Assembly (NCBI GenBank): GCA_038231275.1
Contig: JBBRLQ010000003.1
Coordinates: 352,001-416,000, forward strand
DNA: 64,000 nt
DNA from: Polyangiales bacterium
GTDB lineage: Bacteria > Myxococcota_A > Polyangia > Polyangiales > Polyangiaceae
Reading direction: 5' to 3'
Position 1 is the first letter of the stretch. Each line of letters starts with the position of its first letter. A program made the position numbers and the translations under genes. The notes under the pieces were generated by a model. That model did not search any database and was not told the origin of the DNA. It saw nothing but the letters and a program-made list of their open reading frames with translations. Shown in pieces: positions 1 to 64,000 of this stretch.

Positions 1-904
1 GCGCGCGATCCGCGCCTGGCAGCCGGAGCGCGGCGGGCGTCTCGATGTACGCCGCGATCCACTCCGCACGAAGCTCCGTCGCCATGCGCCGCGCCGCGCG
101 AGCGAGGCGAATCGAGGAGGGGCTCGGGCTCAGGCACACGAGCAGCCGCTCTGCGACCGGCCACGCGCGATCGATGCCGTGCGCGCGCTGGTATACGCGC
201 ATCTGCTCGTCGACGCGCGCCGCCGTACGACGCAAAGCCAGCTCGCGAAGCGCGATGAGGTTCCCCTTCTGGAAGAAGTGATCGATCGCGCGCCGCGCCT
301 GCTCGGGCAGATACACCTTGCCGTCCGCGAGGCGCTCGAGCAGCTCGTCCGGCGGCAGATCGATGATGCGCACGTCGTCGGCGGCCTCGAGCACCGAGTC
401 CGGCACCGTCTCCCGCACGACGACGCCGGTGATCTGCGCGACGACGTCGTTCAGGCTCTCGAGGTGCTGGACGTTGAGCGTCGTGTAGACGTCGATGCCG
501 GCGCCCAAGATCTCCTCGACGTCCTGCCATCGCTTGGGATGGCGCGAGCCCTCGACGTTGGCGTGCGCGAGCTCGTCGATCAGTACGATCCCCGGCTTTC
601 GCGCGAGTATGGCGTCGGTGTCGAGCTCCTCGAGCGGCACGCCCTTGTGGTCGATCTTCTTCTTCGGCAGCAGATCGAGGCCGATGCAGAGCGCGGCGGT
701 GTCGTAGCGGCCGTGCGTCTCCACGACGCCGATCACCACGTCGCGCTTCAAATCGCGCTCCGATCGCGCCGCCTCGAGCATCGCGTACGTCTTCCCGACG
801 CCCGGCGCGGCGCCGAAGAAGACGGTCAGCTTGCCGCGCTTGGCCCGCGACGCCTCGGCCTGCACACGGCGCAGGAGCTCGTCGGGATCCGGACGCGCGA
901 CCAT
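1..904 (-). CDS. kdpD: Sensor histidine kinase KdpD, N-terminal part (runs off the window's left edge)
   Basis: Not in the ORF track. Manual translation from ATG at 904: MVARPDPDELLRRV...GKLTVFFGAAPGVGKTYAML...DELAHAN..GSRHPKRWQDVEEIL..GIDVYTTLNVQHLESLND..VRETVPD, which are hallmark KdpD motifs. Confidence 0.95.
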   Translation of the reverse strand, partial: MVARPDPDELLRRVQAEASRAKRGKLTVFFGAAPGVGKTYAMLEAARSERDLKRDVVIGVVETHGRYDTAALCIGLDLLPKKKIDHKGVPLEELDTDAILARKPGIVLIDELAHANVEGSRHPKRWQDVEEILGAGIDVYTTLNVQHLESLNDVVAQITGVVVRETVPDSVLEAADDVRIIDLPPDELLERLADGKVYLPEQARRAIDHFFQKGNLIALRELALRRTAARVDEQMRVYQRAHGIDRAWPVAERLLVCLSPSPSSIRLARAARRMATELRAEWIAAYIETPAALRLPGADRA

Positions 905-951
905 CGACGGACTTATAGCAGGCCGACGATCGCGCCGCGCCGCGCGCTCCG

Positions 952-1404
952 TCAGCGGGAGGTTTGTGTCAAGGCGCGCGCGCGCCGCAACGCTTCACGC
1001 GCAGACTCGGGGCTGGCGGCGCGCACGTCGATCACGACAGTCGTGCCTGCGGTGCGCTCGTCCATCTGGAGGCGGCCGATCTCGGGTGGGCAGACCTCGC
1101 CGTCCGCGCACGGGACGCGGCGCGTGAGGTGGCACTCGAGGACATGCCAGATCGACGCCGGCGACACGCCGTCGATCTGGCGCACGTACACGGTCGCCCC
1201 TTCCAGCCTCGGCGGCTCCTTCTGCGAGACCTCGATCTTGAGCGGCTCTACGCGAACAATCGCGTCCTTGAAGCCGAGCGGTCCCCCGGCGCTTGCGTCC
1301 TCCCAGACGTCGGCGCACGCGGTCACATCGGCGCGGCCCGGGGTCGTCGCCGGCCGATCGCACGCGGCGATCGCGCACCACGCGATGGACGAGGCGACGG
1401 CCAC
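952..1404 (-). CDS. Hypothetical lipoprotein (paralog of 1429-1959)
   Basis: C-terminal part of ORF 952..1944; lipobox-like IAAC; GTG start at 1404 inferred; shares LxGAxxxV...LxCH...ARxxLxRAR with the neighbouring gene. Confidence 0.55.
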   Translation of the reverse strand: MAVASSIAWCAIAACDRPATTPGRADVTACADVWEDASAGGPLGFKDAIVRVEPLKIEVSQKEPPRLEGATVYVRQIDGVSPASIWHVLECHLTRRVPCADGEVCPPEIGRLQMDERTAGTTVVIDVRAASPESAREALRRARALTQTSR

Positions 1405-1428
1405 GACGCGGCTTGCTAGGGTGATTGC

Positions 1429-1959
1429 ATGGATCGCGGACGTCGAGCCCACGGCCTTCCGTCGATCGCGCGCGTCGCCCCTTGCGCGATTCTCGCCGCG
1501 TGCGCCGCGTGCGCCGCCTTCGTCCCCGACAGTCGAACACCGACCGATCGCGCGCGCGAGCTGGACGCGAAGTGCGTCGGCGCCAGCGAGGCCGACGTCG
1601 CGCCGCTCCTCTCCGCCGCCAACGTCGACTCCGTCGAGCCCGCGTACTCCTACGTGAGCGGCGGTCCCAACGGCCGCGACGCGCACCTCCGCGGCGCGCG
1701 CATCCGCGTGAAGCCCCTCCCCGGCGCCACCCGCGAGTCGATCTCGCGGAGCCTCCAGTGCCACCAAGCGCGGGTCGTCACCGGCGCCGTCACCGCGGCC
1801 GCCGCCGATCCCTACACGCTCCCCGCCCGCTGGCTCACGATCGAGGTCGAGTCCGAGTCCGACGCGTTCGCGGTCCTCGCCCTTACCGACGATCTCGCCG
1901 ATGCGCGTCGCGTCCTCGAGCGTGCGCGGTTCTTCGCGGGGCATCGCCGGTCACCCTGA
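1429..1959 (+). CDS. Hypothetical lipoprotein
   Basis: Signal-like ILAACAAC; LRGARIRVKPLPGATRESISRSLQCH motif; start position uncertain. Confidence 0.65.
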   Translation: MDRGRRAHGLPSIARVAPCAILAACAACAAFVPDSRTPTDRARELDAKCVGASEADVAPLLSAANVDSVEPAYSYVSGGPNGRDAHLRGARIRVKPLPGATRESISRSLQCHQARVVTGAVTAAAADPYTLPARWLTIEVESESDAFAVLALTDDLADARRVLERARFFAGHRRSP

Positions 1960-2238
1960 GCCGCCGGCGTCGGCCGGGCCGTCGGGCAGCCCTGCATCGA
2001 CCGCGGGGCATCCGGCGCCGTTGCAATAGGGGTTGCCGCTCTTCGTCGGATCGGAGGGGCAGCAGTAATTCTCGGCGCACGTCGAGGGCTGCTGGCAAGT
2101 GAGCCCCTCGTCGCAGTCGTTGTGGCTGAGCGCGGGATTGCACCGCTCTCCTTCGCGACCTCCATCGCACCCGCTCTCGGCGAGAACGAGCGCGAGCGCG
2201 ACGGAGACCAGCGATACGGCGATGTTCGTTCGGTTCAT
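1951..2238 (-). CDS. Small Cys-rich lipoprotein
   Basis: MNRTNIAVSLVSVALALVLAESGC signal/lipobox followed by a Cys-rich domain; starts 8 nt after the porin stop. Confidence 0.75.
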   Translation of the reverse strand: MNRTNIAVSLVSVALALVLAESGCDGGREGERCNPALSHNDCDEGLTCQQPSTCAENYCCPSDPTKSGNPYCNGAGCPAVDAGLPDGPADAGGSG

Positions 2239-2246
2239 GGGGGGCC

Positions 2247-3707
2247 TCAAAACCGCACCAAAAGGGACGCGATCATGCGCGTGTCGGACTTCACGAGGTC
2301 CGGGCGCCAGCCTGTCGGCGACGTCGTCGTCGTGTACCCGTCGGGCGACGTGACGCCGCCGTGGCCCGCAAAATACGGATCGGCCGATTGCCGGCGGTTG
2401 AATTCCAGGCCGTAGGTGACCTGCTCGCTCGGCATGTATTGAAACCCCGTCGAGTAGTCGAACGCGTCGAACGTGGTGCCCTGGTTGAGCGGGAACGGCG
2501 ACGTCGCCGCCGGGACGTTGACCGGTTGCCCGATGCCCGACGGCGTGGCGTTGCCGGTCGGCCCGAGCACGAGATAGCGCCCGGGGTTGTGCATCACCCC
2601 GCCGCCCATCGTCCACGCGAAGTGCCCCTCGAAGAACGAGAGGCGGTTATAGAGCATCGCGCTCAAGAACTGCTGCTGGCACGGATCGGCCGTCGTGCAC
2701 GTCGTCGGATCGGACGAATGCTTGCCGCCGAAGGGCGTTACGCCGTCCCCGTTTTCACCGCCGATGTCCGCCGTGAGCGAGAACGCGGCGCGATGCAAGA
2801 GCTTGTTGTCGGGCGCGCTGAAGTACCGAATCTGCAGACTGTTGTCGCTGTGGAAGCGCATGCGACCGGGGGTGTCCTGCGTGTCCCACCCGACGTAGTC
2901 GTTCGACAGGAACGAGAGCCACTCCACGGGCCGATAGAGGATCTGCGCGCCGAAGCCCGGCATCTCGTTGAACCTGCCGTACGTCTGCCATCCGTTGATG
3001 AGCCACGGCTCGATCTTGAGCTTGTCGCTCGTGAAGACCTGCATGCGGATGCCGTTGAAGAACCACGGCGTGTTGTCCGAGGTGAACGACGGCAGGTACA
3101 TCCAGTTCTCGAAGTTGTCGTACGAAAAGAGGCCGACGTACGACATGAAGATGCCGGCATCGAGGTTGATGCCGTTCAGCGCGTCGAAGTGGTAGCCGCC
3201 GTAGGCCTCGCTGATGTAGCGGAGCGCCGTCTGCAAATCGAACTGGCCACGGTTGGTGCTGAAGTCGTTGCGCGGGACGAGCGTGGAGCGGACGCCGAAC
3301 TGCGTCATGAGGCGCGCGCGCGCGTGCTCGTAGTGGAAGTCGCCGCCGAAGCCGACGAAGGCGAGCGTGATCTCGTTGTTGCGCGAGAGCGCGGTCGAGC
3401 CGACGACGGTGTTGTCGATGGGGCGATTCGTCGACGCCGTGTAGTTTACGTCCAGGAGGAAATCGGCCGTAAAATACGGCGTGTCGAGCACTTTCTTGTG
3501 CTGCCGACTGCTCCCGTTCAGCCAGGTGAAGTCGCCGAACGCGAACGGCTCGGCGGGCTTCTCCTCTGTCGGCGCCGGAGTCGGAGTCGGAGTCGGAGTC
3601 GGCGTCGGATCCTCGGCGGGCTCCTGCGCGTGTGCGGGATGGACGGTGGTGAGGGCGCACGCAAGGGCGGCCGAGCGGAGGCGCCGGCCGCGAAGGCGAA
3701 CGGGCAT
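2247..3707 (-). CDS. Outer-membrane beta-barrel porin (OmpL/BBP2-like, kdp-associated type)
   Basis: Signal peptide (AHA-Q), PT linker, aromatic-rich beta strands, GIFMSYVGLFSY and SDNTPWFFNG motifs, C-terminal Phe (LLVRF). Confidence 0.8.
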   Translation of the reverse strand: MPVRLRGRRLRSAALACALTTVHPAHAQEPAEDPTPTPTPTPTPAPTEEKPAEPFAFGDFTWLNGSSRQHKKVLDTPYFTADFLLDVNYTASTNRPIDNTVVGSTALSRNNEITLAFVGFGGDFHYEHARARLMTQFGVRSTLVPRNDFSTNRGQFDLQTALRYISEAYGGYHFDALNGINLDAGIFMSYVGLFSYDNFENWMYLPSFTSDNTPWFFNGIRMQVFTSDKLKIEPWLINGWQTYGRFNEMPGFGAQILYRPVEWLSFLSNDYVGWDTQDTPGRMRFHSDNSLQIRYFSAPDNKLLHRAAFSLTADIGGENGDGVTPFGGKHSSDPTTCTTADPCQQQFLSAMLYNRLSFFEGHFAWTMGGGVMHNPGRYLVLGPTGNATPSGIGQPVNVPAATSPFPLNQGTTFDAFDYSTGFQYMPSEQVTYGLEFNRRQSADPYFAGHGGVTSPDGYTTTTSPTGWRPDLVKSDTRMIASLLVRF

Positions 3708-3729
3708 CCTCGAAGGCTACGGACGGGCG

Positions 3730-3746
3730 CGTAAAGACAGCGTCAA
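3730..3746 (-). promoter_or_regulatory. KdpE-like direct-repeat box upstream of the porin
   Basis: Minus strand reads TTGACG-CTGTC-TTTACG; TAGCCT -10 lies 10 nt downstream (3714-3719). Confidence 0.6.
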
Positions 3747-3813
3747 GACGGGCCGCGTAACCGCTAAGAAAGAGTTAATGCCGCAGGCCGGACGCACTAT
3801 GCTCGGCACCATC

Positions 3814-4191
3814 ATGAGGGGAAACACAAACGCCGATCTCATGGGCTTGTCGCTGGAGGAGCTCGTCTCGGAGCTCGAAGCGTTCTACGAGCTCTCCACC
3901 GACATGGTGTCCGTCTCCTCCGCCGACGGCCGCTTCCGCCGCGTCAACCGCGCATGGGAAAAGGCCATCGGCCACCCCGCCGGCGAGATCGCCGGCAAGC
4001 GCTGGCTCGACTTCGTGCACCCCGACGACGTGCAGAAGACGATCGACGCGGCGCGCAGCTTGTCGGCGTCGGATCTGGCGGAGTTCCAGAACCGCTACAA
4101 GCACCAGGACGGCCACTGGGTCACGCTCTCGTGGCGGTCGACGGCGTGGTCGGGCGGGCTCACCTACGCGATCACCCGTGTCGTCGGCTGA
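3814..4191 (+). CDS. Stand-alone PAS domain protein
   Basis: DMVSVSSADGRFRRVNRAWEKAIG...WLDFVHPDD...FQNRYKHQDGHWVTLSW PAS/PAC signature; start could be 3778, 3799, 3814 or 3841. Confidence 0.85.
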   Translation: MRGNTNADLMGLSLEELVSELEAFYELSTDMVSVSSADGRFRRVNRAWEKAIGHPAGEIAGKRWLDFVHPDDVQKTIDAARSLSASDLAEFQNRYKHQDGHWVTLSWRSTAWSGGLTYAITRVVG

Positions 4192-4236
4192 TCCAATTTC
4201 CCGGTAGTCGCAACCATTCCGCGTCATCATGACGCG

Positions 4237-5493
4237 ATGGACGCCGTCGGCACAGATCCGATCGCAGGGCTTGCGCTCGGGCTGACGGTCATCCTGGTCG
4301 CCGCCAAGACGGCGGGGCACGTCGCGATTCGCGTCGGCGCGCCGGCGGTGCTCGGAGAGCTCCTCGTCGGGATCGCGCTCGCCGCAGTTCCGGGCGTCCC
4401 GTTCCTGCACGCGATCGGACAGAGCCCCGAGATCGACACGCTCTCGCGCCTCGGCGCGCTGCTGCTGGTCTTCGAGGTGGGCCTCGTGCTCACGGTGCGT
4501 GAAATTCTGGACGTCGGCGTGTCGTCGATCCTCGTCGCGGTAGTGGGCACGGCCGCTACGTTCGTCCTCGGATGGTCTTTGAGCGCGTGGCTCTTGAGCG
4601 GCCAGCCAAGCCACGTGCCCGTCTTCGTCGGCGCGGCGGTCACCGCCACGAGCATCGGCATCACGGCGCGCGTGCTCAAGGATCTGGGGCAGGCGCCAAC
4701 GCGTGAGGCGCGGATCGTCCTCGGCGCCGCGGTGCTCGACGACATCATCGGGCTTGTCGTGCTCACCGTCGTCAGTGGCTGGATCGCGAGCAAGACCGTC
4801 GGCGCGGCGGCGAGCGCGCCCTCGGTGGCCGTCGTCGTCGGCAAGAGCGTGGCGTTTCTTGGCCTGTCGATCGTGCTTGGAATGCGCCTCGCGCCGCGTC
4901 TCTTCGAGTGGGCCGCGCGTCTGCGGAGCGACGGCGCGCTCGTCGCGGTGGGCCTGGCGTTCTGCTTCGGCCTCTCGTGGGCGGCGAGCGTGATGGGCCT
5001 CGCCGCGATCATCGGCGCGTTCGCCGCGGGGCTGATCGTCGAGGAGTCGCACTCGCAGCGCTTCGTCGCGCGCGGCGAGCGCACGCTGGCGGTGCTCATC
5101 GAGCCGATCGCGTCGTTCCTCGTGCCGGTCTTCTTCGTCGTGATGGGGATGCGCACGCGCCTCGAGGTCTTTCGACAGCCCGCGGTGCTCGTCTTCGCGC
5201 TCGGGCTCACGCTCGCCGCCATCCTCGGAAAGCTCGGCGCCGGCCTGTCGGTGGGCAAGCGCGCGGACGGCCTCTCCATCGGCATCGGGATGATCCCGCG
5301 CGGCGAGGTGAGCCTCGTCTTCGCGAGCCTGGGGCTTTCGCTCGGCGCGATCGACTCCAGCATCTACTCGTCGCTCGTCGTCGTCGTGATCCTGACCACG
5401 CTCGTGACGCCCGCCATGCTCAAGTGGAGCCTCCGGCGCCGCCGCGACGCCGAGCTCTCCCGCGCGCCTACCTCACCGGGAAACGCAGCGTGA
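4237..5493 (+). CDS. Cation:proton antiporter (CPA2 family)
   Basis: About 12 TM helices; PAVLGELLVG, ATSIGITARVLKDLG, GAAVLDD, MIPRGEV motifs. Confidence 0.92.
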   Translation: MDAVGTDPIAGLALGLTVILVAAKTAGHVAIRVGAPAVLGELLVGIALAAVPGVPFLHAIGQSPEIDTLSRLGALLLVFEVGLVLTVREILDVGVSSILVAVVGTAATFVLGWSLSAWLLSGQPSHVPVFVGAAVTATSIGITARVLKDLGQAPTREARIVLGAAVLDDIIGLVVLTVVSGWIASKTVGAAASAPSVAVVVGKSVAFLGLSIVLGMRLAPRLFEWAARLRSDGALVAVGLAFCFGLSWAASVMGLAAIIGAFAAGLIVEESHSQRFVARGERTLAVLIEPIASFLVPVFFVVMGMRTRLEVFRQPAVLVFALGLTLAAILGKLGAGLSVGKRADGLSIGIGMIPRGEVSLVFASLGLSLGAIDSSIYSSLVVVVILTTLVTPAMLKWSLRRRRDAELSRAPTSPGNAA

Positions 5494-5514
5494 CGGTGGT
5501 CGCGTGCTTCCCCT

Positions 5515-5742
5515 TTAGCGCATCCGAACGCGCCCTCGTGCGAGCGCACACGGCAAGAATACCAGCGCCATCGTCGCCAGCGTGTCGATCGCGCCGAAAG
5601 TCTGCCCACCGGACAGCGCCGTGAGGAGGTGAATGAAGCTCACGACCCACAAGACCGTGAACGGCATCACGAGATCGCGCATCCCGCCGCCGGAGCGTCG
5701 TCCGGAAGATTCAGGGGGGCTGGCGCTTCGACAATGTCCCAC
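5515..5742 (-). CDS. Small membrane protein (2 TM); alternative start at 5682
   Basis: MRDLVMPFTVLWVVSFIHLLTALSGGQTFGAIDTLATMALVFLPCALARGR; upstream KdpE-like box plus TACGCT -10. Confidence 0.55.
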   Translation of the reverse strand: MGHCRSASPPESSGRRSGGGMRDLVMPFTVLWVVSFIHLLTALSGGQTFGAIDTLATMALVFLPCALARGRVRMR

Positions 5743-5765
5743 GCGTTGAAGCGTAGGAGCGGCCG

Positions 5766-5782
5766 CATCAAGAAGACGTAAA
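5766..5782 (-). promoter_or_regulatory. KdpE-like direct-repeat box
   Basis: Minus strand reads TTTACG-TCTTC-TTGATG; TACGCT -10 lies 10 nt downstream (5750-5755). Confidence 0.6.
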
Positions 5783-5787
5783 GGTGC

Positions 5788-6498
5788 TCACGCCTCGGTC
5801 TTGAACCGGTAGCCGACGCCCGGCTCGGTCGCGAGGTACTTCGGACGCGCTGCGTCGTGCTCCAGCTTGTGGCGCAGCTGGGTCATGTAAACCCTTAGGT
5901 ACTGCGTCTGCGTCGCGTACGACGGTCCCCACACTTCCTTCAAGAGCTGGCGGTGCGTGAGCACGCGCCCGGCGTTCTTCATGAGGTACGTCACGAGCTT
6001 GTACTCGATCGGTGTGAGGTGCACCTCCACCTCGGCGAGATGAACCGACCGCTTGTCGAGGTCGAGCCTAATGTCGCCGACGACGATGACGGGCTCGGTC
6101 GTCGCCACGCCCGCACGCGCGGCGTGACGCAGCGCCACGCGAATGCGCGCCATCAGCTCGCCGGTTCCGAAGGGCTTCGTGAGGTAGTCGTCCGCGCCTT
6201 CGTCGAGCGCGCGCACTTTGTCCTCCTCCTGCCCACGCGCCGACACGACGATGATCGGCGCCTTCATCCACTCCCGCAGCTTGCGCGCGACCTCGAGCCC
6301 GTCCATGTCCGGCAGGCCGAGATCGAGCAGCACGAGCTCGGGGTTGTGTCCCTTGGCGAGCGTCAGCGCCTCCTCGCCCGACACGGCCTCGACGACGCGA
6401 TACCCGTGGGTCGTGAGCGATGTCCGAAGAAACCTGCGCATTTGCGCCTCGTCTTCGACCACCAAGAGGACTTGTTCGAGATCAGCCACGTCGTCCAC
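5788..6498 (-). CDS. kdpE: OmpR-family response regulator KdpE
   Basis: Receiver domain (VVEDE, LLDLGLPD, DYLTKPF) plus winged helix with VLTHRQLLKEVWG...QYLRVYMTQLRHKLE, typical of KdpE; kdpD nearby. Confidence 0.92.
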   Translation of the reverse strand: MDDVADLEQVLLVVEDEAQMRRFLRTSLTTHGYRVVEAVSGEEALTLAKGHNPELVLLDLGLPDMDGLEVARKLREWMKAPIIVVSARGQEEDKVRALDEGADDYLTKPFGTGELMARIRVALRHAARAGVATTEPVIVVGDIRLDLDKRSVHLAEVEVHLTPIEYKLVTYLMKNAGRVLTHRQLLKEVWGPSYATQTQYLRVYMTQLRHKLEHDAARPKYLATEPGVGYRFKTEA

Positions 6499-6517
6499 TA
6501 CCCGTGATCATCGTTCG

Positions 6518-6534
6518 CATAAAGAAAGCATAAA
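6518..6534 (-). promoter_or_regulatory. KdpE-like direct-repeat box between kdpE and kup
   Basis: Minus strand reads TTTATG-CTTTC-TTTATG (perfect repeat), close to the E. coli KdpE site TTTATA-N5-TTTACA. Confidence 0.65.
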
Positions 6535-6595
6535 ATTGCACCGACCTCGGCAAGATCGCCGAGCACGCTTCGCCGCGGTGGCAACGTTCCTTTCG

Positions 6596-8566
6596 ATGTC
6601 CACCGCGGCCCGAGCCTCGTCTCCAAGTATCGATGCAGCACCTCACCCCGTCTCCGCCATGCGCGTGCTGGTGTGGGGCGCGCTTGGCGTCGTCTTCGGC
6701 GACATCGGCACGTCGCCGCTCTACGCGATGTCGGAGACCGTCTCGTCGCACCTGATGGCCATGCACGGCCTGAAGGAGAAGGTGACGATGAGCTTTGGCC
6801 AATACTATGGCCGTGACGAGGTGCTCGGCTGGACGTCGCTCTTCATCTGGGCGATCGCGCTCGTCGTCACCCTCAAGTACGTCGTGCTCATTATGCGCGC
6901 CGACAACGAGGGCGAAGGCGGCATGTTCTCCATCCTCGCCCTCCTCAAGTCGAAGGCGGCGAAGCTCTTCACGATGAAGGGGATGTCGGTCATCGTCGCG
7001 ATGGCGGTGCTCGGCTCGGGGATGGTCCTCGGCGACGGAGTCATCACGCCGTCCTTGTCGATCATGTCGGCGTGGGAGGGGCTCGAGGTCGTGACCCACA
7101 GGTGGTCGCCGTACATTCCGTGGCTGTCGGTCGTGACGCTGATCGCGCTGTTCGGCATCCAGCGCTTTGGGACGCATCGTGTCGGCGCCGTCTTCGCGCC
7201 GGCGATGGGGATGTGGTTTTTGACCCTCGCCGTGATGGGCGCGTACTCCTTCTCGAAGCACCCGGAGATCATCGCGGCCATCAACCCGATGCACGCCGCC
7301 GCGTACATCGTGAAGTTCCCGAAGGCGACGCTCTACGTCATCGGCTCGGTCGACCTCTGCATCACCGGCTGCGAGGCGCTCTTCGCGGACATGGGCCACT
7401 TCAGCCGGCCCGCCGTGCGCCGCGCCTGGTATTGGGTCGTCTGGCCCGCGCTCATCTTGAACTACCTCGGCCAGGGCTCGCGCATGCTCGACCCCACGCC
7501 GATCGTCGACGGCAACGTGTTCTACGCGCTCGTCCCGTCGTCGCCGGGGTTCGTGTACCCGCTCGTCATCATCAGCTGGCTCGCCACCGTCATCGCCAGC
7601 CAGGCCCTCATCTCCGGCGCCTTCTCGCTCGTGAACCAGGCGATGCAGCTCGGCCTGTGCCCGCGCGTCAGCGTCGTGCACACGAACAAGGAGATGGAGG
7701 GGCAGATTTACATCCCCGAGGTGAACTGGATTTACCTCGCGCTCTGCATCGGGCTGGTGCTGCTCTTCAAGAGCTCGCACGCGCTCGCGCCGGCGTACGG
7801 TCTCGCGGTCACCGGCACGATGGCCTTCACGACGATCCTCTTTTACATGGTGGCCACGCGCGTCTGGAAGTGGAACCCCATCGCCATCGGCGCGGCGTGC
7901 ACGGGCCTCATCCTCGTCGACATCGCGTTCTTCCTCAGCAACGCGACGCAGTTTTTCGCGGGCGGCTACATCACGATCCTGATCGCGATCGCGACCGCCT
8001 TCATCTTTCTCACGTGGCGCAAGGGGCGCGCCGCGCTCGCCGAGGTGCTGCAAAACGCGGCGCTCCCGATGGATCTCTTTCTCTCGAGCATCCACGAAGA
8101 GAAACCCCATCGCGTGAAAGGCACCGCGGTCTTCATGACGAGCAACGTCGGAGTCCCGCACTCGCTCGTTCACTATTTCAAGCACTCAAAGACGCTGCAC
8201 GAGAACATCCTCTTCCTCACCGTGCAGACCAAGCACGTCCCCGAGGTGAAGGAGTCCGAGCGCATCGACGAGGTGATCGACTACGGCGACGGTCTGCACG
8301 GCGCGAAGGTCGTCTACGGCTTCATGGAGACGCCGGACATCCCAAAAATCCTCGGCGCGATGAACGCGCACGGCGTGAAGGTGGACGCGCGCGACGTTTC
8401 GTATTTCCTCGGGCGCGAGTCGCTGGTCTTCACCGGCAAATCCAAGATGAGCCTCCCCCGCAAGGTGTTCTTCAAGATGCTTAGCCAGAACGCCGTCGCG
8501 GCATCGGCCTTCTTCAAGCTGCCCCCGGGGCGCGTCGTCGAGCTTGGCATCCAAGTCGAGATCTGA
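6596..8566 (+). CDS. kup: KUP/HAK/KT potassium transporter
   Basis: LGVVFGDIGTSPLYA, RADNEGEGG, EALFADMGHF, GQIYIPEVNW, YGFMETP, VVELGIQVEI. Confidence 0.96.
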   Translation: MSTAARASSPSIDAAPHPVSAMRVLVWGALGVVFGDIGTSPLYAMSETVSSHLMAMHGLKEKVTMSFGQYYGRDEVLGWTSLFIWAIALVVTLKYVVLIMRADNEGEGGMFSILALLKSKAAKLFTMKGMSVIVAMAVLGSGMVLGDGVITPSLSIMSAWEGLEVVTHRWSPYIPWLSVVTLIALFGIQRFGTHRVGAVFAPAMGMWFLTLAVMGAYSFSKHPEIIAAINPMHAAAYIVKFPKATLYVIGSVDLCITGCEALFADMGHFSRPAVRRAWYWVVWPALILNYLGQGSRMLDPTPIVDGNVFYALVPSSPGFVYPLVIISWLATVIASQALISGAFSLVNQAMQLGLCPRVSVVHTNKEMEGQIYIPEVNWIYLALCIGLVLLFKSSHALAPAYGLAVTGTMAFTTILFYMVATRVWKWNPIAIGAACTGLILVDIAFFLSNATQFFAGGYITILIAIATAFIFLTWRKGRAALAEVLQNAALPMDLFLSSIHEEKPHRVKGTAVFMTSNVGVPHSLVHYFKHSKTLHENILFLTVQTKHVPEVKESERIDEVIDYGDGLHGAKVVYGFMETPDIPKILGAMNAHGVKVDARDVSYFLGRESLVFTGKSKMSLPRKVFFKMLSQNAVAASAFFKLPPGRVVELGIQVEI

Positions 8567-8622
8567 CCGAGAAATCTGGGCTGTGCGTCGCCGGGCGGTG
8601 TTTGCCGTATACTTCGGCCGAC

Positions 8623-11196
8623 ATGCCCGACGACATGCCCCCGGTGATCCAGACCCTCGAGCGCGCGATCGCCGACGCGAGCGGCTCGGTCGATCCCACG
8701 AGCGACGCCGCGGACGAGCACGCGCGCGCGCTGAAAGATCTCGGCGTGCGCGCGCGGAAGCTCGCGGGCGCGTGGGGGAGGCCTCCGTGCCTGGGATTCT
8801 TCGGTCCGTCGCAGGCGGGAAAATCGTTCCTCGTCGGCGCGCTGCTCTCGCACGAGCTCGGCTCGCTCGAGGTGCAGTGTCCGTCGCGCGTGCTCGATTT
8901 TTTGAAGGAGATCAATCCGGCGAAGGGCGTCGAGTCGACAGGCGTGGTCACGCGCTTCTCCACGCAACCGCCGACGGGGCAAAAGGCGCTGACGCACGGC
9001 GACTTTCATTGCCAGCTTCTCTCGCTCGAGCTCGTCCTCGAGTCGCTCGCGACGGGCTTCCTCGTCGAGTGCACGTCACCGGCCGTCGATCCCGAGCGGG
9101 TAGAGAAGTGCCTGCGCGACGCACGTCTCCAGGCCGGCCCCGCGGCCCCCGCCGTCTACCTCGAGGCCTGGGAAAACGTCTGGCACGATCTCAACAAGAA
9201 GTACCAAGACCGCCACCCGTACCTGAACGATCTGCGCCGGCAGCGCGCGATCGTCGACGGCGCGTGGATGAAGGAGGTGAAGACGGCGTCTGGATGGCTC
9301 CTCGTCTTCTCGCTCTTGTGGGGCGGCCCCGGACACGCCGCCGATCTCGACGCGGTGCTTCGTCTCCTCGTTCAAGGTCTCGACGCCGTCGGCCACGCGC
9401 GCACCGTCGAGGTCGGCCTCGAGCACGTGCGCGCCTCCACTGGCGGCGTGAGCGTCATCGACGCGGGGTGTCTCAACTCGCTCGGCTCCGGCAAGACGCC
9501 GGTGCGTGTCTTCGCGCAAGACGGCGCGTCTCCCGGCCGCGAGGTCGCCGTCGAGCCGGGAGTCCTCTCCGCGCTCATCGCCGAGATCCGTTTGCCCCTG
9601 AAGCCCGTCGCCGGGTCGCTCCTCGACAAGGTCGATATCCTGGATTTCCCCGGGGGTCGCGCGCTCAAGGGCATCAACGGCTTCGGCCGCGCCGAGCTGA
9701 ACACGAACAAGCTCGAGAACGCCGTCGAGGTCTACAAGCGCGGCAAGCTCACGTTCCTCTTCGAGCAGTTCTCGCTCGATCGCGAGATCACCGCGCTCTG
9801 CCTCTGCTCGCCAGGCCCGACGAAGCCCGAGGCCGTGCAGCTCCAGTCGCAGGTCGAGAGCTGGATCCAGACGCGCTACGGCGCCCCGTCGCCGACCTCG
9901 CCTCAGGAGGTCGACGATCCGAGCCTTTTCATCGCGCTCACGAAATACGACATGAGCCTCGGCGCGCTCCGCAGCGACAACGCGAAGGATCGCTGGGACT
10001 CGCGCGTGCAGGAAGCGTGCGTCGACTTCTGGGCGAAGAGCGGCAACTCGTGGATCACCAACTGGGGCGCCCGCGGCGCGCCGTTCGCGAACATGTTCTG
10101 GATCCGCAACCCGTACGCCGATCAGATGCAGAGCCTGAAACCCGGCACGCCGGACTACGGGACGATCAAGAACGGCTACATGGAGTCGCGCGCGGTGCAG
10201 CGGCACCTCAAGTCGTTCGCCGACAAGTGGACCGCGGTCGAAGGCGACGACGAGGCCGCGAAGCTCCCGAAGAGCGGCGTGCCCCTCCTCGCGCAGAGCC
10301 TCCGGCGCAAGCTCAGCGAGGACGTGAAGGCCGCCGAGCTTCGCGCCGAAGCGAGGGCCATCCGCGCCGAGCTCCTCACCGTGCTCAAGGCGATGACCCC
10401 GTCGAAGGACGCGGCCGAAGAACGCGCGCGCATCCTGGAGAGCGCGCAGGCGCTGGTCGGCGCGGTCGGCAAGGAGATGAGCCGCAAGTGCAGCGGCGCC
10501 GTCTTCGGCGACTTGTTCCGCGAGATCGTACCGGCCGAGCAGGAGATCGAGCACGAGGTCCGCAAGGCCTACGGAGCCGTCGCGGCGATGTCGATCAAGA
10601 CGAGCGACAAGGTGAAGAAGGTCCTCGTCCACATCCTCAAGTGGTGGGTCGCCGAGGGCGTCGCGCGCGTTCGCCGCAGCCAGCTCCAGATCCCGGCGTC
10701 GCTGGTCGACGTCTTCGTGCGCGAGGTGTGCACGTCGAAGCTCCTCCTGCCGGTGCTCGGTAACGCGATTTACCCCTATTTTTCTCGTAACGTCGTCGAC
10801 ACGAGCATCGTCGCGACGATCATCCAAGTGAAGGTCAGCGACGCGATGCTCGCGCTCTTCTCCGCCGGCGAGCGCCAGACGCCGCAGATCCCCGCGCGCC
10901 TCTCGTACTCCGAGAGCACGGGCACCGGTACCGCAACGTCCGGCGCGCTGGAGACGGGCGCGATCGACTGGAGCAACGTCGACTTCGAGGAGGATCCGAC
11001 CAAGAGCGAGCGCCTCTCGAGCGTCGAGCTGGTGTTCGCGGGGAGCCGTCACTGGCGGCGCTGGAGCGGCGGGCTCGGCGACTTCTATTTGAAGAGCCGC
11101 GGTGGCCAGGCCAAGGTCGCGCCCGACGATCCGCGCGTGCAGCGCCTCGTGGCGGTGCTGCACGAGGTGGAGAAGGTGCATGTCGCGCCCGCATGA
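8623..11196 (+). CDS. Virulence factor SrfC-family protein (P-loop GTPase-like)
   Basis: GFFGPSQAGKSFL, DFLKEINP..ESTGVVTRFS, ILDFPG, RGKLTFLFEQF, LTKYD, NMFWIRNP resemble the SrfC family. Confidence 0.8.
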   Translation: MPDDMPPVIQTLERAIADASGSVDPTSDAADEHARALKDLGVRARKLAGAWGRPPCLGFFGPSQAGKSFLVGALLSHELGSLEVQCPSRVLDFLKEINPAKGVESTGVVTRFSTQPPTGQKALTHGDFHCQLLSLELVLESLATGFLVECTSPAVDPERVEKCLRDARLQAGPAAPAVYLEAWENVWHDLNKKYQDRHPYLNDLRRQRAIVDGAWMKEVKTASGWLLVFSLLWGGPGHAADLDAVLRLLVQGLDAVGHARTVEVGLEHVRASTGGVSVIDAGCLNSLGSGKTPVRVFAQDGASPGREVAVEPGVLSALIAEIRLPLKPVAGSLLDKVDILDFPGGRALKGINGFGRAELNTNKLENAVEVYKRGKLTFLFEQFSLDREITALCLCSPGPTKPEAVQLQSQVESWIQTRYGAPSPTSPQEVDDPSLFIALTKYDMSLGALRSDNAKDRWDSRVQEACVDFWAKSGNSWITNWGARGAPFANMFWIRNPYADQMQSLKPGTPDYGTIKNGYMESRAVQRHLKSFADKWTAVEGDDEAAKLPKSGVPLLAQSLRRKLSEDVKAAELRAEARAIRAELLTVLKAMTPSKDAAEERARILESAQALVGAVGKEMSRKCSGAVFGDLFREIVPAEQEIEHEVRKAYGAVAAMSIKTSDKVKKVLVHILKWWVAEGVARVRRSQLQIPASLVDVFVREVCTSKLLLPVLGNAIYPYFSRNVVDTSIVATIIQVKVSDAMLALFSAGERQTPQIPARLSYSESTGTGTATSGALETGAIDWSNVDFEEDPTKSERLSSVELVFAGSRHWRRWSGGLGDFYLKSRGGQAKVAPDDPRVQRLVAVLHEVEKVHVAPA

Positions 11197-12295
11197 GGAC
11201 GCGGCGACCCCTTCCGCCGACGCGGAGGGCCTGCCGTCGATCGACGAGCTCGCGGCGGCCGGCGACACCGAGAAGCTCCTCGAGCTCGCGAAGGGCTACC
11301 GCACCACGCGCGATCTGAAGGCGTGCCTCGCGTGCTACGAGGCGGCGGCGAAGCTGGGGAGCGCGGAGGCCGAGCACGCGGTGGGGCTCTTCCTCCTCTC
11401 GGGCGGCGTCGTGCCGAAGGACGAAAAACAGGCGGCATCCCTCTTCCGAAGCGCCGCCGACAAAGGGCACCTCCCTTCGCGCGTCTACGTCGCGAACCTC
11501 TACGAGCTGGGCCTGCACTACAAGCAAGACGCCGCGAAAGCCGACGTCTGGTACAGGAACGCCGCCCGCACCGCGCAGATCACCGAGGAGCCGGACAGCT
11601 ACGGCTACGCGTACGAGATGGCCGAGCTCGGCTGCGTCCGCTACTGCCTCAAGGTCATCGCCGATCCAGAGACGACCGACGACGATCGCGTGCATTTTGC
11701 ACGCAAAGCGAAGGCCTACGGATACCGCGAAAAAGGGCGGGAAACGGCGCCGCCGCCCGAGCCAGTCGCCACACTCGACGACACGATCACCAAGCCCGAG
11801 CGCCCCCCGCAAGCGAAGCCGAGCACGCCGCCCGCGGCCGACGAAAAAGAGACGGCGCCGAAAAAAGAGAAGACGAAGAGCGCGGCCTCCTCGTCGCTCA
11901 CGATCGGCGCGGGGCTCGTCGCGTTCCTATGGGCAACGCTGCTCGTGGGCGCGGCGGTCGGCGCCGGGTATCTCGGCCTCGAAGGCGTGCGCCTCCTCGT
12001 CGCCAAGTACGGTCCGATCCTCGGCGCGCACGAAGAGCGCATCGTCCTCGGCGTCGCGGCGGGGCTCGCCGTGCTTGGGGCGCTCATGGTCTACACCTTC
12101 AAGAGCGTCTTCCAGGCGACCCTCGCCGCCGCGCTCTTCGCGGGGCTCGGGTGGTTCGTCTGGCGCGCCCCCAACCTCCACCTTTTTCACCTCCAGATCG
12201 CCCAGGCCATCGCCTTCGGGATCGCGGGATTTCTCGCGGCGTTGCTCCTCAAAGGCCTCGGCGGGGGCGCGAAACGACGGAACGATCGTCGGTAG
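11180..12295 (+). CDS. SEL1-repeat protein with C-terminal membrane domain
   Basis: AAKLGSAEAEHAVGLFLLSGGVVPKDEKQAASLFRSAADKGH SEL1 repeats; Pro/Lys linker; about 4 TM helices; overlaps the SrfC stop. Confidence 0.85.
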   Translation: MSRPHEDAATPSADAEGLPSIDELAAAGDTEKLLELAKGYRTTRDLKACLACYEAAAKLGSAEAEHAVGLFLLSGGVVPKDEKQAASLFRSAADKGHLPSRVYVANLYELGLHYKQDAAKADVWYRNAARTAQITEEPDSYGYAYEMAELGCVRYCLKVIADPETTDDDRVHFARKAKAYGYREKGRETAPPPEPVATLDDTITKPERPPQAKPSTPPAADEKETAPKKEKTKSAASSSLTIGAGLVAFLWATLLVGAAVGAGYLGLEGVRLLVAKYGPILGAHEERIVLGVAAGLAVLGALMVYTFKSVFQATLAAALFAGLGWFVWRAPNLHLFHLQIAQAIAFGIAGFLAALLLKGLGGGAKRRNDRR

Positions 12296-12334
12296 ATCGC
12301 ACTTTTTCCAAATCCGCGCGAAGATGGACGCCGG

Positions 12335-14083
12335 ATGCAGTCGCAGGACTTCTATAAGCTCGGTCGGCCGGTCCAGGACCGCCTGATTGGCTGCATTAAC
12401 GGGAGCGGGCTCCCTCCGCCGATCCTCGCGTCGCGCGGCGGGCCGCTGGAGCCGTTCGTCTGGCTCCTCGGGGCGGGGGGCATGGCGGTCCTCTTGATCG
12501 TGCTCTACCGAATCGGCCTCGGCGCGCTCGACAGCGCGATGGCGATTCAAGGCGGCGCGCTCGTCGGCGCGTATTTCGTCCTCGTCGGCGCGATGACGTT
12601 CGCGCTCGTGCGCGCGGCCGCCCTCTTCGCGGACATTCGCAGCCTGCCGTTCAAGCCGGGCGTCTACCTCTTCCCGATCGGCGTCATCGACGCGCGGCGC
12701 TTCGTCCTCAAGATCTACTCGATCGACGAGGTCGTCTCGAGCGCGGGCCCGTCGCCGTCGAACGGATTTCGCATCACCGTGAAGGGCGGCGCGTCGTTCG
12801 ACTTCACCGCCAAGAACGCGGAGGTCGCTGCCAAGGCGGCGGAGGCGATCAAGAGCGCGCGCGGTCAGCTCGACGCGGCGGAGCAGGCCTCCCACAGCAT
12901 GCGCCCGCAGGCCCTCGCCGCGCTCGATCCGCTCCAGGGCTTCGTGAATCCGCTCGCGCCGACGACGTCGATCGAGCGCACCGTGCCGCCGTGGGCGAAG
13001 TTCGCGTGGGCGATCGCCCCGGCCGTGGGGCTGGTCCTCGGCGTGTGCATCTGGCTCGTCCGGAACGTGGTGAGCGACGATCGCATGTTCGCGCGCGCGA
13101 CCGCCGAAGGGGACGCGCCGAGCCTTCGCGCGTACATGGCCCGCGGCTCGCGCCACAAGGGTGAGATCGAGGTCGTGCTCCTGCCGCGCGCCGAGCTGAA
13201 GGAGGCGCAGCAGAAGGGCACCGTCGACGCCCTCGAGGACTACATCAAGGCGCACCCCAAGACCGGGATCGCGCCGGAGATCGACAAGGCCCTCAAGAAG
13301 GCGATGGGCGACGAGCTCGACGACGCCAAGCGCGCCGGCACCGTGAGCGCGCTCAAGGATTTCACCAAGCGCCACCCCACCCACGGCCTCGACGCCGACG
13401 TGAAGGCGGCCGTCCACGCGGTCTACGTCGCTGCGCTCGACAACTACAAGAAGAACGAAGCCCCCAAGGACGTGACGCCGGCGACCCTCGCCTTCATGGA
13501 GCGCCTCCTCGGGTGGGCCGAGGTGAAAGGCCCCAAGATCGAGGTGCGCTTCCACCGGCGCGGCAACTCGCTCGACAAGGCGGACACGCTCATCGGCAAG
13601 AACAAGTACTTCATGGGCGTCGTGTCGTTCGCCACCAAGTACGAGGACGCGCAGCACATGAAGCCGCGCGAGGACGAGCTCGGCGCCACCATCGTCGCGC
13701 GCTTCAACCAGGCGTTCCCCAAGGACGTGGCGGAGATGAGCGTGGGCGAGACGCTCGGCGATCCCGAAGCGCCGCTGCCCCCGGTCACAGTCCCGACCAT
13801 GTTCATCGACTACGTCGCGGAGTGGGACGGCGGCCTCAAGACCAGCGACAAGCCGCGCGGGGTCTTCGCGGGTGTCGGCTACTCGCTCGACGCGTCCTTC
13901 CGAATGCCCGACGACTCGGTGAAACCGCTGCGGATCAAGCCTGGGATCATCTGGCGCGGTCCCAGGTTCGAGGGGATGGACGCGATCGAAAAGCCGGAAG
14001 AAAAGATCTACGCGGACATGGCGGCCGGCGCGTTCGAGCAGTTCGGCAAGAAGGTCCTCGCCACCCTCTTCACGACGAGGTAG
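12335..14083 (+). CDS. Hypothetical membrane protein with short helical repeats
   Basis: Three TM segments; repeats AQQKGTVDALEDYIKAHP / AKRAGTVSALKDFTKRHP; coding-like composition. Confidence 0.8.
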   Translation: MQSQDFYKLGRPVQDRLIGCINGSGLPPPILASRGGPLEPFVWLLGAGGMAVLLIVLYRIGLGALDSAMAIQGGALVGAYFVLVGAMTFALVRAAALFADIRSLPFKPGVYLFPIGVIDARRFVLKIYSIDEVVSSAGPSPSNGFRITVKGGASFDFTAKNAEVAAKAAEAIKSARGQLDAAEQASHSMRPQALAALDPLQGFVNPLAPTTSIERTVPPWAKFAWAIAPAVGLVLGVCIWLVRNVVSDDRMFARATAEGDAPSLRAYMARGSRHKGEIEVVLLPRAELKEAQQKGTVDALEDYIKAHPKTGIAPEIDKALKKAMGDELDDAKRAGTVSALKDFTKRHPTHGLDADVKAAVHAVYVAALDNYKKNEAPKDVTPATLAFMERLLGWAEVKGPKIEVRFHRRGNSLDKADTLIGKNKYFMGVVSFATKYEDAQHMKPREDELGATIVARFNQAFPKDVAEMSVGETLGDPEAPLPPVTVPTMFIDYVAEWDGGLKTSDKPRGVFAGVGYSLDASFRMPDDSVKPLRIKPGIIWRGPRFEGMDAIEKPEEKIYADMAAGAFEQFGKKVLATLFTTR

Positions 14084-14174
14084 CGCGGGCCCGCCCTCGA
14101 GAGGCGTGTAAAGGCGGTGCGATCCATCGCCGAACTCTGCCAGGCCGCGATTTTTGGCGTACGATCGGCGTGGG

Positions 14175-17100
14175 ATGGATGAGCTTCTCCCCGTGCTCGT
14201 CACGCATCTAGAAGACGCGCGCGCGAAGATTTACCTCACGACCGTCGCGCTCGACAACGAGGTCGCGATTCTTCCATTGGTCGACGCGCCGATCGACTCG
14301 ACGCGGCACGTGCTCGAGATCCACGCGGGCTCCGGCGATCCGCTCGTCCTGATCGCCGAGCCGCAGGGACCGGGCTCGGCAGACGGCTTCTTCCCGCTCC
14401 GCCTCAGCCCCCTCGACGAAGATCAAGCGGCGGTGCTCTACGCGTCGCTGCCGCCGGTCGAGAAGCGGCCGAGCATCCCCGACGAGGAAGAAGACGCGCC
14501 GACGCTCCTCAGGCCGCCCACCAACACGCAGAAGTTCAGCTCGCAGCTCTCGCCGGAGCATCGCGCCGCGCTCGGAGGTCCGCCCGATCCGACGGGCGCA
14601 AAGGCGCCGGAGATCGACAAGCTCCTCGGCGCGTCGATCGGCGGCGGCAAATTCCTCATCCAAGAGCTGCTCGGCGCAGGCGGCGCCGGCAAGGTCTACA
14701 AAGCGCGTCACCGCGAGCTGCGAAAGCCGATCGCCGTGAAGGTGCTGCACGCGTTCTACCAGCGCGATCTCGACTTCTGCGCGCGGTTTTACGGAGAGGC
14801 GCTGGCCGCCAGCAAGCTCGACCACCCGAACGTGCTGCGCATCGTCGACTTCGGGCAGGAGCCCGACGGCATGCTCTACATCGCGATGGAGTATCTGGAG
14901 GGAAAGAACCTCCAGCAGCTCGTCGACCAGGAGGGGCCGCAGCCGCTCGAGAGGATCGTCAACGTCATGATGCAGGTGTGCGCCGGCCTCTCGGTCGCGC
15001 ACGACAAGGGCATCGTGCACCGCGACATCAAGCCCGAGAACATCGTCCTCGTCGCGGGCGTCGACGACGACGGCAACGCGGCCGAGGTCGTCAAGGTGTG
15101 CGACTTCGGCATCGCGCAGCTCCGCACCCCCGACGACACGGGCATGACGGCCGCCGCGCAGAAGCAGATCGCGGGAACCCCGGAGTACATGTCGCCCGAG
15201 CAGTGCCGCGGCGAAGAGCTGGACGCGCGCTCGGATCTCTACGCGTGCGGCGTCACGATGTACGAGCTCGCGACCGGCAAGGTGCCGTTCACCGGCAAGA
15301 CGCCGATGGCCGTCATCACCAAGCACCTCGAGGAGCAGCCGATGCCGCCCTCGAGCTTCAAGCCGGACATCGACCCTCTCTTCGAGCAGATGATCATGCG
15401 CTCGATCCAGAAGGATCGGCGGGCGCGTCAGGAGAACGCGCGCGAGCTTCGGAACGAGCTCCGGGAGCTGCTCGAGCCGGTGCTCCAGGAGCAGCCGCCG
15501 TCGGCGGAACCGCCGCCTTCCATGTCGCGGCGCGAGACGCGGGAGGCCTCGGAGCTTCCGTCGCTCGAGTCCGAAACCGCGCATTTCCAGGAGTTCTTCG
15601 TCTCTCTGACCGGCGCCGTCTCGCGCACGACGTACTACGAGCGCGGGCACAAGGAGGCGGTGCACGCGATGGACCGGCTCGTCACGGCGGCCGAGGCGGT
15701 GCTCCAGTACCGTGGCGAGATCTCGTTTGCGCGGCGCGACGTCGGCGACACGATCGTGTTCAGCGTCTTGACGGGAATCGGGGAGGTGTACGAGCTGCGG
15801 AAGCTCATTAGCGGCACGATCTTCTCGATGTTCGGCCCGAAGTTCGGGGAAGTGTTCCAGCGCCGTAGCCTGGTGGCGCTCACCATCGAGGATGGGATCG
15901 ATCACGACCAGCTCTCCACGATGGTCGATCTCTTGAGCGGACCGGAGATCAGCGCCGACGAGCTGCGCAACCAGTTCATCGGAAAGGGGCTCACCCGCGC
16001 GAAGCTGCTCTTCGCGTCGGACCTCCTCGGCCGTGAGCGCCGGCTGCCCTGGCAGGTGGACCTGTGCATCTCGCGCCTCGCGCGCGATTTGAGGGCGCTC
16101 CCGCTGCTCCGGGGCGTCGATCACGACGGAATGCTCGCGCTCCGTATGCATCTCATCGCCGACGTCGTCCGCGCAGTGCCGCGCCCCGACCAGATCCGCA
16201 TCCTCCTCGAGAACGCCGACCTGATCGCCGAAGAGGTTCGTCACATCCCGGAGCTGGCGCGGCTCGACACGTTGCGGAGCCTCGTCGACGCGCTGCCACT
16301 CGGGCGCGTGGCGCAGGTCGGTCAGACGATCCTCGTCGACTGGAAGGCGGCGAAGGTCGAGGAGCGGACGAAGAAGGTGACCGCCGAGATCTCGCTCCGC
16401 TTCGCGCGCGATCGCAGCCCCGACGGCGACGACGTGCTGCGCGGCCTGCACACCCACGGTATCCTCCCCATCGAGAACCTGCCCGAAGATTTGCAGCAAT
16501 GGGTGCACGCGGAGCGGATGGCCGATCTCCTCATCCAGAGGCCCGAGACCGTGCTCCGGCCCCTCGATGGCCAGATGGACCCAGCGCGGTTCCAGCAGCA
16601 CATACTGATGCTCGAGCGCGCGATGCGGACGCTCGCGCAGCGCGGTGAGGCGTTGGCGCTCTCGGTGCCGCTGTCGTGGATCCGCAAGGTGCAAGGCGCT
16701 CGTGGCGAGATCGCGCGCGGCGCCCTGCGTTCATTGGAGGACCCGGCGGTCCTCGAGCCTGTGGGTCGCACGCTCTTCGTGGGCGTGGGCGACGCGCGAG
16801 ACGCCGCGCACGCCGTCCTGGTGCTCACGGGATCGGCGGGCGCGCGCGCGCTCTTCATGGCGCGCTGCAAAGAGACGGTCGACGCCGGCGCACGCGTTCG
16901 CTTCGTCGCGACGATGAAGCGCATCGGCAGCCCCGCGTGGCCCGTCTTGACCGCCGCGCTCGAGTACGTGCAGCCATCGCACGACGGCCACGTCGACGCC
17001 GCGCTGGCGGAGGACGTGCTGCGCGCGCTCCCGGAGGTGCAGGACGAACAAATCGGCGCGCTGGTCGCGCGTCTCATGCGGCACGGTGGACCGCCCGTCT

Positions 17101-17570
17101 GCCGCGCCGCCGCGACCGCGCTGGCGTCGCTCTGGGGTCAGCGTTCGAAACCCCTCCTCGTCGCCGTGCTCGACAACGAGGACGAGGGAGTGCGCATCGC
17201 GGCGCTCGCGGCGCTGCGCAAAGTCGGCGGCGTCGATGACAACGTGGTGGTCCGCATCGAGAAGATGCTCGGAAAGGGCAGCACGGACCTTCGAGCGGCG
17301 GCCGCAGCGGCGCTGGCGGACACACTCCCCCACGCCCGCGCGCGCGCCTTCGCGATCGTTCGTCAGGCGCTCTTGCCGCAAGCCAAAGGGGTGCTCGCGC
17401 GAATTCGCGGTCCAGGCGCCCCGACCGACGACGCGCTCGTGGTCCTCGCGCTGGGCCGCGCCGTCCTCGCGCTCGGCACGCCGGACGCCCGCGAGATCCT
17501 CCAGGCGCGCGCGGTCCAAGCCGACGAGCCGCTACGTGCCCAGCTCCTGGATCTTCTCCCGCGTCGCTGA
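14175..17570 (+). CDS. Ser/Thr protein kinase with C-terminal helical/HEAT-repeat region
   Basis: LGAGGAGKVY, AVKVL, HRDIKPEN, DFG, GTPEYMSPE; HEAT-like VRIAALAALRK at the C-terminus. Confidence 0.93.
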   Translation: MDELLPVLVTHLEDARAKIYLTTVALDNEVAILPLVDAPIDSTRHVLEIHAGSGDPLVLIAEPQGPGSADGFFPLRLSPLDEDQAAVLYASLPPVEKRPSIPDEEEDAPTLLRPPTNTQKFSSQLSPEHRAALGGPPDPTGAKAPEIDKLLGASIGGGKFLIQELLGAGGAGKVYKARHRELRKPIAVKVLHAFYQRDLDFCARFYGEALAASKLDHPNVLRIVDFGQEPDGMLYIAMEYLEGKNLQQLVDQEGPQPLERIVNVMMQVCAGLSVAHDKGIVHRDIKPENIVLVAGVDDDGNAAEVVKVCDFGIAQLRTPDDTGMTAAAQKQIAGTPEYMSPEQCRGEELDARSDLYACGVTMYELATGKVPFTGKTPMAVITKHLEEQPMPPSSFKPDIDPLFEQMIMRSIQKDRRARQENARELRNELRELLEPVLQEQPPSAEPPPSMSRRETREASELPSLESETAHFQEFFVSLTGAVSRTTYYERGHKEAVHAMDRLVTAAEAVLQYRGEISFARRDVGDTIVFSVLTGIGEVYELRKLISGTIFSMFGPKFGEVFQRRSLVALTIEDGIDHDQLSTMVDLLSGPEISADELRNQFIGKGLTRAKLLFASDLLGRERRLPWQVDLCISRLARDLRALPLLRGVDHDGMLALRMHLIADVVRAVPRPDQIRILLENADLIAEEVRHIPELARLDTLRSLVDALPLGRVAQVGQTILVDWKAAKVEERTKKVTAEISLRFARDRSPDGDDVLRGLHTHGILPIENLPEDLQQWVHAERMADLLIQRPETVLRPLDGQMDPARFQQHILMLERAMRTLAQRGEALALSVPLSWIRKVQGARGEIARGALRSLEDPAVLEPVGRTLFVGVGDARDAAHAVLVLTGSAGARALFMARCKETVDAGARVRFVATMKRIGSPAWPVLTAALEYVQPSHDGHVDAALAEDVLRALPEVQDEQIGALVARLMRHGGPPVCRAAATALASLWGQRSKPLLVAVLDNEDEGVRIAALAALRKVGGVDDNVVVRIEKMLGKGSTDLRAAAAAALADTLPHARARAFAIVRQALLPQAKGVLARIRGPGAPTDDALVVLALGRAVLALGTPDAREILQARAVQADEPLRAQLLDLLPRR

Positions 17571-17590
17571 CCGAGCGTCCGCTCGCGTGG

Positions 17591-18481
17591 TCAATTGTTG
17601 GCGTGACAGAGCTTGGCGTCCTTGGCCTCGGTCAGCTTGCACTTCGCGTTCTGCGGGCAGTCCGTGTCGACCTTGCATGACCGGTAGCAGAGCTTCCCCG
17701 TCTTTGGCGCGGTCGTGAACAAGGGAGGGCATTTCCCGTCGCCGCGGTGCGGTATGCCGAAGAGGCTCGGGATCTTGCGCTTGCCGTCACTGATCGGCGC
17801 GCCCGCATCGGTACAAACGGTCGTGTACTGCGTCGCGATCCCCATGGCGCCCGAGGGCTCGAGCAGGATCGCGGCTTCGCACACCGCCGCGCTCTTCTGG
17901 CATTCGAGATCGTCTTTGCAGATGTAGGCGCAGTGGGGATCGCGATGGGCGAGGTCCTGCACGACGAGCAACTCCAGCTTGTCGACGGAGCAGTAAGGGA
18001 TCTTGCCGGAGTCCCCGCCGCCGTCGAGCATGGCCGTCGCCATTTGGTCGTCGAAGACGAACCGCGGCATCCACCCCATCAGCGTTCGCGCGGGAGGGTA
18101 CGGGGCCTCGAAGGTCACCCGATAGAATCCGTTGCGCTCCGCGAGCGCGGTGACCGCGTAGCCCGACTTGAGCGCCGTGGTCACGACGCCTTTGGGGTAC
18201 GAGCGGTACGCGTTTGCGAACGGAGTCTTCACCGTCAAGGCGAGGTGGTCGACCGCCGTCTCGTCTTCGTAGCGCGTGACCTCGAGCTCGTTGGCGGCCT
18301 CCGGGCCGGCGGCGTCGGGCTCGGCGTCGAGCGCCCCCGCGTCCCTCACGGCTCCTCCAGCGTCCATCGCCACGACAGGCTTCTTGTCGTCGCACCCACC
18401 GACCGATGCCAGCGTCGCGTACGGCGCGACCAGGACACACGCGGCGATCATGCGCGCCGCCAGCCGTCCTTCTCTCGTCAT
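17591..18481 (-). CDS. Lipoprotein with SH3-like segment and Cys-rich C-terminus
   Basis: Lipobox VGGC; ALKSGYAVTALAERNGFYRVTF...GWMP; multiple Cys. Confidence 0.75.
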   Translation of the reverse strand: MTREGRLAARMIAACVLVAPYATLASVGGCDDKKPVVAMDAGGAVRDAGALDAEPDAAGPEAANELEVTRYEDETAVDHLALTVKTPFANAYRSYPKGVVTTALKSGYAVTALAERNGFYRVTFEAPYPPARTLMGWMPRFVFDDQMATAMLDGGGDSGKIPYCSVDKLELLVVQDLAHRDPHCAYICKDDLECQKSAAVCEAAILLEPSGAMGIATQYTTVCTDAGAPISDGKRKIPSLFGIPHRGDGKCPPLFTTAPKTGKLCYRSCKVDTDCPQNAKCKLTEAKDAKLCHANN

Positions 18482-18514
18482 GGGCCTGAGTCTAGAGCAA
18501 CCGTGAGACCCCAC

Positions 18515-18553
18515 AAAAAAACATCGGGCGGAAGGGATGTCCCTTCCGCCCGA
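18515..18553 (-). terminator. Intrinsic terminator after the di-heme oxidoreductase gene
   Basis: Perfect inverted repeat TCGGGCGGAAGGGA/TCCCTTCCGCCCGA followed by a T-run on the minus strand. Confidence 0.8.
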
Positions 18554-18575
18554 CGAACCGACTCTTTCGTTCCGA

Positions 18576-20117
18576 CTACAGCGTGCGCAGGAAGTTGATG
18601 AGGTCCTGCTGCTCCGACGGGCGGAGGCTCGCGAAGTTGCGAACGACTTGGTTGGCCTCCGAGGCCGGGTACGCCGGCGACCCGTCGTGCTCCCTCGACG
18701 GGCGCGAGAAGTGCGCAATGATCGCGTCGGTCAGCGTGTTCGCGCGGCCGTCATGGAGGAAGAAGAGGCGCTGGCCGACACCCCAGAGCGGTGCGGTGCG
18801 GAACTGATCGGGCCCGGCGCCGCCCTGGTTCACGTTGTCCGCGAGGTTCGCGCCCATGTGGTGGATGAGGATGTCCGAGTACGGGTGGAACGTGCGGTCG
18901 CGGAGCGTCACGCTGGCGTTGCCGAGCGCGCCGGCCTGGGTGTGCATCGTCTCGGTGTGGCAATCGGCGCAGCCGACGTCGTTGAACACGTCGTATCCGC
19001 GCTGCGCGCTCGCGTTCCGCGCGGCCGGCGTCGGCGGGGCGGTGAAGCGCATGAAGATGGCGAACATCATCCAGTCGGCCAGCTCGTCGATGGGGTTGTT
19101 GAAGTTGTCCTTCGGATCCATCGGATCGCTGCCGTCGCCGGTCAGCGTGACGTCGTTCGGGTGCGCGCCGAGACCGCAGTTGTCGTCTTCGACCTTCTGC
19201 GTCGGATTGAGCTCGTTGGTGACGCCCATCTCGACCGTGTACGCCTCGCCCGAGAACACGAAGAGCGATTTGTTCTGCGCCTTCCAGCCGAACTTGGTGA
19301 TCGTGCCGTCGTTGCCGCTGTGGTTCGCGACACCGTGGATGCCGAGCGCCGCCTTGTGGCCGGCGTTCTGCGCCGCGCGGTTCATGATCTCGCGGTCGAA
19401 CAGGCCGTCGATGAGGCCGAGGCCGAAGACCGGCGTCGGAATGCGGAAGATCAGGTTGTCGTGATCCGAGAAGTCCGGCTGCCCGAGGGTGCACGCCGGC
19501 GCGTCCGAGCGGCCGCGCGTCGAGAACTTCTGGTGGACGCCACCGTCGCGGGTGCCGTCCTGGTTGTAGATGAAGCGCACCTCGCGCGTCGGGCCGTCCG
19601 GTCTCTCGAACCAGGGGACGATGTTCGTCGCGCCCTTCATCGACGCCGCGCGGAACGACGGGTTGAGCGCCGGCGACGTGCCGCCGAATGTCGGCTGCGC
19701 GTGGCAGGTGCCCATGCACTGGATGTCGTTGTAACGGGCGCCGAGGCCCGACGAGTTCGTGAGGTCCTCCTGACCAGGCAGGCGGACCTGGCCGGCAGGG
19801 AGATCCTGGCAGCCGTTGCAGGTCGCCTCGTTCTCCGAGGCGCGGACGATGCCCTCGTTGAAGAGCGCGAGCTCGTTGGCGTTCATGCCATCGATCGGGC
19901 CGCCGGCGCCGGGAGGGCCACCGCGCACACCGGGGTCCACGACGCCGTGACCGACGCGCGGCGTGTCGTTGTAGGCGCCCTCGAGCTCGGACGCGACCGA
20001 AGCCGCCGCCGTCTTGTCGGGACCCGCAGTGTCGCTGGAGCCGCAACCCACCATCGCGGCGGCGAGAGCCCCAGAGATCGTCAGACCCAGCATCGTCGTG
20101 GCCGTCAGCTTCGACAT
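18576..20117 (-). CDS. Di-heme oxidoreductase (DHOR/thiol oxidoreductase) family lipoprotein
   Basis: GLGARYN, RIPTPVFGLGLID, KFGWKA, AYTVEMGVT, GCADCH, YSDILIHHMG, FRTAPLWG, FLHDGRA; RBS GGAGG; lipobox MVGC. Confidence 0.88.
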   Translation of the reverse strand: MSKLTATTMLGLTISGALAAAMVGCGSSDTAGPDKTAAASVASELEGAYNDTPRVGHGVVDPGVRGGPPGAGGPIDGMNANELALFNEGIVRASENEATCNGCQDLPAGQVRLPGQEDLTNSSGLGARYNDIQCMGTCHAQPTFGGTSPALNPSFRAASMKGATNIVPWFERPDGPTREVRFIYNQDGTRDGGVHQKFSTRGRSDAPACTLGQPDFSDHDNLIFRIPTPVFGLGLIDGLFDREIMNRAAQNAGHKAALGIHGVANHSGNDGTITKFGWKAQNKSLFVFSGEAYTVEMGVTNELNPTQKVEDDNCGLGAHPNDVTLTGDGSDPMDPKDNFNNPIDELADWMMFAIFMRFTAPPTPAARNASAQRGYDVFNDVGCADCHTETMHTQAGALGNASVTLRDRTFHPYSDILIHHMGANLADNVNQGGAGPDQFRTAPLWGVGQRLFFLHDGRANTLTDAIIAHFSRPSREHDGSPAYPASEANQVVRNFASLRPSEQQDLINFLRTL

Positions 20118-20159
20118 CGATTTCGCCTCCCTCAGTGCGTTCCGAGCAAGGGGGGTCAT

Positions 20160-20175
20160 TGCAGCTGTCGAGCCA
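20160..20175 (-). promoter_or_regulatory. Sigma54 promoter for the DHOR gene
   Basis: TGGCTCGACAGCTGCA (GG-N10-GC); divergent sigma54 activator adjacent. Confidence 0.6.
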
Positions 20176-20270
20176 AGGTCGACCTTAACGGCCAACCACA
20201 AGGAATCTTGAGCTAAATCTGAAAATCAGGAATCTGTGGGATGACCCGTTTTCAATACGTGGTCACGCTA

Positions 20271-20294
20271 TCTACATGAAAAGATTCACGTGGA
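20271..20294. promoter_or_regulatory. Candidate upstream activator sequence
   Basis: Imperfect inverted repeat TCTACATGAA-N4-TTCACGTGGA about 100 bp upstream of the sigma54 site, in an AT-rich spacer. Confidence 0.4.
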
Positions 20295-20442
20295 ATCCAG
20301 TACGGCCGCGTTCCTTTCTTCAAATCGAGCTAACCGTTCGATGTAAAACGACAAATCTTTGACGGTGAGGGGAGGGGCGTATTGTTTTCAATGCAACGGT
20401 TGCGCTCCCGAACGAGCTTCCGTTAGCCTGACTCGACCGGGC

Positions 20443-21879
<1,437 letters not shown>

Positions 21880-21888
21880 CGCGCTACG

Positions 21889-24258
21889 TCAGCCTCGTTC
21901 ACGCAGGACCGCGATGCCGCGCGGACCCTCGACGCAGATTCGCAACCCGGAGAAGCGCGGCAGGTACGCGAGCGGCGGCGGATCGCGGCGGCTGCCTTTG
22001 ATCATGCGCAGCATCACCTGCGAGCGTGCCACATCGTAGTCGGCCTCGTACCTCGCGTCGCCGACGTCGACGACGCGCGGGAACTCTTTGTCGAGGGCGC
22101 CTCGCGCTTCGTAGGGGACGTCGTCCGCCGTCAGATCCTTCGCGGAGAGGAGCGCGAGATCGTCGCCGCTCTCGACCCCCAGCGCGACGAGGCGCTGGCG
22201 GACCCACTCCTCGACGCTCGGCACGGGGTCGGGTGCGGCGATGCCCGCCGGGTGCCCCCGCGCGGCGAGCTGGGCGGCGAGCGCTCGGAGCGCGAGGCGG
22301 TCTCGCGTCGCACGGAGCGCGCCCTCGCCGCGGAAGAGGCTGCCGCGCAAGAACAGCTCCGCGATGGCGGCGCGCGCGACCTCACCGGTCGGCACCTCGT
22401 CGCGCGTCGCGATCACACGCTTTGCGTAGACGCGCTCGACCGTCGCCATCGCTCGGCCGGCCTCGAGGCGCACGCTGGCCAGGCGATCGTGGCCAAGGCC
22501 GGCGCGCGCGACCCACCCCAGTGGGATCGCCGCCGCGCACGTCACGAGCAAGCGCGTGGCCCTTCCCGTGCCGAACGCGCGGGCGTCGAAGAGGACCAGG
22601 GCCTCCACCTCGCGCAGGTTCCGTAGCGCACTCTCGCGCGCGAGCTCGAGCTCGGTACCGCCGTTGCTGAACGCGATGCCGCCGCCTCGGGCGCGCCCCA
22701 CGTGGACGGCGCGGGGATCGGCGGCGATCGCGGCGCGGATGAGCGCCTCGCGGTCGAACGGTCCGTCGGCGAGCGGCGCGTCGCCCACACCGAGGGATCG
22801 CCGTAGCCGCGCGCGCAGCCGCCGCGCTTCCTCCACCGCGAACGCCGACACGCGATGCGTCTCCGATCGTCCGATGCGAACGGCGCGCACGAGGGCCGTC
22901 GCGTCGCATCCGCCGCGGCGCAGATCATCGTGCGCGTCCTCCGGCGCGGGGCCCGCATGGAAGATCGGCCGGCCCACGCCGAGCGCTGCCACCAGATCGA
23001 TCGCGTCGTCGACGCATCCGACGCGCTGCGCCTCGACGAGGAGGCGCGCGTGCGGCGGATCAATCGGGAGCGCGAAGAGGCCGCGACCGCCCTCGCTCAG
23101 CGTCCCGTCCTTCGCGAGCGCTCCCCACGCCTCGAGGTCCGCGCGCGCCGCCGCGAGGGCGTACGGCTTCGGCGCGTCGAGGAGCGGCAGGTCCTCGGGA
23201 CGAGCGCCCCAGGCGGCGGCCGAGAGCACGAGCGGCACCAGGGATTCGCGATGCACCTCGGGCAGCGTGATCTTCTCGAGGCGCGCCGACGCGCTCCACA
23301 TCCGGTAACAGACCCCCGGCGCCGTTCGCCCGGCGCGTCCGGCGCGCTGCGCCGCCGAGTCCTCCGCGATCGGCGCGAGCACGAGCGACGCGCGCCCTTC
23401 GTGGTATCGGGTTTGTCGAACCAGCCCCGCGTCGATGACGACGCCGACCCCTGGGATCGTGATCGACGTCTCGGCTACGTTGGTCGCGAGGATCACCTTG
23501 CGACGGCCGGCGGGCGCAAACGCGGCGCGCTGCTCGTCGAGCGACAGTCCCCCGTGGAGCGGAACGACCACGCGCTCGTTCGCGTTCGCGTTCGCGTCGA
23601 GCGCGCGTCGGCACGCTTCGATCTCTGCCTTTCCTGGTAAGAAGACGAGCACGTCCCCGGCGTCCGCCTTGGCGGCCTCGAGGGTCCGCGCCAGGCGCGT
23701 GCCGATCTCCGCCGCGTCGGGCAGTGCGTCGCCGCGCTCGACGTACCTCACGTCGACCGGAAATGCGCGCCCCTCGCCGACCAAGTACGCCCCTCCGACG
23801 TGCCGCGCGACGCGCTCCCCTTCGATCGTCGCCGACATGACGACGAGCCCGGAGCGCTGCGCGTTCCGGAGGAGCAGCGCCAGGAGGAGATCCACGTCGA
23901 GCGTGCGCTCATGGAACTCATCGAGGATGACGGTCCGCGCGGTCTCGACGAGGGCCCGATCGCGCAGCGCGATGCCGGGCGTCGCGAAGAGGATGCGCGT
24001 CGCGTCGCACCGGGCCGAGTCGTCGCGCACGACGTACCCGACACTCTGCCCGATCGGGCTGCCTTCGAGCTCCGCGACGCGCGCAGCGAGGCTCCGGCAC
24101 GCCACGCGACGCGGCTCGATGACGAGGACCGGACCTGGGCACCAGCGCGGCACCTCCGTCGACTTTCCCGAGCCGGTCGGCGAGGACACGACCACGGGCC
24201 CGCGGGCCAGCGCGTCCAGGAAGGGAGCGCGCAGCGTCTCGATGGGCAGCGCGCGCAT
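21889..24258 (-). CDS. hrpB: HrpB-like DEAH ATP-dependent helicase
   Basis: PTGSGKST, EPRRVA, DEFHER, MSAT, ATNVAETSITIPGV, QRAGRAGR. Confidence 0.85.
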   Translation of the reverse strand: MRALPIETLRAPFLDALARGPVVVSSPTGSGKSTEVPRWCPGPVLVIEPRRVACRSLAARVAELEGSPIGQSVGYVVRDDSARCDATRILFATPGIALRDRALVETARTVILDEFHERTLDVDLLLALLLRNAQRSGLVVMSATIEGERVARHVGGAYLVGEGRAFPVDVRYVERGDALPDAAEIGTRLARTLEAAKADAGDVLVFLPGKAEIEACRRALDANANANERVVVPLHGGLSLDEQRAAFAPAGRRKVILATNVAETSITIPGVGVVIDAGLVRQTRYHEGRASLVLAPIAEDSAAQRAGRAGRTAPGVCYRMWSASARLEKITLPEVHRESLVPLVLSAAAWGARPEDLPLLDAPKPYALAAARADLEAWGALAKDGTLSEGGRGLFALPIDPPHARLLVEAQRVGCVDDAIDLVAALGVGRPIFHAGPAPEDAHDDLRRGGCDATALVRAVRIGRSETHRVSAFAVEEARRLRARLRRSLGVGDAPLADGPFDREALIRAAIAADPRAVHVGRARGGGIAFSNGGTELELARESALRNLREVEALVLFDARAFGTGRATRLLVTCAAAIPLGWVARAGLGHDRLASVRLEAGRAMATVERVYAKRVIATRDEVPTGEVARAAIAELFLRGSLFRGEGALRATRDRLALRALAAQLAARGHPAGIAAPDPVPSVEEWVRQRLVALGVESGDDLALLSAKDLTADDVPYEARGALDKEFPRVVDVGDARYEADYDVARSQVMLRMIKGSRRDPPPLAYLPRFSGLRICVEGPRGIAVLRERG

Positions 24259-24316
24259 CCCAACGCTTCTCGCACATCCGCACTCGCGCGTCGCCCGCAA
24301 AGCCGGCTCGAACGAG

Positions 24317-24332
24317 CGGCACGTGCCTTGCT
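24317..24332 (+). promoter_or_regulatory. Sigma54 promoter, 12 nt before ATG
   Basis: CGGCACGTGCCTTGCT. Confidence 0.65.
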
Positions 24333-24344
24333 GTTCGGAGGGGC

Positions 24345-24998
24345 ATGCACCCTTCCTTCATCGCGTCACTCGTACTCGCTCTCGCGATTCTTCCACGCAT
24401 CGCTGCCGCCGCGCCCGAGGGTGCGAACGCGCCGGAGGGTGGTCGCGGCGTCGATGTCATAGCCCACTCCGACGTGGGCATGCTCCTGTCCGCCGGCGGG
24501 CACCAGGCCAGCATGCTCGACGCCGGCCTCGCCGCGTTCTACCGCCCGACCCGGCGCCTCGCGTTCGGAATGACGGCGAGCCGCAGCTGGTCGTCCTACG
24601 AGAGCACCGCGATCCTCGTCATCGACGGCCGCTTCCGCGCGACGGAGGCGCCGACGATCTACCGCGGTGCGCTCGCGATCCGATACGACTACGCGATCCT
24701 CGGACCGGCGACGGCGTGGGTCGCCGGCGACCTCGGCGTCGCCTTCGCGCGCGATCGCTACACCGCGACCGATCCGGATTTCCACACACGAACGACGACG
24801 GACACGCGCGTCGCACCATGGATGGGTGCGTCGACGGGCCTCGAGCTGCGTCCGGTTCGTGTCGTGTCGATCGGCCTGCGGGTCGGCGCAGCCCACCTCG
24901 CCTTCAGCGCGCCAGCCGAGTCCGGGAGCGCGATCCCGGGGCCGGTGCAGTCGCTCTACGCCGGGCTCGCGCTCGGTGTGCATCTGCCGATCGACTGA
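24345..24998 (+). CDS. Small outer-membrane beta-barrel-like protein
   Basis: Signal peptide; alternating amphipathic strands; ends YAGLALGVHLPID. Confidence 0.65.
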   Translation: MHPSFIASLVLALAILPRIAAAAPEGANAPEGGRGVDVIAHSDVGMLLSAGGHQASMLDAGLAAFYRPTRRLAFGMTASRSWSSYESTAILVIDGRFRATEAPTIYRGALAIRYDYAILGPATAWVAGDLGVAFARDRYTATDPDFHTRTTTDTRVAPWMGASTGLELRPVRVVSIGLRVGAAHLAFSAPAESGSAIPGPVQSLYAGLALGVHLPID

Positions 24999-25050
24999 GG
25001 TCTCACCGTGGCGCTGCTTCGCAGAGCGTGACAGCATCCGACCGCTCTCC

Positions 25051-26139
25051 ATGAAGCCGCGCGCGCTCCTGATCACGATGACGTTGCTCGCCGTCGCCTG
25101 CGGGAGTCGGACATTTCTCGGGGGCGGCGTGGAGGCGGACGGATCGCCGACGGGCGCCGACGCATCCGTTGGTCACGCCGTGGACGCGTCGAGTGAGGCG
25201 GGCGCCGACGGAAGGCCATCGTCGTGTGTGGACGAGGTCATCGCGCGCGATGGGCGTGGCGCGACGGTCCTCGCCGTCGATGGCGACACGGTGTTCTGGG
25301 GAACCGTCGACGGCCGTGTGCAGCGCCACGACGCGCGCGGCAACGCGCTCCTCGCGCAGGCGACGGGGGCGATCGACGCAATCGCGTTCGACGCCGCACG
25401 CGTTTACTACGCCGTGACCGGCGAGCTCGCGTCCGTGCCGCGCGGCGGCGGAGCATCGTCCATCGTCGCGCAGAAGATCGGCTTGCCGACCGCGATCGCC
25501 GTCGATCCGCAGGCCATCTACGTGCTCGACCATGGGCAAGGCATCGCGGCGGGCCGAGTGCTTCGCGTCGAGGCCGATGGAGGGTCGAGCGTCCTCACGT
25601 CGGGCCTCGACGTGCCTAGCGGGCTCGCCGCCGATCGTGAGCACCTCTACGTCCCCGCGGCCCTCGTCTTGATCGACGGAGGCGCGGCCCTCGGCCCTCT
25701 GGTCGCGATCCCCAAGGCCGGTGGTGCGCCGTCGCTGCTCCTCCAAGGTTTGAAGCAGCCCAGCGGCATCACGACCTTCGGCGGACGCGTCTACTTCATC
25801 GAGCAAGTGGACGCTCACTCCACGCTCGACGGCGGTCTCCGCGCGATCGCGCCGTCGGGCGGGCCGGTCTCGACGATCGTGCACACGCCCGCCCTCCTTC
25901 CGATCGGGGTCAGCGTCGACGCGCAGGGAGCTGCGGTGACGGCTCTCTCGAACACGACCGGAGGCGCGCTCCTCGTGGCCGCGCTGGACGGCTCCGGCGC
26001 GCGCCAGCTCGCGTCGACGCCGGGCGTGGTCTACGCCGACGTCGCGCTCGCGGGTCCCGCCGTGTACTGGACGATCGGCTGGACGTCGTCCGCGCACGTC
26101 CCCGCCGACTCTCCGAGCGTCCGCAAAGCGTGCCGCTGA
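25051..26139 (+). CDS. Beta-propeller repeat lipoprotein
   Basis: Lipobox AVAC; repeats LAVDGDTVFW / IAFDAARVYY / IAVDPQAIYV / LAADREHLYV. Confidence 0.8.
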   Translation: MKPRALLITMTLLAVACGSRTFLGGGVEADGSPTGADASVGHAVDASSEAGADGRPSSCVDEVIARDGRGATVLAVDGDTVFWGTVDGRVQRHDARGNALLAQATGAIDAIAFDAARVYYAVTGELASVPRGGGASSIVAQKIGLPTAIAVDPQAIYVLDHGQGIAAGRVLRVEADGGSSVLTSGLDVPSGLAADREHLYVPAALVLIDGGAALGPLVAIPKAGGAPSLLLQGLKQPSGITTFGGRVYFIEQVDAHSTLDGGLRAIAPSGGPVSTIVHTPALLPIGVSVDAQGAAVTALSNTTGGALLVAALDGSGARQLASTPGVVYADVALAGPAVYWTIGWTSSAHVPADSPSVRKACR

Positions 26140-26146
26140 GTGCGCC

Positions 26147-27238
26147 TCACGGGTGGAGCACGTAACCGCCGATCACCTCGCCGCCCCACTTTGCGCGCAT
26201 CGCGGCCTTGAACTCGGTGAGCGGAAAGACGTGCGAGACGTACGGACGCAATCGCCCCTCCGCGGCCCACGCGAGCACCTGCCGCAAGCGCGGCGCACGG
26301 AGGCTCGGATCGTTGGCCGTCGCGATCGCCGTCGGGCACCCGAGCACGTCGAGCCCCTTCATCATGATCAGGTTGGTCGGCAGCACGTTCGCGTTGGGAG
26401 CGCCGCGCTGCCCCTTTCCCCGCGCGACGAACGGCGTCGACGCCCAGCCGACGACGAGGAAACGCGCACCGAAGCGCACGCACCGCAGGCTCTCGAGCGA
26501 GATCTCTCCTCCCACGCCATCGTAGACGACGTCGACGCCGCATCCGTCCGTGAGCGCCTTCACGTCGTCGCGGAACGATCCGGTGACGGGAATCACGTGA
26601 TCGGCGCCTTGCGCCTTCACGACCTCGAGCTTCGCGGGAGAACGACCGGTCGCGATCACCGTCGCGCCGACGAGCTTCGCGACCTCCACAGCCGCGAGGC
26701 CGGTGGCGCCAGACGCGCCGTGGATGAGCACGGTCTCGCCGGCCGCGAGCCGACCGCGCGTGACGAGACAGTGGTACGCGGTCTCGTAGCTCCCGAGCAG
26801 CGCCGCCGCCTGATCGAACGAGAGCGCGCCGGGGATCGCGATCGTCGCCTCGACCGGCGCGACCACGTACGACGCGAAGCCGCCCCATGGCTGGTACGCC
26901 CCGCGCGAGCGCGGCCCCGCGACGAAGCCGTCCACGATCACAGCGTCGCCGATCGCTCGCGTCGCGCGCGCCTCGTCGCCCACCCACACCACCTCGCCCG
27001 CCGATTCGATTCCCGGCGTGTACGGCGGCTTCGGCATGTGCTGGTACTGACCGCTCGTCATGAGCAAGTCGACCCACCCCACCGCCGCGCTCTTCACGGC
27101 CACGATCACGTCGCGCGGCCCGAGCGCGGACGGATCGGGCGCATCCATCGCCGCGAGCGCCATGCCGGACTCGATCGCCTCTGGCGGGCTCTCGGCGAAT
27201 TCGGAGACGGTGACGCGGTGACCCGGCGCGAGCGTCAC
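26147..27238 (-). CDS. NADPH:quinone oxidoreductase family (MDR)
   Basis: GQYQHMPKPPYTPGIE, VLIHGASGATG, VDVVYDGVGG. Confidence 0.9.
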   Translation of the reverse strand: MTLAPGHRVTVSEFAESPPEAIESGMALAAMDAPDPSALGPRDVIVAVKSAAVGWVDLLMTSGQYQHMPKPPYTPGIESAGEVVWVGDEARATRAIGDAVIVDGFVAGPRSRGAYQPWGGFASYVVAPVEATIAIPGALSFDQAAALLGSYETAYHCLVTRGRLAAGETVLIHGASGATGLAAVEVAKLVGATVIATGRSPAKLEVVKAQGADHVIPVTGSFRDDVKALTDGCGVDVVYDGVGGEISLESLRCVRFGARFLVVGWASTPFVARGKGQRGAPNANVLPTNLIMMKGLDVLGCPTAIATANDPSLRAPRLRQVLAWAAEGRLRPYVSHVFPLTEFKAAMRAKWGGEVIGGYVLHP

Positions 27239-27774
27239 GGCTCACGCGTGATCGCGTAGACGAGCATCTCGCCCGCCGCCGGATCGGTCCGCTTGCCGCT
27301 CACCTTCATGCCGACCTTCTCGAGCACGCGCGCCGACGCCTTGTGCCAGGGCGCCGACGTGGCCTGGATGGTTCGGCACTCCGGCTGCTCGAGCGCCCAC
27401 GCGACGATCGCGCCGAGGGCTTCGGTTCCGTAGCCTTTGTTTTGCGACGTCTCCTCGACGCCGTACGCGATCTCGCAGCGACCTTCGGCGTCGGGCCTGC
27501 CGCGGAAGACGACGCTCCCCACCACGCGGTGCGGCTTCTCTTTCGTCACCATGAGGCGATCGCCCCAGAGGCGCTTTCCGGGATCGGCGTGGATCGCCTC
27601 GAGCGACGCCTTGAACACCTGCTCGAGCAGCGCGCGGCCCGGCCACGCCCACGGCATCTCGGCGCCGACCAGCTCCTCGATGTCGCGCCGCCGTCGGCCG
27701 GCGAGCACGGCGTCGACGATCTCGACCGTGACCGGACGCAGCTCGAGGCGGTCGGTGAGTAGGACGGTGCTCAT
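27235..27774 (-). CDS. GNAT N-acetyltransferase (RimJ/RimL-like)
   Basis: LLTDRLELRP, CEIAYGV...QNKGYGTEAL, ASARVLEKVGM; RBS GGAGGAG. Confidence 0.88.
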   Translation of the reverse strand: MSTVLLTDRLELRPVTVEIVDAVLAGRRRRDIEELVGAEMPWAWPGRALLEQVFKASLEAIHADPGKRLWGDRLMVTKEKPHRVVGSVVFRGRPDAEGRCEIAYGVEETSQNKGYGTEALGAIVAWALEQPECRTIQATSAPWHKASARVLEKVGMKVSGKRTDPAAGEMLVYAITREP

Positions 27775-27837
27775 GTCTCCTCCGTCCCGCATTGTGAAGA
27801 AGGACGGAGGAGACGTCGAGGGCCGCCTGCGACGGAG

Positions 27838-28560
27838 TCAGGTCGGGCAGCAGTACGTGTCGGGCAGCGGCAGGCTCTGGCAACCGGTCTGCGTGGGCTC
27901 TTTGCCCTGGTTGCACGTGTAGCCCTTCGCGGGCAGCCCCATTCCTTTGCACTGTTGATCAAATGTCGATCCCCGCTGGCAATCGACCGTGGGGGCGACC
28001 CAGCTCGCGCCGTCGCTCGACAGGTTTTGGAGACAGTTGGCGTCGCACGTCACCGAGCTCCCGGAGCAGCCGGCGAACGTCTTGCGCACCGTCACGGTCG
28101 CGCTCTCGCACGCCGTCTCGCACTTGGCGAGCGCGCCGGACACGAGGCACTTGAAGAAGTCGAACGACTCACACCCGCTCTTGCAGTCGGCGAGGTGGTC
28201 TTCGGGGACGCAATACTTTCGCGCCGCGCCGCCGATCGTCTGGCAGTCGTACTGGCTCGGGCAATCGGCCGGCTGCTCGCAGGGCCGCGAGCAGAAGCCG
28301 GAGCCCCCGCGGCTCGAGCTGAAGACGCACGTGTCGGTTCCATTGGTGCAGACCGCGTCGGCGCTGCACTTGAAGCCGAACGTGCCGGGCTCGGGCGACG
28401 CCGCGCCGGAGGAGCCGCTGCTCCCCGAGCTCGAGCCGCCGTCGCCGCCGCTGGTGCCGCTGGTGCCGCTGGTGCCGCTGCTGCCTGCAGGTGGTGAAGA
28501 AGCGGACGAGCAGCCGGCCGCCAGAACGAACAAGAAGAGGAGAGTGAAAGATGTACGCAT
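27838..28560 (-). CDS. Cys-rich lipoprotein
   Basis: MRTSFTLLFLFVLAAGC lipobox, Ser/Gly linker, many Cys. Confidence 0.85.
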   Translation of the reverse strand: MRTSFTLLFLFVLAAGCSSASSPPAGSSGTSGTSGTSGGDGGSSSGSSGSSGAASPEPGTFGFKCSADAVCTNGTDTCVFSSSRGGSGFCSRPCEQPADCPSQYDCQTIGGAARKYCVPEDHLADCKSGCESFDFFKCLVSGALAKCETACESATVTVRKTFAGCSGSSVTCDANCLQNLSSDGASWVAPTVDCQRGSTFDQQCKGMGLPAKGYTCNQGKEPTQTGCQSLPLPDTYCCPT

Positions 28561-28680
28561 GGTGTGTGGCCTTGTCTGACCGCGGGCGCGATCACTCATG
28601 GACGCAGCTCGGTCGCCGACGTCACACGAAAAACTCGCGTCGCTTGACGGCGCGTGGCCCCGCGACGAGTGTGCGGCCAC

Positions 28681-29361
28681 ATGGCCACCAAAAATACGGC
28701 GACCCTCCGCGGCGCCAAGCTCATCAAGAAGACTCTGGAATCCGCGAAGCAGAGCATCCTCACGTCCCCTGAGCCTGTCGCCACCGCGAAGAAGCTGAAG
28801 CTCCCCAACGGCGATCCGATTTCCCCCGCGATGAAGGAGCTCCTGGCCTTCGACGGCGAGTGGCTCGGCATCGGCTACGACGAGGACGAGCACGAGGTCG
28901 AGGCGATGTCGCTCGAAGAGATCGTCGAGGAGCACTTCGGCGAGGATGCCGTGCCGGCGTTCGCCGAGGCATGCGAGATGTTCGGGGAGGACTGCGTCGC
29001 GTTCCAGGCCGAGGTCGCGACGCCCGCGTGCCTCTACGTCGGCACGCCCGACGACGCCGGCGAGTACCCGGTCCTCCAGCTCACGTTCCAGGACGGTGTC
29101 GCGAAGATCGGCGGCTTCGTGCCGTTCGACGTGTGGGCGGCGCAGGAGCTCGGCGGCCTCGAGCGCGGCAAAGGCATCGGCGACGTGCCCGCCGCTTACG
29201 CGGAGCTCTGTCAGCCCTTGGCGGACGCGAACGGAGACGGCCGCTTGTCCTTCACGCCGAAGGCGGGCGAGGCCGGCGGCGCGCGCGACAAAGACGACGA
29301 CGACGAAGACGAGGACGAGGACGAAGACAAGGACGAAGACGAAGAGACCGAGAGAGACTGA
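28681..29361 (+). CDS. Acidic protein, SMI1/KNR4 (SUKH)-like
   Basis: LPNGDPISPAMKELLAFDG...LYVGTPDDAGEYPV; poly-D/E tail. Confidence 0.55.
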   Translation: MATKNTATLRGAKLIKKTLESAKQSILTSPEPVATAKKLKLPNGDPISPAMKELLAFDGEWLGIGYDEDEHEVEAMSLEEIVEEHFGEDAVPAFAEACEMFGEDCVAFQAEVATPACLYVGTPDDAGEYPVLQLTFQDGVAKIGGFVPFDVWAAQELGGLERGKGIGDVPAAYAELCQPLADANGDGRLSFTPKAGEAGGARDKDDDDEDEDEDEDKDEDEETERD

Positions 29362-29427
29362 CGCGTCACACGCGCCGCACGCGTCGCACCGCCCGCACCC
29401 CCGTCAGTCGTCCGGTCACTCGCCGGG

Positions 29428-29895
29428 TCACATGCCCGTCAGGGGCAGTCGCACGATCACGGCGCGCACGATCTGGATCATGATCCCGAGGGTGAAGAGC
29501 CCTCCGAGGCTGAACGTGATCGTGCGGAACGGCTGCTTCTCGCCCAGGTAGAAGAACGTGTGCGCGATGCGCATGGCGGTGAATCCGCCGAACATGATCC
29601 ACGCCATCTTCGGCGTCGCCCCGAGGAGCACGTAGACGAAGGCGACAAACAGGAACGGGACGATGTTGTCCGTTGCGTTGCGGTGCGCGCGGAGGACACG
29701 CGCGACCTCGGGCGGCGTCTCTGCGCTGACCGCGGCCCCCTTCGCGACGGTGCCCGCGTCTTCCTTGTTCGGCGTCGTCTTGGTCTTCGACCGAACCGCG
29801 CCGCTGTACGCCCAGAGCAGCAGCATGTTGAGCGACAGGGCCACGACGGCCAGGCAGTAGATCAGGAACGACGGATTGGTGACGAAATCGCTCAC
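29428..29895 (-). CDS. MAPEG family (microsomal GST1-like)
   Basis: PNKED, VARVLRAHRNATDNIVPF, RIAHTFFY; 4 TM helices. Confidence 0.9.
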   Translation of the reverse strand: MSDFVTNPSFLIYCLAVVALSLNMLLLWAYSGAVRSKTKTTPNKEDAGTVAKGAAVSAETPPEVARVLRAHRNATDNIVPFLFVAFVYVLLGATPKMAWIMFGGFTAMRIAHTFFYLGEKQPFRTITFSLGGLFTLGIMIQIVRAVIVRLPLTGM

Positions 29896-29949
29896 GAGGA
29901 CGCTCCCCCTGTTTGGTGAGGGGAGCGTACTCGCGGACCGTGACCTCGC

Positions 29950-31515
29950 CTACTTCTTCGGATCTGCGGCCGTCGGAGCGGGCGCAGTGGTCGCGGGAGC
30001 CGGGGCCGGCGCCACCTTCGACCACGCGAAGAAGCTGACCGCGTCGCGGCGGTGGGTCTTCTGGAGCTGCTCGCGCGTCGCGGCCGCCCCGGTCTTGTCG
30101 CCAGATTTGTCCTGCGCCTTGGCGCGCTCGAGGCGGCAATAGTCGTCGAGCAGCGCGCATCCGGCGAGTGCGTCGACCGCTGCCTTCGCGTCTCCCTTGG
30201 CGAGCGCCGCCTCGCCGGTCGCGAGCGCGAGGAGGCCCTTCTGGTCCGCGTCCTCGCTCTTGCCGAGGAGCTCCTGCGTCGCCGCGAGCGCCTTGTCGGC
30301 GTCGGTCTTCTTGCCGAGCCGCGACTCCGCGACGAGCTCGTTCACGCGAAGGTACGACTTCAAGGCGATCTTGCGAGGCGCGGGGGCCTCCATCTTGTCG
30401 ATCTTCTCGCCGAGCGTGGCGAGGATCTTGAGGCCGTCGGCCTCTTTCTTCGTCTCGATGGCGACGCTCGCGCGCGTGAGCGTCGCGATGACGCCGGCGG
30501 CCTCGTCCTTCGACTTGGCGACCTCGGCGTCCCACGCATCGAGCGTCTTGGCGGCCTCTGCGGGCTTGCCCTGCGCGACCTGGCCCCAGACGATGTCACG
30601 GAAGGCCACGCCCTTGCCGTCGATCATCGGGGACTGATCGCGCATCTTGCCGAAGGCGTCGAAGGCGCCTGCCCAATCGCCTTTGTATAGGCGCGTCAGG
30701 CCGAGGCCGTCGTAGGCGCCGAGGAATTTCGGGTTGAGATCGATCGCGCGTTTGAACGCGCCCTCCGCCTCGTCGTACTTGCCGCTCATGAGGAGCGCCT
30801 CGGCGAGCGAGTCCTGCGCGTTCGCCTCTTTCGGCGAGAGCTCCGTGTACCGCTTGAAGTGGGCGATCGCGTCGTCCTGCTTGCCGGTATTGAGCTCGTT
30901 GTAGGCCATGTCGTTGTACGGAAGCCCAGAGGTCGGATCGAGCTCTGCGGCCCGCTTGAACGCCACCTGCGCCTCGTCGCGCTTGGCGAACGCGGTCAAC
31001 GCGCGGCCGTACAGGAGGTGCGCGGTCGAGGCACCTGCCGCGACCTCGGTCAGCTTCTTCCCGAGCTCGACGGCCTTCGCGTAGTCGCGCGAGGCGAAGG
31101 CTTGGGCGAGCTGCAAGTGCACGCGCTCCGCCTCGGGGAGCGCGGCGGCCAGTGCGACGGCGTCCGCGATCTTCTTGAGGCCCTCGGCGCCAGGCGTCGA
31201 CGCGCCCTCCATCGCCATCGCCGAGACGAACTTGGCGTCGAGCGCGGTGGCCTTCTTGAACTGATCGCGCGCCTCGTCGGCGTGGGCGTTGAGGAACTCG
31301 TCGAAGCCGAGCTTGTAGGCCTCGAGCGCCTGCGCGTTCGTGCTCGTCACCGGGATCTCCGACGCGATCTTCGCGGCGGCACCTACCGAGCTAATCGTGC
31401 CGGTGCCCACGGGCGTGGCGGCGGTCGCGTTTGCGTTCGGCGCGGGCTTGTTCGCGTCGGGTTTGTCGCAGCCCGCGGCGGCGAGCAAAAGGCTGATCGT
31501 CAGGATCGTTCTCAT
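29950..31515 (-). CDS. TPR-repeat lipoprotein
   Basis: Lipobox AAGC; multiple TPRs (ANAQDSLAEALLMSGKYDEAEGAFKRAIDLNP). Confidence 0.88.
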   Translation of the reverse strand: MRTILTISLLLAAAGCDKPDANKPAPNANATAATPVGTGTISSVGAAAKIASEIPVTSTNAQALEAYKLGFDEFLNAHADEARDQFKKATALDAKFVSAMAMEGASTPGAEGLKKIADAVALAAALPEAERVHLQLAQAFASRDYAKAVELGKKLTEVAAGASTAHLLYGRALTAFAKRDEAQVAFKRAAELDPTSGLPYNDMAYNELNTGKQDDAIAHFKRYTELSPKEANAQDSLAEALLMSGKYDEAEGAFKRAIDLNPKFLGAYDGLGLTRLYKGDWAGAFDAFGKMRDQSPMIDGKGVAFRDIVWGQVAQGKPAEAAKTLDAWDAEVAKSKDEAAGVIATLTRASVAIETKKEADGLKILATLGEKIDKMEAPAPRKIALKSYLRVNELVAESRLGKKTDADKALAATQELLGKSEDADQKGLLALATGEAALAKGDAKAAVDALAGCALLDDYCRLERAKAQDKSGDKTGAAATREQLQKTHRRDAVSFFAWSKVAPAPAPATTAPAPTAADPKK

Positions 31516-31631
31516 GATGATGGTCCCCCTTTCGGAACCGCGGAGCATAAGGAGGCCACGTCGCGAAACGCAACGGTCGCAGCGACAGGCCCACACGACG
31601 CGTCGATTGGACTATCTATTGGGGGAAATCG

Positions 31632-32579
31632 ATGAACGGCCCGCCCCATCGCAGCATCCTCGATCACATCGGCCGCACGCCGCTCGTCCCGCTCGAGAGG
31701 ATCGGACGCGGGCTGCCGGTCCCCGTGCTCGTGAAGTGCGAGCACCTGAATCCCGGCGGCAGCGTGAAGGATCGGCTGGCGCTCGCGATCGTCGACGACG
31801 CGGAGAAGCGCGGCGTGCTCCGTCCCGGCGCCACGCTCGTCGAGGCCACCGCGGGCAACACGGGGATGGGCCTCGCGATGATCGCCGCCGTCCGCGGGTA
31901 CCGGCTCGTGTGCGTGATGCCGGAAAAAATGTCGACGGACAAGCGTACGGCGCTCGCCGCGCTCGGCGCCAAGGTCATCATCACGAAGAATGCGTCGCCA
32001 GACAGCCCCGAAAATTTTCAGAACGTCGCGCGTCGCATGGCGCGCGAGGAGGGCTGGTTCCTCACCGACCAGTTCGAGAGCCTCGCGAACGCGCGCATCC
32101 ACGAAGAGACGACGGGCCCAGAAATCCTCGAACAAGCGGGCGGCATCGTCGGCGCCTTCGTCGCGGGCGCGGGGACCGGTGGCACCATCACGGGCGTCGG
32201 TCGCTTCCTGAAGGCGCGCGTGCCTGGCGTGCGCATCGTGCTCGCCGATCCCGTCGGCTCCGGACTCGCGCGGTGGGTCGTGGACGGCGTCGTCGGCCCG
32301 GATGCCGCGTACGCCGTCGAAGGAATCGGGACCAGCAAGCCGCCTGCGATCCTCGATCGCGCGGTGATCGACGCGTCGGAGAGCGTGTCCGACGACGAGA
32401 GCTTCGCGATGACGCGGAGGCTCTGGCTCGAAGAGGGGCTCTTCGTGGGCGGCTCCAGCGGAACGGCGGTCGTCGCAGCGCTCCGTGTCGCCGCCGCGCC
32501 TGGCATCGCCGGTCCGGTCGTCGCGTTGCTTCCCGATTCGTGGGACCGCTACCTGTCGAAGGGCTGGGTCGCGGGGTGA
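31632..32579 (+). CDS. PLP-dependent cysteine synthase / cystathionine beta-synthase family
   Basis: IGRTPLV, KCEHLNPGGSVKDR, EATAGNTG, GAGTGGT, VEGIG, GGSSG. Confidence 0.92.
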   Translation: MNGPPHRSILDHIGRTPLVPLERIGRGLPVPVLVKCEHLNPGGSVKDRLALAIVDDAEKRGVLRPGATLVEATAGNTGMGLAMIAAVRGYRLVCVMPEKMSTDKRTALAALGAKVIITKNASPDSPENFQNVARRMAREEGWFLTDQFESLANARIHEETTGPEILEQAGGIVGAFVAGAGTGGTITGVGRFLKARVPGVRIVLADPVGSGLARWVVDGVVGPDAAYAVEGIGTSKPPAILDRAVIDASESVSDDESFAMTRRLWLEEGLFVGGSSGTAVVAALRVAAAPGIAGPVVALLPDSWDRYLSKGWVAG

Positions 32580-32595
32580 AGGGTGAAGGAGGGCG

Positions 32596-33150
32596 CTACG
32601 GCTTCTCGAGCTCGCTGAGGATGAACGCGCGCGCCTTGCGCCAGTCGCGCCGCACCGTTCGAACGTCGACGTCGAGCGCCCGCGCGATCTCGTCCTCCGC
32701 GAAGCCCGCGAAGAATCGCCACTCGACGACCCTCGCGAGGCGTTCGTCGAGCGCGGCGAGGCGGGTCAGGATCGCGTCGATCGCGAGGAGCTCCTCGACG
32801 TTCGACTCTTGGCCCACCGCGTCGAGCGCCGACCCCGTCGCCGGCAGCGGGCCACGCTTCTGCGCGTGGCGTCGCCGCGCGTGGTCCACGAGGATCTGGC
32901 GCATCGCGGTCGCCGCGACGGCGTAGAAGTGCGCGCGCCCCTGAAAATCCGGCGCTCCGTGAACGAGCTTGAGCCACGCCTCGTGCACGAGCGCCGTCGT
33001 GTGGAGCGTGTTGCCGCCGCTCCGCTCCAGATGCCGATGCGCGAGCGCGCGCAGCGTGTCGTACACCGCCGAGAACGCCTCGTCCGCGCCCGCGGCGTCT
33101 CCCGCAGCCGCGCGCGTGAGGAGCGGCGCGAGATCTACGGGCGCCGTCAC
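32596..33150 (-). CDS. ECF sigma factor (TIGR02999-like, kinase-associated type)
   Basis: VYDTLRALA, TLHTTALVHEAWLKL, AMRQILVDHAR, VVEWRFFAG, TVRRDWRKARAF. Confidence 0.9.
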   Translation of the reverse strand: MTAPVDLAPLLTRAAAGDAAGADEAFSAVYDTLRALAHRHLERSGGNTLHTTALVHEAWLKLVHGAPDFQGRAHFYAVAATAMRQILVDHARRRHAQKRGPLPATGSALDAVGQESNVEELLAIDAILTRLAALDERLARVVEWRFFAGFAEDEIARALDVDVRTVRRDWRKARAFILSELEKP

Positions 33151-33272
33151 ACGAGGAATCGTACCAGAACCGACACGGCCCATGTCCTGTCGCGCCGCCC
33201 CTTTGCGTTTAAGGGGGGTAGAGCCGACGTCCGGCTTTCGACAACGTCTCGGGAACGAGGAGGGCTTACGTC

Positions 33273-34523
33273 ATGAAGCTTCGAGGGTTTGGACTTTCGG
33301 TGGGGCTCCTGGCTGCGCTGCCTCTGGCGTGCTCCAGCACGACCAACAACGTCACGAACACCGTCGATGCCGGCGGTGGGGGAGACGGCGGCGGCGGCGG
33401 CGGAGACAGCGGCGGCGACACCGGCACGACAGGGGATGGAGGAGCGACCGGCCCGCTGCCGTTCAAGCCCTCCAACATCGACCTCGGCGGCTGGGATCTC
33501 TCGCAAGTCGGCGACGTCGATCTGAGCGGGACCAACTGCGTCCTCGACAGCGAGCAACCCGACGGCCTGGTCGCCGTTCTTTGCGACACGCCTTTCACGA
33601 ACAAGGTGGTCCACAAGATCGTGACGCTCTCCGATCAGACGCGCCTCTCCGTCTTCGTCATGAAGTCGCTGCGCGTCGAGGCGTCGACCGTGTTTTCGTT
33701 CAGCCGCGGTCACCTCCCGGTCGTTCTCGTCGCGCTGCAGACCGTCGAGCTGCTCGGTTCGATCGACGTCGCGCCCGGCACGACCGGCGGCGCGTTCAAC
33801 ACCGGCGGGGTGAAGGACATCAAGGGCTCCGGTCCAGGAGGCGGCACGGGCGGCGACACCACCGGCCTCGCAGGCGGCGGCGCGTCGTACTGCGGCTCCG
33901 GGGGAAAAGCCGGGACCGCGACGCCTGCGGGGACCCCGCCTCCGTCGCCGACCGCCACGTACGGATCTCCGGAGATCGTCCCGCTCCTCCCTGGATCCGC
34001 GGGAGGGAGCGGCGCGCTCACCGACGACACCGCCAGCGGCGGCGGCGCCGTCCAGATCGTGGCCGGCGTTTCGTTCGCGCTTCATACCGGCGGCTTCGTC
34101 AACGCGGGCGGCGGCGGCGGCGCGTTTGGCGGTCTCGGCACCGACGGCGCAGGCGGGGGCGGCAGCGGAGGCGCGATCCTCGTCGAGTCGCCGACGGTCA
34201 CGATCGAGGGAAAAATCGCGGCAAACGGCGGCGGTGGCGGTCAGGGAAACGGCGACACGGGAGAGTCCGGTCACATCGACGTCGTCGCGCAAGGCGGACA
34301 CAAGACGACGGGCACGGTCGGAGCTCCGGGCGGAAGCGGCTCGTTCGCGGCGACCTTGAGCGGTAGCGACGGACCTTCCTCGGCGACGACCAGCGCGGGC
34401 GGTGGTGGCGGCGGCGCGGGCCGCATCCGCATCAACACGACGAGCGGCGCCGCTACGATCAGCGGCGCCGCGTCACCGGCGGTCGCCTCCGCGTGCTTGA
34501 CTCAGGGCAAGCTCGCGAAGTGA
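33273..34523 (+). CDS. Gly-rich lipoprotein
   Basis: Lipobox PLAC; GGGAVQI, GGGSGGAILVE, GGGGAGRIRIN glycine-rich repeats; strong RBS. Confidence 0.85.
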   Translation: MKLRGFGLSVGLLAALPLACSSTTNNVTNTVDAGGGGDGGGGGGDSGGDTGTTGDGGATGPLPFKPSNIDLGGWDLSQVGDVDLSGTNCVLDSEQPDGLVAVLCDTPFTNKVVHKIVTLSDQTRLSVFVMKSLRVEASTVFSFSRGHLPVVLVALQTVELLGSIDVAPGTTGGAFNTGGVKDIKGSGPGGGTGGDTTGLAGGGASYCGSGGKAGTATPAGTPPPSPTATYGSPEIVPLLPGSAGGSGALTDDTASGGGAVQIVAGVSFALHTGGFVNAGGGGGAFGGLGTDGAGGGGSGGAILVESPTVTIEGKIAANGGGGGQGNGDTGESGHIDVVAQGGHKTTGTVGAPGGSGSFAATLSGSDGPSSATTSAGGGGGGAGRIRINTTSGAATISGAASPAVASACLTQGKLAK

Positions 34524-34572
34524 CCGCGGCGCGCGGCGCGGAGGCTGACGGAGCCGAAGCTCAGTGCGCTTC

Positions 34573-36381
34573 TCAGTGTGCTTGCAGGTAGGTCGCGATG
34601 GCGGTGGCGGCGGCCCCACGCTTCGGGTCGCTGCTGCCGCGCTCCTTCTGGACCTCGGCGAGGACGGTCGCCTTCGCGTCCGAGGAGGTCGGGTCGTCGC
34701 CCTGGCAGTTGCGCATGATCTCGAAGGCGTCGAAGAGGACTTCGTTCAAGTCGGCGTCGGCGACGCCGGCGACGGTCGCGTCGAGGAGCTCACGGGCATG
34801 CGCGGAGTCGAGGCTGTAGGCGCGGACGACCACGGACAGGCCGCTGGCGCGGTCGGCGCCGTGCTGACCGGAGCCCACCTTGTGGAAGAGATCCGGCGAC
34901 GAGCGGCCGAGCCACTGAATCGTCTCGGGCGCGAGTCCTGCGCCAGGGTTCTTCCCGGCGGTGGGCGATGCGCCGAACGCCGTGATGACCTTACCCGCCT
35001 TGCGGTCGAGGCCGCTGAACGCTGCGACCGTCGCCTCGTCGAGACCGGACGCGGTGAGCAGGCCGGGGAGCTCCTGCGCCTCCATGTCGTGGCGCTTCAC
35101 CGTGTTGAGGTGGTCGATGTAGAGGTCGATGAGCACCGCGAAGACCGCGAGCGCCGGTCCGATGAACGGGTTCGAGATGGTCACGATGCCGAGGACGCCC
35201 GAGGCGATGCCGGCGAAGTCGCTGAAGATCTTGAGGACCGTGGCCTCGTCGGCGCCGTGCGCGTCGATCGCGCCCTTGATGTCCTTGATGGTGTCGATCG
35301 TGCCGACGATGATGCCCACCGCCGAGGCCATCTTGCCGGCGAACTTCGCGATGTCACCGAGCTGAAGCGAGTCCTTGCCGGAGATGATGCCGCGGATGCT
35401 GTTGGTCGCCTCGGCGAGGCCGCCCACAGCGTCGGGACCCGACTCGAGCAAGCTCACGAACGCGTCCATGTCGCCGGCCTTGAAGGCCTTGAGGTCGAGG
35501 CCCGCGCGCCAGAGGCCGAGGATGGCGTTGGTCGCCTGGATGGCGATCGAGACGTTCGCGGCGTCGGCCTCGAGCTTCGGGTGCCTCAGGTTGCCGTCCG
35601 CGTCGAGCATCGCCGAGAGGCGGATGTCCGCCAGGCCCACGACCTGGTTGATCGCGTCGATCTGATCGCGCAGCGTGGTGAGCTTGTCCGGATCGTTCAG
35701 GATGTCGAGCATCGGCGCGAGCTTCTCCTTCACGGCCGCCTGCGCGGTCGCGGCGTCGTCCGACTTCGCGAGCTCCATCGCCATCGTCTTCGGCAGCGCC
35801 GGCGCGATGATGTCCTTCATCACGTCCTTCGCCGACTTGTGGAAGCCGTCGAGGGTGAGACCGGACTTCGTGTACGCCGCGTCGGCCGCGATGAGCTTGG
35901 CGCCGAACTCGAGCGCGTAGCCGGACACCGGCGAGTGCGCGAGCAGCCCCATGTCGCGGTAGATCTGCTTGTAGCCGACCTCGCCCTTGGACACCCAGAG
36001 GCGGCCGCCCTTCATGGCCTGCTGCGTCTTGTCGGAGTCCTTGAGCAGAGTCTTGAGCGCCGTCTCGAGCGCGAGCGCGCTGGCGTTCTGGCTGTCGTGC
36101 GCTTCCTTCACGTCGGGGATGAGCCCGAACGAGTCGGAGTACTTTTGCTGCTGCGCGTCGTTCAGGACGGCGCCGACGAGCTGCATCTCCTCGGAGAGGC
36201 GACGATCGACCTCGTCGACCGCTTCGTTGGCGGCGGCGAGATTCGTGACCGCTTTGGTGATCTCCGGAGCGGAGACGACCGCGTCCTCGGTGCCGTCGAC
36301 CGCCGAGGCGTCACCCGCCGAGCAGCCGCCGATGAAGCACGCACCCGCAACAAGAACCGCCCAGAGGTTTGCTTTGCGCAT
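34573..36381 (-). CDS. Helical lipoprotein with internal hydrophobic hairpin
   Basis: Lipobox IGGC; hydrophobic FAGIASGVLGIVTISNPFIGPALAVFAVLIDLYI. Confidence 0.8.
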   Translation of the reverse strand: MRKANLWAVLVAGACFIGGCSAGDASAVDGTEDAVVSAPEITKAVTNLAAANEAVDEVDRRLSEEMQLVGAVLNDAQQQKYSDSFGLIPDVKEAHDSQNASALALETALKTLLKDSDKTQQAMKGGRLWVSKGEVGYKQIYRDMGLLAHSPVSGYALEFGAKLIAADAAYTKSGLTLDGFHKSAKDVMKDIIAPALPKTMAMELAKSDDAATAQAAVKEKLAPMLDILNDPDKLTTLRDQIDAINQVVGLADIRLSAMLDADGNLRHPKLEADAANVSIAIQATNAILGLWRAGLDLKAFKAGDMDAFVSLLESGPDAVGGLAEATNSIRGIISGKDSLQLGDIAKFAGKMASAVGIIVGTIDTIKDIKGAIDAHGADEATVLKIFSDFAGIASGVLGIVTISNPFIGPALAVFAVLIDLYIDHLNTVKRHDMEAQELPGLLTASGLDEATVAAFSGLDRKAGKVITAFGASPTAGKNPGAGLAPETIQWLGRSSPDLFHKVGSGQHGADRASGLSVVVRAYSLDSAHARELLDATVAGVADADLNEVLFDAFEIMRNCQGDDPTSSDAKATVLAEVQKERGSSDPKRGAAATAIATYLQAH

Positions 36382-36393
36382 GCGACTACATGT

Positions 36394-36409
36394 AGCCACA
36401 TGTGTGCCA
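36394..36409 (-). promoter_or_regulatory. Sigma54 promoter, 12 nt before ATG
   Basis: TGGCACACATGTGGCT. Confidence 0.7.
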
Positions 36410-36426
36410 AAGACCGCACTGTGAAA

Positions 36427-36439
36427 TATCAAAGAGTTG
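36427..36439 (+). promoter_or_regulatory. IHF site
   Basis: TATCAA-AGAG-TTG matches WATCAANNNNTTR, just upstream of a sigma54 promoter. Confidence 0.6.
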
Positions 36440-36557
36440 TATGGCGTCCTGTCCCGGTTGGCGTCCGGCGCGGCTGGATCATTCTGACCACACGCCCCGT
36501 CCGGGAAGGAACCTCGGGGTGGTCCCTCGACTCGGGGCGGTTGCTAGACTGGAGGAG

Positions 36558-37157
36558 ATGTTCGCGCCGGGGGAGAGTCCGTTTCGGGCGAAGGGGACGA
36601 TCTACCAAGGGCTCGTCGCCTCGACGGACGCGCGTTGCCCGGGCGGCACGGCGGCGGTCATCGAAGCGCTGGACGACGACGCGCTCCGCGCCTTCTACGG
36701 GCAGCAGTTCCTCGCCGCGAGCTGGTACGACCTCCTCCCGCTGATCCCCTTTAGCCACACGGCGGCGCGCGTCGCCGGCATCGCGCACCTGGCGTATGCC
36801 AAGGAGGGGGCGCGCTTCCATGCGGTGCGCGACATCAACGGCGTGCATCGCTTCTTCTTGAAGCTCGCGTCGCCGAAGATGGTCGCCGTGCGCCTCCCTC
36901 GCCTGATGATGCAGTACTTCAATTTTGGGCGCGCAGAGGGGCAGGCGACGGGCGAGAAATCCTTCGAGGTCATCGGGCGTGCGATCCCCGAGCCGGTGTG
37001 CGCCTGGTTCGTCACGGTCATCGAGGGGTTCGTGCCGGCGGCGATGCAACACGCAGGCGCCCGCAGCATCGTCGCGCGCACCGATCCGCCGGAGCCCGAC
37101 GGCTTCGCGCATGGTGTGCCCCTCGTTCGCTCGCGCCTCGCGCTGACGTGGACCTGA
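36558..37157 (+). CDS. Myxobacterial conserved hypothetical protein (DUF2378/TIGR02265-like)
   Basis: RAKGTIY, FLAASWYD, INGVHRFFLKLASP, YFNFG. Confidence 0.6.
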   Translation: MFAPGESPFRAKGTIYQGLVASTDARCPGGTAAVIEALDDDALRAFYGQQFLAASWYDLLPLIPFSHTAARVAGIAHLAYAKEGARFHAVRDINGVHRFFLKLASPKMVAVRLPRLMMQYFNFGRAEGQATGEKSFEVIGRAIPEPVCAWFVTVIEGFVPAAMQHAGARSIVARTDPPEPDGFAHGVPLVRSRLALTWT

Positions 37158-37203
37158 ACGAGCGCCAGGGTAGGGTTCCCGATCCTCCGGTATGCTCTCG
37201 CGC

Positions 37204-38478
37204 ATGCGCGCCCGCCTCGCTACGCCGGACGACGCCGCCGCCATCGCGGGCGTCTACAACGAGGCGATCGCCGAGCGCGCGGCGACGTTCGAGACGCGCT
37301 CGCACGGCGTGGCGGAGATCCGCGCGTGGTTCGATCCGAGCCGCCCCATCGTGCTCGTCGAGGACGACGCGGGGAGCGCGATCGCGTTTGCGGCGACGAG
37401 CGCGTACGGCGCGAACGAATGCTACGCCGGGGTGTCCGAGCTTCGCGTGTTCACCGCGCGCGCCCACCGCCGAAGGGGAGCCGGCAAGCTCGCGCTCCGC
37501 GAAGTCGCGCTTCATGCACGCGCGGCAGGCTCATGGAAGCTCGTGTGTCACGTCCTCGTCGGCAACGCGGCATGCGCGGCGCTCTTGCGCTCTCTCGGGT
37601 ACCGAGAAGTGGGCACCTACCTGCGTCACGGAAAGCTCGAAGGGAGTTGGCGCGACGTGCTCGTCGCCGAAAAATTCCTGGCGCCGGTCGGTGGAGAGGC
37701 GAGGCCTGCGCCACCCAGTCGGCCCGCGCGCGACAGCGTGATCGAGCTCCTCCGTGATGAGCGTCCCGACGCGCACGGCGCCGCGGTGGACGCGGCGATG
37801 GCGCTCCTCGAGGCGCAGCGCCTCCCCGACGACGAGATGGTCGACGCCGCGCTCGACGCATTCTTCTCGGCCCACGCGCACGATCCCGCGAGCCGTTCGC
37901 GCTTCGTCCGGCTGTTTCGGGCGTACGCGTCGCTGTCGGCGGCCGCGGCGCGGCGCCTCGCGGATGGGATGTTCGCGCGCCTCGGCCGCATGTCGGTCGC
38001 GCTCGACATCACGTCGTTCTACGAGGCGCTCTACGTCGTGAAGCAGACGGTGGGACCTCACGTGGCTGCGCTGGCGGGGCGCGCGCCGGACCTCGCCGAG
38101 TGGATCAAGTTGGTGACGGAGATGCCGCCCGAGTCGCGAGGCCGTATCAGCCCCGCGAACGTGACGAGCCTCCTCATGTCCCTCGCGCTCGCCGCGGCCG
38201 AGACGGACGCGCAGAAGAAGGAGCTCACGGAGCTCGCCGCCGGCGCGAGCGCGAGGCACCGCGTGTCGCCGCCGTCGTCGATCCGGCCTCCGGCCTCAGG
38301 CCCGTCGCCCCCGCCTCCACCGGCGCCGGAGCCGGCTCCCGCGCCGGGGCCCGAGGCCGCGCCCGAGCCCGAGCCGAGCGCGGCGCAAGGACGCCGGCGA
38401 AAAGCGGCGACGCCGGGCAAGCCGCGCGCGAAGCCTCGTGCGGCGAAGCCCTCGAAGCGCGCGGCACCCAAGCCCTGA
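37204..38478 (+). CDS. Phosphinothricin/ArsN-type GNAT fused to a helical domain and Pro/basic tail
   Basis: RLATPDDAAAIAGVYNEAIAERAATFET...LGYREVGTYLRHGKLEGSWRDV, followed by about 250 extra aa. Confidence 0.8.
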   Translation: MRARLATPDDAAAIAGVYNEAIAERAATFETRSHGVAEIRAWFDPSRPIVLVEDDAGSAIAFAATSAYGANECYAGVSELRVFTARAHRRRGAGKLALREVALHARAAGSWKLVCHVLVGNAACAALLRSLGYREVGTYLRHGKLEGSWRDVLVAEKFLAPVGGEARPAPPSRPARDSVIELLRDERPDAHGAAVDAAMALLEAQRLPDDEMVDAALDAFFSAHAHDPASRSRFVRLFRAYASLSAAAARRLADGMFARLGRMSVALDITSFYEALYVVKQTVGPHVAALAGRAPDLAEWIKLVTEMPPESRGRISPANVTSLLMSLALAAAETDAQKKELTELAAGASARHRVSPPSSIRPPASGPSPPPPPAPEPAPAPGPEAAPEPEPSAAQGRRRKAATPGKPRAKPRAAKPSKRAAPKP

Positions 38479-38484
38479 CCTATT

Positions 38485-39798
38485 TCACGGGCACGTGTGG
38501 CTCGAGCACGCCGAGTACGCGTCGAGGCACTTTGCGAGCACGCAGGTCTGGCACGTGGACGGATCCGTGCACTCCGTCTTGCAGTTCTTTTGCACACAAT
38601 CGAGCATCCCGAAGAGCGGGCTCGACGCGCTCGCGCACGAGTCGACGATGCACTTCTGAAAGTTCGGACCGACGTCGATCTGCCCGTCGTGCGGGTTCGG
38701 CGCCTCCGTCGGATCCTTGCCGAGGACGTTCTGGACGCACGTCAGCGTGGTGCCGCACGTGGCGGTGCCGGTGCCGAAGCCGTCGCCGAACCCTTCGAGC
38801 TCGCCTTGCGGCGTCAGCACAGGGTTCTGGATGCAGTTCTCGAAGAGAGCCTGCTTCCGCGCCTCGACGACCGGGTAGTAGTAGGCGATCGTCATGCACA
38901 TCTCCTTGTCGCCCTTGAACTGACCCTGCACCACCATCGGATGCTCGTCGCCCGTGTAGTGGCAGACGGTGCGGAGGTACTGCCCTTTGCCGACCTTCAC
39001 CGGATCGTTCTTGATCAGCGGGAGATCCCAGTTGGTGCTGGTCAGAAGCGGCGTCGTGGAGGGCGCACCGTCGGCGCCGTCGAGGAACGTCTCGACCTTC
39101 GTGCCGCGCGAGTGCTCGTGCGTGGTCGTGCGGACCAGCGTGATGTCCTGGGGGACCTTGCAACGCATCTGCGCGACCGCGTCGGTGTGCGCGGGGACCA
39201 CGATATACGGATCGTAGAACTGGACGAGGCCGAGGCGGTCTTTCACCGCCGCGGGATCCGCGATGGTCATCGTCACATCCAGCTGGGTCGAAATCGGCGA
39301 CGCGGTCGTGTTGATCGCGTGCGTCTGGAAGAGCACCACCTCCTCCGACTTGAACGGGAAGGCGGTGGTCGCCGGGAAGTCGATGGTCCCCGTGGGCTCG
39401 CCCTGCAAGAACGCCGACGAGAACTGCGCATACTTCATCGCCCCGGCCGGCGCGAAACAGTCGAACGGCGTGTCGAGCGGAAGCTCCGCGACCGGCGCGC
39501 TCTCGACGAGGCGGTAAAGGCCCCAGTGGTGCGCCGCCTTCCAAGACCACGCGACGCCGGAGACGAGGACCTCGCCCGTCGCGCTCTTGGGCATCTTCTT
39601 GTACTCGCACCAGTGCGTCTCCTGCGACGGCGCGGTCGTGTAGCGGAGGGCATACGTGGAGCCGGCGGTGGTCGGCCCCGCCTCGGTGACCCCGGCGTCG
39701 GCGGGCGTGGCACCCCCCGGACTGGACGTCGACGAGCACGCGGCGGCGGCGATCGAAGCGGAAAGACACACGAAAAAGAGCGACGACCTGAGGAACAT
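38485..39798 (-). CDS. Copper type II ascorbate-dependent monooxygenase-like lipoprotein
   Basis: Lipobox AAAC; Cu ligands AHHW, QTHAIN, THEHSRG, EMCM; Cys-rich tail. Confidence 0.75.
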   Translation of the reverse strand: MFLRSSLFFVCLSASIAAAACSSTSSPGGATPADAGVTEAGPTTAGSTYALRYTTAPSQETHWCEYKKMPKSATGEVLVSGVAWSWKAAHHWGLYRLVESAPVAELPLDTPFDCFAPAGAMKYAQFSSAFLQGEPTGTIDFPATTAFPFKSEEVVLFQTHAINTTASPISTQLDVTMTIADPAAVKDRLGLVQFYDPYIVVPAHTDAVAQMRCKVPQDITLVRTTTHEHSRGTKVETFLDGADGAPSTTPLLTSTNWDLPLIKNDPVKVGKGQYLRTVCHYTGDEHPMVVQGQFKGDKEMCMTIAYYYPVVEARKQALFENCIQNPVLTPQGELEGFGDGFGTGTATCGTTLTCVQNVLGKDPTEAPNPHDGQIDVGPNFQKCIVDSCASASSPLFGMLDCVQKNCKTECTDPSTCQTCVLAKCLDAYSACSSHTCP

Positions 39799-39816
39799 GC
39801 GAAGACCTCCCTGTTA

Positions 39817-39935
39817 ATCTTAACGTCGTTCAGACGTACGTAAGGTACCATCTGAACGTCGTCAAGATAGGGGAGATCAAAAATCTCGATCCGGGCACAA
39901 ATGTAGCCAAAGTGTGAACTTGACTGCGTAAAGCT
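39817..39935. promoter_or_regulatory. Three palindromic TetR-type operators
   Basis: ATCTTAACGTCGTTCAGAC (39817-35), ATCTGAACGTCGTCAAGAT (39850-68), AACTTGACTGCGTAAAGCT (39917-35). Confidence 0.7.
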
Positions 39936-39957
39936 GCGGCTGGAGACTTGGAGAGGC

Positions 39958-40605
39958 ATGCCGCGCGCAAAATCGATCCCCAAGCGCGCGTACCACCACG
40001 GCGACTTGCGCGTCGCGCTCATCGCCGCCGCCGTCCAGATCCTCGAGAAGGACGGAGAAGCGGCGCTGACCCTCCGCGAGGTCGCGCGGCGGGTCGGTGT
40101 GTCGCAGGCCGCGCCCTACCATCACTTCGCAGACAAGGAAGCGATCCTCGCGGCGGTCGGCGAGGACGGTTTCAACCACCTCGCCGTGGCGATGGAAGAC
40201 GGGCGCGCCGCCGCGGGTCGCGGGACGCGCGCGATCCTCCGCGCGATGGGCGTCGCGTACGTGCGGTTCGCCGTGCGGCATCCGTCGCACTTCCGCGTCA
40301 TGTTCTCGGGCATCCTGCAGAAACGCGGCGTGAAGGAGTGCGGCCCCCTTCACGCCGCGGCGCAGCGCTCGTTCGGGATGCTGCTCGAGGCGGTCGTCGC
40401 GGCGCAGAAAGCCGGGGCGATCGTCGAAGGGAATCCGGCCAAGCTCGCGCTCTTCTCGTGGTCGATGGTGCACGGCCTCGCGATGCTGCACCTCAACGGC
40501 GTCGCCGATGGACCGGCGGGCCCGCTCGGCTCGATCGACGACCTCGCCGCCGGCGCGGCGGAGGCGATCTCGCGCGGGCTGGAGACGCGCGGCACGCGTT
40601 CTTGA
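39958..40605 (+). CDS. TetR/AcrR regulator (WHG-type C-terminus)
   Basis: YHHGDLR, LTLREVARRVGVSQAAPYHHF, WSMVHG. Confidence 0.93.
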   Translation: MPRAKSIPKRAYHHGDLRVALIAAAVQILEKDGEAALTLREVARRVGVSQAAPYHHFADKEAILAAVGEDGFNHLAVAMEDGRAAAGRGTRAILRAMGVAYVRFAVRHPSHFRVMFSGILQKRGVKECGPLHAAAQRSFGMLLEAVVAAQKAGAIVEGNPAKLALFSWSMVHGLAMLHLNGVADGPAGPLGSIDDLAAGAAEAISRGLETRGTRS

Positions 40606-40611
40606 GCGCGG

Positions 40612-42717
40612 TCACGCCAGGGTGCGGACCTTTGCCTCGCGTTCCCACTGACGGGTCTTGGCGGCTGCGAGGAACGCCTTCGTGTCCCCGGCGTCGACGA
40701 CGCCCGCGTCCTCCTCGACGTTGGCGCCCTCGAGGAGCTTGCGCCCTCCGGCGTCGACCGCGATGGCCTTGAGGTGGCCAAACGCGTCTCGCACGAAGTC
40801 GATCGCCGACGACTCCCTCACGAGCGCCTTGCTCCCGGCCTCCGACAAGATCACTGCGACGGCGTCGAAAACGACGGAGGGCGTTCCGGCGAGCTGACCG
40901 TCCGCCGCCAGCGTGGACCCGTCCGCGAGCTTCACGCCACCGACCTTCGGCGCCACGATCTTCACCGTCGCGCCGGCGCCGCTCACCGCTTTCACGACTC
41001 CTCGGACTGCCCGCGCGTCTGAGCCGTCCGCGACCAGGACGCCGACGCACCGGCCTTCGAGGGTGTGCTTCATTTTGCCGAGAATCTGGAGCGCCGGTGA
41101 GGGCGCCATCGGGCGAACGGGCGCGGCGGCTTTCGGAGGCGGCGGCATCTCGCCGAGCGCGAGCCCGTTCGCGACGCGTTTCGCGAGCGAGGGATCGACG
41201 TGAACGAGGTGGCCCACCATCGCCGCGCGCACGTGCGCGTGCTCGACCTTGGAGAGCTCGAAGACGAGCGCCGAGGCGATGTGGGCCTGCTCGTGCGAGG
41301 TCTGGCTTCGGTAGAACATCCGAGCCTGCGAGTAATGATCGGCGAAGCTCTGGGCCCGCACGCGTCCCTTCTCGCCGTCGTCGCGCGCGGCAGCGCTGCG
41401 AAATCCTCGCGGCGTCTCGCGCGGTGAGTCCGCGGCGAGCGAGCTCGGCTCGTAGGCCACGCGCCCCTTCGGCATCTCCGTCTGCATGTGACCGTCGCGC
41501 TGGTGATTCGCGAACGGGCACTTCGGACGGTTCACCGGGAGCTGGTGGAAGTTCGGCGACCCGAGCCGCGACAGCTGCGTGTCGAGGTACGAAAACAGTC
41601 GCCCCTGCAAGAGCGGATCGTTCGAGAAGTCGATCCCGGGCACGACGTGAGAAGGGCAGTAGGCGACCTGCTCGGTCTCCGCGAAAAAATTGTCCGGCCA
41701 CCGGTCGAGCACCATCCGGCCGACGACCTGGAGGGGCACGAGCTCCTCGGGAACGAGCTTCGTCGCGTCGAGGTGATCGAAGGGGAAGGCGTCCGCCTCT
41801 TTCTCCGTGAAGAGCTGGACCGAGAGCTCCCACTCCGGAAAATTCCCCGCGGTGATCGCCTCGAACAGATCGCGCCGATGAAAGTCGGGGTCTGCTCCTG
41901 CCAGCTTCACGGTCTCGTCCCAGATCGTCGACTGGAGGCCGAGCTTGGGCCGCCAATGAAACTTCACGAACGTCCCCTCGCCGGCCGCGTTGACGAGTCG
42001 GAAGGTGTGGACCCCGAACCCCTCGATCATGCGAAGCGATCGCGGCAGCGTTCGGTCCGACATGATCCACATGACCATGTGCATGGACTCGGGCGTCAGC
42101 GAGATGAAGTCCCAGAAGGTGTCGTGCGCGGTGGCCGACTGCGGGAAGCCGCGATCAGGCTCCATTTTCACCGCGTGGACGAGATCGGGAAACTTGATCG
42201 CGTCCTGGATGAAGAAGACGGGGATGTTGTTTCCGACGAGATCCCAGTTTCCTTCCTTCGTGTAGAACTTGACCGCGAACCCGCGAACGTCGCGCGGCGT
42301 GTCCACCGAGCCGGCGCCTCCCGCGACGGTCGAGATGCGCGTGAACACGGGGGTCCGCTCGCCGACCTCGGTGAGCACCTTCGCCGTGGTGTAGCGCGAG
42401 AGGGACCGCGTGAGCTCGAAGAAGCCGTGCGCCGCGGAGGCGCGCGCGTGCACGATGCGCTCGGGGATCCGCTCGTGGTCGAAGCGCGTGATCTTCTCGC
42501 GGAGCACAAAATCCTCGAGGAGCGTGGGTCCCCGCGGGCTCCCTCGGAGCGAATTTTGGTCGTCCGAGATCGGCACGCCTTGATTGGTGGTCAGCGGAGG
42601 ATGGGTTGCGCCCGCCACTTGGTGCAGCTCCCCCCCGGCCCCGCGCGTCGCGTCGGCCCTGCCCGTTCGCGTTTTCGTTCGCGCGGCGCCTCGGTCCGTA
42701 GTCGTCTTGTTCTTCAC
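40612..42717 (-). CDS. katE: Large-subunit heme catalase HPII
   Basis: [37 protein letters not shown]-terminal DJ-1/flavodoxin-like domain. Confidence 0.95.
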
Positions 42718-42745
42718 GGTTTGCTGGTTCTCCCGCGCGGCCTAC

Positions 42746-42761
42746 TGCGAGCGACGTGCCA
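42746..42761 (-). promoter_or_regulatory. Sigma54 promoter for catalase
   Basis: TGGCACGTCGCTCGCA, followed by a GGAGA RBS. Confidence 0.55.
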
Positions 42762-42781
42762 TTCGTCGTGTTCCGCGCCGA

Positions 42782-43288
42782 TCACCGAATCGCGGGACCG
42801 TCGACCTCGCCATGCTGGCCCGGCACGACCACGGGCTGCCGCCCCTTCACGTACGCCTTCGCCGCCTCGTACACGTAGCGAAGGCCCTTGATGCCCTCGG
42901 TGTTCCAGTATTCGGCGTGCACGGGGCGGAGCTGGAGGAGGCACAGCGACGGGTCGTCGGGGCCTTTCGGGAACCAGACCTTCATGGTCTCGCTCCAGCA
43001 CGCGCGAATCTGCGCGCGGTCGGTAACGATGCGCGCCGGACCACTGATCGACACGTACGCGCCCGTCGACTGGAAGGTGACCGCGGCGTGGTGATCGTGC
43101 TCGATCTCGGACACCTTGCCCGACTCGATGCTGGTCGCGAAGAACAGATCGTCGTCGTCGGCGAGCTTGGCCAGGGCCATCGGGCGCGCGTGCATCGTCC
43201 CTTCCGGCGCGCGGGTGACGAGCATTCCACTGTGAAACTCCTTCACGAGCGCGCGCATGCGCTCGCGGTCCGTTCGTTCGTCCGTCAT
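42782..43288 (-). CDS. General stress protein (pyridoxamine 5'-phosphate oxidase-like)
   Basis: GMLVT, MHARPM, YVSISGPA, WFPKGPDDP, AEYW; RBS GGAGG. Confidence 0.88.
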   Translation of the reverse strand: MTDERTDRERMRALVKEFHSGMLVTRAPEGTMHARPMALAKLADDDDLFFATSIESGKVSEIEHDHHAAVTFQSTGAYVSISGPARIVTDRAQIRACWSETMKVWFPKGPDDPSLCLLQLRPVHAEYWNTEGIKGLRYVYEAAKAYVKGRQPVVVPGQHGEVDGPAIR

Positions 43289-43467
43289 GAATTCCTCCGA
43301 TTTGCCACCCCGCCTTGCACGTGCCGTGCGCACGGAGAGCGAGCGTGCATCCTCGTTGGAGGTGCCGCGAGGCCGTGCAGTGTGGCGGTCGGCATTGTCG
43401 CTACGCGCAAAAGCGCCGCGACCGTCGGCCGAAGCTCATCTACGAGATCGCCGCGTGACCGGGTGAC

Positions 43468-44358
43468 TCAGAACGCGCCGCCGAAGCCGAACGGCGTGCG
43501 CCCTGCCGGGGCCAGCGCTTGGCCGGCCGCGCCAGTCGCCGCGGCGTCGGGAGAGGACTTCGCCGCGTGGAAAAGGACGGGGACGCCGACGCCGATGAGC
43601 GAGCCGACCACGACGGCGGTGAGCACATCCGAAAGGTAGTGCTTGTCGGCGGCGATTCGCAGGTAGCCGACGGCGCTCGCCGCGGTGAGCCCGATCGCCC
43701 ATACGACCGGCGCCAGGCGATATCCACGCAGCGACGCCGTTGTTCCGCTCGACGTCGCGATGGCGAACGCCATGTTGGTGTGGCCAGAGAAGAACGAGAG
43801 GTTGTCGTCCGACGGCGTGTCGGTGAGCGCGCGCACACCCTGCGGCGCGCGCGGCATGAAGTGCACGAACGGGCGTTCGCGCGCGAACGCGAACTTCACG
43901 AGCTGGTTGAGGTCTCCCGCGAGCAGCGAGGCCTCGACGATCACGAGCGCGTCGACGGGGTAGCCGTGCATCGCGTCGTCGTGGTTCGCCGCGATCGCCG
44001 TCATCCCGAGCCCGCCGAGCGGGAGGAGGACGAAGCCGATGATCGAGCTCGAGAGGTCCGCCGCGCGTGTGTTCTGCCAGAGGAGCTGCTTGCGGCACCA
44101 GCCGTCGGCCGCGTTGAGCGCGCTCGTCCCGTCCTCCGCGCGGTAGCACCAGCGGCACTTGTCGGGCACGAGCTGGGATTTCAGCACCTCCGAGGCGCCG
44201 AGCCACAGTCCGGCCGTCGCCGTGACCGCGAGATCGATGCGCGTGTCGTAGCGGAGCGTGCGCACGTTGGAGCGTGGCACTTCGGCGTCCGCGGTCCCGC
44301 TCACGAGGAGCGCGCACGCAAAGAGCGCGAGAGCGATTGTCGGCGTCGAGGCGCGCAC
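43468..44358 (-). CDS. PAP2-family phosphatase
   Basis: KFAFARERP, SFFSGH, LRIAADKHYLSDV; GTG start inferred from TATACT 8 nt upstream. Confidence 0.88.
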   Translation of the reverse strand: MRASTPTIALALFACALLVSGTADAEVPRSNVRTLRYDTRIDLAVTATAGLWLGASEVLKSQLVPDKCRWCYRAEDGTSALNAADGWCRKQLLWQNTRAADLSSSIIGFVLLPLGGLGMTAIAANHDDAMHGYPVDALVIVEASLLAGDLNQLVKFAFARERPFVHFMPRAPQGVRALTDTPSDDNLSFFSGHTNMAFAIATSSGTTASLRGYRLAPVVWAIGLTAASAVGYLRIAADKHYLSDVLTAVVVGSLIGVGVPVLFHAAKSSPDAAATGAAGQALAPAGRTPFGFGGAF

Positions 44359-44396
44359 GAGCGTGCAGTATAGAGGAGCGACGGTCACGATCGCCC

Positions 44397-45452
44397 ATGA
44401 AGACGACGCACTTCGCCACCCTCGCGGCAACGGTCGCGCTCTCCACGTGCGTGGGAGGCGAGGCGTGGGCGCAGTCGGCCGGCTTCGCGGTGGACCGGTT
44501 CGAGCCGTCGGAGCGCGGGAGCGACTGGTTCGTCAACGAGTCGCTCGATTTTCGCAGCGCCGCCCGTCCCGCGGCGGGCGCCGTCTTCGACTGGGCGTAC
44601 AAGCCGCTCCTCCTCTTTCCACGCGACGACGTCCAGGGCGTCGCGCGCGCGACGGTGATCACCGATCAGGTCTTTTTGCACGTCGGCGGCTCGCTCATCC
44701 TCGCCGATCGCCTCCGCCTCGGCGCGAGCTTGCCGATCGCGATCTACCAGCAGGGCGAGGACACGCGCGGGATCACCGTCGCGACCTCTGCGCCTTCCAA
44801 GGCTGCGCTCGGCGACGCGCGTCTTGCCGCGGACGTTCTGCTGTTCGGCGAGTACGGAGGGCCTCTGCGCGGAGCCGTGGGGGCGCGCATTTTCTTGCCG
44901 TCCGGCAGCCGCGCGCAATTCACGGGCGACGGTACGGTACGCGCGTCGCCGCACGTCCTCCTCGCCGGGGACTACTCAGGCTTCGTCTACGCGGCGAAGC
45001 TCGGCGCCGCGATCCGCCCGTTCGACGGCACGTTCGAAGGACGCCCGCTCGGCAGCGAGGCCCTCTTCGCCGCGGCCGTGGGCGTGAAGGTGAACGATCG
45101 CTTCGTCTTCGGACCGGAGCTGTACGGGAGCACGTCCGTCACGCGCGACGCGCCGCTCCGCACGCGTGACACTCCGCTCGAGATTCTCGTCGGCGCACAC
45201 CTCAGCCTGGGCGACGACGCGCAGGTCGGCACCGCGATCGGACCAGGCCTCACGCGGGGCGACGGAAGCCCGTCCATGCGCGTTCTCATCGCCCTCGAAT
45301 GGGCGCCCGATCCGTGCGTCGACAAGGACGGCGACGGCATCTGCGCGAACGACGACGCGTGCCCCGACGTCGACGGCGTCCGGACGAACGATCCCAAGAC
45401 GAACGGGTGCCCGCGGCCGTCACCACCTTCTGCCGAAGAGACGCCGAAGTAA
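44397..45452 (+). CDS. Outer-membrane beta-barrel with TSP3 Ca-binding repeats, no OmpA C-terminal domain
   Basis: Signal peptide, FAVDRFEPS, LGDARL, GPELYGST, DKDGDGI..DDACPDVDG..DPKTNGCP then stop. Confidence 0.78.
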   Translation: MKTTHFATLAATVALSTCVGGEAWAQSAGFAVDRFEPSERGSDWFVNESLDFRSAARPAAGAVFDWAYKPLLLFPRDDVQGVARATVITDQVFLHVGGSLILADRLRLGASLPIAIYQQGEDTRGITVATSAPSKAALGDARLAADVLLFGEYGGPLRGAVGARIFLPSGSRAQFTGDGTVRASPHVLLAGDYSGFVYAAKLGAAIRPFDGTFEGRPLGSEALFAAAVGVKVNDRFVFGPELYGSTSVTRDAPLRTRDTPLEILVGAHLSLGDDAQVGTAIGPGLTRGDGSPSMRVLIALEWAPDPCVDKDGDGICANDDACPDVDGVRTNDPKTNGCPRPSPPSAEETPK

Positions 45453-45532
45453 GTACCGCCCCTGCTTCGCGTTTCTTTTTGGTTCGGCTTGCGCGAAGGC
45501 GACGGTATTCTGCGAGGCTGAAAAGAGGTGTC

Positions 45533-46834
45533 ATGCGCGTCAGCTCCGGCCATCGGTCGCACGTGTGGAGTCTTGGGCTCGTCGGTTTCCTTGGCGTCGC
45601 TGCGTGCGCCGCAGCGGGCTGCAGCGGGGACGACTCGAACGGCGGGACACCCACGCCCGACGCCGGACCCGACAAGGACGGGACGACCTCGCACGACGGA
45701 GATACGACCGACACGAGCGTCGCGGACTCGTCCGATGGCGCGACGACCGGGGACGCGAACGACGCGGGCATCGATACCGGGCCTCCGTTCGACTGCACGA
45801 CGGACACGCCGGACGCGGGAGGCGGCGCGGTTCAGCTCCCGACCGATCTGCGCTGCACCGGCCTCTATTCGGTGTGGGCGACCAAGACGGTCGCCGCCGA
45901 CGCGCGTCCTTACGCGCCCGGCTACCCCCTTTGGAGCGACGGCGCGATCAAATCACGGTGGATCCACCTGCCTGCGGGCGCAAAAATCGACGCGACCGAT
46001 CCGAACGAGTGGACCTTCCCGGTCGGCACCAAGCTGTGGAAGGAGTTCGCCCTCGGCGGCAAGCGCATCGAGACCCGCTTGTTCCAGAAGGTCGCGGACG
46101 GCACGTGGGCGCGCACGACGTACCAATGGTCGGCGGATGAATCCGCGGCCACGCGCCTCGACACGGGCTTCGGCGGTCCTCCGGCGGACGCCGGGCTCAT
46201 CGACGACGGCGGCGGCGCGGTCGACGCGTCGGCAACCTACGAGATCCCGAGCGCCGCGAAATGCGACAGCTGTCACAACGGCCGGCTCGACAAGGTGCTC
46301 GGCTTCGAGGCGGTGAACCTCGGCGCCGCGGCCGCGACCGGCGTGACGCTCGGCGTCCTCAAGACCGAAGGGCTCCTCGTCACCGCGGACGGCGGCGCGT
46401 CGCCTCTCCCCGCGACGCTGACCATCCCCGAGGACGGCACAGGCAAGGGGCGCGAGGCGATCGGGTGGCTCCACTCGAACTGCGGCATTGTCTGCCACAA
46501 CGCGAACCCCGGCGCGGGGTGCAGCTTCAACAGCATGCGACTTCGCGTCAATGTCGCAGAGCTCGTCCTCACCGACGGTGGAACGCCGACGCTCCAGGCC
46601 CTGCAGGCCTATACGACGACGCACGACGTCGCCGCCTCGACCGGGCTCGGCGATCCGGCGAATTTCCCTTACAGCCGCATCGCGCACGGCAATCCGACGA
46701 AGAGCCTCGCCCGGTACCTCACCGGTCGGCGCACGACGACGGAGCTGTACGGTCAGATGCCGCCGCTCGACAGCCACGTCGTCGACGTTGCCGACGTCGC
46801 GAACCTGAACGCGTGGATCGTGGCGATGCCCTGA
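45533..46834 (+). CDS. Di-heme c-type cytochrome lipoprotein (SO2930-like)
   Basis: LWSDGAIKSRWIHLP, FPVGTKLWKEF, ETRL, CDSCH, HSNCGIVCH, QMPPL. Confidence 0.78.
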   Translation: MRVSSGHRSHVWSLGLVGFLGVAACAAAGCSGDDSNGGTPTPDAGPDKDGTTSHDGDTTDTSVADSSDGATTGDANDAGIDTGPPFDCTTDTPDAGGGAVQLPTDLRCTGLYSVWATKTVAADARPYAPGYPLWSDGAIKSRWIHLPAGAKIDATDPNEWTFPVGTKLWKEFALGGKRIETRLFQKVADGTWARTTYQWSADESAATRLDTGFGGPPADAGLIDDGGGAVDASATYEIPSAAKCDSCHNGRLDKVLGFEAVNLGAAAATGVTLGVLKTEGLLVTADGGASPLPATLTIPEDGTGKGREAIGWLHSNCGIVCHNANPGAGCSFNSMRLRVNVAELVLTDGGTPTLQALQAYTTTHDVAASTGLGDPANFPYSRIAHGNPTKSLARYLTGRRTTTELYGQMPPLDSHVVDVADVANLNAWIVAMP

Positions 46835-46852
46835 TCCTTCGCGTGAGGCACG

Positions 46853-47284
46853 CTAGGCGTGCGTGCTGATCGTGAAGTAGTGACCGGCCTGCTGGAGGTC
46901 GACGGTGTTGTTGCCCGCCCCCGAGACGGTGCCGACGCAGATGACCTCCATCCCGATCTTGTTCACGCTCTCGACGACCAGCTTGTACGCGGTCACGATC
47001 TCTTCGCGATCGGTGCTGGTCACCTGGCACGTCGGGCTGATGTGGCCGCCGACTTTCACGAGCGCGCCGTCGTAGTCGGCTGCCGCCATGTAGAGCGACC
47101 ACTTTCCGTTCTGCTTGCGGAGATCGACCTGCACGATGGAGCTATTGACCTGCTTCGTGCCGCCAGGACCGCTGATTTGGTAGACGAGGTGCGATTGGAA
47201 CGTCGCCCCGGCGGCTCGACCATCGGAGGGAGCGAGGAGGAGCGCGGCGAACGGCAAGAGGGCGGCGAGGTGGGGGAGGCGCAT
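46853..47284 (-). CDS. Small secreted beta-rich protein
   Basis: Signal peptide MRLPHLAALLPFAALLLAPSDGRA. Confidence 0.7.
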   Translation of the reverse strand: MRLPHLAALLPFAALLLAPSDGRAAGATFQSHLVYQISGPGGTKQVNSSIVQVDLRKQNGKWSLYMAAADYDGALVKVGGHISPTCQVTSTDREEIVTAYKLVVESVNKIGMEVICVGTVSGAGNNTVDLQQAGHYFTISTHA

Positions 47285-47296
47285 GAGCACTCACTA

Positions 47297-47312
47297 AGCA
47301 AGGGCTCGGCCA
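47297..47312 (-). promoter_or_regulatory. Sigma54 promoter, 12 nt before ATG
   Basis: TGGCCGAGCCCTTGCT. Confidence 0.65.
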
Positions 47313-47445
47313 GTGTAGCGAGGCGTCGCGAACGCAGCGAAACCTCGTCGCTCGAAGTGCAACGATGCGCCACCGCGGCGTCGCCCTCGTGCGCGCGGTG
47401 CACTCGAAGTGCAACGCGCGCACAGAGTCCATGCGCGCGCGTGCG

Positions 47446-48456
47446 CTACGGAATCAGCACCGCGCGGAAGCGGACTTTGTTGGCCATCACCTTGCCGAAC
47501 GCCTCTTCTGCCTTCGCGAGCGGGAATTTCTCGATGCGCGGGCGCACGTTCATGAGCGCGCTGAAGGCCATCGTGTCCTCGGAGTCGATCGCGCTGCCGC
47601 TCGGCCATCCGGCGACGGTCTTGCCGCTGAGGAGCGAGAACGGCGAGATCGAGATCGGCTCGAATGGCGCCGCGACGATGAGGAGCTTGCCGCGCGGCTT
47701 GAGACCGTCGACGGCGCCGGAGATCGTCGCGGCGTGCGGTGCGGTCGCGAGGACGAGATCGGCGCCGCCCAGCTTCTGAAGCCCCTCCGCGGTCGTCGTC
47801 TTCTCGCTGTCGATGTACTCGTGCGCGCCGAGCTGCCTTGCGAGCTCCGCCTTGTCGCTCCCGCGCGAGAGGGCGACGGTGCGGAAGCCCATTTTCGCGG
47901 CGAACTGGATCGCGAGGTGACCGAGGCCGCCGATGCCTTGCACGGCGACGGTGTCTCCCGGTCGCGCGCCGCTGTTTCGGAGCGCGTTGTACGTCGTGAT
48001 GCCGGCGCACAGGAGCGGCCCTGCGTCGGCGGCGTCGATCGCTGCCGGAATGCGTGCGAGGGCTTGTTGCGGCACGACCGCGAACTCGGCGTAGCCGCCG
48101 TCGAAGCTGATCCCGGTGACCAGCGCGTTGGGGCAGTTGAGGAAGTGACCGCGCCTGCACGCGTCGCACTCCATGCAGCTGCCGCCGTGCCAGCCGACGC
48201 CGACGCGCTCGCCGGCCTTCCAGGCCTTGACGCCCGAGCCCACGGCGTCGACCTTCCCGGCGATCTCGTGCCCCGGAATGCGCGGGAGCTGGAGGCCGGG
48301 AAACGCCCCGGATTTCACGAACGCGTCGCTGTGGCAGATGCCGCACGCCTCGACCTTCACGCGCACGTGCCCGGGACCCGGCTCGGGAACGTCGCGCTCG
48401 ACGAGCTCGAACGGGCCGTTCGCCTTCGACACCTGCATCGCCTTCATCTTCGCCAT
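47446..48456 (-). CDS. Zn-dependent alcohol dehydrogenase
   Basis: CGICHSD, PGHE, CMECDACRRGHFLNC, GIGGLGH. Confidence 0.95.
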   Translation of the reverse strand: MAKMKAMQVSKANGPFELVERDVPEPGPGHVRVKVEACGICHSDAFVKSGAFPGLQLPRIPGHEIAGKVDAVGSGVKAWKAGERVGVGWHGGSCMECDACRRGHFLNCPNALVTGISFDGGYAEFAVVPQQALARIPAAIDAADAGPLLCAGITTYNALRNSGARPGDTVAVQGIGGLGHLAIQFAAKMGFRTVALSRGSDKAELARQLGAHEYIDSEKTTTAEGLQKLGGADLVLATAPHAATISGAVDGLKPRGKLLIVAAPFEPISISPFSLLSGKTVAGWPSGSAIDSEDTMAFSALMNVRPRIEKFPLAKAEEAFGKVMANKVRFRAVLIP

Positions 48457-48578
48457 CGCGTCCTCCTCGGGTGGTGCCAGAGCATCGGCAACGGAGGGCG
48501 CAACCGCAAGGGGCGCCGGAGGACCAGGCGCCCGTGCCTACGGTTGGGCTGAGGCGTCGAGCGCGTGTGTGCGGCGCG

Positions 48579-49466
48579 TCAGGCTGCGTGACGTTTGGCG
48601 GCGCGGCGGCGCGCGGCGGTGATCGCGGCGATGCCGAGCCCGACGCCCAGCATTCCGCCACCGATCGGCGGCGCGTCACCGGGAGCCGCTGCGCACCCCG
48701 CCGATGCCTTCGCCTGCGCCTGACACGTGTTGCCGCTGCAGCTCGCGCTGGCGTCGACCTTCACGTTGAGGATGGCGTTGAGCGCGTCGACGCAATTTTG
48801 CAGGTTGTTTCCCGTGTCGACATAGTTGCCGTCGCAGAAGAGCGCGCCTTCGGGTTTCTGGCACTGCGCCGTGCAGCCGCCCTGGAGATCGCTCTTGCAC
48901 TGCACGTAGCCCTTGGACTGGCAGCTCACCTGGCAGTCGATGTTGGCCTTGCCGGAGCACGAGCCGTCGCAGCTCGCCTTGCACTTCGCGTCGCACGTCG
49001 CGCTCGGCGGCGTGCCCTTGCAGCTCACGTCGCAGTGGCCGCCGCACGTCGCTTTGCACGACGCTTGGCACTCCGCCTGCGCGCCGCCGTCGGTCGTACT
49101 CGCCGAGCACTTGCCGCTGCAGTCGGCCTCGCACGTCGCGGTGCAACTCCCCGCGCAGTCGTAGGTCCCCGGGTTGGCCTGACACTTTGCGCTGCAGTCG
49201 GCGGTGCATCCGCCGGAGCACGTCACGTCGGCGGTCGCGGAGCACTGCCCGTTGCACGTCGTCTCGAGCTTGCCGGCGCACGCGGCCTCGAACGTGATCG
49301 GCGTGCACTGCGCGGTGCAGCCGCCCGAGGCCACGACCTTGCACTTCGCGTCCGCGTGGACATCGATGGTGCCACACGCGTCGAGGCCCGCGCGCGCCTC
49401 GGTGGCGGCGAAGAGGACGGGGGCGGCGGCGAGGACGGCGGAGAGGAGAAACGTGGCTCGACGCAT
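48579..49466 (-). CDS. Cys-repeat (CxxxC) secreted protein with MYXO-CTERM-like tail
   Basis: Signal peptide; dozens of CxxxC units; AGCAAAP...hydrophobic helix...RRRAAKR. Confidence 0.85.
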   Translation of the reverse strand: MRRATFLLSAVLAAAPVLFAATEARAGLDACGTIDVHADAKCKVVASGGCTAQCTPITFEAACAGKLETTCNGQCSATADVTCSGGCTADCSAKCQANPGTYDCAGSCTATCEADCSGKCSASTTDGGAQAECQASCKATCGGHCDVSCKGTPPSATCDAKCKASCDGSCSGKANIDCQVSCQSKGYVQCKSDLQGGCTAQCQKPEGALFCDGNYVDTGNNLQNCVDALNAILNVKVDASASCSGNTCQAQAKASAGCAAAPGDAPPIGGGMLGVGLGIAAITAARRRAAKRHAA

Positions 49467-49507
49467 GGAGTGGGCTCCTTATGGATGAGATGACGGCAGC
49501 GTGGAGC

Positions 49508-49523
49508 TGCAACGACCGAACCA
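49508..49523 (-). promoter_or_regulatory. Sigma54 promoter candidate
   Basis: TGGTTCGGTCGTTGCA upstream of an AAGGAG RBS. Confidence 0.5.
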
Positions 49524-49650
49524 TCGCGCGATCCCGCGATGTTCGTCGTCTTTTCTCATCGCGGCCTCGCCGCAGCGCCTTTTCGCCACGGCATTCGCGA
49601 CACCGGCGTCAGGCGTGCGTGCGGCGCGCGTCAGGGGACCGAGGCGATCT

Positions 49651-51321
49651 TCACTTCCGGAACGAGCACGTCGGCGCGTCGCTCCCGGAGGCCGCAGCGG
49701 CCTTGGAGAAATTCCAGAGCGGCGCCCAGAACGTGTCGCGCGCGACCTTCGCCGCGTCCTTCGAGTCGACGATGTACCCGAACTCGGCGAGGTCCGACGT
49801 GTAGAGGTTCTGCGAGCCAACGTAGAGCGCCTGATCGTCGATCATCAGGAATTTGGCGTGATTCGAGAAGACCTTGCCGTCGGCCCAGCGATCGGTGGCG
49901 GCGAGGCGTAGCGGCGCGACATGGAGCTTGTCGCAGAGGATTCCGATCACGTCGGCGCCGGCGGGGAACGCGTCGGTCTTCGCCTTCATGCGCGTGACCA
50001 TCTGCGCGGCCGTCTCCTCGGCGCTCCAGCCGTGGCTGTAGCTCGTCGTGAACAGCCCGCCGTCGACGTTGGAGATCACGACGTACACGTCGACGCCGCG
50101 TCCGATCGCCACCGCGAGGCGATCGAGCAGCGCGTTCGGCGGCGGCGCCACCGAGAGGTTGGTCTTGGGGATGCGCCCGCCGAGGATGTCCTCTTGCGAC
50201 ATGACGATCGACGTCTTCGCCGCGTCCACCATCGCGAGCAGCGCCGCGTCGCTGGCGTTGTCCTTCACGGCGCCGAGGCGGCCCGCCGTGATGACCGCGG
50301 TATCACCGGTGCCGTGCGTGCTGCCCTTCGGCTCGATGTGCGCAGGGCAGCCGAGGCTCGCCGGGAAGGTCTCGAGGCCGATGCCGGTCTTGTATTGCCG
50401 GCTGCACGCGACGTCCCATACTGCGTTCGCGTACCTGTGCACGGCGGCGGCGGCCGGGCCCTTGAGGCGCATCGAGAGATCGGACACCGGATCTTTGAGC
50501 TGATAGTCGGCGGTGTGCATGTTGTGGCCGCCGACGAGCGCGGTCTTGCCGTCCGATGCGACGACCTTCGAGTGGTTCCACGACGTCAGCGACGACGAGT
50601 GCTCGGCGACGTAGAGCTTGATCTTCGTGTCGGCCGGGAGATCGGCGGTGAGCTTCTTCACGAGATCGCTCGTGTGGAGCATCGCGCGCGGACCGAAGTC
50701 GGAGACGTTGCCCGACAAGATGCGAACCGTGACCTCCGCGTTGCGCGCGGCGAGGCGCGCGAGGCCGTTCTTGATGGCGGGCAGGAAGCGATCGGTGGGG
50801 AGCCACAGCGACGTGATGTCGACGAAGCTCTCGGCGTTGGCGAGCGCTTGGTACATCGCGTCCTCGAACCAGTCCGCGTAGCCCACGCAGAGCTTCTTCG
50901 GCGCGTCGCCGTCGGCCTTCACGCTCGCCGCGAAGTCGGTGCACGTGCCCGACGAGCAGGTCGCCCCCTCGCCGTCGCACGTGCGCATGAGGAAATCGGG
51001 ATCGCAGTCCGCGTCGCCGGCGGTGCAGTCGGTCTGGGTCGGCAGCGACGCGAGGCCGTCGCCCCAGACATCGGAGCCCGTCGTCGGCAAGAGCCAACCG
51101 TCCTCGAGGACGTTGCCCGTCGTCACCTCCCAGGTCTTTCCCTTGAGCGCCGCGAGCGGGTGCTGCTTCGTCAGCGCGTCGACGACGGCCTGCCCGACGT
51201 AGCTGAGCGACGGATCGCGCGCGGCGGTGACCGCGGAATCGGTGTTCGCTGTTTCGGCGGCGGAGCTGCACGCGGCGGCGAGGAGCCCGAGAGCGACGGG
51301 GGCGAGAGGGCGGAGCGTCAT
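49651..51321 (-). CDS. Phospholipase D-family lipoprotein
   Basis: Lipobox AAAC; two HKD motifs WNHSKVVASDG and NHAKFLMIDD..YVGSQNLY; true start lies inside ORF 49651..53259. Confidence 0.9.
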   Translation of the reverse strand: MTLRPLAPVALGLLAAACSSAAETANTDSAVTAARDPSLSYVGQAVVDALTKQHPLAALKGKTWEVTTGNVLEDGWLLPTTGSDVWGDGLASLPTQTDCTAGDADCDPDFLMRTCDGEGATCSSGTCTDFAASVKADGDAPKKLCVGYADWFEDAMYQALANAESFVDITSLWLPTDRFLPAIKNGLARLAARNAEVTVRILSGNVSDFGPRAMLHTSDLVKKLTADLPADTKIKLYVAEHSSSLTSWNHSKVVASDGKTALVGGHNMHTADYQLKDPVSDLSMRLKGPAAAAVHRYANAVWDVACSRQYKTGIGLETFPASLGCPAHIEPKGSTHGTGDTAVITAGRLGAVKDNASDAALLAMVDAAKTSIVMSQEDILGGRIPKTNLSVAPPPNALLDRLAVAIGRGVDVYVVISNVDGGLFTTSYSHGWSAEETAAQMVTRMKAKTDAFPAGADVIGILCDKLHVAPLRLAATDRWADGKVFSNHAKFLMIDDQALYVGSQNLYTSDLAEFGYIVDSKDAAKVARDTFWAPLWNFSKAAAASGSDAPTCSFRK

Positions 51322-51333
51322 GCTGCTTCGTGT

Positions 51334-51349
51334 AGCAGCATGTGTGCCG
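51334..51349 (-). promoter_or_regulatory. Sigma54 promoter, 12 nt before ATG
   Basis: CGGCACACATGCTGCT. Confidence 0.7.
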
Positions 51350-51494
51350 GCTCTTCCGCTCGAGATTTCTCGGTGATTCGCGCGATTCTCGGATTGGATC
51401 CCGGCGCGTCTCCGATCCAGCGCCGGTGTCATTGCGCGGAGACGCGCGCGGTTTCGTGCAGCACGACGGTCAGAATGCAGCGAGAGGAGAACGT

Positions 51495-53129
51495 TTACGG
51501 ACGGCGTCGTGCTCGGCGCGCGCCAACTGCGGCGACCGCGATCACAACGCCGAGCGCCGCGCCGTCGGAGCGCGAGCCGCCATCTGGCGATGTGTGCACA
51601 GTGCATCCTTTTGCGCCAGGAGAGCCGCTCCCGCCCCCTTGCGCGGGCGGCACCGGATCGGGACCGGCCGCGTCGAAGGCCAAGAAGACGTGGTTGGTGA
51701 TCGTGTGGATCTTCGCGCCTTCGAAGAGGACTTCGAAACGCCAGCGATCCTCCCCGGTCGCCGGCGCCTGGACGTCCTTCTCGAGGATCTGCCCCTCCGT
51801 CGTGATAGGCAGCTCGTCCTCCGCGACGCCGTTGTGCACCCATCGCCCGGTGATCGTGTGGTTGACCATGTCGAGGCCGCTGACCTTGGCCTTCAGCACC
51901 GCGGTCTTCTGCTTGAGCGCATCGCCGGGCAGCGCGTCGCCGGCGGTCAGCTCCACCATCGGATCGTTCGGCTGATCGGTCTTCACGACGACGTGTCCCT
52001 TGCGCACGCCGTCGAGGATCGCCGCGGCGCTGAGCTCGGTCGCGTAGACGAGCGTGGTCGGGCTTCCCATCGCGCTCTGGAAGCTGCCGGTCTCCTTTCC
52101 CGCGCGGTGATCGTCGCCGCCGCCGAGCCCGACGACGTGCGCGCCCTCCGCCAGGTACTTCTCCCACAGCGCGATCGTCTGCGGCTGGAACAGGAGGCCG
52201 CTGCTCGAGAGACCGCCGGTCTCGATCTCGACGGCGAAGATCTTGCTCGTGGCGACGTCGTGCTTCCACGCGCAGCCGATGCAGAGGTTGCCGAGGTCGA
52301 GCATCGGGTGGTTGATGCTGAAGATCGCCCCTTGCGCGGCGATCGCGTCGACCGAGCCGTCGATCGTCGCGCCGTCGAGTCCGATCTTGTGGTCGACCCA
52401 GCGCGTGGCGCCGATCGCGTTCGCGTGGCCTTTGTAGGTGGTGAACTCGATACCGGGAATGAACAGCAGCTTCGCGAAGCGGGACTGCGCGTCGACGATG
52501 AAGTCGTCCTGCGTGACGGTGTTGTGATCGCTGAGCTCGACGAAATCGAGGCCGCGTGACAACGCGAACGTGCCGACCTCGTCCAGTGAAGGCGTCGCGT
52601 CGCCGCTCTCTTTCGAGTGCACGTGCAGATCGCCGGCGTAGTAGCGCGCGCCGGTGGTGAGGGCGGCGGCGGGGGCGTAGGGCTTGCGCTCGGTCTGCGG
52701 CGGCAGCGTCGGCGCGGTCCGTAGCGTCACGACGATGTGGTAGACGGCCGGGGACGCGACGACCTTCGCCTTGCCGACGTCCACCTTCCAGGTGCCGGCG
52801 GCGATCGCGCCCGTCATGTACGAGCGCGACGAGGCGCTCACCCCGACGATCGCGTTCTCGGAGTTGCCGCCGCCGTAGCCGCGCCAGGAGCCGGATTGAT
52901 CGTAGAGGCCCCAATCGAGGATGTTCTGATCGCTCTCGTCGGTGTGCAGGATCTCGATCTCCTGCGTGCCCGCGGGGACCTCGAAGGGGACGTAGAAGTG
53001 ATCGGGCCCGTCGGGCGGGACGTTGCCGTCCAGGGTGAGCGTGGAGTCGGCGCGCGCCGAGCCGGCCATGACGAAGGCGCCCAGGCCGACGAGCAACGGG
53101 ACGGACATGCGGAGCGGCGCGGACTTCAT
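51495..53129 (-). CDS. CehA/McbA-like PHP metallohydrolase with MYXO-CTERM-like tail
   Basis: GDLHVHS, GLDFVELSDHN, GIEFTTYKGH, INHP, GGDDH; KGC...TM...RRARRR. Confidence 0.85.
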   Translation of the reverse strand: MKSAPLRMSVPLLVGLGAFVMAGSARADSTLTLDGNVPPDGPDHFYVPFEVPAGTQEIEILHTDESDQNILDWGLYDQSGSWRGYGGGNSENAIVGVSASSRSYMTGAIAAGTWKVDVGKAKVVASPAVYHIVVTLRTAPTLPPQTERKPYAPAAALTTGARYYAGDLHVHSKESGDATPSLDEVGTFALSRGLDFVELSDHNTVTQDDFIVDAQSRFAKLLFIPGIEFTTYKGHANAIGATRWVDHKIGLDGATIDGSVDAIAAQGAIFSINHPMLDLGNLCIGCAWKHDVATSKIFAVEIETGGLSSSGLLFQPQTIALWEKYLAEGAHVVGLGGGDDHRAGKETGSFQSAMGSPTTLVYATELSAAAILDGVRKGHVVVKTDQPNDPMVELTAGDALPGDALKQKTAVLKAKVSGLDMVNHTITGRWVHNGVAEDELPITTEGQILEKDVQAPATGEDRWRFEVLFEGAKIHTITNHVFLAFDAAGPDPVPPAQGGGSGSPGAKGCTVHTSPDGGSRSDGAALGVVIAVAAVGARRARRRP

Positions 53130-53141
53130 CACCGGAGGGTA

Positions 53142-53157
53142 TGCGCCTCTCGTGCCA
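53142..53157 (-). promoter_or_regulatory. Sigma54 promoter, 12 nt before ATG
   Basis: TGGCACGAGAGGCGCA. Confidence 0.6.
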
Positions 53158-53430
53158 TGCGTCGGTTGGACGTCGCGCGCCCCATCCTCTGGATCTTCGC
53201 GGGCTCAGCGCCTGCACGGCCCGCCCGCCAAAACATCGTGAGGAGTCTACGGCTTGCACCGGCGACCGAAGCCAAGAGTCGCACGAGAGGAGGCTACGCC
53301 CCTCGCTGGGCGCGGACGTTCTCTCTTCTAGTCCGCGGTCCCTCGCGAGGCCGACATTGGATCCGCGGCCTCCTGCGGGCGGCTGAAGGCGCGGTTGCGC
53401 GGCGGAAACTTCATGCTAGCTAGATGTAGT

Positions 53431-53742
53431 ATGAAGACGCACATTGGTGTCGCGATGATCGGGGCGGCGCTTGTTTTCTCGGGATGCGCGGCGGTTCCGG
53501 GGGCCGAACCCGTGAGCGTGACCACGCTGACGAGCGCGGAAGTCGAGGCGCCGGCGCATGCCTATTCGGCGACGCCGTCGTGGTGGGCGGAGGACCCGTG
53601 GGGGCCTTCGGTGAGCCAGCGCGTCGCTCCGCTTCCGACCGAAGATCCGTGGAGCTCGGCGCCGCCTCCTCCTCCGCCCGCGCCCGTGACGGCGTGGGGT
53701 GGCCCGTCGGGTCACGAGATCATCCTGACGCGCACGCGCTGA
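53431..53742 (+). CDS. Small Pro-rich lipoprotein
   Basis: MKTHIGVAMIGAALVFSGC; two EDPW motifs. Confidence 0.65.
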   Translation: MKTHIGVAMIGAALVFSGCAAVPGAEPVSVTTLTSAEVEAPAHAYSATPSWWAEDPWGPSVSQRVAPLPTEDPWSSAPPPPPPAPVTAWGGPSGHEIILTRTR

Positions 53743-53921
53743 CGTCGAGGCGATCACGCCGTTTCATCGCGGACGGGTGCTCTACGGAAAGGTGACGACG
53801 AGAGAGCCCGGTCGGTCGTGCCGCGTCCGAGCTGGCCGTCGGTGTTGAAGCCCCAACAGCTGGCGCGCGTGCTGACTCGTAGCTACACGGCGGTGCAGAC
53901 CGAGGTGTAGAGTTCCATACG

Positions 53922-54749
53922 ATGGGCAGCGCCGCGGACGAAGAGGACTGGCGTGCCGCCCAAGCGGTGTGGCCAGAGGTCGGCGTGACCGCGGAGGAGC
54001 TCGCCGCATTCGTCCGCGACCGTCTCGGTGACGCGAGCGCTCCAGCCGCGCACCCCGACCGCGCGGCGCGCTTGGCCGATCTCTTCCTCGCGTGCGGGTG
54101 CGCTCGTGGCGACGAAGCGGCGCTCGCGGCGTTCGAGCGCACCTACTTCGGCGAGGTCGACCGCATCGTCCGGCGCTACCGCGGTCCGGCTGCTCCAGCC
54201 CCCGATGAGGTGCGCCAGCTGCTTCGCCACAAGTTGTTCGTCACGCGGGACGGAGCCCTCCCCAAAATCGCCGACTACAGAGGCCAGGGCAGCCTGCGGA
54301 GCTGGTTCAGGGTGACGGCGAGTCGACTCGTCATGAACCTTGTCGTCCGAAAGGGCCCCGAGGTTCCGTTCGAAGGTGACGCGCTCGAATACTTGGCGGG
54401 CGCCTCCGACGCGCCCGACCTCGAGCACGCGCGGCGCGCGTACAAGGACGAGTTTCGCGCGGCGTTCGACCAGGCGTTCGGATCGCTCGCCGATCGCGAG
54501 CGATCCATCCTCCGTTACGCGTTTTGCGAGGGTCTCACGGTCGAAGCAATCGGCGCGCTCCACGGCGTCCACAAGACGACGGCCGCGCGCTGGGTCGTCG
54601 CGGCGCACCGGAAGCTCCAGGAGCACGTGCGCACGGCCATCATGGCGCGTCTACGTCTCGGCGAAGGCGAATACGCAAGCGTCATCCGGGCCCTCGGCAG
54701 CGGCCTTCAGCTCTCGCTCGATCGCTATTTGAAGCCCGCCCCGGCCTGA
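53922..54749 (+). CDS. Myxococcal ECF sigma factor (TIGR03001-like)
   Basis: DLFLACGCARGDEAALAAFE, KIADYRGQGSLRSW, IGALHGVHKTTAARW, LQLSLDRYL. Confidence 0.85.
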   Translation: MGSAADEEDWRAAQAVWPEVGVTAEELAAFVRDRLGDASAPAAHPDRAARLADLFLACGCARGDEAALAAFERTYFGEVDRIVRRYRGPAAPAPDEVRQLLRHKLFVTRDGALPKIADYRGQGSLRSWFRVTASRLVMNLVVRKGPEVPFEGDALEYLAGASDAPDLEHARRAYKDEFRAAFDQAFGSLADRERSILRYAFCEGLTVEAIGALHGVHKTTAARWVVAAHRKLQEHVRTAIMARLRLGEGEYASVIRALGSGLQLSLDRYLKPAPA

Positions 54750-54921
54750 AAAATCCGCAACCGGCGGCCTCCCCGAAAGAATCGCCTCAGGTGCGCGCTA
54801 CAAAACGCCGTCCTCGTGTCTGTACGGGCGAGAGAGCGGGGGAGCCCGGCGCCGCGGCGTGTCAGCCGTCGTATGCCCATCCGCGTGCCGTAACTACCCG
54901 CTCTCCATGAGGAGGTCTGTC

Positions 54922-55455
54922 ATGTCGAGGTCGACCGTCGGTTCGCTCGGTGGGTTCGTCGCGCGCGCGCGTTTGGGGTGGGTCGGAGGTGTGATCGCCG
55001 TCGTTGTGGTTGGGTGCAGCAGCAGCACGGAGAGCGGCTCGACCTCGAGCGGCGCGAGCGGCGGCGCCGGAGCCGGCGCGACCAATGGACCTCCGGCCGA
55101 CTGCGCCGCGCAGTGCGTCGCGCGCGCAAAGCAGTGCAACTCGGACGCGAGCCACTGCGCGTCGACGTGCGCCACCGTCTCGGCGACCCAGTACGCCTGC
55201 CTGGACAAGGCCGGATGCGACGTGGCGGCGGCGAACGCGTGCTTCAAAGGAACGCCCAGCAGCAGCAGCGGCGGAACCAGCGGCAGCAGCGGAAGCAGCA
55301 CGAACCCCTGCGCCGGGCAGCCGAACAGCCCGTCGCACGTGAAGTGCACGTGCGACGGCGCGACGTCTCTTTACTGCACGACCCTGCCGTCGAGCCAGTG
55401 GGCCACCAACTATTGCAAAAATCCCGGGTCGGGCTCGCCGTGCGTCGTGGACTGA
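54922..55455 (+). CDS. Cys-rich lipoprotein
   Basis: RBS GGAGG; lipobox VVGC; Ser/Gly linkers and Cys domains. Confidence 0.78.
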   Translation: MSRSTVGSLGGFVARARLGWVGGVIAVVVVGCSSSTESGSTSSGASGGAGAGATNGPPADCAAQCVARAKQCNSDASHCASTCATVSATQYACLDKAGCDVAAANACFKGTPSSSSGGTSGSSGSSTNPCAGQPNSPSHVKCTCDGATSLYCTTLPSSQWATNYCKNPGSGSPCVVD

Positions 55456-55471
55456 CGAGCGCCTTGGGCGG

Positions 55472-57445
55472 CTACTCGTGGGCACGCCGCGTCTGGGCTC
55501 GGAAACCGTAGGGATAGAGGAACGCAATGGCGACGATGGAGACGGCCGCGCAGAGCGGCGCGAATCGCGGCCAGATGAACGCGACCGCGACCGAGGCTGC
55601 AAGGATGGGAACGGCGATCCAGAGGAGCCGCACCACCGTCACCGCCGTCATCGCCGTCACGAACGTCGCGAGCAAGAGCGAATGCACCGCCGCCTCGCTC
55701 GTGCTCCGGCCGAGGGCGAAGGTGGCCGCGTCGGAGGCGAGGACGCCGAGGCATGCGATGCCGTAGGCGCCCGCGATTCGGCGCGTCGCCGCCGTCGCGA
55801 GCAGCGCGCGACGCGTGAGCGCAAACGCGAGAGCGAGCGCGACCGCGGCGGCGCCGTCGAAGACGAGCGCCTCGGCGACGGGAAACGCCGCACCGCTGCG
55901 GACCGTCTGGTACGCCGCGATGGGCCCCGTGATGGCCCCGATCGCCGCCATCACCAGGAGCATCCGCGAAAGCGGATTGACGATCTTGGACGTATCGGCC
56001 TCGCGCGTCGTGTGCGCGTGTGCCCGAGCGTCGTCCTGCTCGCGGCGCATTTCCTCTTCCAGCGCGCTCACGCGCTCCACGAGATCTGCGTCGGGCGCGG
56101 TGAGATCTTGCAGGAGCGCGCGCGCCGTCGTCGGGCTCCGGACGGCGACGTCCCGCTCGACGAGCCGCGTGATGCTCGCCTGGAGCTCGGCGTGCAGCGT
56201 CGTATCGTGCGGCAAGAGCCTGAGCGCCGCGGCGAAGCCGAAGCGCGCCTCGATGAGGAAGCGGAACGCGTTCGCCGACGCCGGCCCTTCCTCGGTGACC
56301 AGCTCGCGCGCGCGCCGCGTCGCTTCCCGTGCGTCGCGCGCGACGATCTCGGCGTCACGGGCAACGAAGAACTGCGTGAGCGCCAAGCGAAAGGCGTCGG
56401 CGGACGGAGGACGGTCGTCTCTCTCGCGCGCCAGCGACGCGCGGACGAGCCTCGCGAGATCAGGGGAGACGCTGTCCGGAAGCTCGGGGATGGTCCCCGC
56501 GAGCGCTTTGCCGATCGCCACCATCGCGTTCGACGCCGCGTGCGGAGCGCGCCCCGTCAAGACGTGGTGTAGCGTCGCGCCCAAGAGGAAGACGTCGGTT
56601 CGCTCGTCGATCATCATCGGGTCGCCCATGGCCATTTCCGGCGCGAGGTACCCCGGCGTGCCCACGACCCCCTGCGCCTCGTCGGCGCGATCAGCCATCC
56701 GGAGGGCCACGCCCCAGTCGAGCAGGTAGACCTCTCCGAAGCGCCCGATCATCACGTTGTCGGGCTTGAGGTCTCGATGGATGACGCCGCGGTCGTGCGC
56801 GAACGCGAGCGCGCGGCAGATCTGGGAGAGGATCTCGACGTTCGCGCGCAGTCGATCGTCGTGCCCGTGCAGGAGCGGCGTCCACGCGGGGTGCGCTTCG
56901 TCGTCGAGCAGATCCCGCCACGTCGCGCCCTCGATGCGCTTCATCGCGAGCAGCGGCGATCCGTTCGCGTCCATGCCGAGCCAATGAACCGGAACGAGGT
57001 TCGGGTGCTCGAGCGCGCCCATCGTACGTGCTTCGCGGAGCAGGCCGTTCACCACCGCGGGGTCGCTGGAGGTCGGGACCTTGAGCGCGACCTGGCGCGA
57101 CAGATCGGGCTCGTCGGCGAGGTAGACGACGCCCATCCCGCCGGCCCCGAGCGCCTCTCGGACCGTGTAGCGTCCGATGCGGCTCCCAGGGGCGAGGAAG
57201 CTCCGCCCCTGCGCTTGCATTCGCGCGACGATGGCGGTCTGCGTCCCATCGCCCCCGCTGTCAAAAGGCGACGGCTCGAGGAACGTCCGCGCGAACCCGG
57301 CGGCGAGCTGATGACACTCCTGGCATCCGTCGAGGTGCCAGCGGACTCGGTCGGCGTCGCCCGGCGCGAGGTCGCCGTCGATGAAGGCGGCGAGCGCGCC
57401 GTCGTCGATGCAAGGACCGACGGACAGGGACTCGCGCAGCGCCAT
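55472..57445 (-). CDS. Ser/Thr kinase with N-terminal anti-sigma-type zinc finger and C-terminal TM domain
   Basis: HLDGCQEC (HxxxCxxC); LGAGGMGVVY, HRDLKPDN, DWG, GTPGYLAPE; several C-terminal TM helices. Confidence 0.9.
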   Translation of the reverse strand: MALRESLSVGPCIDDGALAAFIDGDLAPGDADRVRWHLDGCQECHQLAAGFARTFLEPSPFDSGGDGTQTAIVARMQAQGRSFLAPGSRIGRYTVREALGAGGMGVVYLADEPDLSRQVALKVPTSSDPAVVNGLLREARTMGALEHPNLVPVHWLGMDANGSPLLAMKRIEGATWRDLLDDEAHPAWTPLLHGHDDRLRANVEILSQICRALAFAHDRGVIHRDLKPDNVMIGRFGEVYLLDWGVALRMADRADEAQGVVGTPGYLAPEMAMGDPMMIDERTDVFLLGATLHHVLTGRAPHAASNAMVAIGKALAGTIPELPDSVSPDLARLVRASLARERDDRPPSADAFRLALTQFFVARDAEIVARDAREATRRARELVTEEGPASANAFRFLIEARFGFAAALRLLPHDTTLHAELQASITRLVERDVAVRSPTTARALLQDLTAPDADLVERVSALEEEMRREQDDARAHAHTTREADTSKIVNPLSRMLLVMAAIGAITGPIAAYQTVRSGAAFPVAEALVFDGAAAVALALAFALTRRALLATAATRRIAGAYGIACLGVLASDAATFALGRSTSEAAVHSLLLATFVTAMTAVTVVRLLWIAVPILAASVAVAFIWPRFAPLCAAVSIVAIAFLYPYGFRAQTRRAHE

Positions 57446-57564
57446 GCGCGTGAGTGTACACCCCGCACCGCGTCGCCCTGACGCGGGCGTCGGGCGAGCG
57501 GGAACGGCAGCAGTGGATCCAAATCCCACCGGCGGCTGCGCCAAAGTCAAATCAAGCCATGGCG

Positions 57565-57577
57565 TAAATTACTGATA
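57565..57577 (-). promoter_or_regulatory. IHF site
   Basis: Minus strand reads TATCAG-TAAT-TTA, upstream of a sigma54 promoter. Confidence 0.5.
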
Positions 57578-57604
57578 ACACAAGAGTTGTACAATGTAGG
57601 ACAT

Positions 57605-57620
57605 TGGCACACCTGCTGCA
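57605..57620 (+). promoter_or_regulatory. Sigma54 promoter, 11 nt before ATG
   Basis: TGGCACACCTGCTGCA. Confidence 0.7.
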
Positions 57621-57631
57621 CCTCCTCCCGC

Positions 57632-59134
57632 ATGCTGACCCGCTCCGTTGCCCTCTCGGTCCTCGTCCTTGGCGTGGGTTGTTCGGCGGCGCCGGTCGCA
57701 AGTGAAACGCAGCGGTCCGCCGAAACCCGCGTCGCCGCGGCGGGTGCGCCTCTCGTCGAGTGCTGGCTCGAGGCCGACGACGTCAACCATCGCGACATGG
57801 TCGCGTGCGGCATGACGCCGAGCGCGCTCACGCTGCCCGTGAAGGTGAGCGCGCTGTCGGTGCGCAACGAGAACGGGTGGGGTGCTGACGTACCGCTCGA
57901 CCCCGCGGCGTCGGCGCGCATCGTGGAGTACGATCCGGCCAAGCTGATGCTCGCGTCGATCACCTGGGACGCCAGCGGCGTCGCGGGGCTCGCGGGGCTG
58001 ACCCAGCTGCACATCCCCGTGGTCGTTGGCGCCGGCGCGCGCGGCCGCGCGAAGGCACAGAGCGCCCGACTGCCGTTCGAGATCTGGCGCGTCGCCATCG
58101 TGGGCCACGCCGCGATGACCGGCGCGACGCTCGACGACATGTCGATCGCGTACACCGACCAGTTCGACCAATCATCGACGTACGCGGTCTCGCACGCGGT
58201 GCTTGCGGACGTCGGCGTCGGCGCCACGCAGTCGGTGTTCGTCGCCGCAGCGACGCACGGCACCGTGACGGGAACGGCCTCGTTCGGCGACACGACCGCG
58301 CCGTTCACGCTGAACGGTCCAGGCACCTACTTCGTAGAGTCGACGGGCCTCACGCGCGCCGCCGAGGACCCCGGCGCTCCGGCCGCGTGGTCGTGCTTCG
58401 TGCAGGGCACGGACAAACTCCAACTCGCCTGCCGTCTCGAAGCCGCCGAAGGGCTGTCGCTCCAGGTGGCCACCCTCAACCTCACCCTCGCCACCGGCGA
58501 AGCCAAGCGCGCCCTCGTCATCTACGACGGGAACAAGCGCGCGTACGAGCGTGCAGACACGGCCGGCATGACCACGCTGACGGATCCGACCGCGCTCGTG
58601 GTCGCAGACCTCGAGGCCAGCGCGTTCCCGCTCACCGTGAACCTCGAGGTTTCGCTCACCGGCAACCCCGGCGGCGGGCGTAGCAACTACGCGGGCGAGA
58701 TCTTGGGGCTCGGTAGCTTGGGCAGCCCCGACCCGTTCACGGTGAAACCCCTCAAGGGGAGCTTCACCGCGCAGAGCCCGACCGACATAACGAGCGACGT
58801 CCCGTACACGCTCCGCATGCCGTTCCGCCTGTGGCCGTTGACCTTCTCGACCACGGCGTCGTTCTTCACCTTCACGCTCGACGGATACACCGTCACCGCC
58901 GGCGCGGACTGGGACGTCGCCAAGAAGGGTGACCCGGTCTCCATTCCCGCGGGCCTCCTGCCGCCGCTGACGCCTGCCGCGTCCGCCACCACCTACTACG
59001 TGGCCGTCGACGCGAACGTCGTCTCTCTGAAGGGCACCTCGCGGTTCGGAGGGAACGACGAGAAGCCGTTCACGATCCCGGGCCCCGGCGCCTACGTCGC
59101 GCAGCCCGACGGGCTCCACGCCGCCGCGAACTGA
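57632..59134 (+). CDS. Lipoprotein made of two tandem ~240-aa beta-rich repeats
   Basis: Lipobox GVGC; RLPFEIW/RMPFRLW and PFTLNGPGTY/PFTIPGPGAY duplicated. Confidence 0.8.
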   Translation: MLTRSVALSVLVLGVGCSAAPVASETQRSAETRVAAAGAPLVECWLEADDVNHRDMVACGMTPSALTLPVKVSALSVRNENGWGADVPLDPAASARIVEYDPAKLMLASITWDASGVAGLAGLTQLHIPVVVGAGARGRAKAQSARLPFEIWRVAIVGHAAMTGATLDDMSIAYTDQFDQSSTYAVSHAVLADVGVGATQSVFVAAATHGTVTGTASFGDTTAPFTLNGPGTYFVESTGLTRAAEDPGAPAAWSCFVQGTDKLQLACRLEAAEGLSLQVATLNLTLATGEAKRALVIYDGNKRAYERADTAGMTTLTDPTALVVADLEASAFPLTVNLEVSLTGNPGGGRSNYAGEILGLGSLGSPDPFTVKPLKGSFTAQSPTDITSDVPYTLRMPFRLWPLTFSTTASFFTFTLDGYTVTAGADWDVAKKGDPVSIPAGLLPPLTPAASATTYYVAVDANVVSLKGTSRFGGNDEKPFTIPGPGAYVAQPDGLHAAAN

Positions 59135-59180
59135 GCCACGTCGAGATCACGAATTCGACCGAGATGGTAGAGTGCGTGGT

Positions 59181-59651
59181 GTGAGGAGTGACGACGACGC
59201 GCGGGTTCGTCCGAAGACTCCCCGCGCGTTGCTCGTGGCGCTCGCAGTCCTCGCCGCGATCCCGTGCTGCTCGTCGGCGCAGCGTCCGGCGCTCGAATAC
59301 CCCAGCGTGCGGGAGGCGGCGGCAAAGGCGCTCGACTGCGCTCCGGCGGGCGTTCACCTCGCGGAGGATCCCTCGCCCACCGGCGTCTACCTCGCCGACG
59401 GTTGCGGACGGAGCGTGAGCCTGACGTGCACCGAGTTCGCCGACGGCGTCACCTGCCGCGACGTTCCGCCGAAGAGCGGCAACGGCGGGGGGCAAGCGGG
59501 CGGCGAGGGCAGCGACAACGATACGACCGACACGAGCGACGACTCCGGCGGCTGCGGCTGCGGGCACCTCTTCAGCGGCAAGCACAACGCCAACGATCCG
59601 CCGAGCAACAACAACCCCACGAGCACGACGCCCCAGCGGACCAAGCGCTGA
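59181..59651 (+). CDS. Small lipoprotein
   Basis: Hydrophobic signal ending IPCC; AKALDC...YLADGCGRSVSLTC. Confidence 0.65.
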   Translation: MRSDDDARVRPKTPRALLVALAVLAAIPCCSSAQRPALEYPSVREAAAKALDCAPAGVHLAEDPSPTGVYLADGCGRSVSLTCTEFADGVTCRDVPPKSGNGGGQAGGEGSDNDTTDTSDDSGGCGCGHLFSGKHNANDPPSNNNPTSTTPQRTKR

Positions 59652-59700
59652 CCGCTCGCGAATTTTAGCAACCTCCGGCGCGTCGTGCCGATGGGGAGGC

Positions 59701-61491
59701 ATGAGCCACTCCTTCCATGCCACCGCCTTCCGTTTTGGTTCGTTCGGCTGCGCGTTCGCGCTCGCCGTGGCGCTCTCGCCCGCCTTCGGTTGCTCTTCGT
59801 CGGACGGCGGCAACGCCGGTGCCGGTGGAGGAGTCGACGACGGAGCTGCGGACGCCTCTCCTCGCGCACCCCGCGAAGGCGGCGTCGGCGTCGATGGTGG
59901 GGCGCTCGCGGATGGTGCGTCGGGCGACGGGGCGCCGAACGGATCCGCGAAAACGGAGGGAGCCGGAACGCGTCTTCGTCCGGCGTACGTGCGCTTCGAC
60001 GCCGCCGACGGCGCATCGTGGCGGCAGTGGGAGGGTTGGTACGATACGCAGCGCGACGAGCAGTGCGGCGTCCAGCGAATGAGCGATGGCAAGTACCGGT
60101 GCGCGCCGTGGGGCGAGGAGCCGAGCTTCGTTCCCGACACGTATTTTTCCGACGCCGCGTGCAAGGCGCCGATCATGGGGACCATCAAGTACCCCGGCCA
60201 GGAATCGCAGGACAGATGCACGAACCTGAAGATCCAGGGGAGCAAGCGCTACTACCGGCTGACGTCGAGAGCGGCGTGCGCGCCGACGCGTCTCGTCGAG
60301 GTGCCGACCTCGGCGCCGCTCATCTTGTCGCAGTACTTCTACAAGATGCCGGATGGGTCGTGCCTTTCTCAACCGATTCCGGCGGGCGTCACGACGGAAA
60401 TTTACGCCGTGCAGCTCCCCCTTACCGAGGTGAACCCGTCGTCGTTCGTCGCGTTCACGAAGACCGACAGCACGCCCGCCACCTCGTCGCGCCTCCGCGT
60501 CTCCACGACTGTGTACACCGGCGATGACGGCGCGTGGAGCCGCTTGTCTGCACGCCTCATCGACAGTGGGCGCAACGAAATTTGTTACAGGCGGACCGCG
60601 GCCGACGGAGTACAGCGCTGCATGCCGTACGGCGGCTACGTCGCGTCCGGGCAGTTCACCGATCCGGGCTGCACGCAGCCGTCGTGGGAGGTGAGCAACA
60701 ACGGCAACTGCGCGGACGACGACGGTCGCGACAAGTTCGCGTCGTACATGGATCAGACCGACTACACGGCGTGCTACGCGACGCGCGTGTACGAGCGGTT
60801 CACGTCCGGACAGCTCTCCACCATCTACTACGGCAAGCCGGGCACCTGCTCCTCGCAGGACGTCACGAGGGAGACGGGGTACACGTACTACGCGGCGAAG
60901 AGCCTGCCCGCGCCGATCCCGGCGACCGACTTCGTCGCGATCTCCAGCGACTCGCGCGACGCCGCGAGTCCGTTCTACGGCCAGGCCGGCTCGCGCCTTG
61001 GCATGCGCCAGACCGTCACCCTCGGCGATAGTGACATGACGATGACGTCGCCATGGATCACTGCCTACGACACGCAGAAAAAGGCGGACTGCTATACGAC
61101 GATGCTCCCGGACGGGAACTTCTACTGCGTGCCGAACGCGCGCTATTTCGACTACGACGCGAAGCGCACGAACCTCTTCGCCGACGCGGCGTGCACCGAG
61201 TCGGTGTTCGGCGTCACCAAGCTCCAGAACGGCTGCGGCGGGAGCGGCACGATCGACACCTCCGCGCTCTACGCCGAGACCCCGTTCACGCTCGGCGCGT
61301 GCGAGGCCTACCGCTACTTCCACATCCCGCGCACGCCGTATCCGGCCACGACCGTCTACACGCGCTCGTCGTCGAATACGTGCGCGCCGTACACGGGGGA
61401 CCTGAGCGCCGTCGCCTTCTATCGCCGCCGGGACTGTACGGAAGTGCAACCGTCCGAGCTCGTCGGAGTGAGCGTCCACACGGAGAAGTGA
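59701..61491 (+). CDS. Cys-rich lipoprotein with three internal repeats
   Basis: Lipobox AFGC; 3x RL...D...C......DG..(R/Y)C.P....F.D..C. Confidence 0.85.
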   Translation: MSHSFHATAFRFGSFGCAFALAVALSPAFGCSSSDGGNAGAGGGVDDGAADASPRAPREGGVGVDGGALADGASGDGAPNGSAKTEGAGTRLRPAYVRFDAADGASWRQWEGWYDTQRDEQCGVQRMSDGKYRCAPWGEEPSFVPDTYFSDAACKAPIMGTIKYPGQESQDRCTNLKIQGSKRYYRLTSRAACAPTRLVEVPTSAPLILSQYFYKMPDGSCLSQPIPAGVTTEIYAVQLPLTEVNPSSFVAFTKTDSTPATSSRLRVSTTVYTGDDGAWSRLSARLIDSGRNEICYRRTAADGVQRCMPYGGYVASGQFTDPGCTQPSWEVSNNGNCADDDGRDKFASYMDQTDYTACYATRVYERFTSGQLSTIYYGKPGTCSSQDVTRETGYTYYAAKSLPAPIPATDFVAISSDSRDAASPFYGQAGSRLGMRQTVTLGDSDMTMTSPWITAYDTQKKADCYTTMLPDGNFYCVPNARYFDYDAKRTNLFADAACTESVFGVTKLQNGCGGSGTIDTSALYAETPFTLGACEAYRYFHIPRTPYPATTVYTRSSSNTCAPYTGDLSAVAFYRRRDCTEVQPSELVGVSVHTEK

Positions 61492-61573
61492 ACGCTTTCG
61501 CGGGCTCAGCCCCGGGGGGGCCGGATCGGCGGCGCGTGACAAATCCTTTCGGTACCTGATGCGTCAAAGGATC

Positions 61574-62332
61574 ATGCGGCGCTTCTTCGGGCATCTCCCC
61601 CGGCGGGTCTTTCTGTTGTTGATGCTCGCGGGCGCCGCGCTCATCACGGCGTCCAGCCTCGCGTATTTCGACGGCGAGACGGTCCCGGCCTTCATCGTCG
61701 AGAAGCTGCCAGTGCGCTTCGAGACCTTGTGGCTCGCGTCGCTCCGCATCCACGTCGTCGCGGCCTTGCTCTCGCTCCCGCTGTGCACGGTGCTCATGAC
61801 GCGCACGCTCCAGAGGCGGCCGACGTGGCACCGGTGGATGGGGCGCGTCGCCGGGCTGCTCGTGCTCTTCGCGCTGGTGCCGACCGGCATCGTCCTCGCG
61901 TTCGACGCGAAGGGCGGCGGAGTCGTCACCGCGGGCTTCCTCCTCTCGGCCGCGATCGTCGCGTGGTTCATGGTGCGCGGGATCGCCGCCGCCCGCCGCC
62001 GCGACCTCGTTAGCCACCGACGCGCGATGCGTCACGTGTTCGCGCAAATGAGCGTCGCCGTTACATCGCGCGCGCTCCTGCTCGGTCTCGACGCCTTCGG
62101 GATTGACCCCGCCCTCTCGTACGTCGTCGCGCTCTGGGCTCCTGTCCTCGTCAGCGCCGGCGTCGCGGAGCTCGTATCGTCCAACGTCTCGAACCTCGTC
62201 CGATTCATTCGACCCATCCGCCTCATCCAACCTTTTCACCTCATCGTAAGGATCCGCCGTGAAGTCTCCGATCTGGTTGTCCGCGTGCGCGCTCGTTCTC
62301 TCGCTCGTCCCGTCGTTCGCGAAGGCCGATGA
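61574..62332 (+). CDS. DUF2306-like membrane protein
   Basis: RIHVVAA, WHRWMGRV, ARRRDLVSHRRAMR, AVTSRAL. Confidence 0.78.
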   Translation: MRRFFGHLPRRVFLLLMLAGAALITASSLAYFDGETVPAFIVEKLPVRFETLWLASLRIHVVAALLSLPLCTVLMTRTLQRRPTWHRWMGRVAGLLVLFALVPTGIVLAFDAKGGGVVTAGFLLSAAIVAWFMVRGIAAARRRDLVSHRRAMRHVFAQMSVAVTSRALLLGLDAFGIDPALSYVVALWAPVLVSAGVAELVSSNVSNLVRFIRPIRLIQPFHLIVRIRREVSDLVVRVRARSLARPVVREGR

Positions 62333-62696
62333 GCCGTCGCCTGCCGCGCAGGTTCAGACCCGCGTAGAGCAGGGCCTCGTCAAGCCGCTGGCCGACTACG
62401 AGCGATCGACCAGCCGCTTCTCTCGCGCGCGCGTGCCGCCGCGGGAGCGCCGTGTCCGGGTTACGCAGGTCGCTGCGTCGCGCGACGCGTCGGGTCGCGC
62501 GTTCATGGCCTTCGCGGTCGACGTGCGGTTCGGCACCGAGTGGCGCGAGAACGATCTGGTGGGATGCGCCTACACGACGAGCGGAGATTTGTTCGTGAAG
62601 CGTGGCGACGCGTACCGCCCGGCGGCGTTCCTGCTCGGCAAGAACGTCGAGCCGGTGGCCGGTGTCTGCCAGTCCGCCCCCACGGCGAGCGCCTGA
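62259..62696 (+). CDS. Hypothetical secreted protein
   Basis: Signal peptide MKSPIWLSACALVLSLVPSFAKA; overlaps the upstream gene by 74 nt. Confidence 0.7.
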   Translation: MKSPIWLSACALVLSLVPSFAKADEPSPAAQVQTRVEQGLVKPLADYERSTSRFSRARVPPRERRVRVTQVAASRDASGRAFMAFAVDVRFGTEWRENDLVGCAYTTSGDLFVKRGDAYRPAAFLLGKNVEPVAGVCQSAPTASA

Positions 62697-62725
62697 CCGG
62701 ACGACGCCTCCGCGGGCTCGCCGAG

Positions 62726-62762
62726 AAAAAAAGCGCCCCGCGGGTTTCGTCCGCGGAGCGCT
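62726..62762 (-). terminator. Intrinsic terminator after the metallothionein-like gene
   Basis: Minus strand reads AGCGCTCCGCGGA-CGAAA-CCCGCGGGGCGC-TTTTTTT. Confidence 0.8.
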
Positions 62763-62786
62763 CGACGCGGCGCGCAGGTCAGCGCG

Positions 62787-62948
62787 TCAGCTGGGGGTGC
62801 TGCAGCACGCGCAGCCGTTGCACGCGCAGGGCTTCGCGCAGCCGCAAGCAGGCGCGCACTCGCAGCCACCCTTCGCCTCGGCCTTGCATGCGCAGGTTTC
62901 GGCGTTGCACTTCGCGCAGGTACAATCGGGGTTCGTCTTCTTCGACAT
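62787..62948 (-). CDS. Metallothionein-like peptide (53 aa, 14 Cys)
   Basis: Manual translation: MSKKTNPDCTCAKCNAETCACKAEAKGGCECAPACGCAKPCACNGCACCSTPS; GGAAAG upstream; below the ORF-track size range. Confidence 0.85.
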   Translation of the reverse strand: MSKKTNPDCTCAKCNAETCACKAEAKGGCECAPACGCAKPCACNGCACCSTPS

Positions 62949-62985
62949 GACGGTCTCGCTTTCCGAGCACTGGGCTCACCCTTGC

Positions 62986-63012
62986 TGACGCACGCCCCGG
63001 CCCCGCATTACA
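62986..63012 (-). promoter_or_regulatory. ECF-type promoter for the metallothionein-like gene
   Basis: TGTAAT-N16-CGTCA; the -35 overlaps the sigma factor stop codon. Confidence 0.55.
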
Positions 63013-63601
63013 CCGATTCGCGATCGGCTTCGTTTTTACACGTGCACGCGACACAGCCGTGGGTGGCGCACGTCCCGCACGAGACCGCTACCTGCCGCCG
63101 CAGCGCGTCGCGGGCTCGAAATACACGCACGGCCGCGTTGCTCTCGGAGATTCCGCGCTCCTTTGCGAAGTCCTTCACCGCGACGCCGTCGATCTCGACC
63201 CTGCGGAGCGCTTCGGCGTACTCGGGCTTTAGCGTGACGGCCAAGCGCGACACGCAACGGCAGACCTCGGCGCGATCGTCGGGCGACGGCTCTTCGGCCT
63301 TCTCGAGCTCTTCGGCGAATTTGCCGAGCGCGCGATCGGCGGCGCTCGTGCGCCGGTAATAGTCGATCGTCGCGTTACGGAGCGTCCGGTAGAACCACGG
63401 CACGGCCGACTCTCCGTCGCGCAGCGTCGCCATCGTGTCGAGCCCACGGGCGAAGGCTTCTTGGAGGATGTCCTCCGCCACGTCACGCCGACCGACGCGG
63501 CGCTCGAGGAAGCGCAGAAACGCGCGATGGTTCTCGACGAGCGCGGCGATGACCTCCGGATCGCGGGGCCGCTCGGGGAGGTCACTCGGATCGTCGCTCA
63601 T
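63008..63601 (-). CDS. CorE-like metal-responsive ECF sigma factor with Cys-rich C-terminus
   Basis: Sigma2 (AEDILQEAF, WFYRTLRNATIDYYR), CRC linker motif, sigma4, C-terminal SCGTCATHGCVACTC. Confidence 0.88.
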   Translation of the reverse strand: MSDDPSDLPERPRDPEVIAALVENHRAFLRFLERRVGRRDVAEDILQEAFARGLDTMATLRDGESAVPWFYRTLRNATIDYYRRTSAADRALGKFAEELEKAEEPSPDDRAEVCRCVSRLAVTLKPEYAEALRRVEIDGVAVKDFAKERGISESNAAVRVFRARDALRRQVAVSCGTCATHGCVACTCKNEADRESV

Positions 63602-63649
63602 GCCTTCCGTTTAGCACTTCTCGCCGCCGCCGTCGGCAGCCGCGACGCG

Positions 63650-64000
63650 TCACACGAGGCGCAGCTCCATGAAGCGCGCGCCGTCGATTGGATTCTCCCG
63701 GTAGGGCGCGACGTCGCGGAAGCCGAGCGATTCGTAGAGCGCGATGGCGGCCTTCATCGACGACACGGTGTCGAGCTTCATCGCGCGATGGCCGGCGGCC
63801 CGTCCCTCCATGACGATGGACTCCGCGAGCCGTCGGCCAATTCCGCGACCGAGAAATCGTGGCCGGACGAAGAGCCGCTTCATCTCGCACTCGCCATCGC
63901 CGATCGCGCGGAGGGCGACGCACCCCGCGACGACGCCGTCCGCGCGCGCGAGCAGGAGACGCCCGGAAGGAGGGGCATACGCGCCGGGGAGGCCCGCCAG
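63650..64000 (-). CDS. GNAT acetyltransferase (5' end outside the window)
   Basis: LPGAYAPPSGRLLLA..AGCVALR..ECEMKRLFVRPRFLGRGIG..MKLDT..AIALYESLGF. Confidence 0.9.
   Translation of the reverse strand: MAGLPGAYAPPSGRLLLARADGVVAGCVALRAIGDGECEMKRLFVRPRFLGRGIGRRLAESIVMEGRAAGHRAMKLDTVSSMKAAIALYESLGFRDVAPYRENPIDGARFMELRLV

Follow-up and report, generated by a model that had tools for sequence, protein, structure and literature searches.

A putative sensor–buffer module of a CorE-like ECF sigma factor and a metallothionein-like cysteine-rich peptide in a Polyangiales bacterium

A CorE-like sigma gene and a cysteine-rich ORF

The window analysed here is a stretch of 64,000 nt from Polyangiales bacterium assembly GCA_038231275.1 (contig JBBRLQ010000003.1, positions 352,001–416,000 of the forward strand). 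Close to its end, a sigma factor gene and a short cysteine-rich open reading frame (ORF) follow one another on the minus strand. The sigma gene (63008..63601) encodes a CorE-like (ECF44-type) ECF sigma factor of 197 aa with Pfam domains Sigma70_r2 (6.4e-11) and Sigma70_r4_2 (5.3e-06); among NCBIfam models the best was SigZ, under its cut-off. The linker carries a CxC motif (Cys114 and Cys116), and the C-terminal Cys-rich domain contains five cysteines and one histidine. Residues C114, C116, C175, C178, H181, C183, C186 and C188 are invariant in 20/20 relatives, and a sixth, most C-terminal cysteine, present in 15 of 19 aligned relatives, is missing from the window sigma. [quoted passage not shown] The window sigma itself is present in a collection of 15 billion proteins, and relatives at 69–78% identity were found mostly on metagenome contigs. 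The gene is flanked by the Cys-rich ORF downstream and a GNAT gene upstream; no anti-sigma domain was found among these neighbours, the window ending 400 nt upstream. CorE and CorE2 are described as functioning without an anti-sigma factor (PMC4937300). By likeness to these two proteins, the activity of the window sigma is presumably metal-dependent.

The Cys-rich ORF (62787..62948, minus strand) begins with ATG 59 nt after the sigma stop codon and encodes 53 aa followed by a TGA stop. Cysteine makes up 14 of the 53 residues (26%), in five CxC, one CxCC and one single Cys, and the translation contains no His, Phe, Trp or Tyr. The genes around this pair encode a DUF2306 membrane protein, a secreted protein without a family and the GNAT protein. 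AlphaFold2 modelling of the peptide from a 26-row alignment, without metal, gave a mean pLDDT of 49, which fits metal-dependent folding.

Between the two coding regions lies an ECF-type promoter, TGTAAT-N16-CGTC(A), spanning 63012..62987 (minus strand). The -35 element TGTAAT (63007..63012) includes the TAA stop codon of the sigma gene (63010–63008), an overlap that recurs in related loci L002, L003, L004 and L038, and the -10 element CGTC(A) (62986..62990) follows 16 nt past it. The extended consensus, built from position counts over 50 N16 sites in related loci, is also matched: TGTAAT stands between GG and G, and CGTC has TG ahead of it and GC two bases downstream. CGTC lies 38 nt from the ATG of the 53-aa ORF, a distance that falls within the 23–79 nt seen for the related ORFs described below, and the putative 5' leader (62949..62985, minus strand), with a weak purine-rich stretch ahead of the ATG, would be about 30 nt long if counted from the predicted transcription start. 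TGTAAY-N15–17-CGTC has this single match in the 64-kb window (0.14 expected; at least one match in 12 of 100 shuffles). Allowing one mismatch gave one further site at 2022–2047 on the plus strand, which is within chance (1.09 expected), and the part of the window upstream of the sigma gene contains no copy. A sigma-70 promoter scan of 62500–63800 returned no sites, a result that is not relevant to an ECF promoter, and Rfam gave no family in 62400–63800 beyond two sub-threshold chance matches.

An intrinsic terminator (62721..62763, minus strand) begins 24 nt past the stop codon of the Cys-rich ORF. Its G+C-rich stem (62763..62731) has 13 pairs, 10 of them G–C, closes on a 7-nt loop and is followed by a run of T. 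The 86-nt fold reaches -43.4 kcal/mol (z = -2.67), a value equalled by 2 of 200 shuffles; the terminator scan of the region found 2 sites against 0.9 expected, so this count alone is not beyond chance. All of these elements had been proposed in the original prediction, which was made from the DNA letters: a 53-aa ORF with 14 Cys in this layout and no His or aromatic residues, an ECF sigma factor with a CxC linker and a C-terminal Cys domain 59 nt before it, a TGTAAT-N16-CGTCA promoter and a terminator. Each is found in the sequence, the sigma assignment being backed by the Pfam domains and the invariant cysteines. The prediction also called the ORF unannotated; its exact peptide is indeed absent from the 15-billion-protein collection, although annotation is not a property readable from the window itself. 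Taken singly, each feature is only mildly unlikely within the window, and significance comes from 80 related loci.

The promoter and its targets across related sigma loci

The comparison set consisted of 80 loci encoding relatives of the window sigma (492,769 nt). TGTAAY-N15–17-CGTC occurs 55 times in 43 of them, against an expectation of 1.5 ± 1.4 and a maximum of 6 in 100 Markov-1 resamples, and the spacer is 16 nt in 50 of the 55 sites. By these counts TGTAAY-N15–17-CGTC is the conserved predicted promoter of this sigma clade. The supplementary text of the ECF reclassification reports no conserved target promoter for ECF238, a gap that the TGTAAT-N16-CGTC motif would fill.

The genes behind the 55 sites were picked by hand from the ORF lists and then profile-scanned. 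In 49 cases the site lies ahead of a gene for metal handling, a sigma gene or a Cys-rich small ORF: 14 sites precede Cys-rich small ORFs, 14 P1B ATPases, 8 HMA chaperones, 6 Cupredoxin_1 proteins and 4 the sigma genes themselves, with one site each for OEP, HlyD/CusB and a DUF326/Csp1-like protein (L050). The other sites precede ORFs without a family (5) and a GFO oxidoreductase (1). The ATPases that were tested all scored higher with the copper model TIGR01511 (547–597 bits) than with the cadmium model TIGR01512 (378–408 bits; 8/8), and CopZ was the best-scoring model for both chaperones tested. No cation-diffusion-facilitator gene, the kind that adjoins corE2, lies behind any of the 55 sites. 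Genes of the same kind as these targets surround CorE in Myxococcus xanthus, where Table S4 of PMC4937300 lists an ATPase, a cupredoxin, an efflux protein, a multicopper oxidase and a metallochaperone.

The 53-aa ORF would, from its position behind this promoter, be transcribed by the adjacent sigma factor. At the three nearest sigma relatives (L001–L003, L001 being covered for about 300 nt downstream) there is no Cys-rich ORF, and in L002 and L003 the slot after the sigma gene holds a CopZ-like gene. The pairing of this sigma with a Cys-rich ORF is therefore a local variant.

Cysteine-rich small ORFs in several phyla

A scan for small ORFs downstream of CorE-like sigma genes across Myxococcota had been proposed together with the original prediction. 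A Cys-rich small ORF adjoins the sigma gene in 25 of the 80 loci, and all 25 are preceded by the promoter with a 16-nt spacer and at most one mismatch (14 exact, 11 with one mismatch). The distance from promoter to ATG is 3–79 nt when the ATG chosen by the scan is used and 23–79 nt for 24 of the 25; in L066 it is about 60 nt from an internal ATG. Many of these ORFs have AAGGAG before the ATG. A composition filter applied to 557 kb returned 30 candidates, of which 26 (the 25 loci and the window) lie behind the promoter; the remaining four are parts of larger proteins or off-frame. By the labels of their records, the ORFs come from at least four phyla, Myxococcota, Acidobacteriota, Gemmatimonadota and Candidatus Eisenbacteria.

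Synonymous divergence exceeded nonsynonymous divergence (pS > pN) in 20 of 20 ORF pairs compared, and in all 15 Gemmatimonadales pairs 11 of 11 cysteines were kept at pS values of up to 0.90. The related Cys-rich ORFs show the pattern of coding sequences under purifying selection. Their common core consists of three CxC units spaced three residues apart, with columns C29, C31, C35, C37, C41 and C43 invariant or at least 90% conserved in the 26 sequences. The window peptide reached Smith–Waterman z values of 4.0–5.5 against 6 of the 25 related peptides (composition-preserving shuffles), and an HMM built from the 25 scored it at 1.8 bits, a score reached by 2 of 1000 shuffles. This likeness is modest, and convergent CxC spacing could be its source.

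The window peptide matched no family in Pfam or NCBIfam, including the prokaryotic metallothionein models, at E <= 1, and the same holds for 16 related peptides and for the Cys-rich ends of protein P0121. P0121, in which these ends flank a YCII fragment, was the single match (E = 7.4e-4) of an exhaustive phmmer search with the window peptide; a word-index homologue search gave no match, and neither of these large searches yielded a significant relative. None of 10 Cys-rich peptides was found in the 15-billion-protein collection. A PDB profile search returned seven chains at E-values of 0.076–4.8, six of them eukaryotic CxC-repeat metallothioneins such as wheat Ec-1 and snail Cd-metallothionein, and the first named neighbours in the ESM Atlas were Metallothio_5, Metallothio_PEC and Metallothio (scores 0.86–0.78). 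The comparison with profiles of known metallothioneins that accompanied the original prediction as a proposal has thus left the peptide outside the Pfam and NCBIfam metallothionein families, with weak PDB matches mostly to eukaryotic ones. The tBLASTn search proposed alongside it covered PLSDB plasmids, with the low-complexity filter on, and gave no match there. The suggestion of a new metallothionein family stands as far as the lack of a Pfam or NCBIfam match and the recurrence in 25 of 80 loci go, and the 26 peptides may be either a single homologous family or a convergent class. Together, the Cys-rich ORFs beside related sigma genes in several soil phyla point to an overlooked class of putative metallothionein-like proteins.

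A proposed metal-buffering module and its relation to known systems

Metallothioneins are operationally proteins of less than about 10 kDa that are rich in cysteine with CxC or CC motifs, have few or no aromatic residues, bind several metal ions in metal–thiolate clusters and are induced by metals. The 53-aa peptide has this size and composition. The locus probably encodes a two-gene sensor–buffer module, in which the peptide would be a sigma-induced cytoplasmic metal buffer. The sigma factor would need no anti-sigma partner and, as in the published work on CorE and CorE2, a thiophilic metal bound at the CxC motif and the C-terminal Cys-rich domain would render it active. The active holoenzyme would then read TGTAAT-N16-CGTC, the promoter whose -35 element includes the stop codon of the sigma gene, and produce a monocistronic transcript of about 230 nt ending at the hairpin 62763–62731. 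The resulting 53-residue, 14-Cys peptide, unfolded alone, would wrap several metal ions in thiolate clusters, and this buffering would lower the signal and turn the sigma off again, a negative feedback. What the sequences show is the layout of the genes, the conserved promoter, the recurrence of ORFs of this kind and purifying selection on them, whereas we infer transcription by this sigma, translation, metal binding, metal identity and feedback.

The original prediction had proposed such a two-gene module, in which a metal-sensing sigma induces a metal sponge, and comparison with the related loci supports it. It had left the metal open, and the target genes refine it by indicating copper. Cu(I) is the most likely metal to be buffered, since elsewhere the same promoter precedes CopA-type ATPases, CopZ-like chaperones, cupredoxins and a Csp1-like storage protein. 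A somewhat unlikely alternative keeps the same architecture with Zn(II) or Cd(II) as the metal, as for CorE2. CorE2 is described as responding to Cd and Zn, with one cysteine of the C-terminal domain switching specificity between Cd and Cu (PMC4937300), and CxC-rich metallothioneins of animals and plants, among them the PDB matches wheat Ec-1 and snail Cd-metallothionein, bind Zn and Cd. Against zinc or cadmium speak the promoter sites, none of which precedes a cation-diffusion-facilitator gene, and the copper-type assignment of every ATPase and chaperone tested, with cupredoxins and the Csp1-like protein among the other targets.

In 13 of the 25 loci the Cys-rich ORF immediately precedes the sigma gene in the same orientation, behind a single promoter, so that the two would be co-transcribed there; in six loci and the window it directly follows the sigma gene. 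This tight linkage, together with the usual pairing of ECF sigma genes with a regulator (PMC8999054), could be read to mean that the peptide is mainly the partner of the sigma factor, a metal-dependent off-switch or dedicated metallochaperone in an anti-sigma-like role rather than a bulk sponge, which might withdraw metal from the sigma's Cys-rich domain or deliver metal to it. We regard this as unlikely, since the peptide has no anti-sigma domain, HxxxCxxC motif or family match, the same slot and promoter elsewhere hold CopZ-like, Csp1-like and efflux genes, which fits interchangeable cargo, and CorE and CorE2 work without such a partner (PMC4937300). A predicted complex of sigma and peptide scored 0.00, without controls, and counts neither for nor against binding.

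It is very improbable that this reading frame is open by chance in G+C-rich DNA and that the promoter drives a non-coding RNA or nothing. Open frames are common in DNA of 69% G+C, five ORFs overlap the Cys-rich stretch, and the Shine–Dalgarno match ahead of the 53-aa ORF is weak. G+C content by codon position, tried as a frame test, gave no separation between the Cys-rich ORF and the antisense frame 62602–62988 (plus strand), GC3 being 0.85 for both. Yet promoter and terminator bracket exactly the 53-aa ORF, the filter candidates fall behind the promoter in 26 of 30 cases, cysteine codons are kept in the related ORFs while synonymous sites change, and there is neither an Rfam family in the region nor a Pfam match for the antisense ORF. 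A precursor of a secreted or post-translationally modified peptide, for example a RiPP or a chalkophore-like copper chelator, is hardly credible. The ORF is small, Cys-rich and copper-linked, but its translation shows neither a signal peptide nor a hydrophobic leader, its surroundings in the window contain no gene for a maturation enzyme or an exporter, and wherever neighbours were identified in the 25 related loci, they were the sigma gene and genes of metal handling.

Returning to the sensor–buffer module, we tentatively suggest a wider reading, which could well fail: that at least four soil-bacterial phyla contain eukaryote-like, CxC-repeat, mostly His-free metallothioneins, almost wholly unannotated, that form with a CorE-like sigma factor a self-contained copper circuit on one promoter. 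The metallothionein would also reset the sigma by competing for its metal, a counterpart of yeast Ace1/Cup1 built into RNA polymerase. Bacterial metallothioneins are considered rare. By 2020, according to PMC7387436, only two of them had been studied for their function, and knowledge of them is still described as limited in a paper of 2026 (PMC13578184). The signature used here, a CorE-like sigma with TGTAAT-N16-CGTC and a short CxC-repeat ORF, is searchable and yields 26 candidates. If they bind metal, metallothionein buffering in soil phyla would be far commoner than annotation implies and metallothioneins would join the targets of ECF sigma factors as a new class; the promoter–sigma pair would offer a compact metal-inducible switch, and the peptides a new material for metal capture.

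Several known systems resemble parts of this module. SmtA/BmtA (PF02069, which includes Pseudomonas PmtA) are also bacterial metal-buffering metallothioneins, with no profile match to the window peptide; SmtA has His ligands, resembles a zinc finger in its fold and is regulated by the repressor SmtB. MymT of Mycobacterium tuberculosis carries a histidine within its Cys motif, which sets it apart from the His-free window peptide. It is likewise a small, cytoplasmic, Cys-rich protein, binds Cu(I) and serves copper detoxification under a copper-sensing regulator (PMC7387436, PMC10141476), but this regulator is the repressor RicR (PMC10141476), whereas the window peptide lies behind a sigma-factor promoter. 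Eukaryotic metallothioneins such as wheat Ec-1, the sea urchin protein, snail Cd-MT and Neurospora Cu-MT have a core of the same type, with CxC units three residues apart and Gly or Ala after each, in another domain of life and under other regulation; the likeness may be convergent, because E-values of 0.076–4.8 fall short of homology. Csp1/Csp3 and CopZ occupy the same promoter-driven slot in related loci (the Csp1-like protein of L050, HMA proteins at eight sites), but these proteins fold into four-helix bundles or ferredoxin-like structures with defined sites, whereas the window peptide is predicted to be unstructured.

On the side of the sensor, CorE and CorE2 of M. xanthus (ECF44, now within ECF238) have the same sigma-2 and sigma-4.2 domains, CxC linker and Cys-rich C-terminal domain, and the copper-type neighbours and targets of the window sigma's clade resemble those of CorE. 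Their C-terminal domain is described as having six cysteines (PMC4937300), in contrast to the five cysteines and one histidine of the window sigma. The adjacent target also differs, being a metallothionein-like gene here. In yeast, the Cys cluster of the transcription factor Ace1 binds copper, the metallothionein gene Cup1 is switched on and copper is buffered. The proposed module would follow the same logic with unrelated proteins and machinery, its sensor being a subunit of RNA polymerase.

The sigma factor, the small ORF and their surroundings

The original prediction described a 53-aa ORF downstream of a CorE-like ECF sigma gene, and the ORF listing places it at 62787..62948 (-) with an ATG start. 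Its translation contains 14 Cys, all but one of them in five CxC motifs and one CxCC, while His, Phe, Trp and Tyr are all absent. The sigma ORF (63008..63601, (-), 197 aa) lies upstream on the same strand, separated by the 59-nt gap that had been claimed. The TGTAAT-N16-CGTCA promoter was likewise found in this spacer, at 63012..62987; the TAA stop of the sigma gene falls inside its TGTAAT hexamer, and TGTAAY-N15-17-CGTC has a single match within the 64-kb window, against 0.14 expected. An intrinsic terminator is also present as predicted, with a hairpin beginning 24 nt past the small ORF's stop (13-bp stem with 10 G-C, 7-nt loop) and then a run of U; the 86-nt terminator fold has an energy of -43.4 kcal/mol (z = -2.67). 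This anatomy is established directly from the locus. The hairpin (62731-62763) has its U-run on the minus strand only. The small ORF is faced by two genes running towards it. The first (62259-62696 (+)) encodes 145 aa that match no family and start like a signal peptide, the second (61559-62332 (+)) a DUF2306 membrane protein; as listed, these two ORFs overlap by ~70 nt.

The sigma matches Pfam Sigma70_r2 and Sigma70_r4_2, and its top NCBIfam model is SigZ, with a score under the model cut-off. A homologue search over 6397 candidates gave 5558 relatives at E <= 1e-10. The nearest share 69-78% identity, and where they have names these read Labilithrix, Myxococcales or Deltaproteobacteria, which makes a Polyangiales myxobacterium the probable source of the window. 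Both the CxC linker (C114, C116) and the C-terminal Cys-rich domain ascribed to this sigma are borne out, being invariant across 20 aligned relatives, the latter as C175, C178, H181, C183, C186 and C188. One further C-terminal Cys, present in most aligned relatives, is absent from the window's sigma.

Elsewhere in the window there is a second ECF sigma gene of another type (32599-33183 (-), Pfam Sigma70_ECF 1.9e-44). A Ser/Thr protein kinase (55475-57550 (-)) carries an N-terminal zf-HC2 zinc finger, a motif usual in anti-sigma factors. A 437-aa protein with a Cu2_monoox_C domain (copper type II monooxygenase C-terminal domain; 38488-39798 (-)) has 8 Cys in its last 40 residues and no ECF-type promoter match. 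The window starts with a cation-transport cluster, comprising a KdpD sensor-domain protein cut short by the window's edge (2-904 (-)), a Na+/H+ exchanger (4237-5490 (+)) and a Kup-type K+ transporter (6218-8563 (+)).

The promoter across related sigma loci

Genome contigs were scanned with the sigma alignment and the best 80 of 326 confirmed loci, 492,769 nt, were taken. TGTAAY-N15-17-CGTC occurs 55 times in 43 of these 80 loci, compared with 1.5 ± 1.4 matches (maximum 6) in 100 Markov-1 resamples, and the spacer is 16 nt in 50 of the 55 sites. Those 50 sites yield an extended consensus, with GG before TGTAAT, G after the hexamer, TG before CGTC and GC two bases beyond, and the window's site agrees with every position. 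The sigma stop codon also lies inside the -35 hexamer in L002, L003, L004 and L038. The TGTAAT-N16-CGTC promoter is real and belongs to the clade of the window's sigma. The supplementary text of the ECF reclassification describes the predicted target promoters of ECF238 as not conserved, and conserved genomic context as confined to one subgroup. Divergent copies of the promoter also occur in pairs, back to back between CopZ-like and CopA-like or efflux and cupredoxin genes (for example L005 494-556, L008 494-557, L021 2514-2577 and 3853-3916).

Targets were assigned by listing ORFs starting within 200 nt of each site, hand-picking the plausible one and scanning it against Pfam. Behind the 55 sites (best 80 of 326 loci) are 14 small Cys-rich ORFs, 14 P1B-type ATPases (9 with HMA, 5 with HMBD/YHS domains), 8 single-domain HMA chaperones, 6 Cupredoxin_1 proteins and 4 sigma genes, with one site each for an outer-membrane efflux protein, a HlyD/CusB-type adaptor and a DUF326 protein whose Csp1-like match is under the cut-off. 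Five sites precede ORFs without a family, and one, with a 17-nt spacer before a GFO/IDH/MocA oxidoreductase, is probably a chance match.

Cys-rich ORFs and the slot they occupy

A scan on composition alone gave 28 candidates in the best 80 of 326 loci; it kept ORFs of up to 90 aa that are low in Arg, lack Trp, consist of 15% Cys or more and have six or more Cys in a 30-residue stretch. Those in L029 and L046 were rejected as internal starts within the sigma's own Cys-rich domain, and the L050 candidate at 5535 as an off-frame stretch. This small-ORF scan beside CorE-like sigmas, proposed with the original prediction, thereby found 25 ORFs in 25 of these loci. All 25 adjoin the sigma gene, and ahead of each lies the promoter with its 16-nt spacer, matched exactly in 14 and with one mismatch in 11. 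The promoter-to-ATG distance is 3-79 nt for scan-chosen ATGs and 23-79 nt in 24 of them; L066 has ~60 nt if read from an internal ATG. ORFs upstream of the sigma gene share its strand in 13 loci and diverge from it in 4; those downstream share its strand in 6, the window's arrangement, and converge on it in 2. AAGGAG precedes the ATG in many of the 25, whereas the window has just a weak purine-rich stretch ahead of its ATG. Over the whole window the same scan returned two candidates, the 62787..62948 ORF (exact promoter, 38 nt) and the C terminus of a larger protein, which has no promoter and was rejected. The metagenome bins L013, L021 and L023 are titled Enterobacteriaceae, Enterobacterales or Bifidobacterium, yet in the sigma phylogeny their genes fall among those of bins labelled Acidobacteriota; the titles may be binning errors.

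That maximum-likelihood phylogeny comprises 79 locus sequences (best 80 of 326; L068 omitted as too short) and the window's. The window and L001-L003 (Polyangiaceae) form a well-supported four-row clade, in which only the window has a Cys-rich ORF (the L001 record extends ~300 nt downstream). In the same slot and behind the same promoter, L002 (3578-3888) and L003 (3530-3819) carry a CopZ-like HMA gene. Across the tree the Cys-rich ORF has changed state at least nine times, six of them forced by well-supported branches, and it is present in 18 of 20 rows of one large Gemmatimonadota, Acidobacteriota and Eisenbacteria clade. Given the CopZ-like genes of L002 and L003 in this slot and the scattered trait, the slot seems to accept differing small copper-handling cargo genes. 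In L004 (3584-3829) the promoter over the sigma stop precedes a His-rich 71-aa ORF without a family. L050 (3534-3941) encodes a 117-aa Cys-rich protein directly after the sigma gene and behind the same promoter; it matches DUF326 and, below threshold, the Csp1 family of four-helix-bundle copper storage proteins.

Proposed mechanism, rivals and known families

The feature is real and well supported, and its reach is wider than this single locus; it would be a metallothionein-like gene that is a direct target of a metal-sensing ECF sigma factor. No paper tying a CorE-like sigma to a metallothionein was found in the full-text literature searched, which takes in few subscription journals, so an earlier description may exist. 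The word 'metallothionein' does not occur in PMC7826278 (main and supplementary text), PMC8999054 or PMC6851896, nor in the PMC4937300 supplementary file with Table S4.

By analogy with CorE and CorE2, a metal, most likely copper, would bind the sigma's CxC and Cys-rich domain and activate it. The holoenzyme would then start a few bases past CGTC, giving a monocistronic RNA of ~230 nt that ends at the hairpin. Once translated, the 53-residue peptide, predicted to be unfolded by itself (pLDDT 49), would take up several ions in thiolate clusters; as free metal dropped, the sigma would turn off again. We infer these steps, from transcription to feedback, and the identity of the metal.

Alternatively, the sigma itself might be the peptide's chief target, to be switched off or supplied with metal; frequent predicted co-transcription with the sigma gene favours this, and the interchangeable cargo of the slot argues against it. 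Zn or Cd in place of Cu was also considered. In all eight ATPases tested the best model is CopA or a general heavy-metal P-type ATPase, with 547-597 bits for TIGR01511 (copper) versus 378-408 bits for TIGR01512 (cadmium). PMC4937300 lists an ATPase, cupredoxin, efflux protein, multicopper oxidase and metallochaperone around corE (Table S4). Because of the promoter targets, these scores and the corE neighbours, the clade of the window's sigma looks like a CorE-type copper regulon.

We further considered that the small ORF is a chance open frame. In four groups of related ORFs, synonymous exceeds non-synonymous change in 20 of 20 pairs, and all aligned Cys are retained in 18, with 10 of 11 in the remaining two; in Gemmatimonadales 11 of 11 Cys are kept in 15 of 15 pairs at pS up to 0.90. 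By this measure the related Cys-rich ORFs are evidently coding, with selection acting to keep their cysteines. The last alternative considered was that the ORF encodes a precursor from which a modified or secreted peptide is made; we favour the metallothionein-like reading.

The window's peptide and the 25 related ones align on three CxC units with three residues between, Gly, Ala or Ser usually following each. Against 6 of the 25 the window's peptide has Smith-Waterman z of 4.0-5.5, with none of 300 composition-preserving shuffles as good, and an HMM of the 25 gives it 1.8 bits (shuffles -14.4 ± 4.9; 2 of 1000 reach 1.8). Since both scores beat shuffles, residue order beyond composition is apparently common to them; shuffling destroys CxC spacing, so these scores are no proof of common descent. 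The sole phmmer match, the 102-aa P0121, has Cys-rich ends flanking a fragment of a YCII-related domain, its C-terminal end very like the window peptide's, and may be a fusion or gene-calling artefact. Ten of the peptides were looked up as exact sequences in a 15-billion-protein collection, which contains none of them. With the profile of the 26 sequences, just 3 of 1544 candidates there reach E <= 0.01; one is a version of the L075 ORF that starts further upstream and bears the name 'hypothetical protein'. Current annotation largely misses the Cys-rich genes.

The CorE2 paper (PMC4937300) gives the CxC linker and C-terminal Cys-rich domain as the two hallmarks of CorE-like (ECF44) sigmas and shows that neither is dispensable, and PMC7826278 now places ECF44 within ECF238, alongside SigZ. 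For the peptide, the family comparison that had been suggested found no matching Pfam or NCBIfam model, and no metallothionein model from either matches any of 16 related peptides. In the ESM Atlas the nearest entries are three hypothetical-protein clusters (scores 0.92-0.89), one mostly Myxococcota, with metallothionein families next (0.86-0.78); given the low recognition value, we treat this as no more than a lead. The profile matched seven PDB chains (E 0.076-4.8), six of which are metallothioneins, from wheat, sea urchin, snail and Neurospora.
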